A stretch of DNA of 64,000 bases from Gammaproteobacteria bacterium. GTDB taxonomy: Bacteria; Pseudomonadota; Gammaproteobacteria; Ga0077536. Below, one piece after another: positions 1 to 64,000 of this stretch. Location: NCBI GenBank assembly GCA_963662545.2, contig CAXXLL010000003.1, positions 832,001-896,000 on the forward strand, read 5' to 3'. The notes under the pieces were generated by a model. That model ran no database searches and was not told where the DNA came from. It was given only the letters and a program-made list of their open reading frames with translations. The translations under genes and the position numbers were made by a program. Each line of letters starts with the position of its first letter. Position 1 is the stretch's first letter.

Positions 1-321
1 CATGCGTTTGTTGCGCGGTTCCAATAGAGTGAAGCAAAGGTGCGGCAAGGCGATTGCCAGTACGAGTCCGGGCAAGCCCGCACCGGAGCCGACGTCCACA
101 ACGCGGGGGCCGTTTACATACGGCTGTACCGATAGACAATCGGCGATATGCTCACTCGCGAAACTCGCGGGCGTCGAGGCCGAAGTCAAGCTGGCAAAGC
201 GCCGCCACTTACCGACCAATTCTGCATAGCTACAGAGTTGATCGAATTGCTTCTCGGTCAGGGAAATACCGAGTTTGTCAGCGGCATCGCGGATGATCCC
301 CGCGACCGTATCCGCGCCCAT
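1..321 (-). CDS. rsmG: 16S rRNA m7G527 methyltransferase RsmG (GidB), partial; 3' end runs off the window
   Basis: Manual translation from ATG at 321: MGADTVAGII...EHIADCLSV...VVDVGSGAGLPGLVLAI...FTLLEPRNKRM. SAM motif DVGSGAGLPG; lies downstream of mnmG. Not in the ORF track. Confidence 0.9.
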   Translation of the reverse strand, partial: MGADTVAGIIRDAADKLGISLTEKQFDQLCSYAELVGKWRRFASLTSASTPASFASEHIADCLSVQPYVNGPRVVDVGSGAGLPGLVLAIALPHLCFTLLEPRNKRM

Positions 322-334
322 TATCGGGGACCTA

Positions 335-496
335 GCAGCCTGTCGGACTTAGGGAATCGTCGCGAGGCGGGGGGGAGAGCGGGCTGAGAGGTGTCATGGT
401 TTGAGGCGAATAGTGGTGCTATTTAACGAGAACCATGGCGCATCTGGACCGCTATCCCAACGCCGTAGCAGATTCATCCTAAGTCCGACAGGCTGC
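335..496. mobile_element. MITE family A, copy 1 (162 bp)
   Basis: Terminal inverted repeats (TIRs) GCAGCCTGTCGGACTTAGG / CCTAAGTCCGACAGGCTGC; near-identical inverted copy at 7581-7742. Confidence 0.85.
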
Positions 497-500
497 TTGT

Positions 501-2393
501 TCAGGCGGACTTCGCCAGGGCCACGCCATATTTCTTGAGATAGACCAGCAGCAATGATATTGCAGCGGGGGTCACTCCCGAAATGCGCGCCGCCTGCCCG
601 ACGGTCACCGGTCGGTGGTCCGACAGCTTTTGCACGGCCTCGTTCGATAGACCGCGCACATCCCGATAATTAACGGCGACGGGAATTCGCATTTGTTCAT
701 GGGACTGATCGCGTTTCACATCTTCACGCTGACGCTCGATGTAGCCGCTGTAGCGTGCGCTATTCTCGAGTTGCTCGATCACGGCCGCGTCGGTGACACC
801 CGGACCTGCACCGGGAAGCCGCATGAGCATCGCATAGTCAATTTCGGGGCGCCGCAGTAGTTCAGACAGCCTTTGTTCCTTGCGCAGCGGTTGTCCAATT
901 ACTTCCGTGGCAAGGTCGGGGGGTATTCGTCCCGGCGTCATCCACACGCCGTCAAGCCGGAGTTGTTCCGTCACGATCGCCTTTCGCTTGGCCTCGAACC
1001 GGCGCCAGCGATCATCGTCGATCAGACCCAGTTTCCTTGCGACGGGCGTGAGACGCTGATCCGCGTTATCTTCACGCAACATCAGGCGGTATTCCGCGCG
1101 ACTCGTGAACATGCGATACGGCTCGTCGGTGCCGCGGGTAACGAGATCGTCGACCAGTACACCGAGGTAGGCCTCGTCACGGCGCGGGTACCATGTGTCC
1201 TCTTCCCTTATTCGCCGCGCGGCGTTGATCCCCGCGAGCAAGCCCTGTGCCGCAGCTTCTTCGTAACCAGTCGTGCCGTTAATCTGGCCGGCGAAGAACA
1301 GACCTTCGATCTGTTTGGTTTCGAGCCAGGGCGTGATATCTCTCGGATCAAAATAATCGTATTCGATCGCATATCCCGGCCGCGTGATAACCGCTCGTTC
1401 GAACCCATTGATCGAACGCACGAAATCGATTTGTACGTTGAATGAAAGGCTGGTCGAAATCCCGTTGGGATAAATTTCGCGCGTATGTAAGCCTTCGGGT
1501 TCGACGAAGATCTGGTGCGAGGATTTGTCCCCAAAGCGAACGACCTTGTCTTCGATCGACGGACAATAGCGTGGACCTGCGCCCTTAATGCTGCCATTGA
1601 ACATGGGCGAGTGCTCGAGCCCGTCGCGAATGATGTCATGCGTTCGTTCGCAGGTGTAGGTGATGTGACACGGGACCTGACGTGGGTGATCTGCGCGTGA
1701 GCCCGTGAATGAAAATACCGGGCGCGGTTCGTCGCCCGGCTGGATTTCCAGCTTGTCGAAATCGACGCTGCGCCCGTCGATGCGTGGCGGCGTACCCGTT
1801 TTGAGTCTCCCCACCCTGATCGGCAGCTCGCGCAGTCTTCGGGCTAGCGCCAGAGATGGCGGATCACCTGCGCGTCCACCGCTGTAATTCGATTCCCCGA
1901 TATGAATGCGGCCGCCGAGAAAAGTACCCACGGTAAGCACGACTACGCGCGCGCGGAATGTGAGCCCAATCTGGGTGACCACACCGACCACCCTCGCGTT
2001 TTCGACAACGAGATCATCAACCCCCTGCTGGAAGAGCGTGAGCTGGGGCTGGTTTTCAAGCACGCCGCGGGCGCAGGTCCGATATAAGCCGCGGTCAATC
2101 TGCGCGCGTGTAGCACGCACCGCCGGCCCCTTACTCGCGTTCAGCGTGCGAAAATGGATTCCGCAAGCGTCGGCACCGCGGGCCATGAAGCCGCCCAGCG
2201 CGTCGATTTCCTTGACGAGATGACTCTTACCAATGCCTCCGATCGCGGGATTACAAGACATTTGTCCGAGCGTTTCGATACTTTGCGTGAGCAGCAGCGT
2301 GTCCACCCCCATGCGTGCCGCCGCGAGTGCCGCTTCGGTCCCGGCATGGCCGCCGCCGACAACGATGACGTCGTAGGTCTCGGGATGTTGCAT
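501..2393 (-). CDS. mnmG: tRNA uridine-5-carboxymethylaminomethyl(34) synthesis enzyme MnmG (GidA)
   Basis: [52 protein letters not shown] motifs; 630 aa. Confidence 0.98.
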
Positions 2394-2724
2394 GGAAAGG
2401 CGGCCTCATGAGGTCGGAAACGGGCGCCAAGGATAATCCCGGGTGCCCGAAGATTAAAGTAATAATCCTCGCGAATAACGCGCTGTCGTGAAACTTCGAG
2501 CATCCGTTTGGGTCTTCGAATGGTGTTGACGCCTTTATACGCCGTGTGGAAGACTCTGCGCCGGTCGAAATAGGGCCGCAAGCACCGCGACGGGATAATG
2601 GCCTTGAGGAAACAGAGAATATTTCATCTGCGCTCAATTTCGCGACGCCGTGGCAGACGCCCGTGGTGAATCCCTGCGCCGCAGCCAATCGCCCGAGTTA
2701 ACCTGGGCCAGCTTAGAGGGATCG

Positions 2725-3699
2725 ATGTCGATGGAAGCCTTGATTGAAGTCAACAGTCTGAGCAAAGACTTTGGGAGCCTGCGGGCGGTGAAAGATCTCT
2801 CGCTCAAGGTCTACCGTGGCGAGGTACTTGGTTTCCTCGGACCCAACGGCGCCGGTAAATCGACCACCATGAAAATGATCACCGGATTTCTCACTCCAAC
2901 CAGCGGCAGTGTTTCGATCGCCGGATTCGACATCGAAAAATCGCCGATCGAAGCCAAGGCGCGGATCGGCTATCTGCCCGAAGGCGCGCCGGCATATGGC
3001 GAAATGACGCCCATCGGCTTTCTCGAATTCATCGCGGACATTCGCGGCATATCGCGCTCGCAGCGTAACGCCCGCATCACCGAAGTAGTGTCCAGAATTC
3101 ACCTCGAAAGCGTACTCCACCAACGCATAGAGACGCTGTCCAAGGGATTCAAACGCCGCGTGGGACTGGCGCAGGCGATCCTCCACGACCCTGAAATTTT
3201 GATTATGGATGAACCTACGGATGGTCTCGATCCAAATCAGAAGCACGAAGTGCGGACATTGATCCAGGAAATGGCTGCCAATAAAGCCATCGTAATCTCG
3301 ACTCACATTCTCGAAGAGGTCAACGCTGTTTGCACACGCGCTATCATCATCGGCCGGGGCGAAATCATTTTCAGCGGAACTCCGCGTGAGTTGGCCAGCC
3401 GCTCACGCTATAACAACGCTGCTACCGTCCTCATCGACGCATCGGATATCGAGAGAGTGCGTAGCGCGCTCCGCTCGATGAGTGGTGTGCAAGATGTTGA
3501 AGAATCACGTAGCGGCGACGAGGCCAGGATCACCGTCATTCCGGAAGAAGGGGCCAATCCCGCTGTAGCCGTTCAGCAGTGTCTCGCTGACATAGGTTGC
3601 AGTCCTCATGAGTTTTTCGTCGAACATGGCCGCTTGGACGAAGTGTTTCGCAGCATCACTACAACGGCATCGGACGGCGGGGAGATACACCGGACATGA
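2725..3699 (+). CDS. ABC transporter ATP-binding protein (GldA-like)
   Basis: Walker A GPNGAGKST, LSKGFKRRVG signature, ILIMDEPT; start moved to the ATG after AGAGGG. Confidence 0.9.
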   Translation: MSMEALIEVNSLSKDFGSLRAVKDLSLKVYRGEVLGFLGPNGAGKSTTMKMITGFLTPTSGSVSIAGFDIEKSPIEAKARIGYLPEGAPAYGEMTPIGFLEFIADIRGISRSQRNARITEVVSRIHLESVLHQRIETLSKGFKRRVGLAQAILHDPEILIMDEPTDGLDPNQKHEVRTLIQEMAANKAIVISTHILEEVNAVCTRAIIIGRGEIIFSGTPRELASRSRYNNAATVLIDASDIERVRSALRSMSGVQDVEESRSGDEARITVIPEEGANPAVAVQQCLADIGCSPHEFFVEHGRLDEVFRSITTTASDGGEIHRT

Positions 3700-4430
3700 C
3701 GGGATTTAGCACGATACTCAAGCGTGAACTGAGTGCATACTTTGCGACACCGGTTGCCTATGTCTTCATCGTTATCTTTCTCGTCTTAACTGGCGTATTC
3801 ACTTTCTACATCGGCGGTTTTTACGAGCGCGGCCAGGCTGACCTCGAACCGTTTTTCCGCTTCCACCCGTGGATCTACATGTTCCTGATACCGGCTATTT
3901 CGATGCGCCTTTGGTCGGAAGAACGCAGCGCAGGAACGCTGGAGCTGCTGCTTACCCTGCCGGTATCGCTGACCGTAACCGTTTTGGGTAAGTTTTTCGC
4001 CGCCTGGTGTTTTACCGCTGTCGCCCTGGCCGGTACTTTGCCGATATGGGCGACGGTCAACTACCTGGGCGAGCCTGATAATACGGTGATCGCCGCCGGC
4101 TATATCGGCAGCCTGTTGATGGCTGGGGGCTTCCTCTCCATCGGATCGTGCATCTCCGCGTTGACTAAAAACCAGGTCATTGCGTTTGTCGTAAGCTTTG
4201 TCATCTGTTTTGCGTTCAATTTGAGCGGGTTTCCCATGGTGCTTGACGTCTTCAGCGCCTGGGCGCCGCGCGCTATCGTCGACGTCATCAGTTCCTTTAG
4301 CTTTCTCACGCATTTTGATTCGATACTCAAGGGCGTAATTGATTTGCGAGATCTCGTTTTCTTCGCGAGCCTCATAGCCTTTTGGCTCTATGCAAACGTT
4401 CTTGCAATTCAGGCCACTAAAAGCAACTGA
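3696..4430 (+). CDS. ABC-2 type permease (GldF-like)
   Basis: Multi-TM protein with MRLWSEERSAGTLELLLTLP; ATGA overlap with the ATPase. Confidence 0.88.
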   Translation: MTGFSTILKRELSAYFATPVAYVFIVIFLVLTGVFTFYIGGFYERGQADLEPFFRFHPWIYMFLIPAISMRLWSEERSAGTLELLLTLPVSLTVTVLGKFFAAWCFTAVALAGTLPIWATVNYLGEPDNTVIAAGYIGSLLMAGGFLSIGSCISALTKNQVIAFVVSFVICFAFNLSGFPMVLDVFSAWAPRAIVDVISSFSFLTHFDSILKGVIDLRDLVFFASLIAFWLYANVLAIQATKSN

Positions 4431-4482
4431 GTCGGGCGTTTTACACCGCATCACCGCCTGAACTTTACGGACATCTAGTCGG

Positions 4483-6390
4483 ATGAATAGAAAGATCGAG
4501 ACAGGAACCAGTGTTCTTATCGCCCTGGCGTTGTTTCTTGGGGTCAATATCATTGCGAACCAGACACTGACGGCGGTGCGCCTCGATCTGACCGAAAACA
4601 GTCTCTACACGCTATCCGACGGGACCCAAAATATACTTGCTGGAATCGGCGAGCCAATAACCGTGCGCCTGTATTATTCGGCGAAACAGTTCGCCGACGT
4701 GCCGCAGCTTTTGAACTACGGGAAGCGCGTGCGTGACATGCTGGAGGAATACGTAGCGGTCGGAAACGGCAAACTCAAGCTGTTCGTGATTGACCCCGAG
4801 CCCTTTTCTGAAGCGGAAGACGAGGCGGTCGCGAATGGCGTGCGACAACTGTCCCTGACGGCAACGGGCGAAATGGGTTATCTCGGGCTCGTGGGTACGA
4901 ACGCAACCGGCGACACCGAGGTTCTGGAACTGCTGAGTCCTGAGCGCGAAGACGCGCTCGAATACGAGATCACGAAGATGATCTACACCCTCGCGTATCC
5001 ACAAAGGCGCGTGATCGGCGTGTACTCGGAGCTCCCTGTATTTGCACCACCTCCGGATCCCATGACCGGGCAGTCATCTGGGGAGGACTGGGCTTCCTTC
5101 CAAATGCTGAGAGAACTCTACGAAATTCGCGAACTCGATATTGATGCGACCGAAATCGAGGAGGATATCGATACCTTGATCGTGGTCCATCCCAAGGAAA
5201 TTTCACGGCAGACTACCTACGCGTTCGATCAATTCGTGCTCAGTGGCGGGAAAGCCATGATATTCGTCGATCCGATGGCCGAGCAGGATCGCACGCGCCC
5301 GGATCCCACCAGCCCCGGCGTCATTCCCAAGCTCGATTCCGACCTTGCGCCATTGCTCGAGAAATGGGGCCTACGTCTCGTTCCCGACAAAGTCGTGGGC
5401 AGCGTGGACGCGGCCGTGCGCGTGAATTTTCGCGGCGAGCGGGGGCCACAGGAAGTCGAATATTTGCCATGGCTTCAGCTTCAGGGCGTCGCCTTGAACT
5501 CCGACGATTTCGTGACCAACGAGTTAAAGATCATCAACGTGGGGACGGCCGGATCACTCGAACCAATCGAAGGCCATACCCTCTCTCACATTTCATTGAT
5601 AAAGGTCGGAGGCGATTCCGGATTGTTGGAGCGTGACGCGATCGTGTTTGTCCGCAATCCGGCCGGATTACTCGAGAATTTCGAATCGGACGACCGTGAG
5701 CACGTCGTTGCCATGCGCATATCCGGGACTGCAGAGACCGCTTTTCCGGACGGGCGTCCGCTTTCCGACGAGGAAAAGCGAGCGCCGCAAGATGAAAGCT
5801 TCATGATGAAATCGGAAACTCCGATCAATGTCATCGTGGTTGCGGACACCGATCTTCTAGCGGATCGATTTTGGGTCCGGTTTAGCAATTTCGCTGGAAT
5901 GCGCATACCGGATCCGTTTGGAAACAACGCCGATTTCCTGATCAACGCCATAGACAATCTCGGCGGGAACGACGATCTCATTGGCCTGCGCAGCCGCGGG
6001 CAGTACGCACGCCCCTTCAAGATCGTGCAGGAAATTCAAAGGGAAGCGGAATCACAGTTTCGCGAACGGGAGCAAGCGCTGCAGACAAAACTGAACGAAG
6101 CCGAGCAAAAACTTGCGGAATTACAGAGCCAGGAAAGCGAAAACGAGATGTTTCTGACGCCGGAGCAAAGAGCCGAAATAGACAAATTCAGGCAGGAACA
6201 GCTCCGCACCCGTAAAGAACTCAGAGCCGTCCAACACGACCTGCAGCGGAATATCGAGCGCTTAGGGGCCCAGCTCAAGTTCGTTAATACAGCGCTCGTG
6301 CCGCTGCTCATATCGATATTGGCCGTGGTCGTCAGCGTCTTCACAGCGCGCGCGGCGCGGCAGTTGAGTCAGGCGCGGGAGAAGCCGTAA
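4483..6390 (+). CDS. GldG-family ABC auxiliary component
   Basis: N-terminal TM, RLDLTENSLYTLS motif, VVADTDLL, NADFLINAID, coiled coil, C-terminal TM. Confidence 0.85.
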   Translation: MNRKIETGTSVLIALALFLGVNIIANQTLTAVRLDLTENSLYTLSDGTQNILAGIGEPITVRLYYSAKQFADVPQLLNYGKRVRDMLEEYVAVGNGKLKLFVIDPEPFSEAEDEAVANGVRQLSLTATGEMGYLGLVGTNATGDTEVLELLSPEREDALEYEITKMIYTLAYPQRRVIGVYSELPVFAPPPDPMTGQSSGEDWASFQMLRELYEIRELDIDATEIEEDIDTLIVVHPKEISRQTTYAFDQFVLSGGKAMIFVDPMAEQDRTRPDPTSPGVIPKLDSDLAPLLEKWGLRLVPDKVVGSVDAAVRVNFRGERGPQEVEYLPWLQLQGVALNSDDFVTNELKIINVGTAGSLEPIEGHTLSHISLIKVGGDSGLLERDAIVFVRNPAGLLENFESDDREHVVAMRISGTAETAFPDGRPLSDEEKRAPQDESFMMKSETPINVIVVADTDLLADRFWVRFSNFAGMRIPDPFGNNADFLINAIDNLGGNDDLIGLRSRGQYARPFKIVQEIQREAESQFREREQALQTKLNEAEQKLAELQSQESENEMFLTPEQRAEIDKFRQEQLRTRKELRAVQHDLQRNIERLGAQLKFVNTALVPLLISILAVVVSVFTARAARQLSQAREKP

Positions 6391-7511
6391 TGAACGCGAA
6401 AACCGTCGGCCTCGCCCTGCTGACTCTTGCCGTCATCGGATTGGCCTGGAAAGTAAGCGAGGACAAGGCGCCTCAAACCGAGATGGTTCGCACATACCTG
6501 CATCCCGGCCTCATTGACCGCTTGAACGACATCGGTCGCGTCCATCTGAAATCCGCTGAACACGAAACGATTCTCGTGCGGGACCACGACGCTTGGAAAG
6601 TTGAAAACCGCGACGGGTTTCCAGCGGAATTTGCCCATGTTAAACGTGCGGTTTTGCAGATGGCCGAGCTCAAGCTCGTTGAGGAAAAAACGACGATTCC
6701 AGAGAATTATCCGCGTATCGGTGTCGCCGATATCGACTCCGACGAAGCCGACGGTACACTCATCGAACTCACCACGGACACCAATGAGGCCATAGCCGCC
6801 TTGGTGATCGGAAATGCGCTAAACACCGGCGCCCGGAAACAGCATTACGTTCGCAAGCTTGGCGGCCAGCAATCATGGCTCGTCGCGGGTGAACTCGACA
6901 TTTCCGCCGAGACATATAAATGGCACGAATCCGATATTACCGACATCGATACGCAGCGAGTGAAACAGGTTTCCATACAAACGCAAGAAGGCGAGACAAT
7001 CCTGGTTGCCAAGTCGGATTCGTCGAAGAACTATTTTGAGCTTGCAAACATTCCGGAAGGGTATGAAGCCAAATCGAAAGCAACGATCTCGAGCATCGGA
7101 GCAATCCTACTATCCCTGAAATTCAACGACGTGGCATCTGCGACACGGGTCGGGCAGCTCACGTCGATTAAGCAAATCGAACTACAGACCTTCGATGGTC
7201 TCGTCGCTACACTCGAAGAGTTCGAGCTCGAGGGTAGATCACTCGTACGATTCGATTTTTCCTTCGACCCCGAACTCCTCGAAGCCGAGGAAGAGGAAGA
7301 GGAAGAAGGGGAGGCAGAAAAGACCGATGGCGAGGACGAGTCGCGAGAGACCGGCGCCGCCGAAGCCGTAGCAGACGAAGCCGCGCGTCTCAAGAAGAGT
7401 ACGGCACAATGGGTATATGAATTACCCGATTACAAAATGCGAACCATCAACAAGCGCTTCGAGGACCTCATCAAGGAGAGCGAAGCTCCCGACGAATCAA
7501 ACGATGAGTGA
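6390..7511 (+). CDS. DUF4340-like membrane-anchored periplasmic protein
   Basis: N-terminal anchor, YVRK..QSWLV motif, acidic tract; usual fourth gene of Gld-like operons. Confidence 0.7.
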   Translation: MNAKTVGLALLTLAVIGLAWKVSEDKAPQTEMVRTYLHPGLIDRLNDIGRVHLKSAEHETILVRDHDAWKVENRDGFPAEFAHVKRAVLQMAELKLVEEKTTIPENYPRIGVADIDSDEADGTLIELTTDTNEAIAALVIGNALNTGARKQHYVRKLGGQQSWLVAGELDISAETYKWHESDITDIDTQRVKQVSIQTQEGETILVAKSDSSKNYFELANIPEGYEAKSKATISSIGAILLSLKFNDVASATRVGQLTSIKQIELQTFDGLVATLEEFELEGRSLVRFDFSFDPELLEAEEEEEEEGEAEKTDGEDESRETGAAEAVADEAARLKKSTAQWVYELPDYKMRTINKRFEDLIKESEAPDESNDE

Positions 7512-7580
7512 GATAGGATGATTTTCCAGACGGTGCAGGGTGATCACCGGTCCCGAAAGCAACACATGCATTCACGCCTA

Positions 7581-7742
7581 GCAGCCTGTCGGACTTAGGA
7601 TGAATTGACTTGGGCGTTGGGATAGCAGTCCAGATGTGCCATGGTTTTCGTTAAATAGCACCACTATTCGCCTCAAACCATGACACCTCTCAGACCTCTC
7701 TCCCAACCGCCTCGCTACGATTCCCTAAGTCCGACAGGCTGC
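7581..7742. mobile_element. MITE family A, copy 2 (162 bp, inverted relative to copy 1)
   Basis: Same TIRs; CTAG overlaps both ends (TA or CTAG target duplication). Confidence 0.87.
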
Positions 7743-7749
7743 TAGCCTA

Positions 7750-8313
7750 TCAATGAACGCTGTCACTCGATCCGCAGCTGGCGGGTAGCGCAGCCGTCAA
7801 CTTGCGCAAGACGCGCCAACCGTTCGAGCTTCCGAGATCCCGCCACAAATGATAAGCGTTAAATCCGTCGATGCATGGCTTGCCCGATTGCAAAAGGCGC
7901 ACGGTTTGCAAAGTATCCATCGCGAGGACGAACTCATCACCCAATAATGCGTGAAGGTCCGAACCGTATCTAGAGGCGTACTCGCGATAGGCATTGCGGC
8001 CAACCTGAACGAAATAGGCTACCGGAATTCCCTTGCGGATCGCGTTTTCGGGAAACAGTCCGGCCAGCAATAAGCACTGATCGCCGATAAGCGCCGGATC
8101 CACGGTGTCTGCCATGAGCATTTGGTTGAGACGATCGAGCAGCCCTATTTCCGGATCCATCCCGATCATCTCGACGCCAATCTGTCGGAATAGCATGCTG
8201 ATCATGTATTCCTCGGCCGCCGGAGAAATACGTACACCCCCCGCGATCTGGGCGTGCGTCAGTAATGCGCGCCAGCCGGCGGTTTCGACGATGTGCAGGT
8301 CACAACTCTCCAT
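7750..8313 (-). CDS. Hypothetical protein (187 aa)
   Basis: Natural-looking ORF with GDQCLLLAGLFP and YFVQVGRNAY segments; function not recognised. Confidence 0.7.
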   Translation of the reverse strand: MESCDLHIVETAGWRALLTHAQIAGGVRISPAAEEYMISMLFRQIGVEMIGMDPEIGLLDRLNQMLMADTVDPALIGDQCLLLAGLFPENAIRKGIPVAYFVQVGRNAYREYASRYGSDLHALLGDEFVLAMDTLQTVRLLQSGKPCIDGFNAYHLWRDLGSSNGWRVLRKLTAALPASCGSSDSVH

Positions 8314-8721
8314 GGGCGAAATCCTCTTGTGGGATCTGTGTCGGCTCGCCCGCGCCGAACTTTAACCGGCGGGCTAGCTCGCATATTGCATGAAGGACGG
8401 CGGTGCCGGCTGAGGACAGGTGCGTCTGGACGCCGGTCTGGAGCTCGAGTCATAGCGGTTGCTATGGCGAGAGTGAAGACCAAGTCCAGGCGTGCATGGA
8501 CCAGCCGGGGCGTCGTAGGCCGCAAGCGACGGTACCCATTGCGACTGGCTCAAATATCGTCGAATGGCCGAATTGATCTTGTTTGTTAAACAAAGTCTCT
8601 GAGCGCCGCGACCGCCTTTGTGCAATATGCGGGCTGGACCCGCCGCGGCATACTAAACCTTGAAGTCTACCGCTATACTTTCGCCCCCAAGTTCTCCCGC
8701 CCCTTTTTCGCCGAACTTAGC

Positions 8722-9648
8722 ATGAGCACGCTGCCATCCTCACCCCAAACGTTTCAGGCGCTCATTTTCGAATTGCAGCGATTTTGGAGCGACCTCGACT
8801 GTGTTATCGCCCAACCATACGACATGGAAATGGGCGCTGGGACCTTTCACCCAGCCACGTTTCTGCGCGCCATAGGTCCAGAGCCCTGGCGCGTCGCTTA
8901 CGTACAGGCTTCGCGGCGCCCGACCGACGGGCGCTACGGGGACAATCCGAATCGGCTGCAGCACTATTACCAGTTTCAGGTGCTGCTCAAACCGTCACCG
9001 AACGATATTCAAAATCTGTACCTCGATTCAATGCGCGCGCTCGGCATCGATTTACTCGTGCATGACTTGAGGTTCGTCGAAGATAACTGGGAATCGCCCA
9101 CCCTGGGCGCCTGGGGCTTGGGCTGGGAGGTCTGGTTGAACGGCATGGAGATCACCCAGTTCACCTATTTCCAGCAGGTTGGCGGGCTCGACTGTCGGCC
9201 GGTATCCGGGGAGATCACTTACGGGCTGGAGCGGATCGCAATGGTTCTGCAGGGGGTGGACTCGGTTTATGACGTCATTTGGGCAGCGTCCGACACCCGT
9301 CGGGTCACTTACGGCGACGTTTACTTTCAGAACGAAGTCGAGATGTCCGCCTACAATTTCGAGCACGCAGATACCAAGGCCTTGTTCGCATGGTTCGACC
9401 AATGCGAAGTAGAGGCCAATCGCCTCATCGAGCTCAACCTGCCGCTGCCGGCCTACGAACAAATGGTCAAGGCCTCTCATACTTTCAACCTGCTCGACGC
9501 ACGCCGCGTCATTTCGGTAACCGAGCGCCAACGATACATTCAGCGTGTTCGCAGCCTCGGGCGCGCCATCGCGAAAGCCTATTACGCCGCTCGTGAAGCG
9601 CTCGGCTTTCCAATGGCCGTCCGAGCGACATCGGCTTCCGCCGGATAG
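8722..9648 (+). CDS. glyQ: Glycine--tRNA ligase alpha subunit
   Basis: [44 protein letters not shown]. Confidence 0.98.
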
Positions 9649-9650
9649 CG

Positions 9651-11723
9651 ATGAAAAAAGATCTATTGATCGAGCTCGGAACGGAAGAATTACCACCGAA
9701 ATCTCTGCTTCGCCTGTCGCAAGCTTTCTCCTTGAACGTCGAGGAGGGATTGAAAACAGCCAGATTAGCGTTCGGCGTAATCGAGCCGTATGCGACGCCG
9801 CGGCGGTTGGCGCTGATCGTGAAAGGACTCGCAGCGGAGCAACCGGATCGCATTGAACAACGCCGCGGACCGGCTCTGAACGTCGCTTTTGATCAATCCG
9901 GCCGACCGACGCGGGCAGCCGAAGGATTTGCCCGTTCCTGCGGGGTAGCAGTCACGGATCTCGGCCGCTTGAAAACCGATGACGGCGAGTGGCTCGCCTA
10001 CGATCTTCACATCGACGGTCGTAGTTCCGCTGAGGTGCTGCCGGGCATCGTATCCGAAGCCCTGGCGAGCCTGCCGGTATCCAAACGCATGCGCTGGGGC
10101 GAGCACTCGGTCGAATTCGTACGGCCCGTCCACTGGCTCGTCATGTTGTACGGTGCCGGTGTCGTCGAGTGCGAAATCCTGGGACTTGCGGCCGGACGTG
10201 TTACATACGGGCACCGATTTCATCACCCCACCCCGATCGAACTTCAACATCCCGACGACTATGCCGGCGAGCTGGAAAAAACCGGGTGGGTGATCCCAGG
10301 GTTCGCAAAACGTCGTGATCACATTCGCTCATTGATCGAGGCCTGCGTGGGCGAAAATGACGATACGGTACTGATCGACGCTGATCTCATCGACGAAGTG
10401 ACGGCGCTCGTCGAATGGCCCGTCGCCATAGATGGGAGTTTCGACGAGCACTTTCTCGCGCTTCCCCCAGAGGTGTTGATCGCGTCGATGAAGGATCACC
10501 AGAAGTATTTTCCCGTGCACGATGTCAACGGAAATCTGCGCAATCGTTTCATTGCGATCTGCAATATCGAAAGCCGCGATCCGATGGTCGTGCGCTCGGG
10601 GAACGAACGGGTTATTCGTCCGCGCCTCAGCGACGCCGAATTCTTCTGGAAAACCGATCGCGCCCAGCGTCTGGAGGCGCGCCACGAACTATTGTCCGAT
10701 ATGGTATTCGAAAAACGCCTGGGCTCCCTGCTAGACAAAACCAAGCGTGTCGAGGAAATTTCGAAACGCATCGCCAACACCTTCGGTGCTGATCCGGAAT
10801 CTGTCTCACGCGCGGCTCATCTTTCACGCTGTGACCTGTTGTCGGAGATGGTCGGTGAATTTCCGGAACTACAGGGGACGATGGGTCGCTATTACGCGCT
10901 GGCGGACGGAGAACCGGAAGCCGTGTGCGAAGCTCTGGGAGATTTTTACAGGCCGCGATTCGCGGGCGACGCGATTCCCGGTTCATCTGCCGGACGGTGT
11001 ATTGCGTTGGCTGACAAGCTGGATACGCTGGTCGGCATATTCGGTATTGGATCGATGCCCACGGGCGATAAAGATCCGTACGCATTACGACGCGCCGCGC
11101 TCGGATTACTGCGCATTCTCATTGAAGGCGAAATAGGCCTCGATTTACGCAGCGCGATCTCAACTACAGTTGCGGCTTATGGAGAGATCAACCTGGTCGA
11201 GAATACTTCGAACAAGGTCTACGCTTTCGTTCGTGACCGGATGCGTGGCTATTTCGTGGACCGCGGCGCACCGACGGACGCCTGCGATGCTGTATGGGCC
11301 AACGATCCAGGCTCACCGCTCGAAACGGCCCGTCGTCTCGGCGCCGTTACCGGTTTTCGGGAAATGGATGCGGCGATTGCACTGGCCAGTGCGAACAAGC
11401 GCATCGCCAACATTCTGAAAAAGCTCGAGCGGGAACCGCCACTCATGGTCGACCGAGATCTGCTGGCTGAGCCGGAGGAAAGAACCCTCGCGGATCAATA
11501 CAACGCTCTCGCGAGTGAGGCGGAGGATCTCTTTATTGGACAGGAATACACGCGGTACATGGAACTACTGGCGGGTCTTCGCGATCCGGTTGACGCATTC
11601 TTCGACAACGTTTTGGTGATGTGTGAAGACGAGCGTCTACGCGACAATCGGCTCGCATTATTATCGTCATTGCACGTTTTGTTCACTCGGGTCGCTGACA
11701 TCGGCAAACTGCATAACGGGTGA
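9651..11723 (+). CDS. glyS: Glycine--tRNA ligase beta subunit
   Basis: LLIELGTEELPP, TPRRLA, EFPELQGTMG, DPYALRRAA; follows glyQ. Confidence 0.97.
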   Translation: MKKDLLIELGTEELPPKSLLRLSQAFSLNVEEGLKTARLAFGVIEPYATPRRLALIVKGLAAEQPDRIEQRRGPALNVAFDQSGRPTRAAEGFARSCGVAVTDLGRLKTDDGEWLAYDLHIDGRSSAEVLPGIVSEALASLPVSKRMRWGEHSVEFVRPVHWLVMLYGAGVVECEILGLAAGRVTYGHRFHHPTPIELQHPDDYAGELEKTGWVIPGFAKRRDHIRSLIEACVGENDDTVLIDADLIDEVTALVEWPVAIDGSFDEHFLALPPEVLIASMKDHQKYFPVHDVNGNLRNRFIAICNIESRDPMVVRSGNERVIRPRLSDAEFFWKTDRAQRLEARHELLSDMVFEKRLGSLLDKTKRVEEISKRIANTFGADPESVSRAAHLSRCDLLSEMVGEFPELQGTMGRYYALADGEPEAVCEALGDFYRPRFAGDAIPGSSAGRCIALADKLDTLVGIFGIGSMPTGDKDPYALRRAALGLLRILIEGEIGLDLRSAISTTVAAYGEINLVENTSNKVYAFVRDRMRGYFVDRGAPTDACDAVWANDPGSPLETARRLGAVTGFREMDAAIALASANKRIANILKKLEREPPLMVDRDLLAEPEERTLADQYNALASEAEDLFIGQEYTRYMELLAGLRDPVDAFFDNVLVMCEDERLRDNRLALLSSLHVLFTRVADIGKLHNG

Positions 11724-12274
11724 CTAGCAGGCTTGTGCGTTCGCTAATTCTAGATCGCGACGGCGTCATCAATGAGGACTCGAGGGATTTCATCCGATCT
11801 CCGGCCGATTTTCGTCCGCTTCCAGGCAGTCTTGAAGCAATCGCGCGCGCGCAAAGCGTGGGATTCCGAATAATCGTCGTAAGCAATCAGTCGGGAATCT
11901 CACGTGGCTTGTTCGACATCGCCGCCCTCAATGCAATCCATCGCCGGTTGCTCGACGATCTGGCGCGCTACGGCGCATCGATCGATGCGTTCTTCTTTTG
12001 TCCTCACGGCGCCGACGACAACTGCTTGTGCCGTAAACCGAAACCCGGGCTGCTGAAGGCGATCCAGGATCGCCTGGGAATCGATTTAGCGCAGACGGCG
12101 TTCGTTGGCGATAAAGTCAGCGATCTCACGGCTGCGGTTAAAGTCGGCGCGCGACCCCTATTGGTTCGTACCGGGCTCGACGTAATTGACGTCGAGACAT
12201 TGAGGGCTATTGGCGACATCGAGGTGTTTGACGACCTGATGGGCGCCGTGAGTGCGGTCATCGCACAATCATGA
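11720..12274 (+). CDS. gmhB: D-glycero-D-manno-heptose 1,7-bisphosphate phosphatase
   Basis: HAD motif LDRDGVIN, SNQSG, CPH..CLCRKPKPG, GDK. Confidence 0.93.
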   Translation: MTSRLVRSLILDRDGVINEDSRDFIRSPADFRPLPGSLEAIARAQSVGFRIIVVSNQSGISRGLFDIAALNAIHRRLLDDLARYGASIDAFFFCPHGADDNCLCRKPKPGLLKAIQDRLGIDLAQTAFVGDKVSDLTAAVKVGARPLLVRTGLDVIDVETLRAIGDIEVFDDLMGAVSAVIAQS

Positions 12275-12990
12275 ATCTCGCGACAATGCGTTCGTTGGTC
12301 TTCTACGCCGGGCTCGCGCCGTTGACCGTGGTTTTCAGCTTTATCGGTATTGCGATCCTGCCGCTGCCCCGGACCTGGCGTTACGCCGTCATTACGCGCT
12401 GGTCGGTACTTACCATTGCGTGGCTTCGTGTGTCATGCGGCTTGAGTTGGCACCTGAGCGGCGCACAACACATTCCCGCGGATCCGGGCGTGATCATGTG
12501 CAAGCATCAATCCGCCTGGGAAACGATCGCTTTGCAGCTCATCTTTCCCCGTCAATCCCAGGTTTTGAAACGCGAACTTTTGAGGGTGCCTTTTTTCGGT
12601 TGGGGCCTCGCCAGCCTGAACCCGATCGCCATCGACCGCGGCGCCGGATCGAAAGCCTTGCGCACCGTCCTCGCGCTCGGGAGCGAGCGGATCCAGGACG
12701 GTTGGTGGGTGCTGTTATTCCCGGAGGGAACGCGCATACCGGTGGGCGATAAAGGGCGCTATACGCAAACTGGCGGCGCCCTGGCGCTGCGCTGCGGAAG
12801 GCCTGTCGTTCCTGTCGCGCACAACGCGGGAATTTTCTGGGCGCGAAACGCGCTGACCAAGTACCCCGGTACGATCGAAGTCGTCGTCGGGCCACCTATA
12901 GATACGGACGGCAAATCGACAAAACTCATAACGCAGGAGGTAGAAGCCTGGATTGAAAACACCTGCAGTGAACTGCCCAGTACCCGCTGA
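12271..12990 (+). CDS. plsC: 1-acyl-sn-glycerol-3-phosphate acyltransferase
   Basis: KHQSAWET, FPEGTR motifs; conserved glyQS-gmhB-plsC order. Confidence 0.9.
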   Translation: MNLATMRSLVFYAGLAPLTVVFSFIGIAILPLPRTWRYAVITRWSVLTIAWLRVSCGLSWHLSGAQHIPADPGVIMCKHQSAWETIALQLIFPRQSQVLKRELLRVPFFGWGLASLNPIAIDRGAGSKALRTVLALGSERIQDGWWVLLFPEGTRIPVGDKGRYTQTGGALALRCGRPVVPVAHNAGIFWARNALTKYPGTIEVVVGPPIDTDGKSTKLITQEVEAWIENTCSELPSTR

Positions 12991-13019
12991 TCCGTACGCG
13001 GGCGTATCAAGCCATCTAA

Positions 13020-13182
13020 GCAACCTCTGAATAAGTTATGGCACACCTGCCTTGCCCATGAAATCGCGGAGCCTTAACCGACGAATCTTGCCAATAGTTC
13101 CCGCTATGGCCTGCGATTCGTGCCTTGATCGGCACGATTTCATGCACCATTCACCCGCACCATAAACTTACTCAGAGGTTCC
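13020..13182. mobile_element. MITE family B, copy 1 (163 bp)
   Basis: TIRs GCAACCTCTGAATAAG / CTTACTCAGAGGTTCC; CTAA on both flanks; inverted homolog at 45623-45784. Confidence 0.82.
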
Positions 13183-13370
13183 CTAAGTCGAGCACGCCGC
13201 GTTGCAGTGTGGGAAACGATGGCCGGCGCAGGACAGTGGTGAGAAATTCGCAGTAGACGCGAAGCCCGGCGATGCCTGGCATTGTGATGCCTGTTTCAGC
13301 TACGGGGATGTGGTCAAATAGTACCGCAAGCCCGTCATGGGCCCGGCTCCTTTATTTCGAGGCCGAATGA

Positions 13371-14387
<1,017 letters not shown>

Positions 14388-14414
14388 TCGCCGCATTTGG
14401 AGCTCGGATGGCCC

Positions 14415-15824
14415 CTATACGTCCAACGCCAGTTCCTTAATCTTTCGCGTCAGGGTATTGCGTCCCCAGCCCAGCAACTTCGCTGCCTCCTGACGTCGTC
14501 CGTGCGTCGTATTGAGGGCGACGCGAATCATTGCACTCTCAAAGCGCGGAACGGCTTCGTCGAGTATCGGCGTATCCGTATTTTTGAGCCGCCGCTCCGC
14601 CCACCGTCTTAGTGCGGATTCCCAGTCCTCGCCATCATTGCTACCGGTATGGGACCCCGTCAGTAATTCGTGCGGTAGGTCCTCACGCTCGATCTCACGC
14701 GAGGGTGCCATGATCATGATTCGCCGGCAGACGTTTTCGAGCTCCCGGACGTTTCCCGGCCAGTCGAAATTGCGCATGACTTCCAACGCGCCAGGCGTCA
14801 AACGTTTGGGATCGACATCGAGTTCCGCTGCAGTCGTGCGCAGAAAATGTTCGGCCAGCGCCTCAAGGTCGTCCGTTCGCTGGCGTAAAGCGGGAAGTTC
14901 CAGGCGAATCACGTTTAGGCGGTGAAACAGATCTTCGCGAAATTCGCCGGCGCGAACGCGATCTTCGAGGTACTGGTGGGTCGCTGCGATCACGCGTACA
15001 TCCACGCGTATGGGTTCGTGCCCACCGACCCGGTAAAATTCACCGTCAGCCAGTACACGCAATAGCCGCGTTTGAAGTTCCGCCGGCATATCGCCGATCT
15101 CGTCCAGGAATAAGGTTCCTCCATCGCCCTGTTCGAAACGTCCGATACGCCGCCCGGCCGCCCCGGTAAAAGCACCTTTTTCGTGGCCGAAAAGCTCCGA
15201 TTCCAATAGATCGCGGGGGATCGCGGCCGTATTCAACGCGATGAATGGTTTCATGGCGCGTGGACTGTGTCGATGGAGTGCGCGTGCGACGAGTTCCTTG
15301 CCGCTACCCGATTCACCGGTGAGCAGGACCGTCATGTTCGAATTTGCCAACCGCCCGATCGCACGAAACACTTCCTGCATGGCGGCCGACGAGCCGATGA
15401 TTTCGGGAACTTCAGCGGCCTCCTCCAAGGTCAACGGCGTACCCGGCACCTCCGTCGATTTTCGCAAGGCCCGCTTGACGATCGCGATAACCTCGTCCAC
15501 ATCGAATGGTTTCGGCAGATATTCGAACGCACCACCGCGAAATGACGCCACGGCCCGATCCAAATCGGCGTAGGCCGTCATAATTATCACGGGCAGGTGA
15601 GGATGTTCACTCTGAACGTGCTCCAGCAGGCGCAGACCATCCGTACCGGGCATTCGAATGTCCGTAATGATCACATCCGGTTCGAATTTCCTGAGTCTCG
15701 TCACAACTTTGTCCGCCGTGTCGAAACTGCGGGTCGCGATATGTTCTTTCTCAAGGGCGCGTTCGAGAACCCAGCGAATCGCTTTATCGTCGTCAACGAT
15801 CCACACTTCGTGTTGTCGATTCAC
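14415..15824 (-). CDS. glnG: Nitrogen regulation response regulator NtrC
   Basis: Receiver domain, GESGSGKE, GAFTGA, C-terminal HTH GWGRNTLTRK. Confidence 0.97.
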   Translation of the reverse strand: MNRQHEVWIVDDDKAIRWVLERALEKEHIATRSFDTADKVVTRLRKFEPDVIITDIRMPGTDGLRLLEHVQSEHPHLPVIIMTAYADLDRAVASFRGGAFEYLPKPFDVDEVIAIVKRALRKSTEVPGTPLTLEEAAEVPEIIGSSAAMQEVFRAIGRLANSNMTVLLTGESGSGKELVARALHRHSPRAMKPFIALNTAAIPRDLLESELFGHEKGAFTGAAGRRIGRFEQGDGGTLFLDEIGDMPAELQTRLLRVLADGEFYRVGGHEPIRVDVRVIAATHQYLEDRVRAGEFREDLFHRLNVIRLELPALRQRTDDLEALAEHFLRTTAAELDVDPKRLTPGALEVMRNFDWPGNVRELENVCRRIMIMAPSREIEREDLPHELLTGSHTGSNDGEDWESALRRWAERRLKNTDTPILDEAVPRFESAMIRVALNTTHGRRQEAAKLLGWGRNTLTRKIKELALDV

Positions 15825-16903
15825 TCTGGCACCCCAACCGGTAACCAGACCGAAAATACGGTATAGCCGGGCTCGCTTTCGAAGCCGATCAGACCGCCTT
15901 GCCGGTGTACCAGTGAATGCGCAATGGGAAGTCCCAGACCCGATCCGTCCGCTCTGCCCGATACCAATGGTATGAATATGCTGCTCGCGATCTCGGGGTC
16001 GACACCCGGTCCGAAGTCGATGATCTGCGCCCGTATGACGAGTCGGTGCAGCTTCGAGTCGATCGTAAACTGGCGGTCGACACGCGTTCGCAAAGTGATG
16101 GATTCACCACGACCCTCGACTGCTTGTACAGCATTCCGAACGAGATTGAGGAAAGCCTGGACGAGCTGATCTCGATCCGCGTGAATATCCGGGAGGCTTG
16201 GGTCATAGTCGCGGATGAACTCCACAGATGATTCACGCTCCGCCTCGACGATCTGGCGCACGTGTTCCAGTACGTCGTGAATATTGATCAACTGTTTGAT
16301 CGATTCACCCCGCGGCCCGAGCATGCGATCGACCAGCGTACGCAATCGGTCGGCTTCGCCGATGATTATCTGCGTGTATTCGGCCTGTTTTTGATCTTCG
16401 AGCTCTTTCTCCAACAATTGGGCTGCACCTCGAATGCCACCCAGTGGGTTTTTAATTTCATGGGCCAGACCGCGTAGCAGTGCACTGGTGACGTCGTTCT
16501 GCATGGACATATTGCCCTCGATTTGGGTGCGCTGATGGTGCTCTACATTGGTCATCTCGATCACCACGTAATCGGGTTCGGAATGCTCATGCCACAACGG
16601 GGTGACGGTGTAGCCCACAGTCGCGGTATTGAATCGCGTATTGCGCAGCGCCATGTCCCATTCCGTGAACGATCGACCCTCGTCCAACGCCCGCCGTGCT
16701 GCATCCGCCAGTTCATCGGCGCCCGGCAAGACGTCTTTCAACGATTGCTGTTTGAGCTTGGTTTCGCTGATCGCGAACAGTGACTGCGCAGCGGCGTTGA
16801 CTCTGACCAGGCGCAAATCCCGGTCGAGCAGGATGACTACCGTGATCAGGGCATCGACGAGGTCGAAGTCCGGATTCTGGCAGGCTTCAAGCTGGTCAAT
16901 CAT
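15821..16903 (-). CDS. glnL: Nitrogen regulation sensor kinase NtrB
   Basis: PAS domain, LAHEIKNPLGGIRGAAQLL, GSGLGL. Confidence 0.96.
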   Translation of the reverse strand: MIDQLEACQNPDFDLVDALITVVILLDRDLRLVRVNAAAQSLFAISETKLKQQSLKDVLPGADELADAARRALDEGRSFTEWDMALRNTRFNTATVGYTVTPLWHEHSEPDYVVIEMTNVEHHQRTQIEGNMSMQNDVTSALLRGLAHEIKNPLGGIRGAAQLLEKELEDQKQAEYTQIIIGEADRLRTLVDRMLGPRGESIKQLINIHDVLEHVRQIVEAERESSVEFIRDYDPSLPDIHADRDQLVQAFLNLVRNAVQAVEGRGESITLRTRVDRQFTIDSKLHRLVIRAQIIDFGPGVDPEIASSIFIPLVSGRADGSGLGLPIAHSLVHRQGGLIGFESEPGYTVFSVWLPVGVPE

Positions 16904-16905
16904 TA

Positions 16906-16922
16906 TGCACTATTTTGGTGCG
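16906..16922. promoter_or_regulatory. NtrC binding site directly upstream of glnL
   Basis: TGCACTATTTTGGTGCG versus consensus TGCACCA-N3-TGGTGCA. Confidence 0.8.
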
Positions 16923-17069
16923 AAGGGTCCGCGCGACTCGATTGGCGAACCAACGGCGACAAAATTTGGAACCAATAATCAAACAGTTAAGGGGCGGGTA
17001 GGCCCGCGTCCGAGGGTCACGGCTACGCCTTGCCCCGCTTACCAAGCGCGTTGCAAGAATCGGACCAAA

Positions 17070-17603
17070 TCAGCGCGCTTGCGTGGGGTTCACGATGGAG
17101 TGCTTGTGCAGAAAGAATACGCTGGCGCTGGACCGCTTCAGTTCGCGCCCGGAACGATTAAAAACCGCGGCCTGGAGCTCGTGCGCGCCACGTTCGACTT
17201 CCTCCAGCACGAATTGTGTCGCCTCGCCCGGCTGGCCAAACGGCGCACCGTCGACATAAAGCTGGACTTCATGGCCGAAAGTTGTCTGCAAGCCCGGTGA
17301 AAGAGACACGCTTACGGTGACCGACTGGACATTACGCAGCGTCTCCTCATGCGGTGGACTCGCGATCGCAATGGTCTCGTAAGGCACGGCGGCGGCTTGC
17401 GTATTCGAATACGCATCACTCCACTGCCTCGGCGGCTTGTATGCTGGAACGATCGTCGTTTCGAGGAGCTCGATCGCTTCGGCGCCCTCGCGCGGCGTGT
17501 CGGAGAAGATCACGTTGCCATCCTCGTCGACGTACCGGTAAACCTCGGCGTGGGCGGCCACCGCGGTGGTCAGCAGTAATACAGTAACCATTCGATAGAG
17601 CAT
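17070..17603 (-). CDS. DUF4124 domain secreted protein
   Basis: Signal peptide then EVYRYVDEDGNVIFSDTP; common position between glnA and glnL. Confidence 0.85.
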   Translation of the reverse strand: MLYRMVTVLLLTTAVAAHAEVYRYVDEDGNVIFSDTPREGAEAIELLETTIVPAYKPPRQWSDAYSNTQAAAVPYETIAIASPPHEETLRNVQSVTVSVSLSPGLQTTFGHEVQLYVDGAPFGQPGEATQFVLEEVERGAHELQAAVFNRSGRELKRSSASVFFLHKHSIVNPTQAR

Positions 17604-17670
17604 GATGAAAACCTATCTCAAAATTATCCAAAGTTTATCCCTGCTAGACAGAAAATCCAGTAACCCGTTC

Positions 17671-17698
17671 AAAAAAAAGCCCCCGAAACGGAGGCTTT
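17671..17698 (-). terminator. Rho-independent terminator of glnA
   Basis: Minus strand AAAGCCTCCG-TTT-CGGGGGC followed by T8. Confidence 0.8.
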
Positions 17699-17720
17699 GC
17701 GAAAATCACGTGCAGCGCCG

Positions 17721-19130
17721 CTAGACGCTGTAATACATGTCGAATTCGACCGGATGCGTCGTCATACGCAAAGTGTTGACTTCTTCCATCTTGAGATCGA
17801 TGTAGGCATCGATTGTGTCATCTGATAAGACCCCCCCTGCCGTTAGGAATTCCCGATCGCCGTCCAAGGCCTCGAGCGCCTGGTCGAGTGCATAACACAC
17901 GGTCGGAATGCCCTGCTCTTCCTCCGGCGTGAGATCGTAGAAATCCTTGTCGAGCGGCGAGCCGGGATCGATCTTGTTCAAGATCCCGTCGATGCCGGCC
18001 ATCATCATTGATATGAATGTAAAGTAGGGATTGCCTGCAGAGTCGGGGAAACGGACCTCCAAGCGTCGCCCCTTGGGGTTGGAATCCCAGGGAATGCGTA
18101 TCCCGGCCGAGCGATTTCGTGCTGAATAAGCCAGCATTGTCGGCGCCTCGAACCCTGGCACCAGACGCTTGTAGCTGTTCGTCGTAGCATTGGTAAACGC
18201 GTTCAATGCGCGCGCGTGCTTGATGATGCCACCGATGTAATGCAGCGCGGTTTCGGAAATGTCGCCGTACTCGGCGCCGGCGAACAGGTTCTTGCCGCCT
18301 TTGAAAAGCGACTGGTGGACGTGCATGCCGTTGCCGTTGTCGCCGACCAGCGGTTTCGGCATGAAAGTCGCCGTTTTACCGTAGCCATGCGCCACGTTGT
18401 GAATGACGTATTTGAGAATCTGCAAACCGTCTGCGCCGCGGACCAGCGTGTTGAATTTGGTACCAATTTCGCATTGCCCCGCCGTTGCCACCTCGTGATG
18501 ATGGACCTCGGTTTCCAAGCCCATCTCGTCCATGATGAGACACATCGTGGATCGGATGTCCTGCAGGGAATCAACCGGCGGTACGGGGAAGTATCCGCCT
18601 TTGACACCAGGACGGTGGCCGATATTGCCGTCCTCGAATACCTTTCCTGAAGCCCAGGAGCTTTCGTCGGATTCGATCGCATAGAACGCGCCGCTCATCT
18701 CGGCCCCAAAGCGCACGTCGTCAAAGACGAAGAACTCGGGCTCGGGTCCGAAATACGCGGTGTCGCCGACACCCGACGATTTGAGGTAGGCTTCGGCGCG
18801 TTTCGCCGCGGAGCGCGGGCATCGTGCATAACCTTCGCCAGTCGTTGGCTCGACGACATCGCAGCGAATGTTCAGCGTCCGTTCTTCGTAGAACGGATCC
18901 ATGACTGCCGTATCGGGATCCGGCATGAGCATCATGTCGGACTCGTGGATACCTTTCCAACCGGCGATCGATGAACCGTCGAACATCTTGCCGTTTTCGA
19001 AGAAACCCTCGTCAACGACGCGCGCGGGCACGGAGACATGCTGCTCTTTGCCCTTCGTATCGGTAAAGCGGATATCAATAAATTGGACGTCTTCGTCCTT
19101 GATTGTTTTTAGAATATTCTCAACTGACAT
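17721..19130 (-). CDS. glnA: Glutamine synthetase type I
   Basis: [34 protein letters not shown], adenylylation loop DKDFYDL; GGAGG RBS before ATG 19130. Confidence 0.98.
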
Positions 19131-19252
19131 CGGGTAATCCTCCAACCTTCCAAATCCATTAATTCCGGGTCGCTGTCCCCCTGACCGCCTTGCGCTGGCC
19201 GATCTTCGCGCAACCGCCCGTGGCTAATGCGGCCTCCTGTGCGCCATTGGCG

Positions 19253-19269
19253 AGCACAATGCGTGCCAA
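19253..19269 (-). promoter_or_regulatory. Sigma54 -24/-12 promoter of glnA
   Basis: Minus strand TTGGCACGCATTGTGCT (GG-N10-GC). Confidence 0.8.
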
Positions 19270-19317
19270 TGGTAACCTATTGAATCTGCGGGCCGGCGGG
19301 CATTCAAACCCGATGCT

Positions 19318-19365
19318 TGCACCATTTTGCGACGTTACCGGCGCCTGACGCACTTTTTTAGCGCG
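19318..19365. promoter_or_regulatory. Two putative NtrC enhancer sites upstream of the glnA sigma54 promoter
   Basis: TGCACCATTTTGCGACG (19318) and CGCACTTTTTTAGCGCG (19349), 31 bp apart. Confidence 0.6.
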
Positions 19366-19367
19366 AA

Positions 19368-20618
19368 CTAGCTGATCAGACAATCCTGTTCACTCGCCAG
19401 CATGCCGGATACCGTCTCCCGCGACCGTATGATCTTGAAGCCATCGGTATCGATCAATACCTCAGGTGGCCGCAGTCTTGCATTGTAGTTCGACGTCATG
19501 ACGAAGCCATACGCACCGGTTCCCATGATTGCGAGCAAATCGCCGGGCGCGGCATTAAGCTCTCGTTGTCGGGCAAGCCAATCACCGGTCTCGCAAACCG
19601 GTCCGACGAGGTCGCAGACGAGCGCTTCGTTACCGGCAGATTTTTCGGTCACCGGCAGGATGTCATGCCATGCGTCATAGAGGGCCGGCCGGATGAGGTC
19701 GTTCATCGCAGCATCGACTATGACGAAGTTTTTAGCTTCGGTGCGTTTCAAATATTCGACGCGCGTGAGCAGCAATCCGGCCTCCCCAACGAGCGAACGT
19801 CCCGGTTCAAGCGCTACTGAATAATGCGCCGGGATCTCGGCACAAATCGCTTTCACGAATGCATCGATTTCAGGCGGGCGTTCGTCGCTGTAGCGTATAC
19901 CGAGTCCGCCTCCAACATCGACATGATCGAGTTCGATACCGATAGCCCGAAGATCTTCGGCGAGTTCAACGATCTGGCGCGCAGCATCGACCACCGGACC
20001 GACTGATACCAACTGCGAGCCGATGTGGCTGGCGATACCGACGGGTTCCAACCACGGATCGTCAGCGGCAGCCTGGTAGATATCACGTACTTCGCCCAAG
20101 GGGACGCCAAACTTGTTTTCCCTGAGCCCGGTCGAGATATAGGGATGGGTTCCCGGATCGATATCCGGATTGACCCGGACACTGATGGAGGCGAGCCGAT
20201 CGAATGCCTTCGCGGCACTCGAAATTCGCTCGAGTTCCGCAAGTGACTCCACGTTGATGCAGGCGACACCCACCTCGATCGCCCGGGCGATTTCATCACG
20301 TGTTTTCCCGACCCCGGAAAACACCACGTCTTCGGCACGGGCACCGGCCGCCAGCACACGCTCCAACTCTCCGCCGGAAACGATATCGAAACCGGCGCCC
20401 AAGCGGCTGAGCAGCCGGATGATCGAAAGGTTTCCATTGGCCTTTACCGAATAACAGATCTGGTGGTCGCGGCCACTGAAACCCGCGTCATAGGCGCGCC
20501 AGCGCGCCTCGATCATCGCCCTGGAATATACGTAGCAAGGCGTCCCCACAGCTGCGGCGATCTCGGCCAGGTCCGTACCGTCTACATGGAGACGCCTTTC
20601 ACGATACTCGTGGCGCAT
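19368..20618 (-). CDS. lysA: Diaminopimelate decarboxylase
   Basis: YSVKAN (PLP lysine), HIGSQ, GGGLG, EPGR, GPVCETGD. Confidence 0.96.
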   Translation of the reverse strand: MRHEYRERRLHVDGTDLAEIAAAVGTPCYVYSRAMIEARWRAYDAGFSGRDHQICYSVKANGNLSIIRLLSRLGAGFDIVSGGELERVLAAGARAEDVVFSGVGKTRDEIARAIEVGVACINVESLAELERISSAAKAFDRLASISVRVNPDIDPGTHPYISTGLRENKFGVPLGEVRDIYQAAADDPWLEPVGIASHIGSQLVSVGPVVDAARQIVELAEDLRAIGIELDHVDVGGGLGIRYSDERPPEIDAFVKAICAEIPAHYSVALEPGRSLVGEAGLLLTRVEYLKRTEAKNFVIVDAAMNDLIRPALYDAWHDILPVTEKSAGNEALVCDLVGPVCETGDWLARQRELNAAPGDLLAIMGTGAYGFVMTSNYNARLRPPEVLIDTDGFKIIRSRETVSGMLASEQDCLIS

Positions 20619-20755
20619 ATTGGAACCTCTGGTTCGTTCCGGATCGGGTTCAGGCGGATGTTTGTCCCCGCAACCGTTGCGGGTGCGCGCAGTGTAGCGG
20701 CAACACCATCAGTGGGCGACAACGATGTGCGTGCGCGGCCCCTCGACTCGGTGCC

Positions 20756-20884
20756 TCAGCGTCGGTATTCCTGGTATTTGTCCGGGTGATACAAGTCACC
20801 CTTTTGTCCGCAGCCAACGAGTCCCACTGTGGATCCAAACACCAGCGCCAGGAAGAGCAGACCTATCAGAACGGACTTACGCAT
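20756..20884 (-). CDS. lptM: Small lipoprotein LptM (YifL/LppL family), 42 aa
   Basis: Manual translation MRKSVLIGLLFLALVFGSTVGLVGCGQKGDLYHPDKYQEYRR; lipobox LVGC plus CGQKGDLY; sits upstream of lysA. Confidence 0.85.
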   Translation of the reverse strand: MRKSVLIGLLFLALVFGSTVGLVGCGQKGDLYHPDKYQEYRR

Positions 20885-20950
20885 AGCGGTGAGGTGGTTC
20901 CTGCAAGATCAGGGTCCGGGAATGATAATAAGTTCGACGCGACGCGCCTA

Positions 20951-20987
20951 GCAGCCTGTCGAAAAACGGGGTTTTTCACCAGCCCGC
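20951..20987. repeat. Collapsed MITE-like hairpin with a family-A left end
   Basis: CTA|GCAGCCTGTCGAAAAAC-GGG-GTTTTTCACCAGCCCGC. Confidence 0.5.
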
Positions 20988-21012
20988 TGCCGCGGAATAT
21001 GAGCTGAGAAGC

Positions 21013-22293
21013 TCAATGCGTCCTTCGTCCCGGCCGGTTTCCCCGGCGCCGCGACGAGCGTCGCCGATTTCCTTCCCGAGGCGGGCGGCCGTCGTCACCC
21101 TTAGGCGGTTGCAAATCGATCAGCAGGTCTTCGCTAACCTGGGCGATCGGAATCTTGTGGCCGAGAAATTCTTCAATACTTTCCAAGGAAAAAACATAAG
21201 CTTCGCACACCAGGCTGATGGCATCGCCGCCTGCACCGGCCCGCGCGGTCCGTCCGATACGGTGTACGTAGTCCTCACCATTCTGAGGAAGATCGAAATT
21301 GACCACGTGGCTCACATCGGGGATGTGCAAGCCGCGGGCGGCGACATCCGTGGCCACGACGATGTCCACTTCCCCCGTCTTGAACTGTTCGATGAGACGC
21401 TGCCGCTTACTCTGAATCACGTCTCCGGACAAAGCGCGAGCGTGAAAACCATTACCCTTGAAATAGGCGACGACGTCGGCCACCGCTCGTTTCGTGTTCA
21501 CGAACACCAGGGAACGGCTTGGGTCGAGATGTTTGAACAAACCGATCAGCAAAGACATCTTTTGCTCGGAACCGACGTGGTACAACGACTGGACGACTTT
21601 ATCCGCTGTACGCTTGTCCGGCGCTATCTCGACAACCTGGGGGTTATTCATGTGCTCGTAGGCGAGTTCATTAACGCGCAAGGATAGTGTCGCCGAGTAC
21701 AACATGCTCAGGCGCTTGGTCGGATGAGGGGTGCGGCGCAGCAGAAAGCGAAGATCCTTGATGAACCCGAGGTCGAACATGCGATCGGCTTCGTCAAGCA
21801 CGAGCGAATTAATCCCTTTTAGTGAGTAGACACCCTGTTTGAAATAATCGATCAAGCGACCTGGCGTTCCGATGAGAATATCGACGCCATCGGTCACCTG
21901 TTCACGTTGCTTTTCGTAGTCGACGCCGCCATAAACGAGCGCCAGCCTCAAATCGGTATGGGCGCCGATCGTCTGCGCGTCTTTGTAAATCTGAATTGCG
22001 AGTTCACGCGTCGGTGCCAGGATCAATGCCGCCGGCGCGGTACGGTCGTCGATAACGCCGCCCGCTCCTTGCTCGCCGAGCAGTCGATTCATGATCGCAA
22101 GCAGGTAAGCGGCGGTCTTTCCAGTGCCCGTCTGCGCCTGACCAGCAACATCCCGTCCTTCCAGCAGCAATGGCAGTGTGCGCGCCTGAATTGGGGTGCA
22201 AAACTGAAACCCCGCGTCATCCAGCCCCTGGATCAGGCGTTTATCAAGTGGGAGATCAGTAAACTGGACTTCTGTGATGAGATCGCCTCTCAC
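21013..22293 (-). CDS. rhlB: DEAD-box RNA helicase RhlB
   Basis: AQTGTGKT, DEAD, SAT, HRIGRTAR, Arg-rich tail; divergent from trxA. Confidence 0.93.
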   Translation of the reverse strand: MRGDLITEVQFTDLPLDKRLIQGLDDAGFQFCTPIQARTLPLLLEGRDVAGQAQTGTGKTAAYLLAIMNRLLGEQGAGGVIDDRTAPAALILAPTRELAIQIYKDAQTIGAHTDLRLALVYGGVDYEKQREQVTDGVDILIGTPGRLIDYFKQGVYSLKGINSLVLDEADRMFDLGFIKDLRFLLRRTPHPTKRLSMLYSATLSLRVNELAYEHMNNPQVVEIAPDKRTADKVVQSLYHVGSEQKMSLLIGLFKHLDPSRSLVFVNTKRAVADVVAYFKGNGFHARALSGDVIQSKRQRLIEQFKTGEVDIVVATDVAARGLHIPDVSHVVNFDLPQNGEDYVHRIGRTARAGAGGDAISLVCEAYVFSLESIEEFLGHKIPIAQVSEDLLIDLQPPKGDDGRPPREGNRRRSSRRRGNRPGRRTH

Positions 22294-22394
22294 CGGGTCT
22301 TCTCCGGTAAGATCGAGCCATTCTCAAGCTTGCATTTGTGTTTCGGTTCGGTCGAAAATGCAGTCGTCACAATATTCGTGAGATAAACCCCTAG

Positions 22395-22721
22395 ATGAGC
22401 GAAAACTTAATCCACGTTACCGATGAATCTTTCGATTCGGACGTATTGCAGTCCGAAACGCCAGTTCTCGTAGACTACTGGGCGGAATGGTGCGGCCCAT
22501 GCAAAATGATAGCGCCAATTCTCGACGAGGTCTCATCGGAATACACCGACAAACTCAGAATTGCCAAGCTCGATGTCGACCAGAATCAGGCCACCTCTAT
22601 GAAGTATGGTATCCGCGGCGTTCCAACTTTGATGCTGTTCAAGGAAGGCAATATCGTGGCAACCCATGTGGGCGCCCTAACGAAATCGCAACTCACGGCA
22701 TTCATAGACGGTAACGTTTAA
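22395..22721 (+). CDS. trxA: Thioredoxin 1
   Basis: WCGPC; rhlB-trxA-rho synteny. Confidence 0.98.
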
Positions 22722-22731
22722 TCGAGATTAT

Positions 22732-22763
22732 CGTATCACCGGCGGCCTGCCGCCGGTGATACG
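22732..22763. other. Perfect 15-bp hairpin between trxA and rho
   Basis: CGTATCACCGGCGGC-CT-GCCGCCGGTGATACG; no U-tract, so possibly a stabilising or pause hairpin. Confidence 0.6.
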
Positions 22764-22923
22764 TCTCAAACCGGGGTAGACGCCACTCAAGTTGCGTGCT
22801 ATCTTTTCCAATGTAGATCCAAGCGACCTGCCCGGATCTGATCTCCACTGAATATTTCTTGTTTTTTCCGCTTTCGCGCATCGCGTGGCCAACGCGTGAC
22901 TTACACCACACACCAACTCCAAG

Positions 22924-24180
22924 ATGAATCTGACTGAACTCAAGCAAAAACCCGCGTCCGAACTCGTAAATATAGCGGACGACATGGGCCTCGACGGTGT
23001 CGCCCGTGCACGTAAGCAGGACGTCATATTCGGCATCCTCAAAGCGCACGCCAAGAAAGGGGAAGATATCTCCGGCGACGGCGTGCTCGAAATCCTGCAG
23101 GATGGTTTCGGATTTCTGCGCTCGGCTGATTGTTCCTATCTGGCCGGACCGGACGACATCTACGTGTCGCCGAGCCAGATTCGCAGATTCAGTCTCCGAA
23201 CCGGCGACACAATCTCCGGCAAAATCCGGCCGCCGAAAGACGGCGAGCGGTACTTCGCACTGTTGAAAGTGGGTGAAATCAACTTCGAGCCGCCGGAAAA
23301 CGCAAAGAACAAGGTTTTATTCGAAAATCTAACACCGCTGTTTCCACAGGAGCGTCTTAAGCTCGAACTCGGAAATGGCAGCACTGAGGATTTGACACCC
23401 AGGATCATCGACCTGGCGTCGCCGATCGGAAGAGGCCAGCGCGGTCTGGTGATCTCACCGCCCAAGGCCGGTAAAACGATGATGCTGCAGGGTATTGCCC
23501 ATTCAATCGAGATCAATCATCCCGATTGCTTTCTCATCGTGTTGCTCATCGACGAACGTCCTGAAGAAGTTACGGAAATGCAGCGCTCGGTACGCGGTGA
23601 AGTAGTCTCGAGTACCTTCGACGAACCCGCCAGCCGCCACGTGCAGGTGGCGGAAATGGTCATCGAGAAAGCCAAGCGCCTGGTCGAGCACAAGCGCGAC
23701 GTAGTCATCGTGCTGGATTCGATCACGCGGCTGGCCCGCGCCTACAACACAGTCGTTCCTTCGTCGGGTAAGGTGCTGACGGGCGGTGTCGATGCGAATG
23801 CGCTGCAGCGCCCGAAGCGCTTTTTCGGCGCAGCGAGAAACATTGAGGAAGGCGGCAGCTTGACGATCATGGCCACGGCACTCGTCGATACGGGTTCGCG
23901 CATGGATGACGTCATCTACGAAGAGTTCAAGGGCACGGGCAACATGGAAATTCATCTCGATCGCAAGATCTCCGAGAAGCGAGTATTCCCGGCCGTCAAC
24001 ATCAATCGCTCTGGTACCCGGAAAGAAGAAATCTTAACCAGGCCCGATGAACTTCAGAAAATTTGGATCTTGCGGAAATTGCTCCATCCGATGGAAGAAG
24101 TCACCGCGATGGAATTCCTGATTGAGAGGCTGAAAGCCACCAAAACCAATGCCGAATTCTTCGACGCGATGAAGCGCTGA
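22924..24180 (+). CDS. rho: Transcription termination factor Rho
   Basis: [31 protein letters not shown]. Confidence 0.99.
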
Positions 24181-24203
24181 GCGCGTAGAATCTAGGGAAC
24201 CTT

Positions 24204-25626
24204 CATAGGTTAGTTCTTAAGCGGCCGCATGAACATGCTGAAGGCCGAGCTTGAGTCGTCCCGAAATGCAATCGCGGTCAGGTTTTGCGCGCTGAGCGTT
24301 GCTGGCCAAATAGCGCAACGCGTGTTCGAGCGGTCGGTGTAAAGAGCGGGGCCGATGGATAAGCGTATGGAGAATGGGACCGAGCACGTGATGAATGCAC
24401 TTGGCCGCGGTATGAGTCGAGATGGCGACGTTCAACCAGCGCTCGGTGACATGAGCGCAATAGCGCTGCAGCGTTGCGGCGCATAGTGCGGCCCAGATAA
24501 GCCCTTCGGCGATGTGCGGGTTGGCGGTATCAAAGGCGTGTAGATTGGCGTAAGACTTCCACTCTTTGAATAGCAGCTCGACCTGCCAGCGTAATCGATA
24601 CGCGTCGCTAATATGCTCGGGCGTAAAGGTGGTGGCGTCGAGATTGGTGATGAGATAACGAGGTGCTGCACCTTTTTTAAGGTTGGGGTGCACGACTAAA
24701 CGACAGGTCCAGGGTCCCTGCACGCCGTCGAATTGCACGACCATGTCGAGGCAATCGAAGCGCTTTAAGGTCGATGCCACCGCTTTCAATCGCTGCTTGT
24801 CAAAGCGTTTGACCCGCCGCCCATCGGCGCGACGAGCGGCAACGATCAGCGGATTGATACCTTGACCCGCGCGCACGATGAAATAGCCGCCGGCGGTGTC
24901 GAGCGCTTCAAAGTAAGGCCGCGCGAAGTAGCCACGGTCGGCCAGCAGCAAACCACCAGCGACCTCTTCAACGGCCGGCAAGAACTGCCGCTCTGCTGAG
25001 CTGTCAGGGCTGAGTACGACCTCGTTCAGGGTCTCACTGAGCAGGTCGAGATCGGCATGGAGCTCTACCGCGGCGGGACTCACGGTCGTGAAGCGACCGG
25101 GAAAGCTGTCCTTCAGCGCCGGTTTTAACGCAAACGAGGTGCCGTCCTGGATGCGGATGTGGTCAAACTGCGCAAATGGGCTGTTGGGTTCGAATCGGAG
25201 GACATCGCAGGCCAGGCCATTGAGCAATTCGCTTAGCAGCGCTTGCATAAACATCGGAAACTGTTTTTTGGCGAGCTGATTATGAAACGGTTTGTAGCGC
25301 ACCGTGGTCGAGCACAGCGCATTGAAAGCGCGTTGAATATCAGCGATACAGCTCGCTGAGTGCCCGGCGAAGCTTTCGATTAGGCTTACCGCTAAACGGA
25401 ACGGCGTGACCTCCCTTTCTCGGCGACAGAATCGCGTTGCACGCCCCAAGTCGTTGAGCGTACGCTCGCCTAGCGTGCGTTTTAACTGCCGGCTCACTGT
25501 GCTAATTTCGCTGTGCTTCATCCGATACTCCCAGATCACGAAGTCGATTGGTGTTGATTTCATGATCTGATCGGATGGAGCGCTTTTGGTTCCCTCTTTT
25601 CAACGGCTTATAAGATCCGACCTATG
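24204..25626 (-). mobile_element. Complete IS4-family insertion sequence (1423 bp)
   Basis: TIRs CATAGGTTAGTTCTTA vs CATAGGTCGGATCTTA (13/16); 10-bp target site duplication (TSD) AGGGAACCTT at 24194-24203 and 25627-25636. Confidence 0.92.
24217..25563 (-). CDS. IS4-family transposase
   Basis: DDE residues IQDGT, LADRGY and YRLRWQVELLFKEWK (YREK motif). Confidence 0.93.
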   Translation of the reverse strand: MKSTPIDFVIWEYRMKHSEISTVSRQLKRTLGERTLNDLGRATRFCRREREVTPFRLAVSLIESFAGHSASCIADIQRAFNALCSTTVRYKPFHNQLAKKQFPMFMQALLSELLNGLACDVLRFEPNSPFAQFDHIRIQDGTSFALKPALKDSFPGRFTTVSPAAVELHADLDLLSETLNEVVLSPDSSAERQFLPAVEEVAGGLLLADRGYFARPYFEALDTAGGYFIVRAGQGINPLIVAARRADGRRVKRFDKQRLKAVASTLKRFDCLDMVVQFDGVQGPWTCRLVVHPNLKKGAAPRYLITNLDATTFTPEHISDAYRLRWQVELLFKEWKSYANLHAFDTANPHIAEGLIWAALCAATLQRYCAHVTERWLNVAISTHTAAKCIHHVLGPILHTLIHRPRSLHRPLEHALRYLASNAQRAKPDRDCISGRLKLGLQHVHAAA

Positions 25627-25658
25627 AGGGAACCTTAACTTTATATCTTTTATCTAAA

Positions 25659-26256
25659 CGGCTGCCATCCATGGCGGTACGTTCCCGGCTTCGTTGTGCT
25701 CCAGCCCGACCATCCCTGGTCGGTCGTTCGCTCCTGCCCGAGCAGTGCTCGGGCTCGACGCTTCGCGTCGACCGTCACTCACGGACTTTGATGGGGTCGC
25801 CATCTTAATGGTTCAGCGGCTGCCATCCATGGCGGTACGTTCCCGACTTCGTTGTGCTCCAGCCCGACCATCCCTGGTCGGTCGTTCGCTCCTGCCCGAG
25901 CAGTGCTCGGGCTCGACGCTTCGCGTCGACCGTCGCTCACGGACTTTGATGGGGTCGCCATCCTATTTGTTCAGCGGCTGCCATCCATGGCGGTACGTTC
26001 CCGACTTCGTTGCGCTCCAGCCCGACCATCCCTGGTCGGTCGTTCGCTCCTGCCCGAGCAGTGCTCGGGCTCGACGCTTCGCGTCGACCGTCGCTCACGG
26101 ACTTTGATGGGGTCGCCATCCTATTTGTTCAGCGGCTGCCATCCATGGCGGTACGTTCCCGACTTCGTTGTGCTCCAGCCCGACCATCCCTGGTCGGTCG
26201 TTCGCTCCTGCCCGAGCAGTGCTCGGGCTCGACGCTTCGCGTCGACCGTCGCTCAC
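25659..26256. repeat. Tandem array of a 158-bp multi-hairpin unit, about 3.8 copies
   Basis: Units start at 25659, 25817, 25975 and 26133 (CGGCTGCCATCCATGGCGG...) and are nearly identical. Confidence 0.95.
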
Positions 26257-26597
26257 CCCGGTGGCCAGCCGAACTTTCTCCCGCCGAGCACGTGGATATG
26301 CAGATGAAACACGCTCTGCCCCACCGCAGCACCATTGTTTACGACCAGACGAAAAGCGTCGGCATACCCTTCAGTCGTCGCAATTTCGCCGCATTTCACC
26401 AGCAAATGGCCCAGCAAACCGGCATCGTCTTCGTCGGCCTCGACTACAGTTGGAATGGGTTTTTTGGGGCACACCAGAATGTGCATGGGTGCTTGCGGGT
26501 TGACGTCCCTGAAGGCGATGCAGCGCTCGTCCTCAAAGAGGATATCGGCCGGTATCTCGCGCGCGATGATCTTTTCAAAGAGCGTCATTTCAGACAT
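26253..26597 (-). CDS. hinT: Histidine triad nucleotide-binding protein
   Basis: TLFEKIIAREIPA, GQSVFHLHIHVLGGR, WPPG terminus. Confidence 0.93.
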   Translation of the reverse strand: MSEMTLFEKIIAREIPADILFEDERCIAFRDVNPQAPMHILVCPKKPIPTVVEADEDDAGLLGHLLVKCGEIATTEGYADAFRLVVNNGAAVGQSVFHLHIHVLGGRKFGWPPG

Positions 26598-27174
26598 ACG
26601 AACGGCCTCCTCTATGCGGGATCAGGACCGCCTGTTGTCCTTCGCGCACGATATCGCCGAGATGGAGTCCAAAGTCGTTTTTCTTGCGATCACTAAAAAA
26701 AAACTCGAGGGTGTGCGTAATCGTAGGAAAGGCCAGCTCCGACCATGGGATTTCCTGTTCATGATAGAGCTTGCATTCCAGACTTTCGCTGCCGGGAGAA
26801 AATTCCAGGGTGGGCAAAACCGCGTTAAACATCATATAGACCTGATTGATCTGCGGAAGATTGAAAACCGCGAACAAATCCAGAATTTCGACCTGCGTGG
26901 ACGCCTCCTCCAGAGTTTCACGTGCCGCCGCTTCCACGGTCGTCTCGCCGTTCTCCATGAAGCCGGCCGGGAGAGTCCACCATCCATAACGCGGCTCTAT
27001 CGCGCGCTTACACAACAGCACTTGATCGCCCCAGATGGGGATGCAGCCGGCGACAATTTTCGGATTTTCGTAGAAGATCTCTCCGCATGCTTCGCAAACG
27101 TGGCGCTGACGGTTGTCATCATCCGGAATCCGCCACGCCATGCGATCCGAACCGCACTTACTGCAGAAATTCAA
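26590..27174 (-). CDS. NUDIX hydrolase with N-terminal zinc ribbon
   Basis: TTG start overlapping the tesA stop; NFCSKCG..CEACG, GFMENGETTVEAAARETLEEA. Confidence 0.88.
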   Translation of the reverse strand: MNFCSKCGSDRMAWRIPDDDNRQRHVCEACGEIFYENPKIVAGCIPIWGDQVLLCKRAIEPRYGWWTLPAGFMENGETTVEAAARETLEEASTQVEILDLFAVFNLPQINQVYMMFNAVLPTLEFSPGSESLECKLYHEQEIPWSELAFPTITHTLEFFFSDRKKNDFGLHLGDIVREGQQAVLIPHRGGRSYV

Positions 27175-27800
27175 AAAAACTCTTCCAACCCGCCGCTGGA
27201 ATCGATCGCTTCGTGGATCGAAGGCCATAAGGTATCGAGGATAAGCGGCTGGAATTCCGCCGTCGGGTGCAGCCCGTCAGCTTGAAACGCATTCTGGTTG
27301 GCCGCAAATTGCTTGAGCATGAATGGTGCATATAGGATTTCTTGATCGGCACCCAGTTGATCGAAGATCTCCTCGAATGCATCCGTGTAACGCGGTCCGT
27401 AATTGGGCGGAATGCGCACCTTGACCAAGACCACTGACGCTCCGACGAGTTTTGCGGCATCGATGGCCTGCGTAAGGTTTTTCTTGATTTCGGCGACCTT
27501 GATGCCGCGCAATCCGTCGTTTGCGCCGAGGGCGATGACTACCGTGCCGGGATTGTGCTTTACGATCAGGCTGCCGAGGCGACGGGCACCGCCCCTGGTT
27601 GTATCACCACTGATACTGGCATTCACGACCTGTTGTCGATAGCCTTCTTCGTGCATTCGTTTCTGCAACAGGCTGGGCCAGCTTTCTTCAATACTGATTC
27701 CGTAACCGGCACTCAAACTGTCACCCAGTATTAATATCGGTTTTTTGTCGGCCGCGGCCGCCGCGAATCCTATTCCCCAGATCAGCAAAAATACAAACAT
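27171..27800 (-). CDS. tesA: GDSL arylesterase / acyl-CoA thioesterase I
   Basis: Signal peptide, GDSLSAGYG, NASISGDTT, GANDG, DGLHP. Confidence 0.9.
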   Translation of the reverse strand: MFVFLLIWGIGFAAAAADKKPILILGDSLSAGYGISIEESWPSLLQKRMHEEGYRQQVVNASISGDTTRGGARRLGSLIVKHNPGTVVIALGANDGLRGIKVAEIKKNLTQAIDAAKLVGASVVLVKVRIPPNYGPRYTDAFEEIFDQLGADQEILYAPFMLKQFAANQNAFQADGLHPTAEFQPLILDTLWPSIHEAIDSSGGLEEFF

Positions 27801-27819
27801 GAACGACCTAGGCGACGAT

Positions 27820-28491
27820 ATGGGCCACTTGATCATCGATGCGGCGGGTGTATCCAAGGTGGTCAGCGCTCCAAACGGTAAATTACGCATCCTCGATGAT
27901 ATCAATTTTGCCGTCAGGCCTCGCGAACGAGTTGCCATAACGGGCGTCTCGGGCTCGGGAAAATCGACCATGTTGGGTTTACTGGCGGGCCTCGATATCG
28001 CGTCCGAGGGTTGTGTTCGGGTGCTCGATCATTCGCTGTCGGAAATGAGCGAAGACGAAAGAGCCCTGCTCCGCCGGCACCATATCGGGTTCGTATTCCA
28101 GGCATTTCACCTGATCAGCAGTTTTACGGCGGTCGAAAACGTGATGCTACCGCTCGAACTTAAAGGTGAACCCGACGCTTTAGACAAGGCCCATCGGATG
28201 CTGGAACGCGTTGGGCTCTCCGAACGAGCGCGACACTTTCCCCGGCAAATGTCCGGCGGCGAACAACAACGCGTCGCCCTCGCGCGGGCATTCTGCACGT
28301 TTCCGGACATTTTGTTCGCGGATGAACCGACGGGAAACCTCGATGCAAAAACTGCGAACACGGTGGTGGATCTATTGTTTGATCTCAACGCAGAATTCGG
28401 CACCACATTGATCGTCGTGACGCATGACAGTCATCTCGCCGAGCGCTGCGATTGGCGAATAAGCCTGGCTGGTGGACGGATTCTTGCCTGA
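27820..28491 (+). CDS. ABC transporter ATP-binding protein (YbbA-like)
   Basis: GVSGSGKST, MSGGEQQRVA, DEPTGNLD; divergent from tesA. Confidence 0.88.
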   Translation: MGHLIIDAAGVSKVVSAPNGKLRILDDINFAVRPRERVAITGVSGSGKSTMLGLLAGLDIASEGCVRVLDHSLSEMSEDERALLRRHHIGFVFQAFHLISSFTAVENVMLPLELKGEPDALDKAHRMLERVGLSERARHFPRQMSGGEQQRVALARAFCTFPDILFADEPTGNLDAKTANTVVDLLFDLNAEFGTTLIVVTHDSHLAERCDWRISLAGGRILA

Positions 28492-31003
28492 CACTCCCGC
28501 ATTGCCGCAACGCGGCCGCGTTTATATCGCGCAGCTTGCTTGGCGCCTGCTACTGCGAGATCTCGCAAGCGGCCGCCTGTTCATCATGCTACTTGCGAGC
28601 TTGATTGCAGTCGCCAGTACCGTTTCTGTAAATCTCCTGGTCACACGGGTCGAGCAGGTACTGGTAGCCGAATCGAGCGCGCTGCTTGCCGCGGATATCG
28701 CCATCGTGACTAACGATCCGCCTCCGCCGCGCTACGAACAAGATGCACGCGCCCTCGGTCTCGACACAGCCCGTATTGCGAGCATGAGAAGCGTAGTCAC
28801 ACACGAAGATAAATTGGAACTGGTCCGACTCAAAGCGGTTGATTCGAACTATCCGCTACGCGGGCGCCTCGACGTTGCCGAAAAGCCGTTTGCAGCGTCG
28901 ACGCGTGTCGATAGCGGCCCCGAAAGAGGAGAAGCATGGGCCGACACCAAGCTGTTCCAGCTACTCGGCGCCGAAATCGGCGACAAGGTAATGGTAGGCA
29001 GGATGCCGTTGCAACTGTCGAAGCTTGTGGTACTCGAACCTGATCGCGGAGGCGACCTTTTTTCCATCGCGCCGCGCCTGTTGATGCATCAAGACGATCT
29101 CAAGGAGACGGGACTCATTGTTGCAGGAAGCCGCGTACATTACAGAACTCTGATAGCCGGGCCGGCCGCTACGGTTTCGCGCTATCGCGACGGCCTCGAT
29201 CTACCGCCCGGCCACACTGTACTCGATCCCCGTACCGCACGTCCGGAAATGCGCTCGGCGTTCACGCAGGCCGAACGTTTCCTCGCGTTGGCGGCGTTCT
29301 CGGGCGTGCTGCTCGCGACCATAGGCATCGCGCTGGCCGCGTACAGCTATAGCGAACACCATGAAACAACCACCGCGATCGTCAAGACGCTCGGCCTCAC
29401 GCAGCGCGAAGTAAGCACCCTGTTCTTTTTCGAACTCGTTTACCTGGCGCTGCTGGCGACTTCTCTCGGTGACGCGCTTGCGTACTTCGTACATGGATTC
29501 CTGATCGATCAATTCTCGCCCAACATCATTGCGTCCGGCGTCGGCATACCGTTGATTCCGCTTCTGCACGGCGGCCTGATCGCTGTAGTCGCATTGGTCG
29601 GGTTCGGACTGCCGAGCTTGATGCGGCTCAGCGAGATTCCGGTGATGGCCATACTCGCGCGAGATCGAGTCGCGGTAACGCGCCCCGCCCTCGCGACCGC
29701 CGCCGCGATGCTGGGATCGATTCTGCTCATCGCGCCCTGGCATGTCGGGAACCCGAATCTCATCGCGCTGACTCTCTCGGGCATGCTGGGGTCGGCGGTC
29801 GTACTCGCCGCCGGGGCTTACGTCATGGTTCGACTCATGGGCCGCCTGCGCGGGCGCACCAGCATGACTTGGCGCTTCGGCCTGGCAAACATCGCAAGGC
29901 GCGCGCGACTCAGCGTGCTGCAGAGCACCGCCGTGGGCCTTGGCATTGCCATCATTCTGCTTCTGGGGCTCGTCCGTGACGAACTCATGCAGCAATGGTC
30001 CGAACGCCTGCCGCCGGACGCACCCAATCATTTTCTGATCAACGTACAGGGTGACGAAGTTTCATCTTTAACGGCGTTTCTTCGAGGCCGGGGCCTCGGC
30101 GCAACGCGCTTCTACCCAATGGTGCGCGGACGCCTTACCTCGATCAACGGCCGCGCGGTCGATGCTGAAGATTATCCCGAGCCGCGCGCCCGTCGTCTGG
30201 TCGATCGAGAATTCAACTTGTCCTGGGCAGAAACGATGAAACCGGACAACCGGCTGGTCGCCGGGCGATGGTGGAACGACGCGGTCGCCGACGGCGAATT
30301 ATCCGTTGAGGAAGGGATTGCGGAAACCCTGGGTATCGCGCTTGGCGACGTTCTTGTCTTCACAGTTGCGGGAAATCCCGTCAAGGGGCTGGTCGCCAGT
30401 CTCCGCCACGTTGATTGGGACAATTTCGAGGTCAATTTCTTCGTGGTTGCGAATTCCGCCCTTCTACAGGGTGAGCCGGCGACCTACATTACGAGTTTTC
30501 GCCTGCCTCAGGCGCGCCAATCACTCATGGGCGAACTCGTCACCCGCTATCCGAGCGTTACCGTAATAGACGTCGATGCCTTGATGCGGCAGGTGCGGAA
30601 CGTGATGGACCGCGTCTCGGGTGCGCTGATGGGGGTTTTTCTATTCGCTTTGGGCGCCGGCCTCCTGGTCCTTGCGGCCGCGGTACAGGCGAGTCAACGC
30701 GAACGCGCATTGGACACCGTGCTGCTTAAAACCCTGGGGGCCTCACACAGCTTCATTCGTCGCACGATGCTGCTCGAGTTAACCCTGCTCGGATTGCTCG
30801 CCGGCTGCGTCGCGAGCTTCGGTGCGATCGGAACAGGCTGGATACTTGCGCAAACCGTGCTGGATATTCCTTACCATCCTGGCTGGCGCATCCCGGCTCT
30901 CGGCCTTGTAGGGGGTGTCGCCGGCGTCACCCTCGTTGGCATGACGGTGCTCGGCAAGGTGCTGCGACAACCGGTCATGAGCGGCCTGCGCGAGTCCTTT
31001 TGA
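28472..31003 (+). CDS. FtsX-like ABC permease (YbbP-like)
   Basis: Two TM clusters, LKAVDSNYPLRG, PNHFLINVQ, REFNLSW. Confidence 0.88.
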   Translation: MDGFLPDTPALPQRGRVYIAQLAWRLLLRDLASGRLFIMLLASLIAVASTVSVNLLVTRVEQVLVAESSALLAADIAIVTNDPPPPRYEQDARALGLDTARIASMRSVVTHEDKLELVRLKAVDSNYPLRGRLDVAEKPFAASTRVDSGPERGEAWADTKLFQLLGAEIGDKVMVGRMPLQLSKLVVLEPDRGGDLFSIAPRLLMHQDDLKETGLIVAGSRVHYRTLIAGPAATVSRYRDGLDLPPGHTVLDPRTARPEMRSAFTQAERFLALAAFSGVLLATIGIALAAYSYSEHHETTTAIVKTLGLTQREVSTLFFFELVYLALLATSLGDALAYFVHGFLIDQFSPNIIASGVGIPLIPLLHGGLIAVVALVGFGLPSLMRLSEIPVMAILARDRVAVTRPALATAAAMLGSILLIAPWHVGNPNLIALTLSGMLGSAVVLAAGAYVMVRLMGRLRGRTSMTWRFGLANIARRARLSVLQSTAVGLGIAIILLLGLVRDELMQQWSERLPPDAPNHFLINVQGDEVSSLTAFLRGRGLGATRFYPMVRGRLTSINGRAVDAEDYPEPRARRLVDREFNLSWAETMKPDNRLVAGRWWNDAVADGELSVEEGIAETLGIALGDVLVFTVAGNPVKGLVASLRHVDWDNFEVNFFVVANSALLQGEPATYITSFRLPQARQSLMGELVTRYPSVTVIDVDALMRQVRNVMDRVSGALMGVFLFALGAGLLVLAAAVQASQRERALDTVLLKTLGASHSFIRRTMLLELTLLGLLAGCVASFGAIGTGWILAQTVLDIPYHPGWRIPALGLVGGVAGVTLVGMTVLGKVLRQPVMSGLRESF

Positions 31004-31005
31004 AC

Positions 31006-31371
31006 CTACTCCAGCCTTTCATCATCTTCCGCAGACCACGGGGGACTCACGATTGCGATGAACCGCAGCAGGGTGTCGTCGATATTTTCTATCCACTGCT
31101 CGGCGCCGCTCGGGATCAATACCGCATCACCGCTCGCCAGTTCACGCGTATCCTCCCCGATATGCATGCGCCCACGACCTGCGAGGACGTAGTAGACTTC
31201 GGTCTGTCGCAGGCGGTGGCGGTAACTGCGTTCGCCCGGGTCGACTTCAGCGACGGCGAACGAATACGGCAGTTCGACGGCGTCATTCTTCGCATGCAGC
31301 AGCTCGAAAATCCGGCACCCATCGTTGGCGATCAGAGGCGGACAGGCGGCGAAAGACTTGATCAGCATCAT
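31006..31371 (-). CDS. Cupin domain protein
   Basis: HRLRQTEVYYVLAGRG and GDAVLIP motifs. Confidence 0.8.
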   Translation of the reverse strand: MMLIKSFAACPPLIANDGCRIFELLHAKNDAVELPYSFAVAEVDPGERSYRHRLRQTEVYYVLAGRGRMHIGEDTRELASGDAVLIPSGAEQWIENIDDTLLRFIAIVSPPWSAEDDERLE

Positions 31372-31425
31372 CGTTTCCTTGGATTGGACGCACTCCGTCG
31401 ATCATAGCCTCTACGCCGGCACCTG

Positions 31426-32535
31426 ATGTCCCAATTGTCCGCCGCCCCCGCTTTCGAGCACGGCCGCAAACCGCGGATCGGCGTGTTGCTGTGTAACGTC
31501 GGCACGCCAGAGGCGCCGACTAGATCCGCGGTTCGACGTTATCTCGCGGAATTCTTGAGCGATCCCCGCATCGTCGAGCTACCGCGCATACTTTGGCTGC
31601 CGGTACTCTATGGGATCATCCTCAACACGAGACCACGGCGTTCGGCTGCTGCGTACGCGTCCATCTGGGAATCCGAAGGCTCTCCTCTGCTCACTGCCTC
31701 ACGGCGGCTTTGCGCGGCGCTCGAACAACGCGTTAAATCTGATCTGGGGGACGGTGTGGCTTTCGCATTGGGCATGCGCTATGGCCATCCGTCGATAGCC
31801 GCCGGCCTCGAGCAACTGATTGCAGCCGACACCCGGCGCATTCTGATCGTCCCCTTGTACCCGCAATACGCATCGGCGACGACGGGCTCGGTCTACGACG
31901 CTGTGCTGGCTTATTGCCGTGGCCTGCGCTGGGTTCCGGAACTCCGCTTCATCAATGAATATCACACGGACTCGCGATACATCAGCGCCCTTGCCGAGTC
32001 CGTTTCCGAATTCTGGTCGACTCACGGGCGCTGCGAGCGCCTGTTGATGTCGTTTCACGGCATTCCCCGCGACACTTTTCTCGCCGGCGATCCCTATTAT
32101 TGCCAGTGTCAGGCTACCGGCCGCCTGCTGGCCGAACACTTGGAATTCGACTCGACTGCTTGGTCGTTAAGCTTTCAGTCCCGGCTCGGGCCCAAAACCT
32201 GGCTGGAACCCTACACGGACGTGACGCTCGTGGATTGGGCGCGCGGCGGTCTCGCCAAGGTCGATGTCATCTGTCCGGGCTTTTCCGTCGACTGCCTCGA
32301 AACGCTCGAGGAGATCGCCATGCGCTACGCCGCATTGTTTCAGCAGGCGGGCGGGCAGAAACTTCGATATATCCCTGCCTTGAACGATCGGGCAGAGCAC
32401 GTCTCGGCGCTGGCGGGCATCATCTCGGACCATCTGTCCGGCTGGCTCGGCGCGAAGGCGCAAACCGACGGTGAGGAGGAAACCGAACGCCGCGCCGCGG
32501 CGGAGCGCGCGCGCGCGGCGGGCGCGACGCGTTGA
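31426..32535 (+). CDS. hemH: Ferrochelatase
   Basis: NVGTP, PLYPQY, SFHGIP, FQSRLG, DCLETLEEI. Confidence 0.96.
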   Translation: MSQLSAAPAFEHGRKPRIGVLLCNVGTPEAPTRSAVRRYLAEFLSDPRIVELPRILWLPVLYGIILNTRPRRSAAAYASIWESEGSPLLTASRRLCAALEQRVKSDLGDGVAFALGMRYGHPSIAAGLEQLIAADTRRILIVPLYPQYASATTGSVYDAVLAYCRGLRWVPELRFINEYHTDSRYISALAESVSEFWSTHGRCERLLMSFHGIPRDTFLAGDPYYCQCQATGRLLAEHLEFDSTAWSLSFQSRLGPKTWLEPYTDVTLVDWARGGLAKVDVICPGFSVDCLETLEEIAMRYAALFQQAGGQKLRYIPALNDRAEHVSALAGIISDHLSGWLGAKAQTDGEEETERRAAAERARAAGATR

Positions 32536-32581
32536 CTGGCCCGCGTATTGCACGAAAGCGCCCGAATCCAGGTAGGTGGGA

Positions 32582-33001
32582 TCAGCCGTCACCGACGATC
32601 GTGACGACGACCACGCGCCGATGCGGACGTGTGCGGTGCTCCCACAAGTAAATACCCTGCCAGGTCCCAAGCTCGAGACGGCCCCGGCGTACCGGCAGCG
32701 TCAGGTCGCTCTGGGTCAACACGCTGCGTACGTGGGCGGGCATATCATCGGGCCCTTCGGCATCGTGACGGAAAAGCGTATCCCCATCCGGAACCAGTCG
32801 CTGCATGAATCGTTCGAGATCATGCAGTACCTCGGAGTCGGCATTTTCACAAAGGATGAGCGAAGCGCTGGTGTGCCGGATCGCGATCGAGCATAACCCG
32901 ATCTCGATACGCGAGCCGCTTACGAGCGATTCAAGTTGGCGGGTCAATTCGATAAAACCCCGTCCCGGCGTTTGAATCTCTATTTCATCACTTGCAACCA
33001 T
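32582..33001 (-). CDS. yjbQ: YjbQ/UPF0047 family protein
   Basis: HTSASL, EGPDDMPAH, LGTWQGIYLWEH. Confidence 0.9.
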   Translation of the reverse strand: MVASDEIEIQTPGRGFIELTRQLESLVSGSRIEIGLCSIAIRHTSASLILCENADSEVLHDLERFMQRLVPDGDTLFRHDAEGPDDMPAHVRSVLTQSDLTLPVRRGRLELGTWQGIYLWEHRTRPHRRVVVVTIVGDG

Positions 33002-33060
33002 GCGTGCCTGCTCCCGGTAGTTTCCTCAATAAACGGGGAAGTCCTTTTTCGACCAGGCGC

Positions 33061-33630
33061 TTACTCGATCCGATCGACCAAGGCATCGACCGGCTTGCGA
33101 TGTTGTTCGCTTATCGTGGCAGGCCATCCGTACCAGAACATACCAACAACGGTCTCGCGTTCTCGCACAATCCCCGCGGCCTCGTAGAACGCATCCAGAA
33201 CGACCACGGCCCCAGTCGTCCATTTTGCGCCAGCGCCTACGGCCCACAGGTAAAGCATCATGTTCTGCGCCGCACAGCAGCAAGCCGCGTAGTCTTCACG
33301 CGCGCGAACGGCATCGTCGCTGTTTACGCAGGTCAAAATTAGCCATCCCGGCATCGCCAGCCAGCGTTTGAGTTTGATTTCGGCGGCGCGTTCGCCGCGG
33401 GATTCGCGCACGAGCTCGGCATTGAGTCTAGCGATTCGAGCGCACGCTTTGTCTCCTAAAAGGTAAAAATGCCAGGGTTCGGTACGATGGTGATTGGGCG
33501 CCCAGCGCGCTGCGTCGATCGCGCGCAGGATCAACGCCTCGGGTACCGGCTCGGGCTTAAACTCGTGCACGGTTCTACGACCGCATAGGACCCGATAAAC
33601 CTCCCCGGCGTCGGCCGCAACATGGTTCAT
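33061..33630 (-). CDS. Nitroreductase family protein
   Basis: RRTVHEF, WAPNHHRTEPWHF, AAQNMML, KWTTG. Confidence 0.85.
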   Translation of the reverse strand: MNHVAADAGEVYRVLCGRRTVHEFKPEPVPEALILRAIDAARWAPNHHRTEPWHFYLLGDKACARIARLNAELVRESRGERAAEIKLKRWLAMPGWLILTCVNSDDAVRAREDYAACCCAAQNMMLYLWAVGAGAKWTTGAVVVLDAFYEAAGIVRERETVVGMFWYGWPATISEQHRKPVDALVDRIE

Positions 33631-33647
33631 CGAAGAAGAATTTTTTG

Positions 33648-34049
33648 TCACTGCAATTGGTCCTCGATCAGCCGGTCGTCGATGAGCCCGTAAAACATTC
33701 CGGTCGCTGTATTGCTGAACCGCCAGCCGAGGTGCTCCCGGCATTCGCGGCAGCTCGCCATCTGCCACGCATAGCCCGCAAACCAGGTATGTTCCGTAGT
33801 CGGCTCACCGCTTTCCCTGCACCCGGGCGCATCGATAAATGTCCGAAAGGAAAAGGTAAACCCATGTGGATTGATCCCGCTATGGGAAGTCTTGCCGGAA
33901 ATTTCGGTGATGAACTCTTTGCGGGTTACGAGATGGCGGCACGCTGCGCACAACAAGATCGTCCCTCGAGAAGTATCGATCTCCAAGGATGTTGCATCGG
34001 GATCGGCGGAAAAACCGCTGACGCCGCCGCTGTCGAGTAGCCTAAACAT
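33648..34049 (-). CDS. Cereblon-family (CULT domain) protein
   Basis: CAAC...CREC zinc ligands, NPHG, HTWFAGYAW, HLGWRF; start may lie further upstream (34106). Confidence 0.85.
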   Translation of the reverse strand: MFRLLDSGGVSGFSADPDATSLEIDTSRGTILLCAACRHLVTRKEFITEISGKTSHSGINPHGFTFSFRTFIDAPGCRESGEPTTEHTWFAGYAWQMASCRECREHLGWRFSNTATGMFYGLIDDRLIEDQLQ

Positions 34050-34157
34050 AATTTGTTTCCGCAGGTTAAGATCCGCGTCCAGGATGTTATCGACCTCGAT
34101 TCCCACGAATTATAGAGTGCCCGCACGGTACCGGCCCGATTCCCGGGGCAGCACGCC

Positions 34158-36125
34158 GTGAACCTGCCGGCAGCATCGCAGCGCATGCTCCTGACTGCGC
34201 TTGCAGTTCTACTTTCATGCGCAGCTTCGAGCGCACTCGCGGCCGATGAATTCGCTACTCAGCGGGAAAGCTTCGCCAAGGTACTCAAGGCCCAATCCTC
34301 GAACCGGTATACGCTCGCCCGCCAATTGGTCGTGGGCCTCGAGGAATATCCTTTATATCCCTATTTTCGGTACAACGACCTTCGCCGTCGCCTCCACCGT
34401 TTACCCGAAGGCGACGTCGCACAGTTTCTTTCAGCCTACGACAATTCCTACCTCGCCGAGCGCCTGCGTCTCGAATGGTTGAGGCAACTTGCGCGTTCGA
34501 AACGTTGGGCGATGTTTCTGCGTTTTTACCGTCCCCAAACGGGCACAAAGCTGCGTTGCCTGCACCTGAGCGCGCGCATCAAAACGGGCGCGCTGGAGGG
34601 CGTGCTGGCGGATGCTAACGCATTATGGCTGACAGGGAAGTCGCAGCCCGACGAGTGCGATCTTGCGTTCGAGCGCTTGTACGCGAGCGACCTCATGGAC
34701 GATGGCTTATTGTTGCAGCGGATCCGGCTTGCGATGGAGGACGGGAAATCCAGCCTCGCCCGATATCTGGCGTCAAAACTCGTGCATGAGCGCAATCAAC
34801 AGCGGTATGCGCTTTGGTCTACCGCACATCAAAATCCCCTCCGCGTCCTGCGGGACCGGCAGCTCGATGACGTCACCGAAACACGTGAAATCCTGATTTA
34901 CGCGCTGCAACGCCTCGCGCGCAAAAGGGTCGACACCGCGTTGCTCGCCTGGCAGGACGTGTCGAGCAGGTACAGCTTCGGCGAGCGCGAGTCCGGCCTC
35001 GCCGCGAGGACCCTCGCCATCGCCGCCGCACGCCGCAAACACGATGGTCGCATCGAACTCTTGGACGCCGTCCCGCGGCACCAGGTCGATGCCGACGTCG
35101 AGCGCTACAGACTGCGGGAAGGCATCGCCGAGAAGGCGTGGGAATGGCTCGGCCGCTGGACCCAGAGCGAACCGATTTCAGACGTGAACCGCCTGCGCTG
35201 GCGCTACTGGCGCAGCCGCGCGCTGGAAGAACTGGGGCGCACTGAGGAAGCGACGGCGATTCTCAGAGGACTCGCAAAGGAACGCGACTATTATGGCTTT
35301 TTGGCGGCGGACAAACTGGACCTCGACTATTCGCTCAACTTCAACCCGATCTCCGCCTCCGCGAGTGAACAGAGTGAATTGCTCGCGGTGCCGGGCGTCC
35401 GCCGCGCGCTTGAATTATTCCTGTTGAACCGTCGGTTTCAGGCGCGCCGCGAGTGGATCCATGAACTCTCACGCATGGACAAACGGCACCAGGAGGTCGC
35501 TGCAACCTTGGCCGCGGATTGGGGCTGGCACGATCGCGCGATTTTTTCACTTGGCAAAGCGGAGTCCTACGACGACCTTTACGTGAGATTTCCCATTCTT
35601 TACGAAGATATCGCCGCGGATTACGCCGCACGGCGAGGCCTCGCCCTCGCGCGCATTCTGGCGATCATTCGCTCGGAGAGTGCGTTCATGGCCGATGCAC
35701 GTTCCGGCGCCGGTGCGCTGGGTTTGATGCAGATCTTGCCTCGGACGGCACGCGAAACGGCCAAGCGATTAGGCATGCGATTCGAGAGCGCGAAGATCCT
35801 GTACCAGCCAAGAAAAAATATCGCAATAGGGACCGCTTATTTCAAGCAGATGCTGGACCGCTACGACGGCAACTTCGCTATGGCGGCCGCAGCGTATAAT
35901 GCGGGGCCCAATAGGGTCCGGCAGTGGCGGCGCGATAGCTGCATTACGGCGGAGCGTTGGATCGACATGATTCCGTTCACCGAGACACGCCGTTATGTCC
36001 GCCGTGCCCTGTTTTACACTGCCGTCTATGAATGGCGTCTCGAGAAAGAACGGACGAAATTGAAAACCATAATGTTCCCGGTGCCGGCGAAACGGGCGTC
36101 CAGCACTGCCGAGTGTAGGACATGA
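34158..36125 (+). CDS. slt: Soluble lytic murein transglycosylase
   Basis: Signal peptide, YPLYPY, IRSESAF, GLMQ, AYNAG, ETRRYV. Confidence 0.93.
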   Translation: MNLPAASQRMLLTALAVLLSCAASSALAADEFATQRESFAKVLKAQSSNRYTLARQLVVGLEEYPLYPYFRYNDLRRRLHRLPEGDVAQFLSAYDNSYLAERLRLEWLRQLARSKRWAMFLRFYRPQTGTKLRCLHLSARIKTGALEGVLADANALWLTGKSQPDECDLAFERLYASDLMDDGLLLQRIRLAMEDGKSSLARYLASKLVHERNQQRYALWSTAHQNPLRVLRDRQLDDVTETREILIYALQRLARKRVDTALLAWQDVSSRYSFGERESGLAARTLAIAAARRKHDGRIELLDAVPRHQVDADVERYRLREGIAEKAWEWLGRWTQSEPISDVNRLRWRYWRSRALEELGRTEEATAILRGLAKERDYYGFLAADKLDLDYSLNFNPISASASEQSELLAVPGVRRALELFLLNRRFQARREWIHELSRMDKRHQEVAATLAADWGWHDRAIFSLGKAESYDDLYVRFPILYEDIAADYAARRGLALARILAIIRSESAFMADARSGAGALGLMQILPRTARETAKRLGMRFESAKILYQPRKNIAIGTAYFKQMLDRYDGNFAMAAAAYNAGPNRVRQWRRDSCITAERWIDMIPFTETRRYVRRALFYTAVYEWRLEKERTKLKTIMFPVPAKRASSTAECRT

Positions 36126-37090
36126 CCAAACTCATCGCAGGAATACTCGGAGGGAGCGGATTCGTTGGCAGCGTTATCGCGAATCGCCTGATCAACCGCG
36201 GCTATGCGGTGAACATCTACACGCGTAAACGCGATCACGCCCGCCACTTGTGGCTGTTACCCGATACACGGATCATCGAGCTCGACCCGGCAAATCAAGA
36301 ACAACTCAACGCGGCCGTGTCGGGCTGCGCCGTGCTTATCAACATGATTGGCATCCTCAACGAAAAGCGTGACAACGGCGAGGGTTTTCACCGAGCTCAT
36401 ACGGAGATTACGGCGCGGGCGGTAAAAGCCTGTAAGTCGAACAATATTCCCCGCCTGTTGCAAATGAGTGCGATTAACGCGGACAGCTTTGCGTCGAGTT
36501 ACTATTTGCGCAGCAAAGGTGAGGCCGAAAAGCTCGTGCTCTCAGAACAAAACAGCCGGTTCAGCGCAACGATTTTTCGGCCGTCCGTTATATTCGGTCC
36601 CGGTGACAAATTCATTAATCGTTTTGCGCGGCTGCTTAAAATGAGCCCGGGGTTTTTCCCACTCGCTTGCGCTCATGCGCGTTTTCAACCCGTATTCGTC
36701 GGTGACGTCGCCGATGCCTTCCTCGAAGCGCTCGAAGAAAACGCGGCCGCCGGTCAGCGCTTTGATCTGGGCGGCCCGAATGTCATGAGCTTGCAAGAGA
36801 TAGTGAGCTATGTCGCGGCCGTTATCGACCGCCCCACTCTTGTGATACCCCTGGGACGCGGCCTGTCCAGCCTTCAGGCCAACCTGCTCGAATTTTTTCC
36901 CGGCAAGCCGTTTTCTCGGGATAACCTGCGCTCGATGCAGGAAGATTCCGTGTGCAGACCGAACAACGCTCTCGAACAGCTCGGTATTCGACCGACGCCG
37001 ATGGACCAGATCGTTCCGCAGTATCTTGGCGGTGAACGCATTCGTAATCGATATTACGGGTATCGCTCGGAAGCGCGGCGCGATGATTGA
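36122..37090 (+). CDS. Complex I NDUFA9-family NAD-dependent epimerase/dehydratase
   Basis: GGSGFVG, YLRSK, FRPSVIFG, FQPVFVGDVA. Confidence 0.87.
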   Translation: MTKLIAGILGGSGFVGSVIANRLINRGYAVNIYTRKRDHARHLWLLPDTRIIELDPANQEQLNAAVSGCAVLINMIGILNEKRDNGEGFHRAHTEITARAVKACKSNNIPRLLQMSAINADSFASSYYLRSKGEAEKLVLSEQNSRFSATIFRPSVIFGPGDKFINRFARLLKMSPGFFPLACAHARFQPVFVGDVADAFLEALEENAAAGQRFDLGGPNVMSLQEIVSYVAAVIDRPTLVIPLGRGLSSLQANLLEFFPGKPFSRDNLRSMQEDSVCRPNNALEQLGIRPTPMDQIVPQYLGGERIRNRYYGYRSEARRDD

Positions 37091-37210
37091 AAAACGGCGA
37101 AAAATCCGTCCAGATCCAGTTTCGACCCGGGAGATGATACGAGCTAGACCACTATCGCCGCCGCCCAAGACCGCAGGCGAATCGCCGGCCCCGTAAAAAC
37201 CGAGACTGCG

Positions 37211-38419
37211 ATGGAGGTCTATCAGGTAGGCGGCGCGGTAAGAGACCGCTTGCTCGGCGTCGAGATCAAGGACCGCGACTGGGTCGTTGTCGGCGCATCG
37301 CCCGACGAACTCCTCGACCAGGGCTACAAAAAAGTCGGAGCCGATTTTCCCGTCTTTCTGCATCCGGATACTGCCGAGGAATACGCGCTCGCTCGCACTG
37401 AGCGCAAGTCGGGCGCGGGATACAAGGGATTCGAGACCAAGGCTTCGCGCGAAGTTACGCTCGAGGAAGATCTGGCCCGGCGCGATCTTACCGTCAACGC
37501 CATGGCAATGGCGCCTGACGGCAGCATCATCGATCCGTTTGGAGGACGGCAGGATCTCGAAACAGGCATCTTGCGGCACGTAACCGGGGCGTTCGTCGAA
37601 GATCCGCTGCGGGTATTACGCACGGCACGTTTCGCGGCGCGGTTCAATTTCACCGTTGCGCCCGAAACGCTCGATTTGATGCGCCAGATTGCCCTATCCG
37701 GGGAGTTGTCGACGTTAACGCCGGAACGGGTGTGGAGTGAGTTGCGCCGCGCGCTCAGTGAAAAATCTCCCGCCCGATTCATCGAGGTCCTGAGGGAGTG
37801 CGAAGCAAGCCGGGTGATCTTTCCGGAAATCGATCGCCTTTTCGGTATTCCGCAGCCGGAGAAATATCACCCGGAAATCGACACCGGAGAACACATACTC
37901 CTGGCGTTAAAACAGGCGGCCCGGTGGAATACGAGTGCGATCGTACGCTTTGCGGTCCTGGTACACGACCTCGGAAAAGGGACGACGCCGAATAAAATTC
38001 TACCGTCCCATCACGGCCATGAAGAGCGCGGTGTAGCGCTCATTAACGAATTCAGCGAGCGCTTGCGGGTGCCCCGGGAATATCGCGAACTGGCCGTCCT
38101 CGTATCTAGGTTTCACACCAAGGTTCACCGTGCCCGGGAAATGAAACCGGCCACGATCCTGCGCCTGCTCGAAGGCGCCGATGCTTTTCGCAGAAGAGAA
38201 CGGTTTGCCAGCTTCCTCGAAGCCTGCACGATCGATGCCACGGGCCGCCGCGGACTCGAGGACACTGATTATCCGCAGGCCGATCGTTTACGCCAGGCGC
38301 TTGCAGTAGCGGCGGGAGTCGAGGCGCGCTCGTTGGTCGAGAAGGGTTACGACGGTGAGGAACTCGCTCTAGCGTTACATGAAGCGCGTGTGGAGGCCCT
38401 TACTCGCAGCGATAATTAA
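37211..38419 (+). CDS. cca: Multifunctional CCA-adding enzyme
   Basis: VGGAVRD, DRDW, RRDLTVNA, EDPLRVLR, HD domain. Confidence 0.96.
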   Translation: MEVYQVGGAVRDRLLGVEIKDRDWVVVGASPDELLDQGYKKVGADFPVFLHPDTAEEYALARTERKSGAGYKGFETKASREVTLEEDLARRDLTVNAMAMAPDGSIIDPFGGRQDLETGILRHVTGAFVEDPLRVLRTARFAARFNFTVAPETLDLMRQIALSGELSTLTPERVWSELRRALSEKSPARFIEVLRECEASRVIFPEIDRLFGIPQPEKYHPEIDTGEHILLALKQAARWNTSAIVRFAVLVHDLGKGTTPNKILPSHHGHEERGVALINEFSERLRVPREYRELAVLVSRFHTKVHRAREMKPATILRLLEGADAFRRRERFASFLEACTIDATGRRGLEDTDYPQADRLRQALAVAAGVEARSLVEKGYDGEELALALHEARVEALTRSDN

Positions 38420-39317
38420 TAGCGAATTCCAGTTCCTCTCCCTCCGGGTGCCCGGGAATTATAACGCCTGACCCCAATAGCTTGGACGATTCACGCTTGA
38501 GCTCGACCCGGCTGCCGTCTTCGTTTACGACGACCGAGCCGTTCGTGCTGTTGTCCGTAATAGTGCATCTGCCGCGGCTGAACTGCGCGCTCAGGTGCTG
38601 CCTCGATACCAGGTCCTTGTCGACGACGAGATCGTTTTGAGGTCCTCGTCCTATGGAGATCACCGGGCGCGCCGTGCTGAGCACAACCGACGCGTCGCCA
38701 TAGCTGAATTCCACGGAGTCGTAGCTCTGTGCATCACGCATCGGCTTTTCGCCGTTGTAGGCTGTAATGGATTCGACGTCCCAGATGATCTCGTAGAGTT
38801 CGACGTGTTCGAGCGATATGAAATCCCAGGTTTCATCGTCAACGTAACGGGCTACCGCGCGGCACAACCGCGGCAACTCGTCGATCAAGGCGCGCGTGGC
38901 AAGTGTCTGCTCTGGTTTAGCCTTACTCGCGGCCCAAGTCGCTATTTTGGTCGTTTGGCTCATCAACAACTGGGAACTCGTTGGTACGGGCCCATAATGA
39001 AGCCCGATCCGCAGACGAATGTTGCGTTCGTCGTCTTGAGCGTACTTTTCATTTAGAGTCGCATGGATATCGGATGCCGCGCTCGCGGCTTCCGTCGGAT
39101 CCGAAAACAGCGCCATGACCTCGTCCCCGACTTCGGCGATGAGGCGGCCGTGATGTTCACTAAGGTGACTTTTTAGCGTGTCCAGGCAATCGGCGACGAT
39201 TTCCCGGGCGCGCGCGTCGCCCAACGCTTCGTACAAAGCGGTGCTGCCGACTACGTCGGCGGACATTATGACTTTCGTGTCGATATCGCGCTCAGGATCA
39301 CACAGTCGGGTACTCAC
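38400..39317 (-). CDS. Class III nucleotidyl cyclase-like domain fused to an FHA domain
   Basis: ADVVGST, VGDEVM, RIGLHYG; C-terminal IGR..VSRQH..STNG. Confidence 0.82.
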   Translation of the reverse strand: MSTRLCDPERDIDTKVIMSADVVGSTALYEALGDARAREIVADCLDTLKSHLSEHHGRLIAEVGDEVMALFSDPTEAASAASDIHATLNEKYAQDDERNIRLRIGLHYGPVPTSSQLLMSQTTKIATWAASKAKPEQTLATRALIDELPRLCRAVARYVDDETWDFISLEHVELYEIIWDVESITAYNGEKPMRDAQSYDSVEFSYGDASVVLSTARPVISIGRGPQNDLVVDKDLVSRQHLSAQFSRGRCTITDNSTNGSVVVNEDGSRVELKRESSKLLGSGVIIPGHPEGEELEFAINYRCE

Positions 39318-39410
39318 CCCTCGATGCAGGCACCCCTTTTAGCCTGACCGACAATATGACGGCCATGGCACAGGTAAAAATATCATGGACTCCGATTGAC
39401 AACCAGAGAT

Positions 39411-40073
39411 TTAGGATTCGCCACCCCATATCTGTTCAAGCCTGCGATCACGCCCACAGCCGAACCGGTAATGCTTATAACGGATCGGATTAGTTACATA
39501 GAAGTCCTGGTGATAGTCCTCAGCCACGAAGAACTCGGTCGCTACAACGATTTCAGTTCGAATCGGATCCTTGAAAGGTTTGGTCTTTTCAATCTGAGCG
39601 AGCGACGCAAGAGCGGCGTCCCTTTGCGCTTCCCCGTGATAGAAAATCGCGGGCCGATATTGACTTCCTCGATCACAAAACTGGCGATCGGCTTTAGTAG
39701 GGTCGATGTTACGCCAGAAGATCTTGAGCAAGTCTTCGTAGTTGACTCGTTTGGGATCGTAGATGATTCGCACCGCTTCGGCGTGACCGGTGCTACCCGA
39801 TGAAACCTGGTGATAAGTCGGATCGTCGACATGTCCGCCCGTATAGCCCGAAGTGGTCGATATGACCCCGTCTACGACATCGAACGGTGGTTCCATGCAC
39901 CAGAAACATCCTCCGGCAAACGTCGCTACCGCGAGTTCGCCGGGCGGTTCCCCGGCAGCTAGCGTACCCTCTTCGCTGCGTCCGCCCGCAACCGCAATAA
40001 CAACGAGCAAAAGCCCGCCTGCGATGGCGGCAGCCACGAGCGGTTTGCCCGCGAATAATTTCAAAACCTGCAT
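39411..40073 (-). CDS. msrA: Peptide-methionine (S)-S-oxide reductase, exported form
   Basis: GGCFWC, HAEAV, AEDYHQ; N-terminal hydrophobic leader. Confidence 0.94.
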   Translation of the reverse strand: MQVLKLFAGKPLVAAAIAGGLLLVVIAVAGGRSEEGTLAAGEPPGELAVATFAGGCFWCMEPPFDVVDGVISTTSGYTGGHVDDPTYHQVSSGSTGHAEAVRIIYDPKRVNYEDLLKIFWRNIDPTKADRQFCDRGSQYRPAIFYHGEAQRDAALASLAQIEKTKPFKDPIRTEIVVATEFFVAEDYHQDFYVTNPIRYKHYRFGCGRDRRLEQIWGGES

Positions 40074-40204
40074 GACACCCTACCGTTTACTCTGGTTGCG
40101 TGACTATCGGACCTGTTCCGAATGCTCGAGTTGCATCGACTCGATCCGGGGCGTACAGAATCTTCGGGCCCGCTGAAAATCGATTGATATCGACCGGGCT
40201 CCGA

Positions 40205-41002
40205 TCAGACAAAATACCAAAGCAAGGCCGCGCCGAAGGCCATGCGATAAAGCACGAAGGGAGCCATCCCGACGCGTTCGACGAACGTAAGAAAAGCATG
40301 GATACAGACGAACGCGCTGACGCCCGACAATAAGACGACCGCGGCAAGATCACCCCAAGGCTGGGCGGCCGGCTTGCCTGCGAGTTGGACGATTTCGAGG
40401 CCCGACGCGAGGACGATTACGGGAATGGACAGGAGAAACGAGAAACGCGCCGCGGCCTCGCGGGTCATGCCAAGGGCGAGCGCCGCGGTGATGGTAATCC
40501 CGGATCGCGAGGTGCCGGGTATCAGCGCTATTGCCTGTGCGTACCCGATAATAAGGGCATCGCGCATTTTGAAGGAATCGAGGCCCCGTCTGCGCTCGCC
40601 GAGCCAGTCAGCCAACCACAGAGCGACGCCGAACAGAATCGTGGCCGCTGCGATCAGCTGGACCGAGCGAAGAGTCGTTGCAACGTTAACGTGGGCGAGT
40701 AATCCGACGACGCCGACCGGCAAGGTTCCGATCAAAACACCCCAAGCCAGCTTCGCCTCTCCATCCATTGCCCCCCCGGTCAACGTTCGAGTCCACGCGC
40801 TGCCGAGCATAACAATGTCGCGGCAGAAATAGAGGGTCACCGCGGCGAGACTGCCTAAATGCGCGGCGACGTCAAATGCCAATCCCTGGTCCGGCCAGCC
40901 CGTGAGCCGGGGCAGAATAATGAGGTGACCGGAACTCGAAATCGGCAGGAACTCAGTGACGCCCTGGACGACGGCCAGCACGATCAAGTGAACAGTTGCC
41001 AT
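40205..41002 (-). CDS. uppP: Undecaprenyl-diphosphate phosphatase
   Basis: QGVTEFLPISSSGH, PGTSRSG, FSFLLSIP. Confidence 0.95.
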   Translation of the reverse strand: MATVHLIVLAVVQGVTEFLPISSSGHLIILPRLTGWPDQGLAFDVAAHLGSLAAVTLYFCRDIVMLGSAWTRTLTGGAMDGEAKLAWGVLIGTLPVGVVGLLAHVNVATTLRSVQLIAAATILFGVALWLADWLGERRRGLDSFKMRDALIIGYAQAIALIPGTSRSGITITAALALGMTREAAARFSFLLSIPVIVLASGLEIVQLAGKPAAQPWGDLAAVVLLSGVSAFVCIHAFLTFVERVGMAPFVLYRMAFGAALLWYFV

Positions 41003-41015
41003 TCCCGTATCGGTC

Positions 41016-42206
41016 TCAGTTTCCGGCGAATCCGCTCAAGCGGTGTCGCTCGTCTGCGGCGAACCCGATGAGGTTTTCGGAGTAATCCGCCGCCAATGCC
41101 ATCGCCTTGCACGTCTGACCCATTGCCGATGGCAAGAGCAGACGCTTGGCTTCTTGTGCAAGCTTTAATTGATCCGCGGCATCTCGTTCCCCGTTCGCCT
41201 CGACGAATTGATCGATGCCACAAGCCAGAAGAAACCGCGTCTGTGTGGTAAAGCCCGCCACCCGTAGGCCGGCATCGACGGCCAATTCAGCCACCAAAGT
41301 AAAATCGATGGCGACCGTGATGTCCTGCGCGCCGGGATAAAGAAACGGATCGTCATGGACGCGATGCTGAAAGTGGCACTTGACCGTTCCGCTTGAGCGT
41401 GAAGGATGAAAGTATTCGTGCCGTGGATATCCATAGTCGATCAAAATAACTACGGCCCGCCTCAGAACGGAACTCAGATCAGCGAACCAGGCCTTAAGCG
41501 CCGGATTGAACTCGGAGACAAAATCATCCGGCAGCAGCACTTCCCCGTTACGCTGTCGCTCGATGCCCGTTACCTCGAGTGCCACTGAATCCAAGACGGT
41601 CCAACAAAAACTCTGCGCGTTTAACCCGACGCCGAGTTCGCGAATGAAGCCGTCTACGACGATGAACCTTTTGACCGGCATCGCGTCCAGTACCTCATTC
41701 GCGATTACGATACCGTCAGTTTCCAATGGCGCGTGTTTATCGCTCCATCTCACCCGTTCAAAGCATGCCGGCACATTGTCCCGGAGCAGCGTTTCCTGGC
41801 GACAGCGCATACGCGGGCTCGGTTCGACGATTACGTATGACGCAGGCAGGGCGTCTTGCTGCTCGAGAATTTGCAGGAGACTGCATGCCAAGCGTCCGCT
41901 GCCGCCGCCGTACTCGACGATGGATCCTCCGATCGCCTCGAGGATCTGGATGCACTGCCGGGCAAGGCAGCGGGCGAAGAGTTCGCCGCTCTCCGGCGCC
42001 GTGATGAAATCTCCGCCGGGGCCGAATATCGACGAGCTTCCCGTGTAGTAACCGAGACTCGGCTCGTACAAGGCCAGCTGCATGTAACGGTCGAATCCGA
42101 TCGCGCCGCCGGCCTTTAGGATCTCTGACCGGATAAGTGACGACAATCGGCGGGATCGTTGCAGCGCGTCCGGATCCGGATCGGGTAAAGGCGAATTTAC
42201 TGCCAT
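41016..42206 (-). CDS. SAM-dependent methyltransferase, MidA/NDUFAF7 family
   Basis: ALYEPSLGYY, GDFITAPE, EYGGGSG, ANEVLDAMP, IDYG. Confidence 0.88.
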   Translation of the reverse strand: MAVNSPLPDPDPDALQRSRRLSSLIRSEILKAGGAIGFDRYMQLALYEPSLGYYTGSSSIFGPGGDFITAPESGELFARCLARQCIQILEAIGGSIVEYGGGSGRLACSLLQILEQQDALPASYVIVEPSPRMRCRQETLLRDNVPACFERVRWSDKHAPLETDGIVIANEVLDAMPVKRFIVVDGFIRELGVGLNAQSFCWTVLDSVALEVTGIERQRNGEVLLPDDFVSEFNPALKAWFADLSSVLRRAVVILIDYGYPRHEYFHPSRSSGTVKCHFQHRVHDDPFLYPGAQDITVAIDFTLVAELAVDAGLRVAGFTTQTRFLLACGIDQFVEANGERDAADQLKLAQEAKRLLLPSAMGQTCKAMALAADYSENLIGFAADERHRLSGFAGN

Positions 42207-42327
42207 CGTCCTTTAGAACTCATTTCGAATCGATAGCCTCGCACCTGCGTATAATTTCAAGATGGAATGTCCTTCGGTCGCCGCGCTCCCCACGAAGCAT
42301 CATAAACATTCGAGGTGAAAGTACCAT

Positions 42328-42590
42328 GAACCTATCTCAAAATTGTCCGCGTGTGCGCCGGGAGCGATTTTCGCGCAGTTCAAGGCGCGAGGAGTGTAGT
42401 TTAGCACCGCTAAATGAGCGACGAGCAACGCCGAAATGCGCGAAAATCGCCTTAGGCCCCGGGTTGCGCCCTGAAAGCGCGCTGGCTTCGTTGCAGCGCT
42501 TGAACATAGAACCACTATGCTCTGCGCACTGCGCCTCGCCATCGCGCTTTCAGGGCACAACGCACATGCGGATAATTTTGAGATAGGTTC
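42328..42590. mobile_element. MITE family C (263 bp) inserted at the folM start codon
   Basis: 23-bp TIRs GAACCTATCTCAAAATTGTCCGC / GCGGATAATTTTGAGATAGGTTC; AT on both flanks. Confidence 0.85.
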
Positions 42591-43328
42591 ATGCCTGTAG
42601 AGGATCGACAGGTCGCGCTCGTGACGGGTGCCGCGAAACGCTTGGGCGCCGTTATGGCTCGCGTTTTACATAGCCGGGGTTACAGAGTCATTATCCATTT
42701 CCACCGATCGTCGAGCGCGGCGCGCGCACTCGTTGACGATCTCAATCAAATACGAGCGGATTCAGCGATCAGCGTGCAGCAGGATCTCACTGCCGAGGAC
42801 GCTGCATTAACCCTGGCTGATTCGATTCGACGAAACTGGTCCCGGCTTGACTTACTGGTCAATAACGCTTCGGTGTTTGACAAGACGCCGCTCAACGAAA
42901 TTGATGTTCCCACCTGGGAGCGCATTCAGGCAATCAATGTGCGCGCACCGTATTTTTTGTCGATTCACGCCGCCGAATGGCTTAGGCGGTCTTCGGGTTC
43001 AATCGTGAATATTGCAGACATTCACGGCGAGCGCCCGCGGCTCGAGTATTCGGCGTACTGTGCATCGAAAGCAGGAATCCTCGCTATTACTCGTTCGCTG
43101 GCAATCGACATGGCGCCGCTGGTTCGGGTGAACTGTGTTTCGCCCGGTGCAATCCTATGGGCAAACAATGAAAGCGAAGCCGTGAAAGAAAATACGATCC
43201 GCTCGACGCCGTTGCAACGACACGGCACGCCGGAGGACATCGCCGAGGCGGTGTGCTATCTCGCACAAGCGAGGTTCGTGACGGGACATACCCTTAACGT
43301 GGACGGTGGTCGTATCGTCCGCATATGA
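42591..43328 (+). CDS. folM: Pteridine reductase (SDR)
   Basis: TGAAKRLG, NNAS, YCASK, LNVDGG; near folB. Confidence 0.82.
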   Translation: MPVEDRQVALVTGAAKRLGAVMARVLHSRGYRVIIHFHRSSSAARALVDDLNQIRADSAISVQQDLTAEDAALTLADSIRRNWSRLDLLVNNASVFDKTPLNEIDVPTWERIQAINVRAPYFLSIHAAEWLRRSSGSIVNIADIHGERPRLEYSAYCASKAGILAITRSLAIDMAPLVRVNCVSPGAILWANNESEAVKENTIRSTPLQRHGTPEDIAEAVCYLAQARFVTGHTLNVDGGRIVRI

Positions 43329-43384
43329 ACCTCCGTGCACCGATGCCAACCGTCAGTAATTAGAACCCGTCCAGAAAGAAAGAT

Positions 43385-43475
43385 TCTCGCCAAGACGCAA
43401 AGATCGCAAAGAGATACGTCATTGTTATAAAAATTATACGAACTGCTTTCTTGGCGTCTTTGCGCCTTTGCGAGA
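43385..43475. repeat. Imperfect inverted repeat built from 8-nt CGCAAAGA units around an AT-rich loop
   Basis: TCTCGCCAAGACGCAAAGATCGCAAAGA ... TCTTGGCGTCTTTGCGCCTTTGCGAGA between convergent genes. Confidence 0.7.
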
Positions 43476-43502
43476 GAAATATTGGCGTTTATAGATGAAC
43501 AC

Positions 43503-43931
43503 CTACTCAAGCCCGAAACCCGGTAAAGGTGACCCGAGATACCAGCGCTTTTCGTCCTCGTCGTACCACCAGTGCTGCTCGTCGCGTAAAGTGTGGATTA
43601 CACCGGAATCGAGTTCGTAATATTCGATCATTGCGATGACCCGCGCTTCCTTGCCATTGTCGGCGATTAATTGATCACCCATATTGTAATTAGTCACTCG
43701 ATAGAGGGCGATGCGATCGAGGTCGGGCGAGGCTAGCGATCCGTCGCTGGCGCGAAGGTATTTAGCGGCTTCATCGTAGTATCCCCAGCGAATCATTTTC
43801 CGGTAAATCGATAGGCTGGCGTCGAGTGATATCGAACGTTTTTGAGTCGCTATCGAGGGAAGCGAGGTACACGATACGAGCGCGAAGGCGAGAATTATCA
43901 GAATCAGGTGGCGGAACACTGATTTCAGCAT
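43503..43931 (-). CDS. Hypothetical lipoprotein
   Basis: MLKSVFRHLILIILAFALVSC lipobox; YRKMIRWG and WWYDEDEKRWYL. Confidence 0.7.
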   Translation of the reverse strand: MLKSVFRHLILIILAFALVSCTSLPSIATQKRSISLDASLSIYRKMIRWGYYDEAAKYLRASDGSLASPDLDRIALYRVTNYNMGDQLIADNGKEARVIAMIEYYELDSGVIHTLRDEQHWWYDEDEKRWYLGSPLPGFGLE

Positions 43932-44196
43932 GACGGTACTAGTTTCAACATACCAGTAAAACACTATCGAACTTCGCTGCGAGCAATGTAGCGTTTCGGG
44001 GCTGCTCAATCCATCAGCAGGCGGGTAACAACCCGTATTTTTCGCGGGCGTGCTTCCACTATAGGAATGTACCGGCATTCATGAAGTACATAAGCCCTTG
44101 ATGGAAGGAACCCGGTCAAGTCGAGTGACCGCTCGATAGTCGACCTCGACTTCAGCTTGCCGCAGATACCAGCACAAGCACGGCGCAATACGATAT

Positions 44197-44553
44197 TCAA
44201 TCGTGCTCGCCCCGCTCTATGATGACCCCGATGTCCCTAACGTGCCGAACGACACCCTGCTTGTTGATCTGCACCCGTATCCAACCCACATTGAATTCTT
44301 TGAGCACGATCGCGGCGATCTGGCCAGCAAGCGCTTCGATCAAGTGGAAATCACTTCCGGCTGTAAAATCGATCACGCGATCGGCGACGGCCTTGTAGTC
44401 GACAGTATCGACGATGTCGTCGGTTTCGCCCGGGCGAGAAACATCCACGCCCAGATCGATATCGATGAGCAGGGTTTGGCGAATACGGCGTTCCCACTCC
44501 CACACACCGATGACCGTTTCGACCCGCAGATTGTGAAGATAAATGATATCCAT
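44197..44553 (-). CDS. folB: Dihydroneopterin aldolase
   Basis: MDIIYL, IGVWEWER, VDY, LIEALA, GVIIERG; divergent from plsY. Confidence 0.95.
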   Translation of the reverse strand: MDIIYLHNLRVETVIGVWEWERRIRQTLLIDIDLGVDVSRPGETDDIVDTVDYKAVADRVIDFTAGSDFHLIEALAGQIAAIVLKEFNVGWIRVQINKQGVVRHVRDIGVIIERGEHD

Positions 44554-44601
44554 TCTTCGCAGCGCCTCGATTGACGCGCGATGTTAACAAAGTTGCCCCT
44601 A

Positions 44602-44989
44602 GCCGCCTGCCGGACTTAGGAAGAACAGACTCGGCAATTGCTCCTGTATTGCTCTCGGCTCTGGCTTCCTGCTTCGCTCTACCTCCCCCATCTCTGGGGT
44701 CGTACCTCCTGCATCTATGCAGTCGTACGGCGTTGGGATAGCGGTCTGAGAGGCGCCATGGCTTTGTCCGGCGCGTCCCTGCGCTTCTCCCCTGCGGGGC
44801 TGCGCGAAGATTCGTTCCCGACGAATTTTTGTTCAGCGCGTCCCTGCGCTTCTCCCCTGCGGGGCTACGCGAAAATTCGTTCCCGACGAATTTTTCGTTA
44901 AATAGCCCCACTATTCGCCTCAAACCATGATACCTCTCAGCCCGCTCTCCCAACCGCCTCGCTATGATTCCCTAAGTCCGACAGGCTGC
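44602..44989. mobile_element. MITE family A, copy 3 (388 bp), expanded by nested insertions
   Basis: Family-A TIRs; nested modules at 44631-44726 and a 2x65-bp tandem at about 44763-44895. Confidence 0.82.
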
Positions 44990-45022
44990 TAGCTTGAACC
45001 ATCGCGTCTCATCAGTTGGAAT

Positions 45023-45622
45023 ATGATCGTGACCGTACTCGTCTTTCTTATCGTCGGCGGCTATCTTCTGGGATCAGTTTCCACCGCGATCGTCGTGTGC
45101 AAGCTGCTGGGCGTGGCCGACCCGCGTGAGGTCGGCTCAGGCAACCCGGGCGCGACCAACGTATTGCGTCACGCCGGCAAACCCGCGGCCGCAGCTACCC
45201 TCCTCGGGGACGTCGGCAAGGGCGTCATCGCCGTCGCCGCGGGACACGCGCTCGGCATCGCCGCGCCGGGATTGACCTTCGTCGCATGCGCCGCGTTTCT
45301 CGGACATTTGTATCCAATCTATTACTCCTTTCGCGGTGGTAAAGGCGTCGCCACGTTCGTCGGCGTAAATCTCGCGCTCAATCCATGGATAGGGCTTTCT
45401 TTCATGGTCGTATGGTTGTCGATGGCCTTACTCATGGGCTATTCGTCGCTGGCCGCGCTAACGGCAGCAGCCGCGACGCCCCTCGTCGCGTTTTACCTCG
45501 GCGAACCGCCGATATCCGTGGGCGTACTCGCCGCCATGTCGTCCCTGGTCTTTTGGCGCCATCGCAGCAACATCAGCAATCTGGTAAAGGGCGGTGAGAA
45601 GAAAATCGGACAGAAAACCTAA
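45023..45622 (+). CDS. plsY: Glycerol-3-phosphate acyltransferase
   Basis: YLLGS, GSGNPGATNVLR, FRGGKGVAT, RHRSNI. Confidence 0.96.
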   Translation: MIVTVLVFLIVGGYLLGSVSTAIVVCKLLGVADPREVGSGNPGATNVLRHAGKPAAAATLLGDVGKGVIAVAAGHALGIAAPGLTFVACAAFLGHLYPIYYSFRGGKGVATFVGVNLALNPWIGLSFMVVWLSMALLMGYSSLAALTAAAATPLVAFYLGEPPISVGVLAAMSSLVFWRHRSNISNLVKGGEKKIGQKT

Positions 45623-45784
45623 GGAACCTGTGAATAGGTCATGGTGCGTCTGAATTGTTCATGCCATGGTGCAGATCAAGGCGCGAATCGCAGGCCATAG
45701 CGGGGATTAGGGCCAAGGTTCGTAACGTAAGACTCCGCGATTTCATGGGCAAGGCAGATGGGCCATGACTTATTCAGAAGTTCC
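45623..45784. mobile_element. MITE family B, copy 2 (162 bp)
   Basis: GGAACCTGTGAATA...TATTCAGAAGTTCC with CTAA TSD; the left CTAA contains the plsY stop codon. Confidence 0.82.
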
Positions 45785-45793
45785 CTAAGCCCT

Positions 45794-46831
45794 TCACGTC
45801 CGGAGCGGCGGTTCCAGTTCGGACATTGGCCATCGCGGGCGCACGCTGAATCCGGATCCGTCCTGCTGACCCGCATTCAACCGACGATAACCCACGTAGG
45901 CGATCATCGCGCCGTTGTCGGTCGCGTATTTCAACGGCGGAAAATGAATCGTCGCGGATAAATCGTCTGCGAGCGCGGTCAAGCGCGCCCGCAGTGCCGC
46001 GTTGGCGCTGACACCGCCCGCGACGACCAGTCGTTTGATTTCGGTTTGCTCGATCGCACGCCGGCACTTAATGGCCAAGGTGTCGACTACGGCATCACTG
46101 AAAGCGCGCGCGATATCGGCACGCGTCTTGTCCTCCGAAGTCGAATCACGGACTGTATTTAGGACGCAAGTTTTCAACCCGCTGAAGCTCAGATCGAGGC
46201 CCGGTCGATCGGTCATCGGTCTTGGGAATTGAAAACGCTCTGGATCGCCCCGCAGCGCCAGCGCTTCGACGGCCGGCCCCCCGGGATAACCGAGACCGAG
46301 CATCTTCGCGACCTTGTCGAACGCTTCGCCGGCAGCGTCGTCCAAGGATTCACCCAGGATTTCGTAGCATCCCAATCCGCCCACCTTTACGAACATCGTG
46401 TGCCCGCCGGAAACGAGTAATGCGAGAAAGGGCGGCTCCGGCCCGTCTTCCACCATCATGGGCGCCAGTAAATGGCCCTCCATGTGGTGTACCCCCAAGG
46501 CTGGCACGTCCAGAGACCAGGCCAGCGATCGGGCAAATCCCGCACCGACCAGCAGCGCCCCGGCCAGTCCGGGACCGGCGGTATAAGCAACGCCGTCGAG
46601 ATCGGCGGGCCTCAGGCTGGCATCAGCCAGGGCCTCTTCGAGTAGCGGCGCCAGCTTGCGTACGTGATCGCGCGAAGCGAGCTCCGGAACGACGCCGCCG
46701 TAGCGCGCATGGATATCGACCTGGCTGTAGATGCGCTCGACGACAATGCCGGAGCCCTTTTGATACACCGCAATGCCCGTTTCATCGCAGCTGGTTTCGA
46801 CGCCTAATACTCGCACGGTCAGATCCGCCAC
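45794..46831 (-). CDS. tsaD: tRNA N6-adenosine threonylcarbamoyltransferase
   Basis: [40 protein letters not shown]. Confidence 0.97.
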
Positions 46832-46926
46832 TCCAAATAGCAGTCATCGACTTCGTTATCAATCGACATTATAATTCGCTGTTACCTTTCTAGAATAGCC
46901 GTAACAATAGAAACCGAGTTCGAAGT

Positions 46927-47142
46927 ATGCCGACCGTTCGTGTTAGAGAAAATGAACCGTTTGACATCGCCATCAGGCGTTTCAAACGGGCCTGCGAAAA
47001 AGCCGGAGTGCTCGCAGAAGTCCACCGTCGTGAATATTACGAGAAGCCAACACAGGTTAGAAAGCGAAAAGCTGCTGCTGCCGTCAAGCGCTGGCAGAAA
47101 AAAGCGGCCCGGTCGATGCTGCGGCGTACACGGCCTTATTGA
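46927..47142 (+). CDS. rpsU: 30S ribosomal protein S21
   Basis: [28 protein letters not shown]. Confidence 0.98.
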
Positions 47143-47609
47143 GTGAACCCCACCATTTGAGCGTGCCGTTCAAAGAGCGTCTGAATCAAGACGTAATAAC
47201 CGCGCTCAAAGCCCGCGAGAAAGTAAAGCTGAAGGCCCTGCGGCTTATTCTCGCCGCGGCCAAGCAGTTCGAAATCGATAACCGCGCCGAACTCGATGAC
47301 GAGGCGGCGGTTGGGTTGTTGACAAAAATGGCGAAGCAGCGCCGTGAATCGATCGCTCAGTTCGAACCAGCTGGGCGTAGCGACCTGGTCGAGATCGAGC
47401 GCTTCGAACTCGATCTCATCAACGGCTATCTGCCTGAACAACTATCGGATGACGAAGTCGACGCCCGTATCGAGGCCGCTATCGCCACTACCGGTGCGAC
47501 CAGCATGCGGGACATGGGTAAGGTCATGGGCCACCTGCAGGCCAAGCTCAAGGGACGCGTGGACATGGCCGAGGTCAGCGCCAGGGTGAAATCCCGCTTG
47601 AGCGCCTGA
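47139..47609 (+). CDS. GatB/YqeY domain protein
   Basis: [24 protein letters not shown]. Confidence 0.92.
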
Positions 47610-47674
47610 ATTTCGTAGCTCCTGGTGCAGCACCGCTTCTGCCAGCGCCCTGCACTGCTTAAAATCCCGGGCTA

Positions 47675-47882
47675 GGAGCCTGTATGGCATAGGGAATCGT
47701 AGCGAGGCGAGAGGGAAATCGAGGCCGGCTTTTCGATCATTTGAGGCGAATAGCGGTGACTATTTAACGAACATGATCGGAAAGATGGACCGATTTCCCG
47801 CCGCCGTACGACTGCATGGATGCAGGAGGTAGAGCAATGCAGGAGCAATTGCCGAGTAGATTCCCTATGCCATACAGGCTCC
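47675..47882. mobile_element. MITE family A variant (208 bp) with altered TIRs and one inserted module
   Basis: TIRs GGAGCCTGTATGGCATAGGGA / TCCCTATGCCATACAGGCTCC; shares the TTTGAGGCGAATAG..CTATTTAACGA core. Confidence 0.8.
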
Positions 47883-47903
47883 AAATAGTCGGCGTGAACT
47901 GAT

Positions 47904-49658
47904 ATGGCGGGCCGTATCCCGGAACATTTTATCGACGATCTACTGACCCGAGTCGATGTCGTCGACCTCATTGAATCTCACCTGCCGCTGCGGAAGGCGG
48001 GTCGGGACTTCCAGACATTGTGTCCGTTTCACGACGAGAAAACCCCATCATTCACGATCAGCCGGGAAAAGCAGTTCTATCATTGCTTTGGCTGTGGCGC
48101 CCACGGTTCGGCGATCGGATTTTTGATGAATTATCGAAACCTCGAGTTCGTCGAGGCGGTGGAAGAACTCGCCCAAATCGCCGGGTTAGAGGTGCCACGG
48201 GAAGCCGGCCGCGAACGGGCCGCACCAACGCGCGAGGTCTTTAAATTGCTGGAGGAGGCGCGCGACTACTACGAAATCCAGTTACGCCAACATGCTGATC
48301 GCGACCGTATCGTCGACTATCTGAAAGCACGTGAGATCAGCGGTCAGATCGCCAAGAAATTCCACCTCGGTTTCGCGCCGCCCGGATGGAGCAATCTCCT
48401 CGAGGCGATGTCGGCCCACGGCGCCGGCGAGGAGCAACTCGAACGGGCCGGTCTCGTCATTCGCCGCGAGCACGGTGGCTATTACGACCGCTTCCGCGAA
48501 CGCATCATATTCCCCATTCACGATCGCAGAGGGCGCGTGATCGGTTTTGGCGGGCGGATCATCGACGCGGGCGAGCCAAAATACCTGAACTCCCCGGAAA
48601 CGGAAGTATTTCACAAGGGGCGTGAACTCTACGGCTTGCACGAAGCGCTCGATGCACGCGGGGCGCTGACCGAGCTGATCGTGGTGGAAGGGTACATGGA
48701 TGTCATCGCCTTGCATCAGCACGGCATGAACAACGTCGTCGCAACCCTCGGCACCGCCGTCACTTCGGATCATCTCGACCAGTTGTACCGCCACGTGCCG
48801 GAAATCGTCTTCTGTTTCGACGGCGATGCGGCGGGCGCGCGCGCCGCGTGGAAAGCCCTCGAAATCACGCTGCCCCTGATGGAGGGGAATCGCCAGGTGA
48901 GATTCGCATTCCTGCCCGATGGCCATGACCCGGACTCCGCCGTTCGCGAGCACGGCGCCGACGGCTTGTTCCGCGTTTCGAAGATGTTCGGGCTGTCCGA
49001 ATACCTGTTGGACAAGCTCAAATCGGAAGTGGACCTGGCCAGCGGCGAGGGGCGCGCCCGCCTCGTCGCTCGGGCCAAACCCTATCTACTCAAGATTCCG
49101 GGCGAGGGGCATCGCGGCGCGGGTATTCGACTCCTTCATCAATTGACGCAAATCGACGAACGCATGATTCGACAGGATCTGTTCAAAGGAATGCGTCGGT
49201 TCGATCACACTCCCCCACGAGGCGGCCTGGTCAAGTTCACCACGCGCACGCTGGAGGAACACGTCCTCGCGCTGCTGTTGCAGCGCCCGTCTCTCGCACA
49301 GCTTCTCGATGCCGACACCGCGGAATTTCTCGAACGTGAACTCGATGACAGCACCCTCTTGCTGCAAACGTGGAGAACCGTCGAAACGCTAAGCAATGCC
49401 ACGACTGCGGGCATTCTCGAGCGATGGCGGGGCCGGGAACATGAAGGACAGCTCGCGGAACTTGCGGCGTGCGATCTAAACCTTGTGGACGAGGCGATGG
49501 AAACCGAGCTCAAGGACGCCCTCGTACGCTTGACGGCAAAAGCAGAAGACCGGCGTTTCCGTCGCCTCACCGCGATTCCTCTGCACGAACTGACCGACGA
49601 GCAGAAAGAGATCGTCAGAAGTTATCACCGGGAAGGATCCGGGCGCCCCACCCCCTGA
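47904..49658 (+). CDS. dnaG: DNA primase
   Basis: CPFHDEKTPSF zinc finger, PKYLNSPET, VEGYMDV, FDGD TOPRIM. Confidence 0.97.
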   Translation: MAGRIPEHFIDDLLTRVDVVDLIESHLPLRKAGRDFQTLCPFHDEKTPSFTISREKQFYHCFGCGAHGSAIGFLMNYRNLEFVEAVEELAQIAGLEVPREAGRERAAPTREVFKLLEEARDYYEIQLRQHADRDRIVDYLKAREISGQIAKKFHLGFAPPGWSNLLEAMSAHGAGEEQLERAGLVIRREHGGYYDRFRERIIFPIHDRRGRVIGFGGRIIDAGEPKYLNSPETEVFHKGRELYGLHEALDARGALTELIVVEGYMDVIALHQHGMNNVVATLGTAVTSDHLDQLYRHVPEIVFCFDGDAAGARAAWKALEITLPLMEGNRQVRFAFLPDGHDPDSAVREHGADGLFRVSKMFGLSEYLLDKLKSEVDLASGEGRARLVARAKPYLLKIPGEGHRGAGIRLLHQLTQIDERMIRQDLFKGMRRFDHTPPRGGLVKFTTRTLEEHVLALLLQRPSLAQLLDADTAEFLERELDDSTLLLQTWRTVETLSNATTAGILERWRGREHEGQLAELAACDLNLVDEAMETELKDALVRLTAKAEDRRFRRLTAIPLHELTDEQKEIVRSYHREGSGRPTP

Positions 49659-49950
49659 TAAAGTCGCGGGGATTCAGGCCGCTTCGCTGCCGAGGGGCAT
49701 CCCAAAGGCAAATTCTTGTCTGATACGACGGCCCGATCGCACTTCACGGTGATACCGATGCCTAGGCTCCGCTGGCCATGCTGCCTCATTCCGGCCTATA
49801 ATAATCGGTCGTTCTGTTGCGTTTGCGCAACTAGCGATTTCCCCACTTTATACTAAACTTTCAATGGTCAACATAACTCGTTGACTCTAAAAAGGCTGTT
49901 TTAGATTGACCAAAGAAGCAAAAATTTTGACCAAGGGTAAGCAAGAATCG

Positions 49951-51771
49951 ATGGAAGCATTGGACGAAATCGATAAATCGGGCCAACAATCCCAGCTCAA
50001 ACTGCTCATTTCGAAAGGCAAAGAGCAGGGTTTCCTGACCTATCACGAGGTCAACGACCATTTGCCGAACGATATCGTCGATCCCGAACAGATCGAAGAT
50101 ATCATCAACATGATCAACGACATGGGGATCAAGGTTCACGAGACGCCGCCCGATCTCGATGCCATGCTGTTGAACGACAATGACGTCGATGAGGAAGCCG
50201 CCGAAGAAGCAGCTGCGGCGCTCGCGGCGGTCGATAATGAGTTCGGGCGAACCACTGACCCCGTGCGTATGTACATGCGCGAAATGGGGACCGTGGACCT
50301 GTTGACCCGCGAGGGCGAAATAAAAATCGCCAAGCGAATCGAAGATGGATTGAACCAGGTTCTGTCCGCTCTCACCGATTTCCCGACAGTCTCTGAACGC
50401 TTTCTTGCTGAATACGCGAGGGCCGAGGCCGGTGAGATCAAGATCACCGATATTATGAGCGGTTTCATCGATTACAGCGCTGAAACCGTAATCCCGCAAC
50501 CACGACAACCATCGGATTCGACCGATTCTTCGGACAAAGATGACGATGATGACGGGCCGCCCGCCCTCGATCCGGAGGAAGTCGCTGAACGGTTCGCCCA
50601 ATACGCCAAGATCTTCAAGAAGGTACAGAATTCGACCAAGCGTAACGGCCGCAACCACAAACGGACTGAAACGCTGCGCACGGAGCTTCAGGACAAGTTC
50701 CTCGAGTTCAAACTCGTTCCGAAAATAACCGACAAACTGACGAGACATGTTCGCGGGATCGTCAATGAAATTCGCCGCCAGGAAAAAACCATCCTGGAAA
50801 TCTGCGTCAAGCAGTGCCGCATGCCGCGCAAGGATTTTCTGGGCGTATTTATCGATGCCGAAAGCAATCCCAAATGGCTGCGCTCAGTCGTACGCCAGAA
50901 GAAGCCCTATGCAAGCGCGCTCAAGAAATGGCAGCCGGATATCCAGGCGGCTCAGAAGCGGCTGCTGGAAATCGAAGAAAACAACGCCGTTACGATAGGC
51001 GCGATCAAGGACATCAATCGCCGCATGTCGATCGGCGAGGCGAAAGCGCGGCGCGCCAAAAAGGAAATGGTCGAGGCCAATCTACGCCTGGTGATATCCA
51101 TCGCCAAGAAATACACGAACCGCGGCCTCTTGTTTCTTGATCTGATACAGGAGGGCAATATCGGCCTGATGAAAGCGGTCGACAAGTTCGAATACCGTCG
51201 CGGCTATAAATTTTCGACTTATGCGACCTGGTGGATCAGGCAGGCCATTACGCGTTCGATCGCCGATCAGGCGCGCACGATTCGAATTCCGGTCCACATG
51301 ATCGAGACGATTAACAAGCTCAACCGCATTTCCCGGCAGATCCTTCAAGAGAAAGGTCGTGAGCCGACGCCCGAGGAACTGGCCGATCGCATGGAGATGC
51401 CCGAGGACAAGATCCGAAAGGTACTGAAGATCGCCAAGGAACCGATCTCGATGGAGACGCCCATCGGCGACGACGAAGATTCTCACCTGGGCGATTTCAT
51501 CGAAGACCAGAATATCGACGCCCCGGTCGATTCAGCGACGTTCGAAGGCCTCTGCCGAAGTACGCGCGAGGTCCTCGCGGGCCTGACGCAGCGCGAGGCG
51601 AAAGTGCTGAGAATGCGCTTCGGCATCAATATGAATACGGATCACACGCTCGAGGAAGTCGGCAAGCAGTTCGACGTAACGCGTGAACGGATTCGACAGA
51701 TAGAAGCCAAGGCGCTGCGCAAGTTGCGCCATCCGTCGCGTTCGGAACGGTTGAGAACCTTTCTCGACTGA
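49951..51771 (+). CDS. rpoD: RNA polymerase sigma factor RpoD
   Basis: [45 protein letters not shown]. Confidence 0.98.
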
Positions 51772-51796
51772 AGAAAGATTACGATATGGACGTTCT

Positions 51797-51827
51797 GCGG
51801 GAGGCCAAGGCCTCCCGCTTTTCATTT
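51797..51827 (+). terminator. Putative rho-independent terminator after rpoD
   Basis: GCGGGAGGCC-AA-GGCCTCCCGC-TTTTCATTT. Confidence 0.75.
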
Positions 51828-51922
51828 GGGGGATAATGATCCAATCGTGCCGTATTTAGATTTCGGACACCTTATGTTCAAGCCTATCGCTTTCTGCTCT
51901 AAACTCCGCACAATCATTTTTG

Positions 51923-51999
<77 letters not shown>

Positions 52000-52112
52000 C
52001 TCCGCCGTCCACGGGCGTCCGAGAGAGTCCAAAGGCTTCCAAATACTAGCTAAAATACAGCTAGTTAACCTCCAAATAGGTCCGGGGCTGTCCATTGACA
52101 GCCTATCCGCTG

Positions 52113-52173
52113 TGACGGTACCTTTGACGGTAACAGCGAATTTATGCCCCTTTTTTCTCGGGAGTTACCGTCA
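52113..52173. promoter_or_regulatory. Putative integrase arm-type sites
   Basis: TGACGGTA at 52113 and 52125, inverted copy TACCGTCA at 52166-52173 overlapping the integrase ATG. Confidence 0.6.
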
Positions 52174-53441
52174 TGCTGGACAAACTAGCCGACACTACCG
52201 TTAAGAACGCCAAGCCAAAAACCAAACCCTACAAACTGGCCGACGGCGGTGGGATGTACTTACTCATCACGCCGAAGGGCCAGAAGTGGTGGCGGCTGGA
52301 CTACCGACTCAACGGCAAGCGGAAGACTCTCAGTCTGGGTGTCTACCCCAACGTGAAGTTGAAGAAAGCCCGCAAGCGGCGAGAGGCGGCACGCGAAAGC
52401 ATAGACGACGGCCTGGACCCGTCTGACATACGCAAAGGAGAAAAAGCCGCCCGCGAGGGCACGGACACATTCAAAGCCGTAGCCGAAGAATGGTTCGCTA
52501 AGTGGAGAATCGGCAAAGCTCCCCACTACACGGAGAAGGTGCAAGGGCGGCTGAAAAATGACGTGTACCCCTGGCTTGGCGATACCGTCATTAACGACAT
52601 CCAGCCAAAGGACCTGCTGCGCGTCCTGCGCCGGGTGGAAAGCCGAGGGGCAGTCGAGTCAGGCCACCGCATTCGTCAACATTGCAGCGCTGTCTTTCGT
52701 TATGCCGTGGCGTCCGGGTACGCTGATCGCGATCCGATTCAAGACTTGCGCGGCGCTTTGCTACCAACAAAGCCGAAACATTACGCCAGCATTATTGAGC
52801 CGAAGAAAATAGGCGAGCTTCTCCGAGCCATAGACGCTTACGAAGGCCAACTCATTACCCGCTGCGCCCTTGCTCTCACCGCCTTAACTTTCGTCCGTCC
52901 CGGCGAGCTAAGGAAAGCCGAATGGAGCGAAATAGACTTTGAGACTACCCAATGGAGAATACCCGCCGAGAAAATGAAAATGGACAGGCCACACATTGTC
53001 CCCTTGTCTGAGCAAGCCCTAGAAATTCTGAAGGAAATAAAGCCGCTCACGGGTAGCGGACGCTTTCTGTTCCCTAGCATTCGCAGTCTCAAGCGTCCTA
53101 TGTCAGAAAATACCGTAACAGCTGCCCTGCGTGGCATGGGCTATTCGGGCGACGAAATGACAGCGCACGGTTTCCGCAGCATGGCGTCTACCCGCCTGAA
53201 TGAAATGGGTTGGAATACCGACGCGATAGAGCGCCAACTTGCGCACGTCGAAGGCAACACTGTAAAGGCTGCTTATAACTACGCCGAACACTTGGAAGAG
53301 AGGCGGCGAATGATGCAGGCGTGGGCGGACTATTTGGACGGCCTCCGAAGCGAAGCCGAAGTGGTGCCCATCCACGGTAGGTTTGACCCTGATTTCAAGA
53401 ATACATCCATGAAGCGCGCTAATTCACAAGTTAATTTCTGA
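52173..53441 (+). CDS. P4-like tyrosine integrase with arm-binding domain
   Basis: KPYKLADGGGMYL N-terminus; catalytic VRPGE, HGFR, QLAH, AAYN. Confidence 0.95.
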   Translation: MLDKLADTTVKNAKPKTKPYKLADGGGMYLLITPKGQKWWRLDYRLNGKRKTLSLGVYPNVKLKKARKRREAARESIDDGLDPSDIRKGEKAAREGTDTFKAVAEEWFAKWRIGKAPHYTEKVQGRLKNDVYPWLGDTVINDIQPKDLLRVLRRVESRGAVESGHRIRQHCSAVFRYAVASGYADRDPIQDLRGALLPTKPKHYASIIEPKKIGELLRAIDAYEGQLITRCALALTALTFVRPGELRKAEWSEIDFETTQWRIPAEKMKMDRPHIVPLSEQALEILKEIKPLTGSGRFLFPSIRSLKRPMSENTVTAALRGMGYSGDEMTAHGFRSMASTRLNEMGWNTDAIERQLAHVEGNTVKAAYNYAEHLEERRRMMQAWADYLDGLRSEAEVVPIHGRFDPDFKNTSMKRANSQVNF

Positions 53442-53893
53442 ATGCGTCAAGGTCAGTACAACCCAATGAATGAGCGCCCGCCCAGCACGCCATTAGAGCC
53501 TCTATTCAAAGAACTTGAGACCTCAAGTAAATGCACCTCCTTAATCGAGCGCCAAAGAAGAGCACTCGACGAGGTCGCTGACCATCTATCTGTCGGTGTT
53601 CAGCGCTTCCACGGCAGACAATGCCCCAAGTTAGGTATTCCTGATTCGGAGACCCAAGAATACGAAAGAATATTGTGCAGATTGGTCTTGCGCGTCCACC
53701 GCAACTTAGCTACCGAAAGGGCCGCACAGTTTCCGGCTCTGACGAAGTATCTGTGTGAATTTATCGACACGAGGCGAGTAATCGCAGATCGCGAAACTTT
53801 AATGAGAGCGGAGGCGTCACCGGGGCTTGAGGTTGGAATAAAGAAACTCCGCCCTGTCAAAGAATTACAGGTTTGGTTTTTCATTTTTGATCG

Positions 53894-55090
53894 TGTGGGT
53901 GGCGAATTCCTATTCATGCGGCGATGGGAGTCTGAAAAAGTCCATTGCAGTGTGATATCCATGAATAGTTACGGAGATTTGCGCGTCGAGGCTGGGGATC
54001 ACCGCTAGCCATTCCCGGTGTATCTCCGCCTAGCGAATGATGAACCCGCTCGCGGTTGTAGTACTGCCTGAAGTCGACGAGTTTTCGCTCAAGATCCTGA
54101 GTGTTCCAGAAGAAGATGTGGTCAAGGTATTCGCGACGGATCGTCCCGATCAGTCGCTCAACGAAGGGATGCGATTGCGGCGTATACGGGACGGTCTTAA
54201 TCTCGTCGACCCCAAGAATTTGTAAATTGGCTTGCCATCGGTGATACAGGAATAGCGGGTCATTGTCAGAACTGAGATAGTGCGGAACACCCTGGGTAGA
54301 AATGGCTGTATTGAACATGCGGCACAGGGCGAACCCATCGACATCGCCGGCTTGCACACCGAAGCCGATGATGCGACGGGTGAACTGGTCCATCACCACG
54401 AGCACCCAGTGGCTGTTCAGCAGAATAGATTCACACCGAAACAGATCAATGCTCCAGAGGCTGTCCTTGGTGTTTCCGAGGAAGGTCAACCAGGATGGCC
54501 CACCGTCGTTGGGCATTGGGCGGTAGTATTTGGCGAGGACACGCCTTACAAGGTCCTTGTCGATATCGATCCCGAACGTGTTGGCGATCTGCTGGGCGAT
54601 CCGGCGGCAGCCAAAGCGCGGGTTACGTTGTTTCAGTTCAACGATAGCTTGGATGAGTTCCGGTGATGGGCCCTTGGGACCTGGCTTTCCTTTTCTGCCC
54701 GATGAAAACAGGAGTCGATACTTTCGCTTCTTGAGGATGTCGTGAAATTTCAGAAGTGTCGATGGTCTGATAATCACGGCAGCCCGCTGAATACGGCGTG
54801 GACTGAGAAACAATGGCCAGAAGCCGACCAAGAATCGATCAAATACCGAGAGATTGGGTGCGCGTCGCCGAGAACGATTGATGACCAGGAGTTGCTGCTT
54901 CATGAGGAGGCTGTCGGCGACGACGGCCTTCGCACCACCGGGTCCCAGGAGTTTGGCGATGGTAGTAAATAAATGTGCGACGAGTACTAACAGGTCCTTC
55001 ATGGCCAGGGAGGTTAGGAAAGGTTGGCGTCAGGAACAAGACTGTCTCAGTTATCGTTTTCAGGTGAAAATTACGAATTCGCCACAGACA
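53894..55090 (-). mobile_element. IS481-like element with TGT..ACA ends
   Basis: TIRs TGTGGGTGGCGAATTC vs TGTCTGTGGCGAATTC (14/16); no TSD seen. Confidence 0.65.
53914..55002 (-). CDS. Integrase-core (rve) DDE transposase
   Basis: HTH NPRFGCRRI, WSIDLF, LSSDND, FVERLIGT, YYNRERVH. Confidence 0.85.
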   Translation of the reverse strand: MKDLLVLVAHLFTTIAKLLGPGGAKAVVADSLLMKQQLLVINRSRRRAPNLSVFDRFLVGFWPLFLSPRRIQRAAVIIRPSTLLKFHDILKKRKYRLLFSSGRKGKPGPKGPSPELIQAIVELKQRNPRFGCRRIAQQIANTFGIDIDKDLVRRVLAKYYRPMPNDGGPSWLTFLGNTKDSLWSIDLFRCESILLNSHWVLVVMDQFTRRIIGFGVQAGDVDGFALCRMFNTAISTQGVPHYLSSDNDPLFLYHRWQANLQILGVDEIKTVPYTPQSHPFVERLIGTIRREYLDHIFFWNTQDLERKLVDFRQYYNRERVHHSLGGDTPGMASGDPQPRRANLRNYSWISHCNGLFQTPIAA

Positions 55091-55205
55091 GGCTACGCAA
55101 CATTAATAACAGGGGCACCGCGTGGCGATATGAAGATACCCTACTTCGCTTTGGTGATCGCACAAAAAGAATCGACAGTGGAGTAATTAAATCAACTGCA
55201 CCGAT

Positions 55206-55335
55206 GACCGCTATGGCCGAGAGCCGACCTGCTCGGCTAACGTTCTAGTGAAAGCAACTCCATGACCGCTTACGAGCGCATTGCAGACGTAATCTAGAAC
55301 GGTGATGCACTGCCGCGAGGCGGCCGCTAACGACC
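55206..55335 (+). repeat. Cassette boundary element R1; third site completed at 57020-57033 after IS1182
   Basis: Sites start at 55206, 55264, 55322: GACCGCT..AGCCGAC, GACCGCT..TGCAGAC, GGCCGCT..AGCGGTC. Confidence 0.85.
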
Positions 55336-57019
55336 CAGAGTGTGTGAAAACTCGGAATGAAGAGGAATCACGTCGAGAACTCCTCGTCAGACGCAACGCG
55401 GCGCGGTTCGACGGCCGCGCTCGCGGTCCAATGCGATCGGTTAGTTAATGGAACATTCCTTAGAACGGCCCCAGAAGCCGGCAGTGAAGCCGTGGATCAG
55501 GGAGTTTTCGAGGCCACAGAGGGTCTCATGCCGTCATCGCTTCGATGAGCGTAGCGACACCCAGTAGATTCATCACGCGTTTCATGTTGTAAGCGAGCAC
55601 GTGCAGACTCATTTCCGTACCAACGTGTTTCAGCGTGCGCATCTGGAAGTGGGTCGAACCCATCCAGGATTTGATCGTGCCAAACGGATGCTCGACCGTC
55701 TCTCGGCGGACACGCATAGGGTCAGGTTCACGATCCAATCGCGCCTGCACCGCTTCAACAACCGCTTCATGTTCCCAACGGCTGACGCGCCGGTATCGAC
55801 CCGTTGTGCATTTAGATTTGATCGGGCAGCGGGGACACGCCGAACTCCAGTAGCGCTGGATTTGCTTGCCTTTCTCCACTCGGGTAAACCGGTAAATCAG
55901 TCGCTCACCGGCCGGGCATTCATACGCATCCTCTTCGGGTTGGTAAATGAAGTCGCGCTTGCCAAACAAGCCCTTCGCCTGGTTACCCGAGGTCTGCGGT
56001 TTCGGCAGATAGGTCGTGATGCCGGCTTTAGCGCACGCCAAGATCTCTTCGCCACTGAAGTACCCGCGATCCGCAACGACGGTCAACTCCTTCTTATCCA
56101 GCGCCTCTTTGGCTTTCTCCGACATGTTCGACAGTTGCGCCCGGTCATGACCTACGTTCGTCACTTCATGTGCCACAATCAGATGACTCTTCGTGTCGAC
56201 CGCCGTCTGCACGTTGTACCCCACCATGCCGCTGCCACGGCCGCTCGTCGCCATCGAGCGCGCGTCCGGGTCCGTCAGTGAGACCTGATGGTCCGGCGTC
56301 TCCTCGAGCCGTACCTCGAGCTTTTTTAGGCGGCCTATCTCTTCCTTCAGTACCTCGATCTTGTCCTTCAAACGCTGCGACTTGTCACCTGACACCGCAC
56401 GCTCCTGGCGGTCGGCACTTGCAATTTCCGCCAGGTACCGCTCAACGCTCTCGTCAATCTGCTGCAACCGACGTTTCAGCTTCGCCTTCGTGAAGTTCCG
56501 GTCACGGTTGTTTACCGCTTTGAACTTGCTGCCATCTATCGCCACGAAGGCTTCCGAAAACAGCTGCAGCTTACGGCACAGCATCACGAACTCCCGGCAT
56601 ACCAGACGAATGGCGTCACCGTTATCTTTGCGGAAATCGGCAATGGTCTTGAAATCAGGCGCCAGACGACCCGTCAGCCACATCAGTTCCACGTTCCGCT
56701 GCGCCTCCCGTTCCAGGCGACGGCTCGATTGAACCCGGTTCAGGTAACCGTAGATATAGAGCTTCAGCATCGTCGCCGGGTGATACCCCGGTCGACCCGT
56801 CTCATGCGCATCGGTTCTGAAACTCAGACCTGACAGATCCAACTCATCGACGAACACATCGATGACCCGCACCGCACTCTCCTCAGCGACATAATCGTCC
56901 AGACACTCGGGAAACAGCGTTGTTTGGCGGCGGTCCGCGCCTTCAATGAACCCGCTCATCAACGACTCCCCAGGACCGAAAGAGTGATCTTATCTGATGC
57001 AGAGTTTTCACACACTCTG
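55336..57019 (-). mobile_element. Complete IS1182-family element (1684 bp)
   Basis: Perfect 18-bp TIR CAGAGTGTGTGAAAACTC; GACC TSD at 55332-55335 and 57020-57023. Confidence 0.93.
55526..56959 (-). CDS. IS1182-family transposase
   Basis: GRPGYHP, SSRRLE, IDGSK, TDPDAR, ADRGY, VEHPFGTIK. Confidence 0.94.
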   Translation of the reverse strand: MSGFIEGADRRQTTLFPECLDDYVAEESAVRVIDVFVDELDLSGLSFRTDAHETGRPGYHPATMLKLYIYGYLNRVQSSRRLEREAQRNVELMWLTGRLAPDFKTIADFRKDNGDAIRLVCREFVMLCRKLQLFSEAFVAIDGSKFKAVNNRDRNFTKAKLKRRLQQIDESVERYLAEIASADRQERAVSGDKSQRLKDKIEVLKEEIGRLKKLEVRLEETPDHQVSLTDPDARSMATSGRGSGMVGYNVQTAVDTKSHLIVAHEVTNVGHDRAQLSNMSEKAKEALDKKELTVVADRGYFSGEEILACAKAGITTYLPKPQTSGNQAKGLFGKRDFIYQPEEDAYECPAGERLIYRFTRVEKGKQIQRYWSSACPRCPIKSKCTTGRYRRVSRWEHEAVVEAVQARLDREPDPMRVRRETVEHPFGTIKSWMGSTHFQMRTLKHVGTEMSLHVLAYNMKRVMNLLGVATLIEAMTA

Positions 57020-57248
57020 GACCCATAGCGGTCTTGTTGCACTTCGATGTTTAATCTCCTCACTAGCTCCTCGGTCCGCGAACCCGTCGTCAAAGGTGAC
57101 CGATTGCGATGATGATGGACGTTATACTTTCGATACGCCGACCGTCTGGCTGGCGCCGGACGATGCGGACAGGACGCTCGGGATCATCGATGCCGCTGTG
57201 CCACCTATTTCAGAAAACGCCTAGCAACCAATTTCAGGGGCACCGACG

Positions 57249-57896
57249 ATGCATTCGAACGTTTTTTGTCTCCAATCGATTCTCTGGGCAGTAATACTAC
57301 TGGTCTCGTTGCTCGCCGCCCCGGATCACTCCGCGGTGGCGGAATCGATCATCGAGCCAGAGCCCGATCCGTGGTTCACGTGCCGATTCGAGATCTTCCC
57401 CGACTCGCTGCCGGCCGGCGTGGAGGTCTCCGTGTCCAAAGGCCATGCGAACTGCGACGGTTTCGTTTTCAGTAACTCGTCCGCCACGCCGTTCATCGTC
57501 GCGTGACGCTCGCGGTCGTACACGACGTCGAACGTCGAATTGCCCGGCAATCTCTTCACATCGTGGATGGTAAAGGACGGCAAGCAGTTCGAGCCCGCCC
57601 CGCGAGCGATGGACGATTCACGCGTCCCGCGCCCCGAGGTCGTCGTTTCGGCATTCGGCACCCGGTGGATAGAAGCGGCCTACGTCTCCGCCTACGGGCG
57701 TCATTACGTCGGCAAAATGTCCGACGGCTTCGAGTTCGTCGACGTTCGCGAGGACGATCGGCCTGTGGACGTCGCCATCCCCGAGCCGACCGCATTCGCG
57801 TTCACCGCGTTTTACGGGGCGACCCCGGTGACCATCAGGGGGCGCGCCGTCTACGCACTGAATCCGGATTACGATCCGAACGCCGGCAAGGAGTGA
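57249..57896 (+). pseudogene. Secreted hypothetical protein with an in-frame TGA at 57504-57506
   Basis: ORFs 57249-57506 and 57540-57896 are in the same frame; signal-peptide-like N-terminus. Confidence 0.6.
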
Positions 57897-57901
57897 ACCA
57901 T

Positions 57902-58025
57902 GGGGAAACGACACTTGAAATTGGATCTAATTGGAACGCCGATCCCTTTTCAGAGTGCTTAACTACTATGCTGGTGGGGAACTTTTTACTTCCGTCGTCG
58001 TATTTTTGAGTTTTCACACAGCCTC
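57902..58025. mobile_element. Truncated, diverged IS1182-type MITE (right part only)
   Basis: Aligns with 58146-58305; ends GAGTTTTCACACAGCCTC, abutting the GGCC core of boundary R2. Confidence 0.75.
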
Positions 58026-58145
58026 GGCCGTGAGCCGTCGCTGTTCACCGTCACGCCGCTGAACGCTATTGGACGACCGCTTAGAGCGCATTGCAGACGT
58101 AATCCTTGGCAGTGTTGTGCTGCCGCGACAAGGCGGCTAACGACC
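58026..58145 (+). repeat. Cassette boundary element R2; completed at 58306-58319
   Basis: GGCCGTGAGCCGTC; GACCGCTTAGAGCGCATTGCAGAC at 58075; GGCGGCTAACGACC at 58132. Confidence 0.85.
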
Positions 58146-58305
58146 CAGACTGTGTGAAAACTATTTTCATTTTTCAAAAGTGGGGGAACTACCCTCGAAA
58201 TTGGATCTAATTGAAATGCCGATCCCTATTCGAGGGGCATAACAACTATGCTGGTGGGGAATATTTTTATTTCGTCGTCGTATTTTTGAGTTTTCACACA
58301 CTCTG
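58146..58305. mobile_element. IS1182-type MITE (160 bp)
   Basis: CAGACTGTGTGAAAACT...AGTTTTCACACACTCTG with GACC TSD; appears identical to 59756-59915. Confidence 0.9.
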
Positions 58306-58396
58306 GACCCATAGGCGACATTGGGCAGGCTGTAATGGTTGCCCTATAGTTGCGCGTATATGCTGCTCCCATCAATTCACCATAAAGGGGAGCATC

Positions 58397-58861
58397 ATGG
58401 AAGCATTCAATTGGGAAGCTGTAATTGCGATTTCAGAATCATTAGGTTTAGTGGTTGTCATCGGCTCGCTAATCTATGTTGGTTTTCAAGTTCGTCAAAA
58501 CACGGCGATGATGAGGGTAAACGCCTCTCAAGCATGGACGGATTTCAACTTTCAATTATCAGGCCCAATTGCGGTGGATCGCGAGGTTGCGGAATGCTGG
58601 ACCCGTGGCGGTTCGAACTTTGACGATCTGGATGAAGTCGATCGAAATCGGATGGTTTTTTTTGAATGGCGCGCTATCGAGGCATGGCACCATATGTACG
58701 AGACGCACGAACAAGGGATGCTACCCACGTCCCAATGGCATAAGCTCATTTGGATATTGGAAAACCTTGGGGAACGAGAATCAATACGAGCATCTTGGAA
58801 GCAATTCCGGGGCGCTTACGACGAAAACTTCCAAGACTTTGTGACCAGTCATTTTGGATAG
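58397..58861 (+). CDS. Hypothetical membrane-anchored protein, paralog 1 (154 aa)
   Basis: GGGGAG RBS; MEAFNWEAVIAISESLGLVVVIGSLIYVGFQVRQN. Confidence 0.85.
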   Translation: MEAFNWEAVIAISESLGLVVVIGSLIYVGFQVRQNTAMMRVNASQAWTDFNFQLSGPIAVDREVAECWTRGGSNFDDLDEVDRNRMVFFEWRAIEAWHHMYETHEQGMLPTSQWHKLIWILENLGERESIRASWKQFRGAYDENFQDFVTSHFG

Positions 58862-58920
58862 TGTGGCGACGTATATCGGTGCCCCTTGACGGCGGGTTCT
58901 TTTTTGGCTGCTTGTCAATA

Positions 58921-59050
58921 TTCGGAGTTGGCCGAGAGCCACCCCTAAACATGGTTGCGTCGCCGAACGCTACGGGACGGCCGCTTACGAGCGCATTGCA
59001 GACGTAATCCACCGCTGTGCTGAGGGGGCCGCTGACGACCTTTTCTAGCA
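58921..59050 (+). repeat. Cassette boundary element R3 (10-bp deletion in second linker, degenerate third site)
   Basis: TGGCCGAGAGCC; GGCCGCTTACGAGCGCATTGCAGAC at 58979; GGCCGCTGACGACC at 59027. Confidence 0.82.
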
Positions 59051-59055
59051 ATTAT

Positions 59056-59562
59056 TCACCATGTGCCGAGGGTCCATTTCCCTGTTTCCTGATCCATTAC
59101 CACAACGGGTATCGGTTCAAGTTCTCTCATTTCATTAATGAACTCCGGTACGAAATATTGCGCCGCAGCTTGCCACCATTCGACGAAACCAGGAAGACCA
59201 ATGGCCACCGCCAAGAACTGGCGCTCTGCAAGCCAAACGCTTTCTTCTACGAGCCCACTTTTGCGTTGTAAATACACGTCTTGAAAATGTGATACGTAAT
59301 TCAACATCGAAGAGGTGAAACGTTGAGCATCATTTTCATCCATCGAATCGCCACGAATACCGGCGATAAAAATGGCTGTAACCTCTTTGCTTTCAACCAG
59401 CTTGTTAGAAAAATCCGAGCGTCTCGTGACAAGATCGTGGTAACTCTGTTGCCGAGAGGATTTGCTGCTCTGGCGAATTTGTACCGCAAGATACGCAAGA
59501 GTTAAAACAACCGCGGCCGCGCCTACGAGTTCACCAATGGCGCCCAATGCATCCCAGTTCAT
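59056..59562 (-). CDS. Hypothetical membrane-anchored protein, paralog 2 (168 aa)
   Basis: MNWDALGAIGELVGAAAVVLTLAYLAVQIRQS...SGLVEESVW..PGFVEWW. Confidence 0.88.
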   Translation of the reverse strand: MNWDALGAIGELVGAAAVVLTLAYLAVQIRQSSKSSRQQSYHDLVTRRSDFSNKLVESKEVTAIFIAGIRGDSMDENDAQRFTSSMLNYVSHFQDVYLQRKSGLVEESVWLAERQFLAVAIGLPGFVEWWQAAAQYFVPEFINEMRELEPIPVVVMDQETGKWTLGTW

Positions 59563-59624
59563 AGTCTTCGCCCCCTGCTTTATGAGCCTACCGGGAGGAT
59601 AACCGCCTCGAGGGGCTTCGGCAT

Positions 59625-59755
59625 ATCTACTTCCGACCGAGAGAGGAACTCAGCGTTCGTAGCCGATATAAATTTGGCTCGACGACCGCTTACGAGCGCA
59701 TTGCAGACGTAACCTAGAGCGGTGCTGCACTGCGGCGAGGGGGCCGCTGCCGACC
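59625..59755 (+). repeat. Cassette boundary element R4; completed at 59916-59929
   Basis: GACCGAGAG at 59635; GACCGCTTACGAGCGCATTGCAGAC at 59684; GGCCGCTGCCGACC at 59742. Confidence 0.85.
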
Positions 59756-59915
59756 CAGACTGTGTGAAAACTATTTTCATTTTTCAAAAGTGGGGGAACT
59801 ACCCTCGAAATTGGATCTAATTGAAATGCCGATCCCTATTCGAGGGGCATAACAACTATGCTGGTGGGGAATATTTTTATTTCGTCGTCGTATTTTTGAG
59901 TTTTCACACACTCTG
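59756..59915. mobile_element. IS1182-type MITE (160 bp), second full copy
   Basis: Same sequence as 58146-58305, GACC TSD. Confidence 0.9.
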
Positions 59916-59999
59916 GACCCGTTGCAGACATTATCGAAATTAGCCGGTTCGTGAATCCACCTATATTCTTCCCGTTCAGTCCACATCGGGGAGAAAACC

Positions 60000-60524
60000 A
60001 TGGAGGCAATGAATTGGGACGCCCTCGGCGCTATCGCCGAAACGATTGGAGTACTCGCTGTCATCGCGACACTGGGGTACCTCTCAATACAAATTCGCCA
60101 GAGCAATCGCCAAGAAGCGGTGCAAGCGGTTAAGGAAGCAGTCAATGAATTTGTTAATGCCTTTGCTGCCGCAACGTCTGACGAATCCAAGGCTGAGAAT
60201 TTTCGAGCTGGATTAAACCAATTTGACGCGTTGACACGCAACGAAAAAGCCGTTTTCCATTCGAAAATGCAGCTATTGTCAAGTGGCTATTACCAGGTAT
60301 GGACTATGTATAAGAGCGGAATGTTGGCGGACGAAGATCTGTTCGTGAAAAGTGAAAACTTACTTTTATCGTTTTTGCTGTCACCGGGAGGGCGTCAATG
60401 GTGGGAGGCTTACAAACATCTCCCGCCCGAATCTTTTAAGGACCATATGGACAGCCGAATGAAGGAGGAACACCTGAATATAACGCCAGCTAACGAGGAT
60501 TTGGACTGGTGTAAAAATGATTAA
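60000..60524 (+). CDS. Hypothetical membrane-anchored protein, paralog 3 (174 aa)
   Basis: GGGGAG RBS; MEAMNWDALGAIAETIGVLAVIATLGYLSIQIRQS...SGML..PGGRQWW. Confidence 0.88.
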   Translation: MEAMNWDALGAIAETIGVLAVIATLGYLSIQIRQSNRQEAVQAVKEAVNEFVNAFAAATSDESKAENFRAGLNQFDALTRNEKAVFHSKMQLLSSGYYQVWTMYKSGMLADEDLFVKSENLLLSFLLSPGGRQWWEAYKHLPPESFKDHMDSRMKEEHLNITPANEDLDWCKND

Positions 60525-60572
60525 CGTAGCTGGTATCTGGTGTTTACTGATGCGCTCGTGGGCTCGTGATCT

Positions 60573-60713
60573 ATCCGTTCGTGGCCGCGGGCCGAAGTCC
60601 TCTCTTAATACCAATCTGGAGGCTGCGGGACGACCGCTTACGAGCGCAGTGCTGCCGTAATCTAGAGCAGTGCTGCGCTGCCGCGATAAGGCGGCTGACG
60701 ACCCACTTCGGTC
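60573..60713 (+). repeat. Cassette boundary element R5 (no insertion)
   Basis: TGGCCGCGGGCCGA; GACCGCTTACGAGCGCAGTGCTGCC at 60632; GGCGGCTGACGACCCACTTCGGTC at 60690. Confidence 0.85.
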
Positions 60714-61197
60714 ATCCGCCCGATCTTCACCAAAGAGCCACAACGAGGCCGGATACACGACCGCAAACTATTCCAACCGTCTACAGCGCTTCTTCGTCTC
60801 TACTTGCGGGAGGAGTCCATACACGCCTGGTTAGGTGGCCGTTTCGCTTCTCTCAAAATCCAAAGTTTCATAGGTTTTTGTACTCGCCAACGCCAACGGT
60901 TTCGACATAACTCCGAAACTCCTCGGAGAAGTTATGGCGTCGAAGCTTCCCAACCTTTTGATTGACGGATAGGTACCGTCGGAAATTCCGCTGAAGCGAG
61001 CGATACCACGCCGAAACGCCGATTGACGGCCGTTGGGTGACTCGCAGATACTCGATGGGTTTGCGAGAGATAGCGTTTTGTGTTTCCCATACTCGCACAG
61101 AGATGTCACGTAACCAGGGTCGGCGGTCGTTCGATTCAGCAATTGATGCGAGGGCCGTGTCGAACACCTTAGGGAACACTATATTGGGGGAGAAGTA

Positions 61198-62871
61198 ATG
61201 ACAAAAATCTGCGCTGTATCAACCGCTTTGCTTACCGGGATGCTTTTAATCGGCTGTGATAACCCGGTAACCGTAAGTGAAACACAGACCATTCAAACAG
61301 ATCCAGCAACATCACCGGCATTGAACAATGCGGACGTTGGCGTTGCTTACTACGGAATGCAACAGGACCTACAACGATTCTCGTCCCTGACTCAGGTTAA
61401 CGATCAGAACGTAAATAGATTGACTCCGGCGTGGGTTCTTTCACTCGGCGATATTCGGGGACAGCAAACCCAACCTATTGTGATTGACGGGATCATGTAT
61501 GTCACAACGCATAACGCCACCTTTGCGATTGATGCGATAACAGGCCGACAGTTATGGAGGACCACGATCGAATATCCCCCCGACACCGTAACCTGTTGCG
61601 GCATCACCAATCGAGGCGCCACCTGGCACGCTGGGATTTTATATCGAGCCACACTTGATAATCGCATCCAGGCCATCAACCCTGAGAACGGCCAATTAAT
61701 TTGGGAAACGCTTGCCGCAGATATAAAAGAAGGTTATTCGATGACGAGCGCGCCACTGGTGGCCAATGACGTTTTGATCACCGGGATTGCTGGAGGGGAG
61801 TTTGGAGTTCGCGGCTTTCTCGATGGCCGGGCTTTGGCAACAGGCGAACATTTATGGCGATTCCATACCCTCCCCGAACCCGGGCAGCCTGGCGGCGATA
61901 CCTGGAACGGGGATGACTGGCGCAGAGGTGGCGGGCCGACCTGGCTGATTGGATCATACGATAGTGAACTGGATATGGTGTATTGGGGCATCGGTAATGC
62001 GGCGCCCTGGAATTCACAAATGCGCCCCGGAGATAATTTATATACCAATAGCATTGTCGCGATCAGGCCAAAAACCGGTGAATTAGTCTGGCATTTTCAA
62101 TTCACACCCAATGACCCGTTTGATTATGATGGCGTCAACGATCCGATACTCGCCGATATAAACATTCACGGTTTAGATCGCAAGGTCTTGATCCAGGCAA
62201 ATCGCAATGGCTACTTCTATGTGATCGACAGAACCAACGGTGAATTTCTCAAGGCGAATCAATTCGTCGATAAGGTGACGTGGGCGAAGGGCATCGATAT
62301 AGAAACAGGTCGGCCGATACGACCCGAAGCTGTGTCAAAAATGCTGGAAACCAATGAAACGATAGAGATCTGGCCGTCTGCTTTCGGTGGGAAAAACCTG
62401 GCTCCCATGTCTTATAGCCCACTAACAGGATTGGCCTATGCCAATACCTTCAACATAGGCTGGAACTACACGCCCATAGAACAGGAATATAAACCCGGCG
62501 TGTTCTACACCGGCATAAAATTTGAATGGCTTTTACAGAATGAATTTAGAGGCTATTTGAAAGCAATCGAACCGCTCACCGGCAAAACGGTTTGGCAGTT
62601 TCCATCAGAAGTTCCCATGAATGGCGGGACGCTGGTTACTGCAGGCAATTTGGTTTTTTCAGGGGCACAAACTGGAGAACTCTATGCCTTCAATGCCAAA
62701 ACAGGAAACAAACTTTGGGAATACAGAACCGGTTCCGGTATCGTCGCGCCGCCAGTTACCTATCAACTGAATAGCAAACAATATGTCGCCGTTGCCAGTG
62801 GCCTCGGCGGTGTCTATCGTATTTTTGTTGATGATGCGAAATTAGGGTCTACGCGGAAACGTGTGGGTTGA
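61198..62871 (+). CDS. PQQ-dependent alcohol dehydrogenase family lipoprotein; C-terminus probably clipped by ISL3
   Basis: LLIGC lipobox, CCGITNRG, GGEFG, GNAAPW, TPNDPFDYDG, Trp-docking repeats. Confidence 0.88.
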   Translation: MTKICAVSTALLTGMLLIGCDNPVTVSETQTIQTDPATSPALNNADVGVAYYGMQQDLQRFSSLTQVNDQNVNRLTPAWVLSLGDIRGQQTQPIVIDGIMYVTTHNATFAIDAITGRQLWRTTIEYPPDTVTCCGITNRGATWHAGILYRATLDNRIQAINPENGQLIWETLAADIKEGYSMTSAPLVANDVLITGIAGGEFGVRGFLDGRALATGEHLWRFHTLPEPGQPGGDTWNGDDWRRGGGPTWLIGSYDSELDMVYWGIGNAAPWNSQMRPGDNLYTNSIVAIRPKTGELVWHFQFTPNDPFDYDGVNDPILADINIHGLDRKVLIQANRNGYFYVIDRTNGEFLKANQFVDKVTWAKGIDIETGRPIRPEAVSKMLETNETIEIWPSAFGGKNLAPMSYSPLTGLAYANTFNIGWNYTPIEQEYKPGVFYTGIKFEWLLQNEFRGYLKAIEPLTGKTVWQFPSEVPMNGGTLVTAGNLVFSGAQTGELYAFNAKTGNKLWEYRTGSGIVAPPVTYQLNSKQYVAVASGLGGVYRIFVDDAKLGSTRKRVG

Positions 62872-64000
62872 TATTGGCATTTCTGGGTAGTGGCGGAAGA
62901 AATGCCGCAATGATTTTCAGTTTGAGGAATTCCTCATCACGATAGCCATAGGCGCGTCGTTGCAGGACCCGGATTTTGTTGTTGACCCCTTCGACCAATC
63001 CAAGACTGACTTTATTCTTAGCATCACAATAGGAAGCAATGCCATCCCAATGGGATTCAATCAGCTCAGCAAACTTGCGATACGGCGCCAATCGCTGCCA
63101 TTTCAGACTGTCCTTCCAGCGCTCGAAAAAGGCACGCGCGCCGCGCTCGGTACGGTAGTCCCAGAGTTGGCCGAAGGTTTCCTTGAGGACGTAGGCGGTG
63201 TTCAGACGCCGGTTGGCCTGGAGCAGTTTTTTCAGGGCTCGTCTGCCATCCAGATTCAGGTTCTCGCGTCGCGAGAGCAAGGTATATCGCTGGCCTTTGA
63301 TGTAACTCCTGTCCTTGCCGCGGAGACGTTTGTATTCACGGCGCCGGACTTCATCGAGAGCCTTTGAGAGGTGGCGCATGATATGGAACTTGTCATAGAT
63401 GATCCGCGCCTGCGGTGCGTTGTTCATGACCGAGTTACGGAACGGCTTCCACATGTCCATCGCCGCCAGTTCGATGCGAGCGCTCTTGTTCTCGCCCAAT
63501 GCCTGGAAAAACAGGTCGATGTCAGCCTCTTTGCGACCTTCACCACCGACCCAGATAGGACGCCCCCGATCCAGGTCACTGACGATGACCCGGTAGTTAT
63601 GTCCTTTGCGGATGGAGATCTCATCAATACCGATGGCCCGGGGTGCTGGCATGCCCGCCAGCTCAACCTGCTTTTGCATGTACAGCTTATCGAGGTCTTT
63701 CACCGTGCTGTGGTGCAGGCGTTCCCTCTCGGCGACAGCCTGGTTCGGCATGTCCCGGCACAGCTTGCCCACCTGCATGGCAAAGCGCTGCGTATAGCGA
63801 GGGTTCTTTGCCAGCCAGTCAAGATGTTCTACCTGCACGCCGCCGCACCTCCGGCAACTGACACGCCAGCGTTCGAACTCCAGGTAGATTCGCCATCCGG
63901 CAACTGACAGGTCTCGTACTCGCAGCACCTTCTTGTCGTAACGCCCGCGGCACCGGTGAGCACAGTGAGAACAGATCGCTGTTTTTTTCGCCTCTTGAGT
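62845..64000 (-). mobile_element. ISL3-family element, partial
   Basis: End begins GGGTCT directly after the transposase stop; other end outside the window. Confidence 0.8.
62849..64000 (-). CDS. ISL3-family transposase, 5' part outside the window
   Basis: CSHC and CRRC zinc ligands, IGIDE, AMDMW, YDKFH, VEGVNNKIR, RRAYGYR; frame open to the window edge. Confidence 0.92.
   Translation of the reverse strand, partial: TQEAKKTAICSHCAHRCRGRYDKKVLRVRDLSVAGWRIYLEFERWRVSCRRCGGVQVEHLDWLAKNPRYTQRFAMQVGKLCRDMPNQAVAERERLHHSTVKDLDKLYMQKQVELAGMPAPRAIGIDEISIRKGHNYRVIVSDLDRGRPIWVGGEGRKEADIDLFFQALGENKSARIELAAMDMWKPFRNSVMNNAPQARIIYDKFHIMRHLSKALDEVRRREYKRLRGKDRSYIKGQRYTLLSRRENLNLDGRRALKKLLQANRRLNTAYVLKETFGQLWDYRTERGARAFFERWKDSLKWQRLAPYRKFAELIESHWDGIASYCDAKNKVSLGLVEGVNNKIRVLQRRAYGYRDEEFLKLKIIAAFLPPLPRNANINPHVSA

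Follow-up and report, generated by a model that had tools for sequence, protein, structure and literature searches.

A repeat distinct from attC divides accessory-gene arrays in a gammaproteobacterial genus and may mark the boundaries of IntI-independent cassettes

The window analysed here, a stretch of 64,000 nucleotides from a contig of an uncultured gammaproteobacterium, contains beside a tRNA gene and an integrase gene five copies of a repeat, here called X, with small genes between them, and raises the question of whether X is a site at which genes are exchanged or a repeat of some other kind. The original prediction, made from the sequence alone, described a tRNA-linked, integron-like array of single-gene cassettes bounded by five co-oriented elements. 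These elements are real (Table 1), and the co-oriented array with cassette-sized units, the non-attC repeat and the tRNA-linked island are borne out by our array map and profile searches. The window holds only the first five copies of a 17-copy array of 43.5 kb, which runs past the window end to C3:930755 and lies between tRNA-Met and the P4-type integrase, adjoining its head, on one side and core genes on the other.

Table 1. Features of the window around the first five copies of X
Feature	Position	Strand	Basis
tRNA-Met, left edge of the array-bearing island	51923..51999	+	ARAGORN, Rfam
P4-type tyrosine integrase, 422 aa	52173..53441	+	Pfam Arm-DNA-bind_3, Phage_int_M, Phage_integrase; NCBIfam PRK09692 domain
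IS481-like (rve) transposase, between integrase and first X	53914..55002	-	Pfam rve_3, rve, HTH_32
X1 (R1): left half-site GATGACCGCT, variable module, core ending GACGACC	55203..55335	+	nhmmer model positions 9-149; sequence
IS1182-family IS, 1684 bp	55336..57019	+	17-bp terminal inverted repeats; 4-bp GACC duplication at 55332-55335 and 57020-57023
IS1182-family transposase	55526-56962	-	Pfam DUF772, DDE_Tnp_1, DDE_Tnp_1_6
Right half-site of X1 (CATAGCGGTC...), parted from X1 by the IS	57024..57036	+	sequence
Two adjacent ORFs, 85 and 118 aa, cargo of first interval	57249..57896	+	ORF list; no Pfam match
Truncated MITE of IS1182-family IS, ending at X2 left border	57901..58015	+	repeat family D3
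X2 (R2), MITE end in place of left half-site	58016..58145	+	nhmmer model positions 10-150
160-bp MITE of IS1182-family element, after X2	58146..58305	+	GACC duplication
Cassette gene, 154 aa, N-terminal membrane helix, NWEAV...QVRQ family	58397..58861	+	ORF list; no Pfam match
X3 (R3), uninterrupted, 10-nt core deletion	58917..59040	+	profile search, sequence
Cassette gene, 168 aa, NWEAV...QVRQ paralogue family	59056..59562	-	ORF list, family comparison
X4 (R4)	59622..59755	+	profile search
160-bp MITE after X4	59756..59915	+	GACC duplication at 59752-59755 and 59916-59919
Cassette gene, 174 aa, NWEAV...QVRQ paralogue family	60000..60524	+	ORF list, family comparison
X5 (R5), uninterrupted, both half-sites present	60568..60717	+	profile search, sequence
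PQQ-dependent dehydrogenase, next interval (start, 61198..63928)	61198-62871	+	Pfam
ISL3 transposase, next interval	62849-63928	-	Pfam

The profile scan that had been proposed as a check (nhmmer) gave 120 copies of X in the 5.58-Mb genome, grouped in 13 clusters and 7 singletons and mostly co-oriented: neighbours less than 25 kb apart share a strand in 100 of 102 pairs, and the longest co-oriented runs include 39 and 17 copies. The X arrays are long chromosome stretches divided into small gene units by co-oriented X (27 of 97 X-to-X intervals are below 1 kb), and with 3 kb on each side they make up 6.6% of the genome. As already noted from the sequence, genes lie in either orientation, 119 ORFs being opposite to X and 115 in its direction. 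The idea of one gene per interval was too simple, since much of what lies in the intervals is inserted IS and MITE sequence, and the "gene" between the first two elements is mostly transposase.

The length of X is about 145 nt and rises to about 165 nt when its two short inverted half-sites are counted in; X1 is laid out as a left half-site, a variable module and a conserved core ending in GACGACC. The middle site of X is indeed nearly invariant, the 26-mer having 58 genome matches at three mismatches or fewer against none for a reversed control pattern. The half-sites show no covariation (of a possible 16, those of one element score 7.74, those of one cassette 7.26 and random ones 7.36). Each element had further been read as three arm-core-arm sites, and this we can retain only in part. 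As first read, the third sites of R1, R2 and R4 ran into IS or MITE sequence; with such sequence removed, 42 unique complete units were compared with shifted-spacer controls. The threefold direct recurrence of the heptamer G(A/G)CCGCT is confirmed, and the third site has a dyad above the controls, 7 bp with a 10-bp spacer (4.4 of 7 positions complementary at spacer 10, against at most 2.8 at other spacers). The inverted arms of site 1 (2.7 of 7) and site 2 (4.0 of 7, but 3.6 at two other spacers) do not rise above the controls, so that the triple anatomy does not stand as a set of recombinase core sites. No internal periodicity of about 59 nt was found in these units.

X is present in both other genomes of the genus (G001 and G002, two other species; G000 is the genome studied here) and in none of the 38 other relatives searched, and is a genus-specific repeat. 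The comparisons show X-bordered cassettes that have evidently changed places among arrays and among species, as had been expected from a shuffling platform: an array of 14 X on one strand in G001 has 6-7 cassettes in common with five different G000 arrays, G002 has two segments on either side of one X in reversed order, and within G000 cassettes are common to different contexts, homology stopping at or in X. A fixed breakpoint inside the cores was not recovered; of the 11 homology junctions mapped, 5 fall at the right X border, 3 at the left one and 3 within X, and because they occur at both borders and inside, no single crossover point is apparent. X is also inherited independently of both flanks, its copies being mosaic and its identity at orthologous positions only about 70-80%, against 95-97% for the flanking cassette, and the half-sites follow the cassettes rather than X. 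At the orthologous tRNA-Met locus of G001 no integrase and no X lie within 16 kb.

X is not an attC. Single-strand folding found no full-length hairpin (z-scores of -1.8, -1.6, +0.75 and +0.5, against -8.8 and -6.4 for a resident attC), conserved RYYYAAC or GTTRRRY (the R boxes) are absent at both borders, X has no covariation, and profile searches in both directions gave no cross-hits and no attC halves beside X; because it has neither hairpin nor R boxes, we do not consider it IntI-dependent. The predicted lack of attC and intI holds for the window and its array and not for the genome, where we find two intact IntI genes (462.5 and 461.1 bits, cut-off 265) and, outside the window's array, 65 canonical attC loci. 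Both kinds of array carry the same kind of cargo. X arrays contain cassette-type small enzymes and unknowns (cupin, SnoaL, nitroreductase, luciferase-like, NWDAL family); the NWDAL family also fills the IntI-linked canonical array, where 4 members of the NWEAV...QVRQ family occur as well (18 are in X arrays), and the last cassette gene before X5 has 70.6% DNA identity to a true-integron cassette gene (C2:992267-992783). Canonical attC cassettes persist within X arrays or adjoin them, and their orientation relative to X is the same at all 5 loci (only 3 independent). One could therefore imagine that X is an aberrant attC, recombined in trans by the resident IntI in arrays that are ordinary CALINs continuing from canonical cassettes, the more so as its stretch AACGCTA..GGACGACC resembles by eye the R''-L'' part of the resident attC, AACGCTAGGATAACC (chance expectation estimated at about 0.04); yet, given the missing hairpin, border boxes, covariation and cross-hits, we think this very improbable. 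Sedentary chromosomal integrons and CALINs (IntI, attI, attC; compare the IntegronFinder paper, PMC4889954) are nevertheless a close known system. Their sites, too, are family-specific, co-oriented, about 120-150 nt long and spaced a cassette apart; the genes are small and accessory, their order and content change very fast from one species to the next, some arrays are scattered and lack an integrase, and there is a site-specific IS parasite. They differ in that X has no hairpin or R''/R' boxes, its arrays lack IntI and attI, their genes face both ways, X is not inherited together with its cassette, and the true attC family of G000 is a separate repeat.

The enzyme originally suspected was the P4-type integrase, which, nearby or in trans, would capture or shuffle single genes at the three arm-core-arm sites. 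The heptamers and the third-site dyad, a site that takes IS insertions and 5 of the 11 homology junctions, are in line with this, as is the presence, at 4 of 13 arrays, of a tyrosine-recombinase gene in X orientation no more than about 2.2 kb from the first X. These four, however, belong to two unrelated families, one being frameshifted and one IS-cut; nine arrays have none at their head, and no recombinase accompanies the 13 arrays consistently. The P4-type integrase heads only two (the frameshifted homologue lies beside a tRNA cluster at the head of the array at C2:74931), and a FimB-like invertase is found at two. The normal target of P4-type integrases is the tRNA 3' end, which X does not resemble by eye, and a spacer of 10-11 bp is long for a tyrosine-recombinase core. 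Together with the failure of sites 1 and 2 against the controls, this makes the proposal highly improbable in our view. As in P4-type tRNA islands, two arrays lie between tRNA genes and core genes, the window's beginning at tRNA-Met with its integrase and the second at a tRNA cluster; unlike in such islands, there is no tRNA attR repeat (no second copy of at least 16 nt of the tRNA-Met 3' end downstream in the contig), the inner repeats are not tRNA-derived and eleven arrays have no such head. Other candidates fare no better: a GIY-YIG gene at three arrays was found in neither G001 nor G002, the sole serine recombinase is IS-broken and 2.6 kb from the nearest X, and G002 gave only two tyrosine-recombinase hits and no serine recombinase, a weak result from a 150-contig MAG. 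A host enzyme encoded elsewhere has precedents in the pdif modules of Acinetobacter plasmids and the Xer-dependent IMEX arrays (compare PMC9771954), where small gene modules lie between recombination sites; but the best dif-like stretch of X matches the genome's own dif in only 6/11 and 5/11 arm positions (by eye), the arm that would serve XerD coincides with the variable part of X, and X copies are direct repeats, not alternating. Resolution sites made up of several subsites (Tn3-family res, cer/psi, Tn4430 IRS) resemble X in size (about 120-150 bp), in a fixed order of repeated short motifs, in that only direct repeats would resolve, and in the concentration of junctions and insertions at one border subsite, whereas X has no adjacent resolvase, weak dyads and 120 chromosomal copies instead of one per replicon. 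We would leave only the slimmest chance to a transcribed or regulatory element (small RNA, terminator or insulator between accessory genes): the core is strongly conserved over 75 nt with short local palindromes, and in one 5-bp stem the only change at the two variable pairs is to G-T (plus strand), but Rfam gave no match with E allowed to reach 1, and there is no consensus fold, no compensatory pairs and no terminator- or promoter-like excess, and X keeps its orientation though the genes face both ways.

The main rival is that X, as a MITE- or REP-like selfish repeat of the non-autonomous kind, colonised the junctions of old CALIN-type arrays built by the resident IntI and is without a role in gene capture, the reshuffling being due to RecA-dependent recombination between copies and to the many IS elements. 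Such a history would suit the working-looking integrons with their shared cargo, the persisting canonical cassettes, the mosaic copies inherited apart from both flanks, the lack of an enzyme and the weak terminal inverted repeats (8-10 bp) on both sides of X. We nevertheless find it rather unlikely, as there is no target duplication, no empty site was found, empty palindromes are not enriched in arrays (6/75), an autonomous partner and attC halves beside X were not found, the half-sites move with the cassettes, and 100 co-oriented pairs out of 102 are not expected from random MITE insertion. Our own preference, which we hold tentatively and would put a little short of probable, is that X is an IntI-independent inter-cassette recombination or punctuation site, the boundary of large accessory-gene arrays. 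X is attC-like in its effect on architecture, because the sites are co-oriented and spaced at cassette size, the small-gene cargo is the same and the units are reshuffled. Most likely, recombination between directly repeated copies would delete, insert and reorder the DNA between them; a trans-acting site-specific recombinase may have built the arrays (we infer both the reaction and the enzyme), and ectopic homologous recombination with gene conversion among the 120 copies would now blur the junctions. Site-specific capture is in this sense a candidate activity of X. We counted against our reading the lack of a linked recombinase, the spread of the junctions, the divergence of orthologous X, the half-sites without covariation, the genes not co-oriented with X and the single dyad, of three proposed, that exceeds the controls.

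Whatever its own activity, X serves an IS1182-family IS and the MITEs derived from it as their dedicated target, at the GACC of the X 3' end. The insertion begins at exactly the same base after X1 (the IS) and after X2 and X4 (the MITE); genome-wide, 13 of 14 full-length IS copies, mostly in one orientation (11/13), and 17 of 21 copies of the 160-bp MITE abut the right end of X, and 43 of 111 right ends are occupied. The CAnAGCGGnCAT consensus of the displaced X1 right half-site is also found 3' of uninterrupted X copies and of copies with the MITE removed. A second MITE insertion point is the left border, just 5' of GGCCG, a junction that recurs at other X copies. The commonest IS of the genome is not enriched in arrays with their 3-kb flanks (3/46 loci), and the IS481-like family has 3 of its 11 loci in or near them. 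Tn5053 and its like are "res hunters", with which the X-targeting IS may be compared. One IS family, one base and one repeated recombination-type site, with almost no insertions elsewhere, also recall the IS1111-attC group, the group IIC-attC introns and the IS that hit REP/BIME repeats (compare PMC11187229, PMC3001079 and PMC7765201); here the hunter is a DDE element of the IS1182 family with its MITE derivative, and the target is X, not attC, REP or res.

The five boundary elements of the original prediction are present where it placed them, all in one orientation, as members X1 to X5 of a repeat family of about 145 nt (here called X), and the observation is real and far larger than the window alone reveals. 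The invariant 26-mer of their middle site has 58 matches in the source genome at no more than 3 mismatches (31 forward, 27 reverse), and the reversed control pattern has none. The proposed profile scan of this genome, made with a profile from copies of the 26-mer, gives 120 copies of X at E <=0.001 in 5.58 Mb (three contigs, 58% GC), 113 of them in 13 clusters of at least two copies and 7 as singletons. Neighbouring copies less than 25 kb apart lie on the same strand in 100 of 102 pairs; the longest unbroken same-strand run counts 39 copies over 136 kb (C2:612977-749010, C2 and C3 being contigs of this genome), and the window holds the first five copies of an unbroken run of 17 (C3:887208-930755, 43.5 kb) that begins 3.2 kb past a tRNA-Met and 1.8 kb past the gene of a P4-type integrase. 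From one X to the next the distance ranges from 121 to 10,114 nt (below 1 kb in 27 of 97 intervals), many of the longer intervals consisting of a short cassette plus an IS. A replication-strand rule was considered, as 94 of 113 elements point one way, yet the arrays themselves split 7 versus 6, and we therefore dismiss it. The end of C2 and the start of C3 carry identical duplicated array segments, which, together with the GC-skew turning points, suggests that the two contigs are parts of one chromosome. The tRNA-Met at the island border is directly preceded by rpoD (sigma-70; window 49906-51771), and about 3 kb past the largest X array there is a putative three-gene cluster resembling pmoCAB/amoCAB (copper membrane monooxygenase, judged by eye; C2:751694-754534).

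The cargo of the 17-copy array includes paralogous membrane-anchored proteins without a Pfam match, three of them encoded in the window. These proteins (the NWDAL family) have 150-180 aa, an N-terminal membrane helix and the motif NW[DE]A.GAI...Q.R. The array further carries cupin, SnoaL-like, nitroreductase, luciferase-like monooxygenase, flavin monooxygenase, alpha/beta-hydrolase and DUF2459 genes, unassigned ORFs and several transposases. By crude ORF calling, 119 ORFs run opposite to X and 115 in the same direction (12 versus 12 in short intervals); the NWDAL family is the exception, as 14 of its 18 members run against X. Thus X arrays differ from integrons, whose cassettes are mostly co-oriented with their sites, in the direction of their genes, and resemble them in having co-oriented sites at cassette spacing and cassettes that are reshuffled between genomes.

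This reshuffling, expected by the original prediction as differences in cassette content and order, is indeed seen when the source genome is compared with two others of its genus, G001 and G002. X has 8 matches in G001 and 4 in G002, and none in 38 other genomes of the family and class. In scans of genome and metagenome contigs, true X was confined to contigs of genus-mates, two metagenome contigs (one with two co-oriented copies) and a single Chloroflexota-binned contig (JAPUGV010000125.1, 3857 nt, two co-oriented copies about 720 nt apart), which probably comes from this gammaproteobacterial genus and was mis-binned; the remaining matches held the searched motif only. Along 47 kb of one G001 contig lie 14 copies of X, every one on the same strand. 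For six or seven of the cassettes on this contig, homologues at 88-96% identity exist in the source genome, where they lie in five X arrays and in different order; the contig's other cassettes have no counterpart there. In G002, two segments that flank a single X of the source genome (C2:247855) occur in swapped order, each bounded by X. The core DNA beside such arrays is collinear, for example over 9.6 kb at 90.6% identity; the arrays thus change their order and content much more rapidly than the remainder of the chromosome. At the rpoD/tRNA-Met locus itself, the G001 orthologue has no integrase and no X within 16 kb, and the G002 contig breaks exactly at the tRNA-Met. Our literature searches brought up no description of such arrays, which does not prove that none is in print.

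The internal anatomy is less simple than first drawn. The parts of X recognised in alignments are listed in the table together with the features in and beside the arrays; that the five elements are co-oriented stands, and the drawing of their borders has to be corrected for IS and MITE insertions. The half-sites that bracket X are weak inverted repeats of 8-10 bp and show neither covariation nor complementarity beyond random pairs (7.74 of 16 positions within one X and 7.26 of 16 across one cassette, versus 7.36 +/- 1.64). The heptamer G(A/G)CCGCT occurs three times per X in direct order, with weak dyad symmetry. The two arms of site 3 match as complements in 4.4 of 7 positions when 10 nt apart, versus at most 2.8 at other spacings; those of site 1 reach 2.7 of 7, and those of site 2 reach 4.0 of 7, but 3.6 at two other spacers. 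The idea of triple-palindrome recombination sites is thus not supported, a single one of the three dyads (site 3) being above controls. There is no periodicity of about 59 nt inside X.

Parts of X, states of its right end, and coordinates of features in or beside the arrays
Feature	Position	Description
X1	window 55203-55335	
X5	window 60568-60717	
X left half-site		consensus cGATGnCCGCT
X hairpin-like motif		small, GGC..GCC
X variable module		~35 nt, few subtypes
X conserved core		~75 nt, GACGACCGCT...GGCCGCTGACGACC
X right half-site		CAnAGCGGnCATCg, inverted copy of left half-site
IS after X1	window 55336-57019	1684 bp; 17-bp terminal inverted repeats; DUF772/DDE_Tnp_1/DDE_Tnp_1_6 transposase; GACC duplication
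MITEs after X2 and X4	window 58146-58305, 59756-59915	160 bp; same family as IS after X1
NWDAL family, window members	window 58397-58861, 59056-59562, 60000-60524	
X right end: IS1182-family IS/MITE		35 copies (18 MITEs of 158-160 bp; 13 IS of 1684-1691 bp; 1 of an 865-bp form; 3 unassigned)
X right end: second IS/MITE family	C2:76195, 76821, 445148; C3:2555941, 2557828	5 copies; ends starting TATTCTGTTGAAAAA
X right end: third IS/MITE family		3 copies; GAGTAAGGATGTGG
X right end: free		68 copies
GIY-YIG gene copies	C2:606044-606679, C3:385457-386077, C2:1616080-1616637	

X1, X2 and X4 are each directly followed by a mobile element at exactly the same base of X, and the left border of X2 is abutted by a truncated MITE. 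A census covered the 111 of 120 copies that have kept their right end. Genome-wide, 13 of the 14 full-length IS copies of the IS1182 family abut the right end of an X within 8 nt, 11 of these 13 in the same orientation relative to X, and 17 of the 21 full-length MITEs abut a right end as well, two of the remaining four lying at an X left border. This IS and its MITE show an almost absolute preference for a single base position of X as their target, with duplication of GACC. The X arrays do not collect IS elements in general: together with 3 kb of flank at either side they amount to 6.6% of the genome, and they hold, in or near them, 3 of 46 loci of the commonest, IS4-like, IS, 7 of 20 of ISL3 and 3 of 11 of an IS481-like family. 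The second IS/MITE family uses the same right-end position, and the third a position a few bases earlier in X. One further X (C3:373191-373454) is interrupted by some 122 nt of inserted DNA, with about ten model positions (86-95) found at either side of it, suggestive of another small mobile element that targets X.

The original prediction placed breakpoints inside the cores of the sites, and the junctions do not bear this out. In eleven cases, within the source genome and between genomes, two loci are alike on one flank only. The point at which homology stops is the right end of X in five of them (within GACGACC/CA, the same place as the IS insertion), the left border in three (model positions ~20-28 or immediately ahead of X), and the interior of X in the other three (past TTGCAGAC, some 10 nt further on, and past GCCGCGA). 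This pattern reveals no single crossover point and is consistent with ectopic exchange and gene conversion occurring often between the 120 similar copies, processes that would mask any site-specific signature. Orthologous X copies are about 70-80% identical between species versus 95-97% for the adjoining cassette, and the half-sites are inherited with the cassettes, not with X. The public reads (four of 22 runs, as Logan contigs) gave short unitigs that break at repeats, their joints being cross-matches to other X copies such as the variable module of the X at C3:904415.

An attC site is one imperfect hairpin formed by R''/R' and L''/L' pairing, and in no test did X behave as one. Single-strand DNA folds of X5 and X3 have z values of -1.80, -1.59, +0.75 and +0.48, versus -8.83 and -6.40 for a resident canonical attC. 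The alifold consensus of 31 copies (-2.95 and -4.56 kcal/mol) is without a long-range stem, and 69 unique full-length copies hold no Watson-Crick covarying column pairs, in mutual-information scans as well. No R boxes (R'' RYYYAAC, R' GTTRRRY), which the resident attC family displays plainly, were found at the borders of X in 69 unique copies with 65 left and 54 right flanks, and the profiles of X and attC give no cross-matches in either direction. Fold, boxes and profile cross-search served as surrogates for the attC covariance model by which the sites of CALINs (attC clusters without integrase) are recognised; with all of these and covariation negative, the statement that the elements lack attC is borne out.

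X fits neither the REP, BIME and REPIN repeats nor res-type sites nor Xer/dif modules. Rfam searches, at gathering thresholds and up to E of 1, match only the tRNA. REP, BIME and REPIN repeats are palindromes of 20-40 nt that are scattered between genes and accompanied by a RAYT gene; X measures about 145 nt, is non-palindromic and occurs in clusters, and the genome has seven Y1_Tnp matches, of which the arrays hold only one fragment of 42 residues. A MITE has terminal inverted repeats, a target duplication, empty sites and an autonomous partner; X has its weak inverted half-sites, and we found no target duplication, empty X site or partner, nor any excess of empty half-site palindromes over chance. 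A res-type site consists of three dyad subsites with a cognate resolvase nearby, to be compared with one dyad above controls in X, a sole PF00239 match truncated by an IS in this genome, and none in G001 or G002. The Xer/dif module is a 28-bp XerC-spacer-XerD site; the genome has a single dif-like site (C2:2180004), which the best stretch of X matches, by eye, at 6 of 11 and 5 of 11 arm positions, its XerD-like arm falling in a high-entropy part of X.

As to integrons, the absence of intI and attC holds for the elements and not for the genome, which has two intact integron integrases (C2:996723 and C3:1527239; 462.5 and 461.1 bits with TIGR02249, cut-off 265), both away from the X clusters so that no IntI/attI heads an array, and 65 loci of a canonical attC family (about 125 nt, ends GCCTAAC...GTTAGGY, perfect long stem), also in co-oriented arrays. 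The first integrase (C2:996654-997670) belongs to a classical integron with at least 14 canonical attC sites upstream (C2:985000-998000); the second (C3:1524815-1528210) has a single attC beside it, and an array of 30 attC sites without integrase lies at C3:1917894-1949543. The two systems have cargo in common. The NWDAL family is the commonest cargo of both, with 18 members in X arrays and four in the IntI-linked array (C2:988720-993442), one of the latter being 70.6% identical in DNA to the window gene at 60000-60524. The two are also intermingled: between two X copies (C3:906036-909231) lies a shortened attC with a SnoaL and a cupin cassette, a group that recurs in two other X arrays, and a canonical attC lies 550 nt ahead of the first X at C3:2543611. 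The relative orientation of attC and X is the same at five of five mixed loci, only three of which are independent.

We tentatively favour, at somewhat less than even confidence, the view that X is an IntI-independent, attC-like boundary element with no recombinase consistently attached to it. The further step, that the X arrays are a second, IntI-independent cassette platform that coexists and interleaves with the classical integron, using a multi-motif site of some 145 nt that forms no hairpin, with the IS91-linked Xer-like integrases or a host enzyme as candidate recombinases, we consider doubtful. The main rival explanation, which we hold to be a shade less probable still, is that X is a selfish repeat occupying decayed integron arrays whose reshuffling is due to general recombination; this explanation leaves both the IS/MITE targeting and the array-wide co-orientation to be accounted for.

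If X as a boundary element is a true recombination site, two cassette systems would stand side by side in one genome with a common gene pool, a natural experiment on the origin of cassette platforms and the exchange of cargo, and an integron-like architecture would be possible without attC hairpins or IntI. About 7% of the chromosome lies in X arrays, with about twice as many sites as the real integron, and tools of the IntegronFinder type would overlook them entirely. The exclusive association of the IS and MITE with X adds a clear new example of a DDE transposase that targets a specific site.

Regarding the enzyme, our search for a recombinase consistently attached to the X arrays found none. 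A mechanism by the P4-type integrase, put forward in the original prediction, is not supported, such integrases heading two arrays only, one of them frameshifted. A tRNA-linked integrative island has a tRNA, an adjacent integrase and a direct repeat of the tRNA 3' end at its far border; here the tRNA-Met and the integrase are present, and no tRNA repeat of at least 16 nt with at most one mismatch was found. In two other arrays the first X is preceded, at about 2 kb, by a FimB/FimE-like invertase, of which one copy runs into an IS; a third copy is located elsewhere, and one of the copies occupies C3:1447215-1447751. G002, a fragmented MAG, has only two tyrosine-recombinase matches. The only serine recombinase of the genome, at C2:2551550-2551888 within an X array, is a 112-aa resolvase N-terminal domain; it was discarded as the array enzyme, this sole copy being truncated by an IS481-like insertion.

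A GIY-YIG endonuclease-like gene (resembling group-I-intron endonucleases, with N-terminal DNA-binding repeats) is present in three copies, 71-74% identical, each located 4-6 kb outside one of three arrays, always at the same end, and transcribed inward; as an array enzyme it was set aside, for with the query used it was not found in G001, G002 or the 38 other relatives. An Xer-like integrase of 319 aa, paired with an IS91-family Y2 transposase, is in or within 5 kb of X arrays at six of six loci. The two together make up an IS91-family element of 2857 bp (C3:920803-923659), in which the integrase gene spans C3:922389-923348; this copy does not abut X, and we do not retain the element as an integrant specific to X. 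Solo copies of a terminal segment of the element, some 300 nt long, are also present, including on both sides of one GIY-YIG gene.
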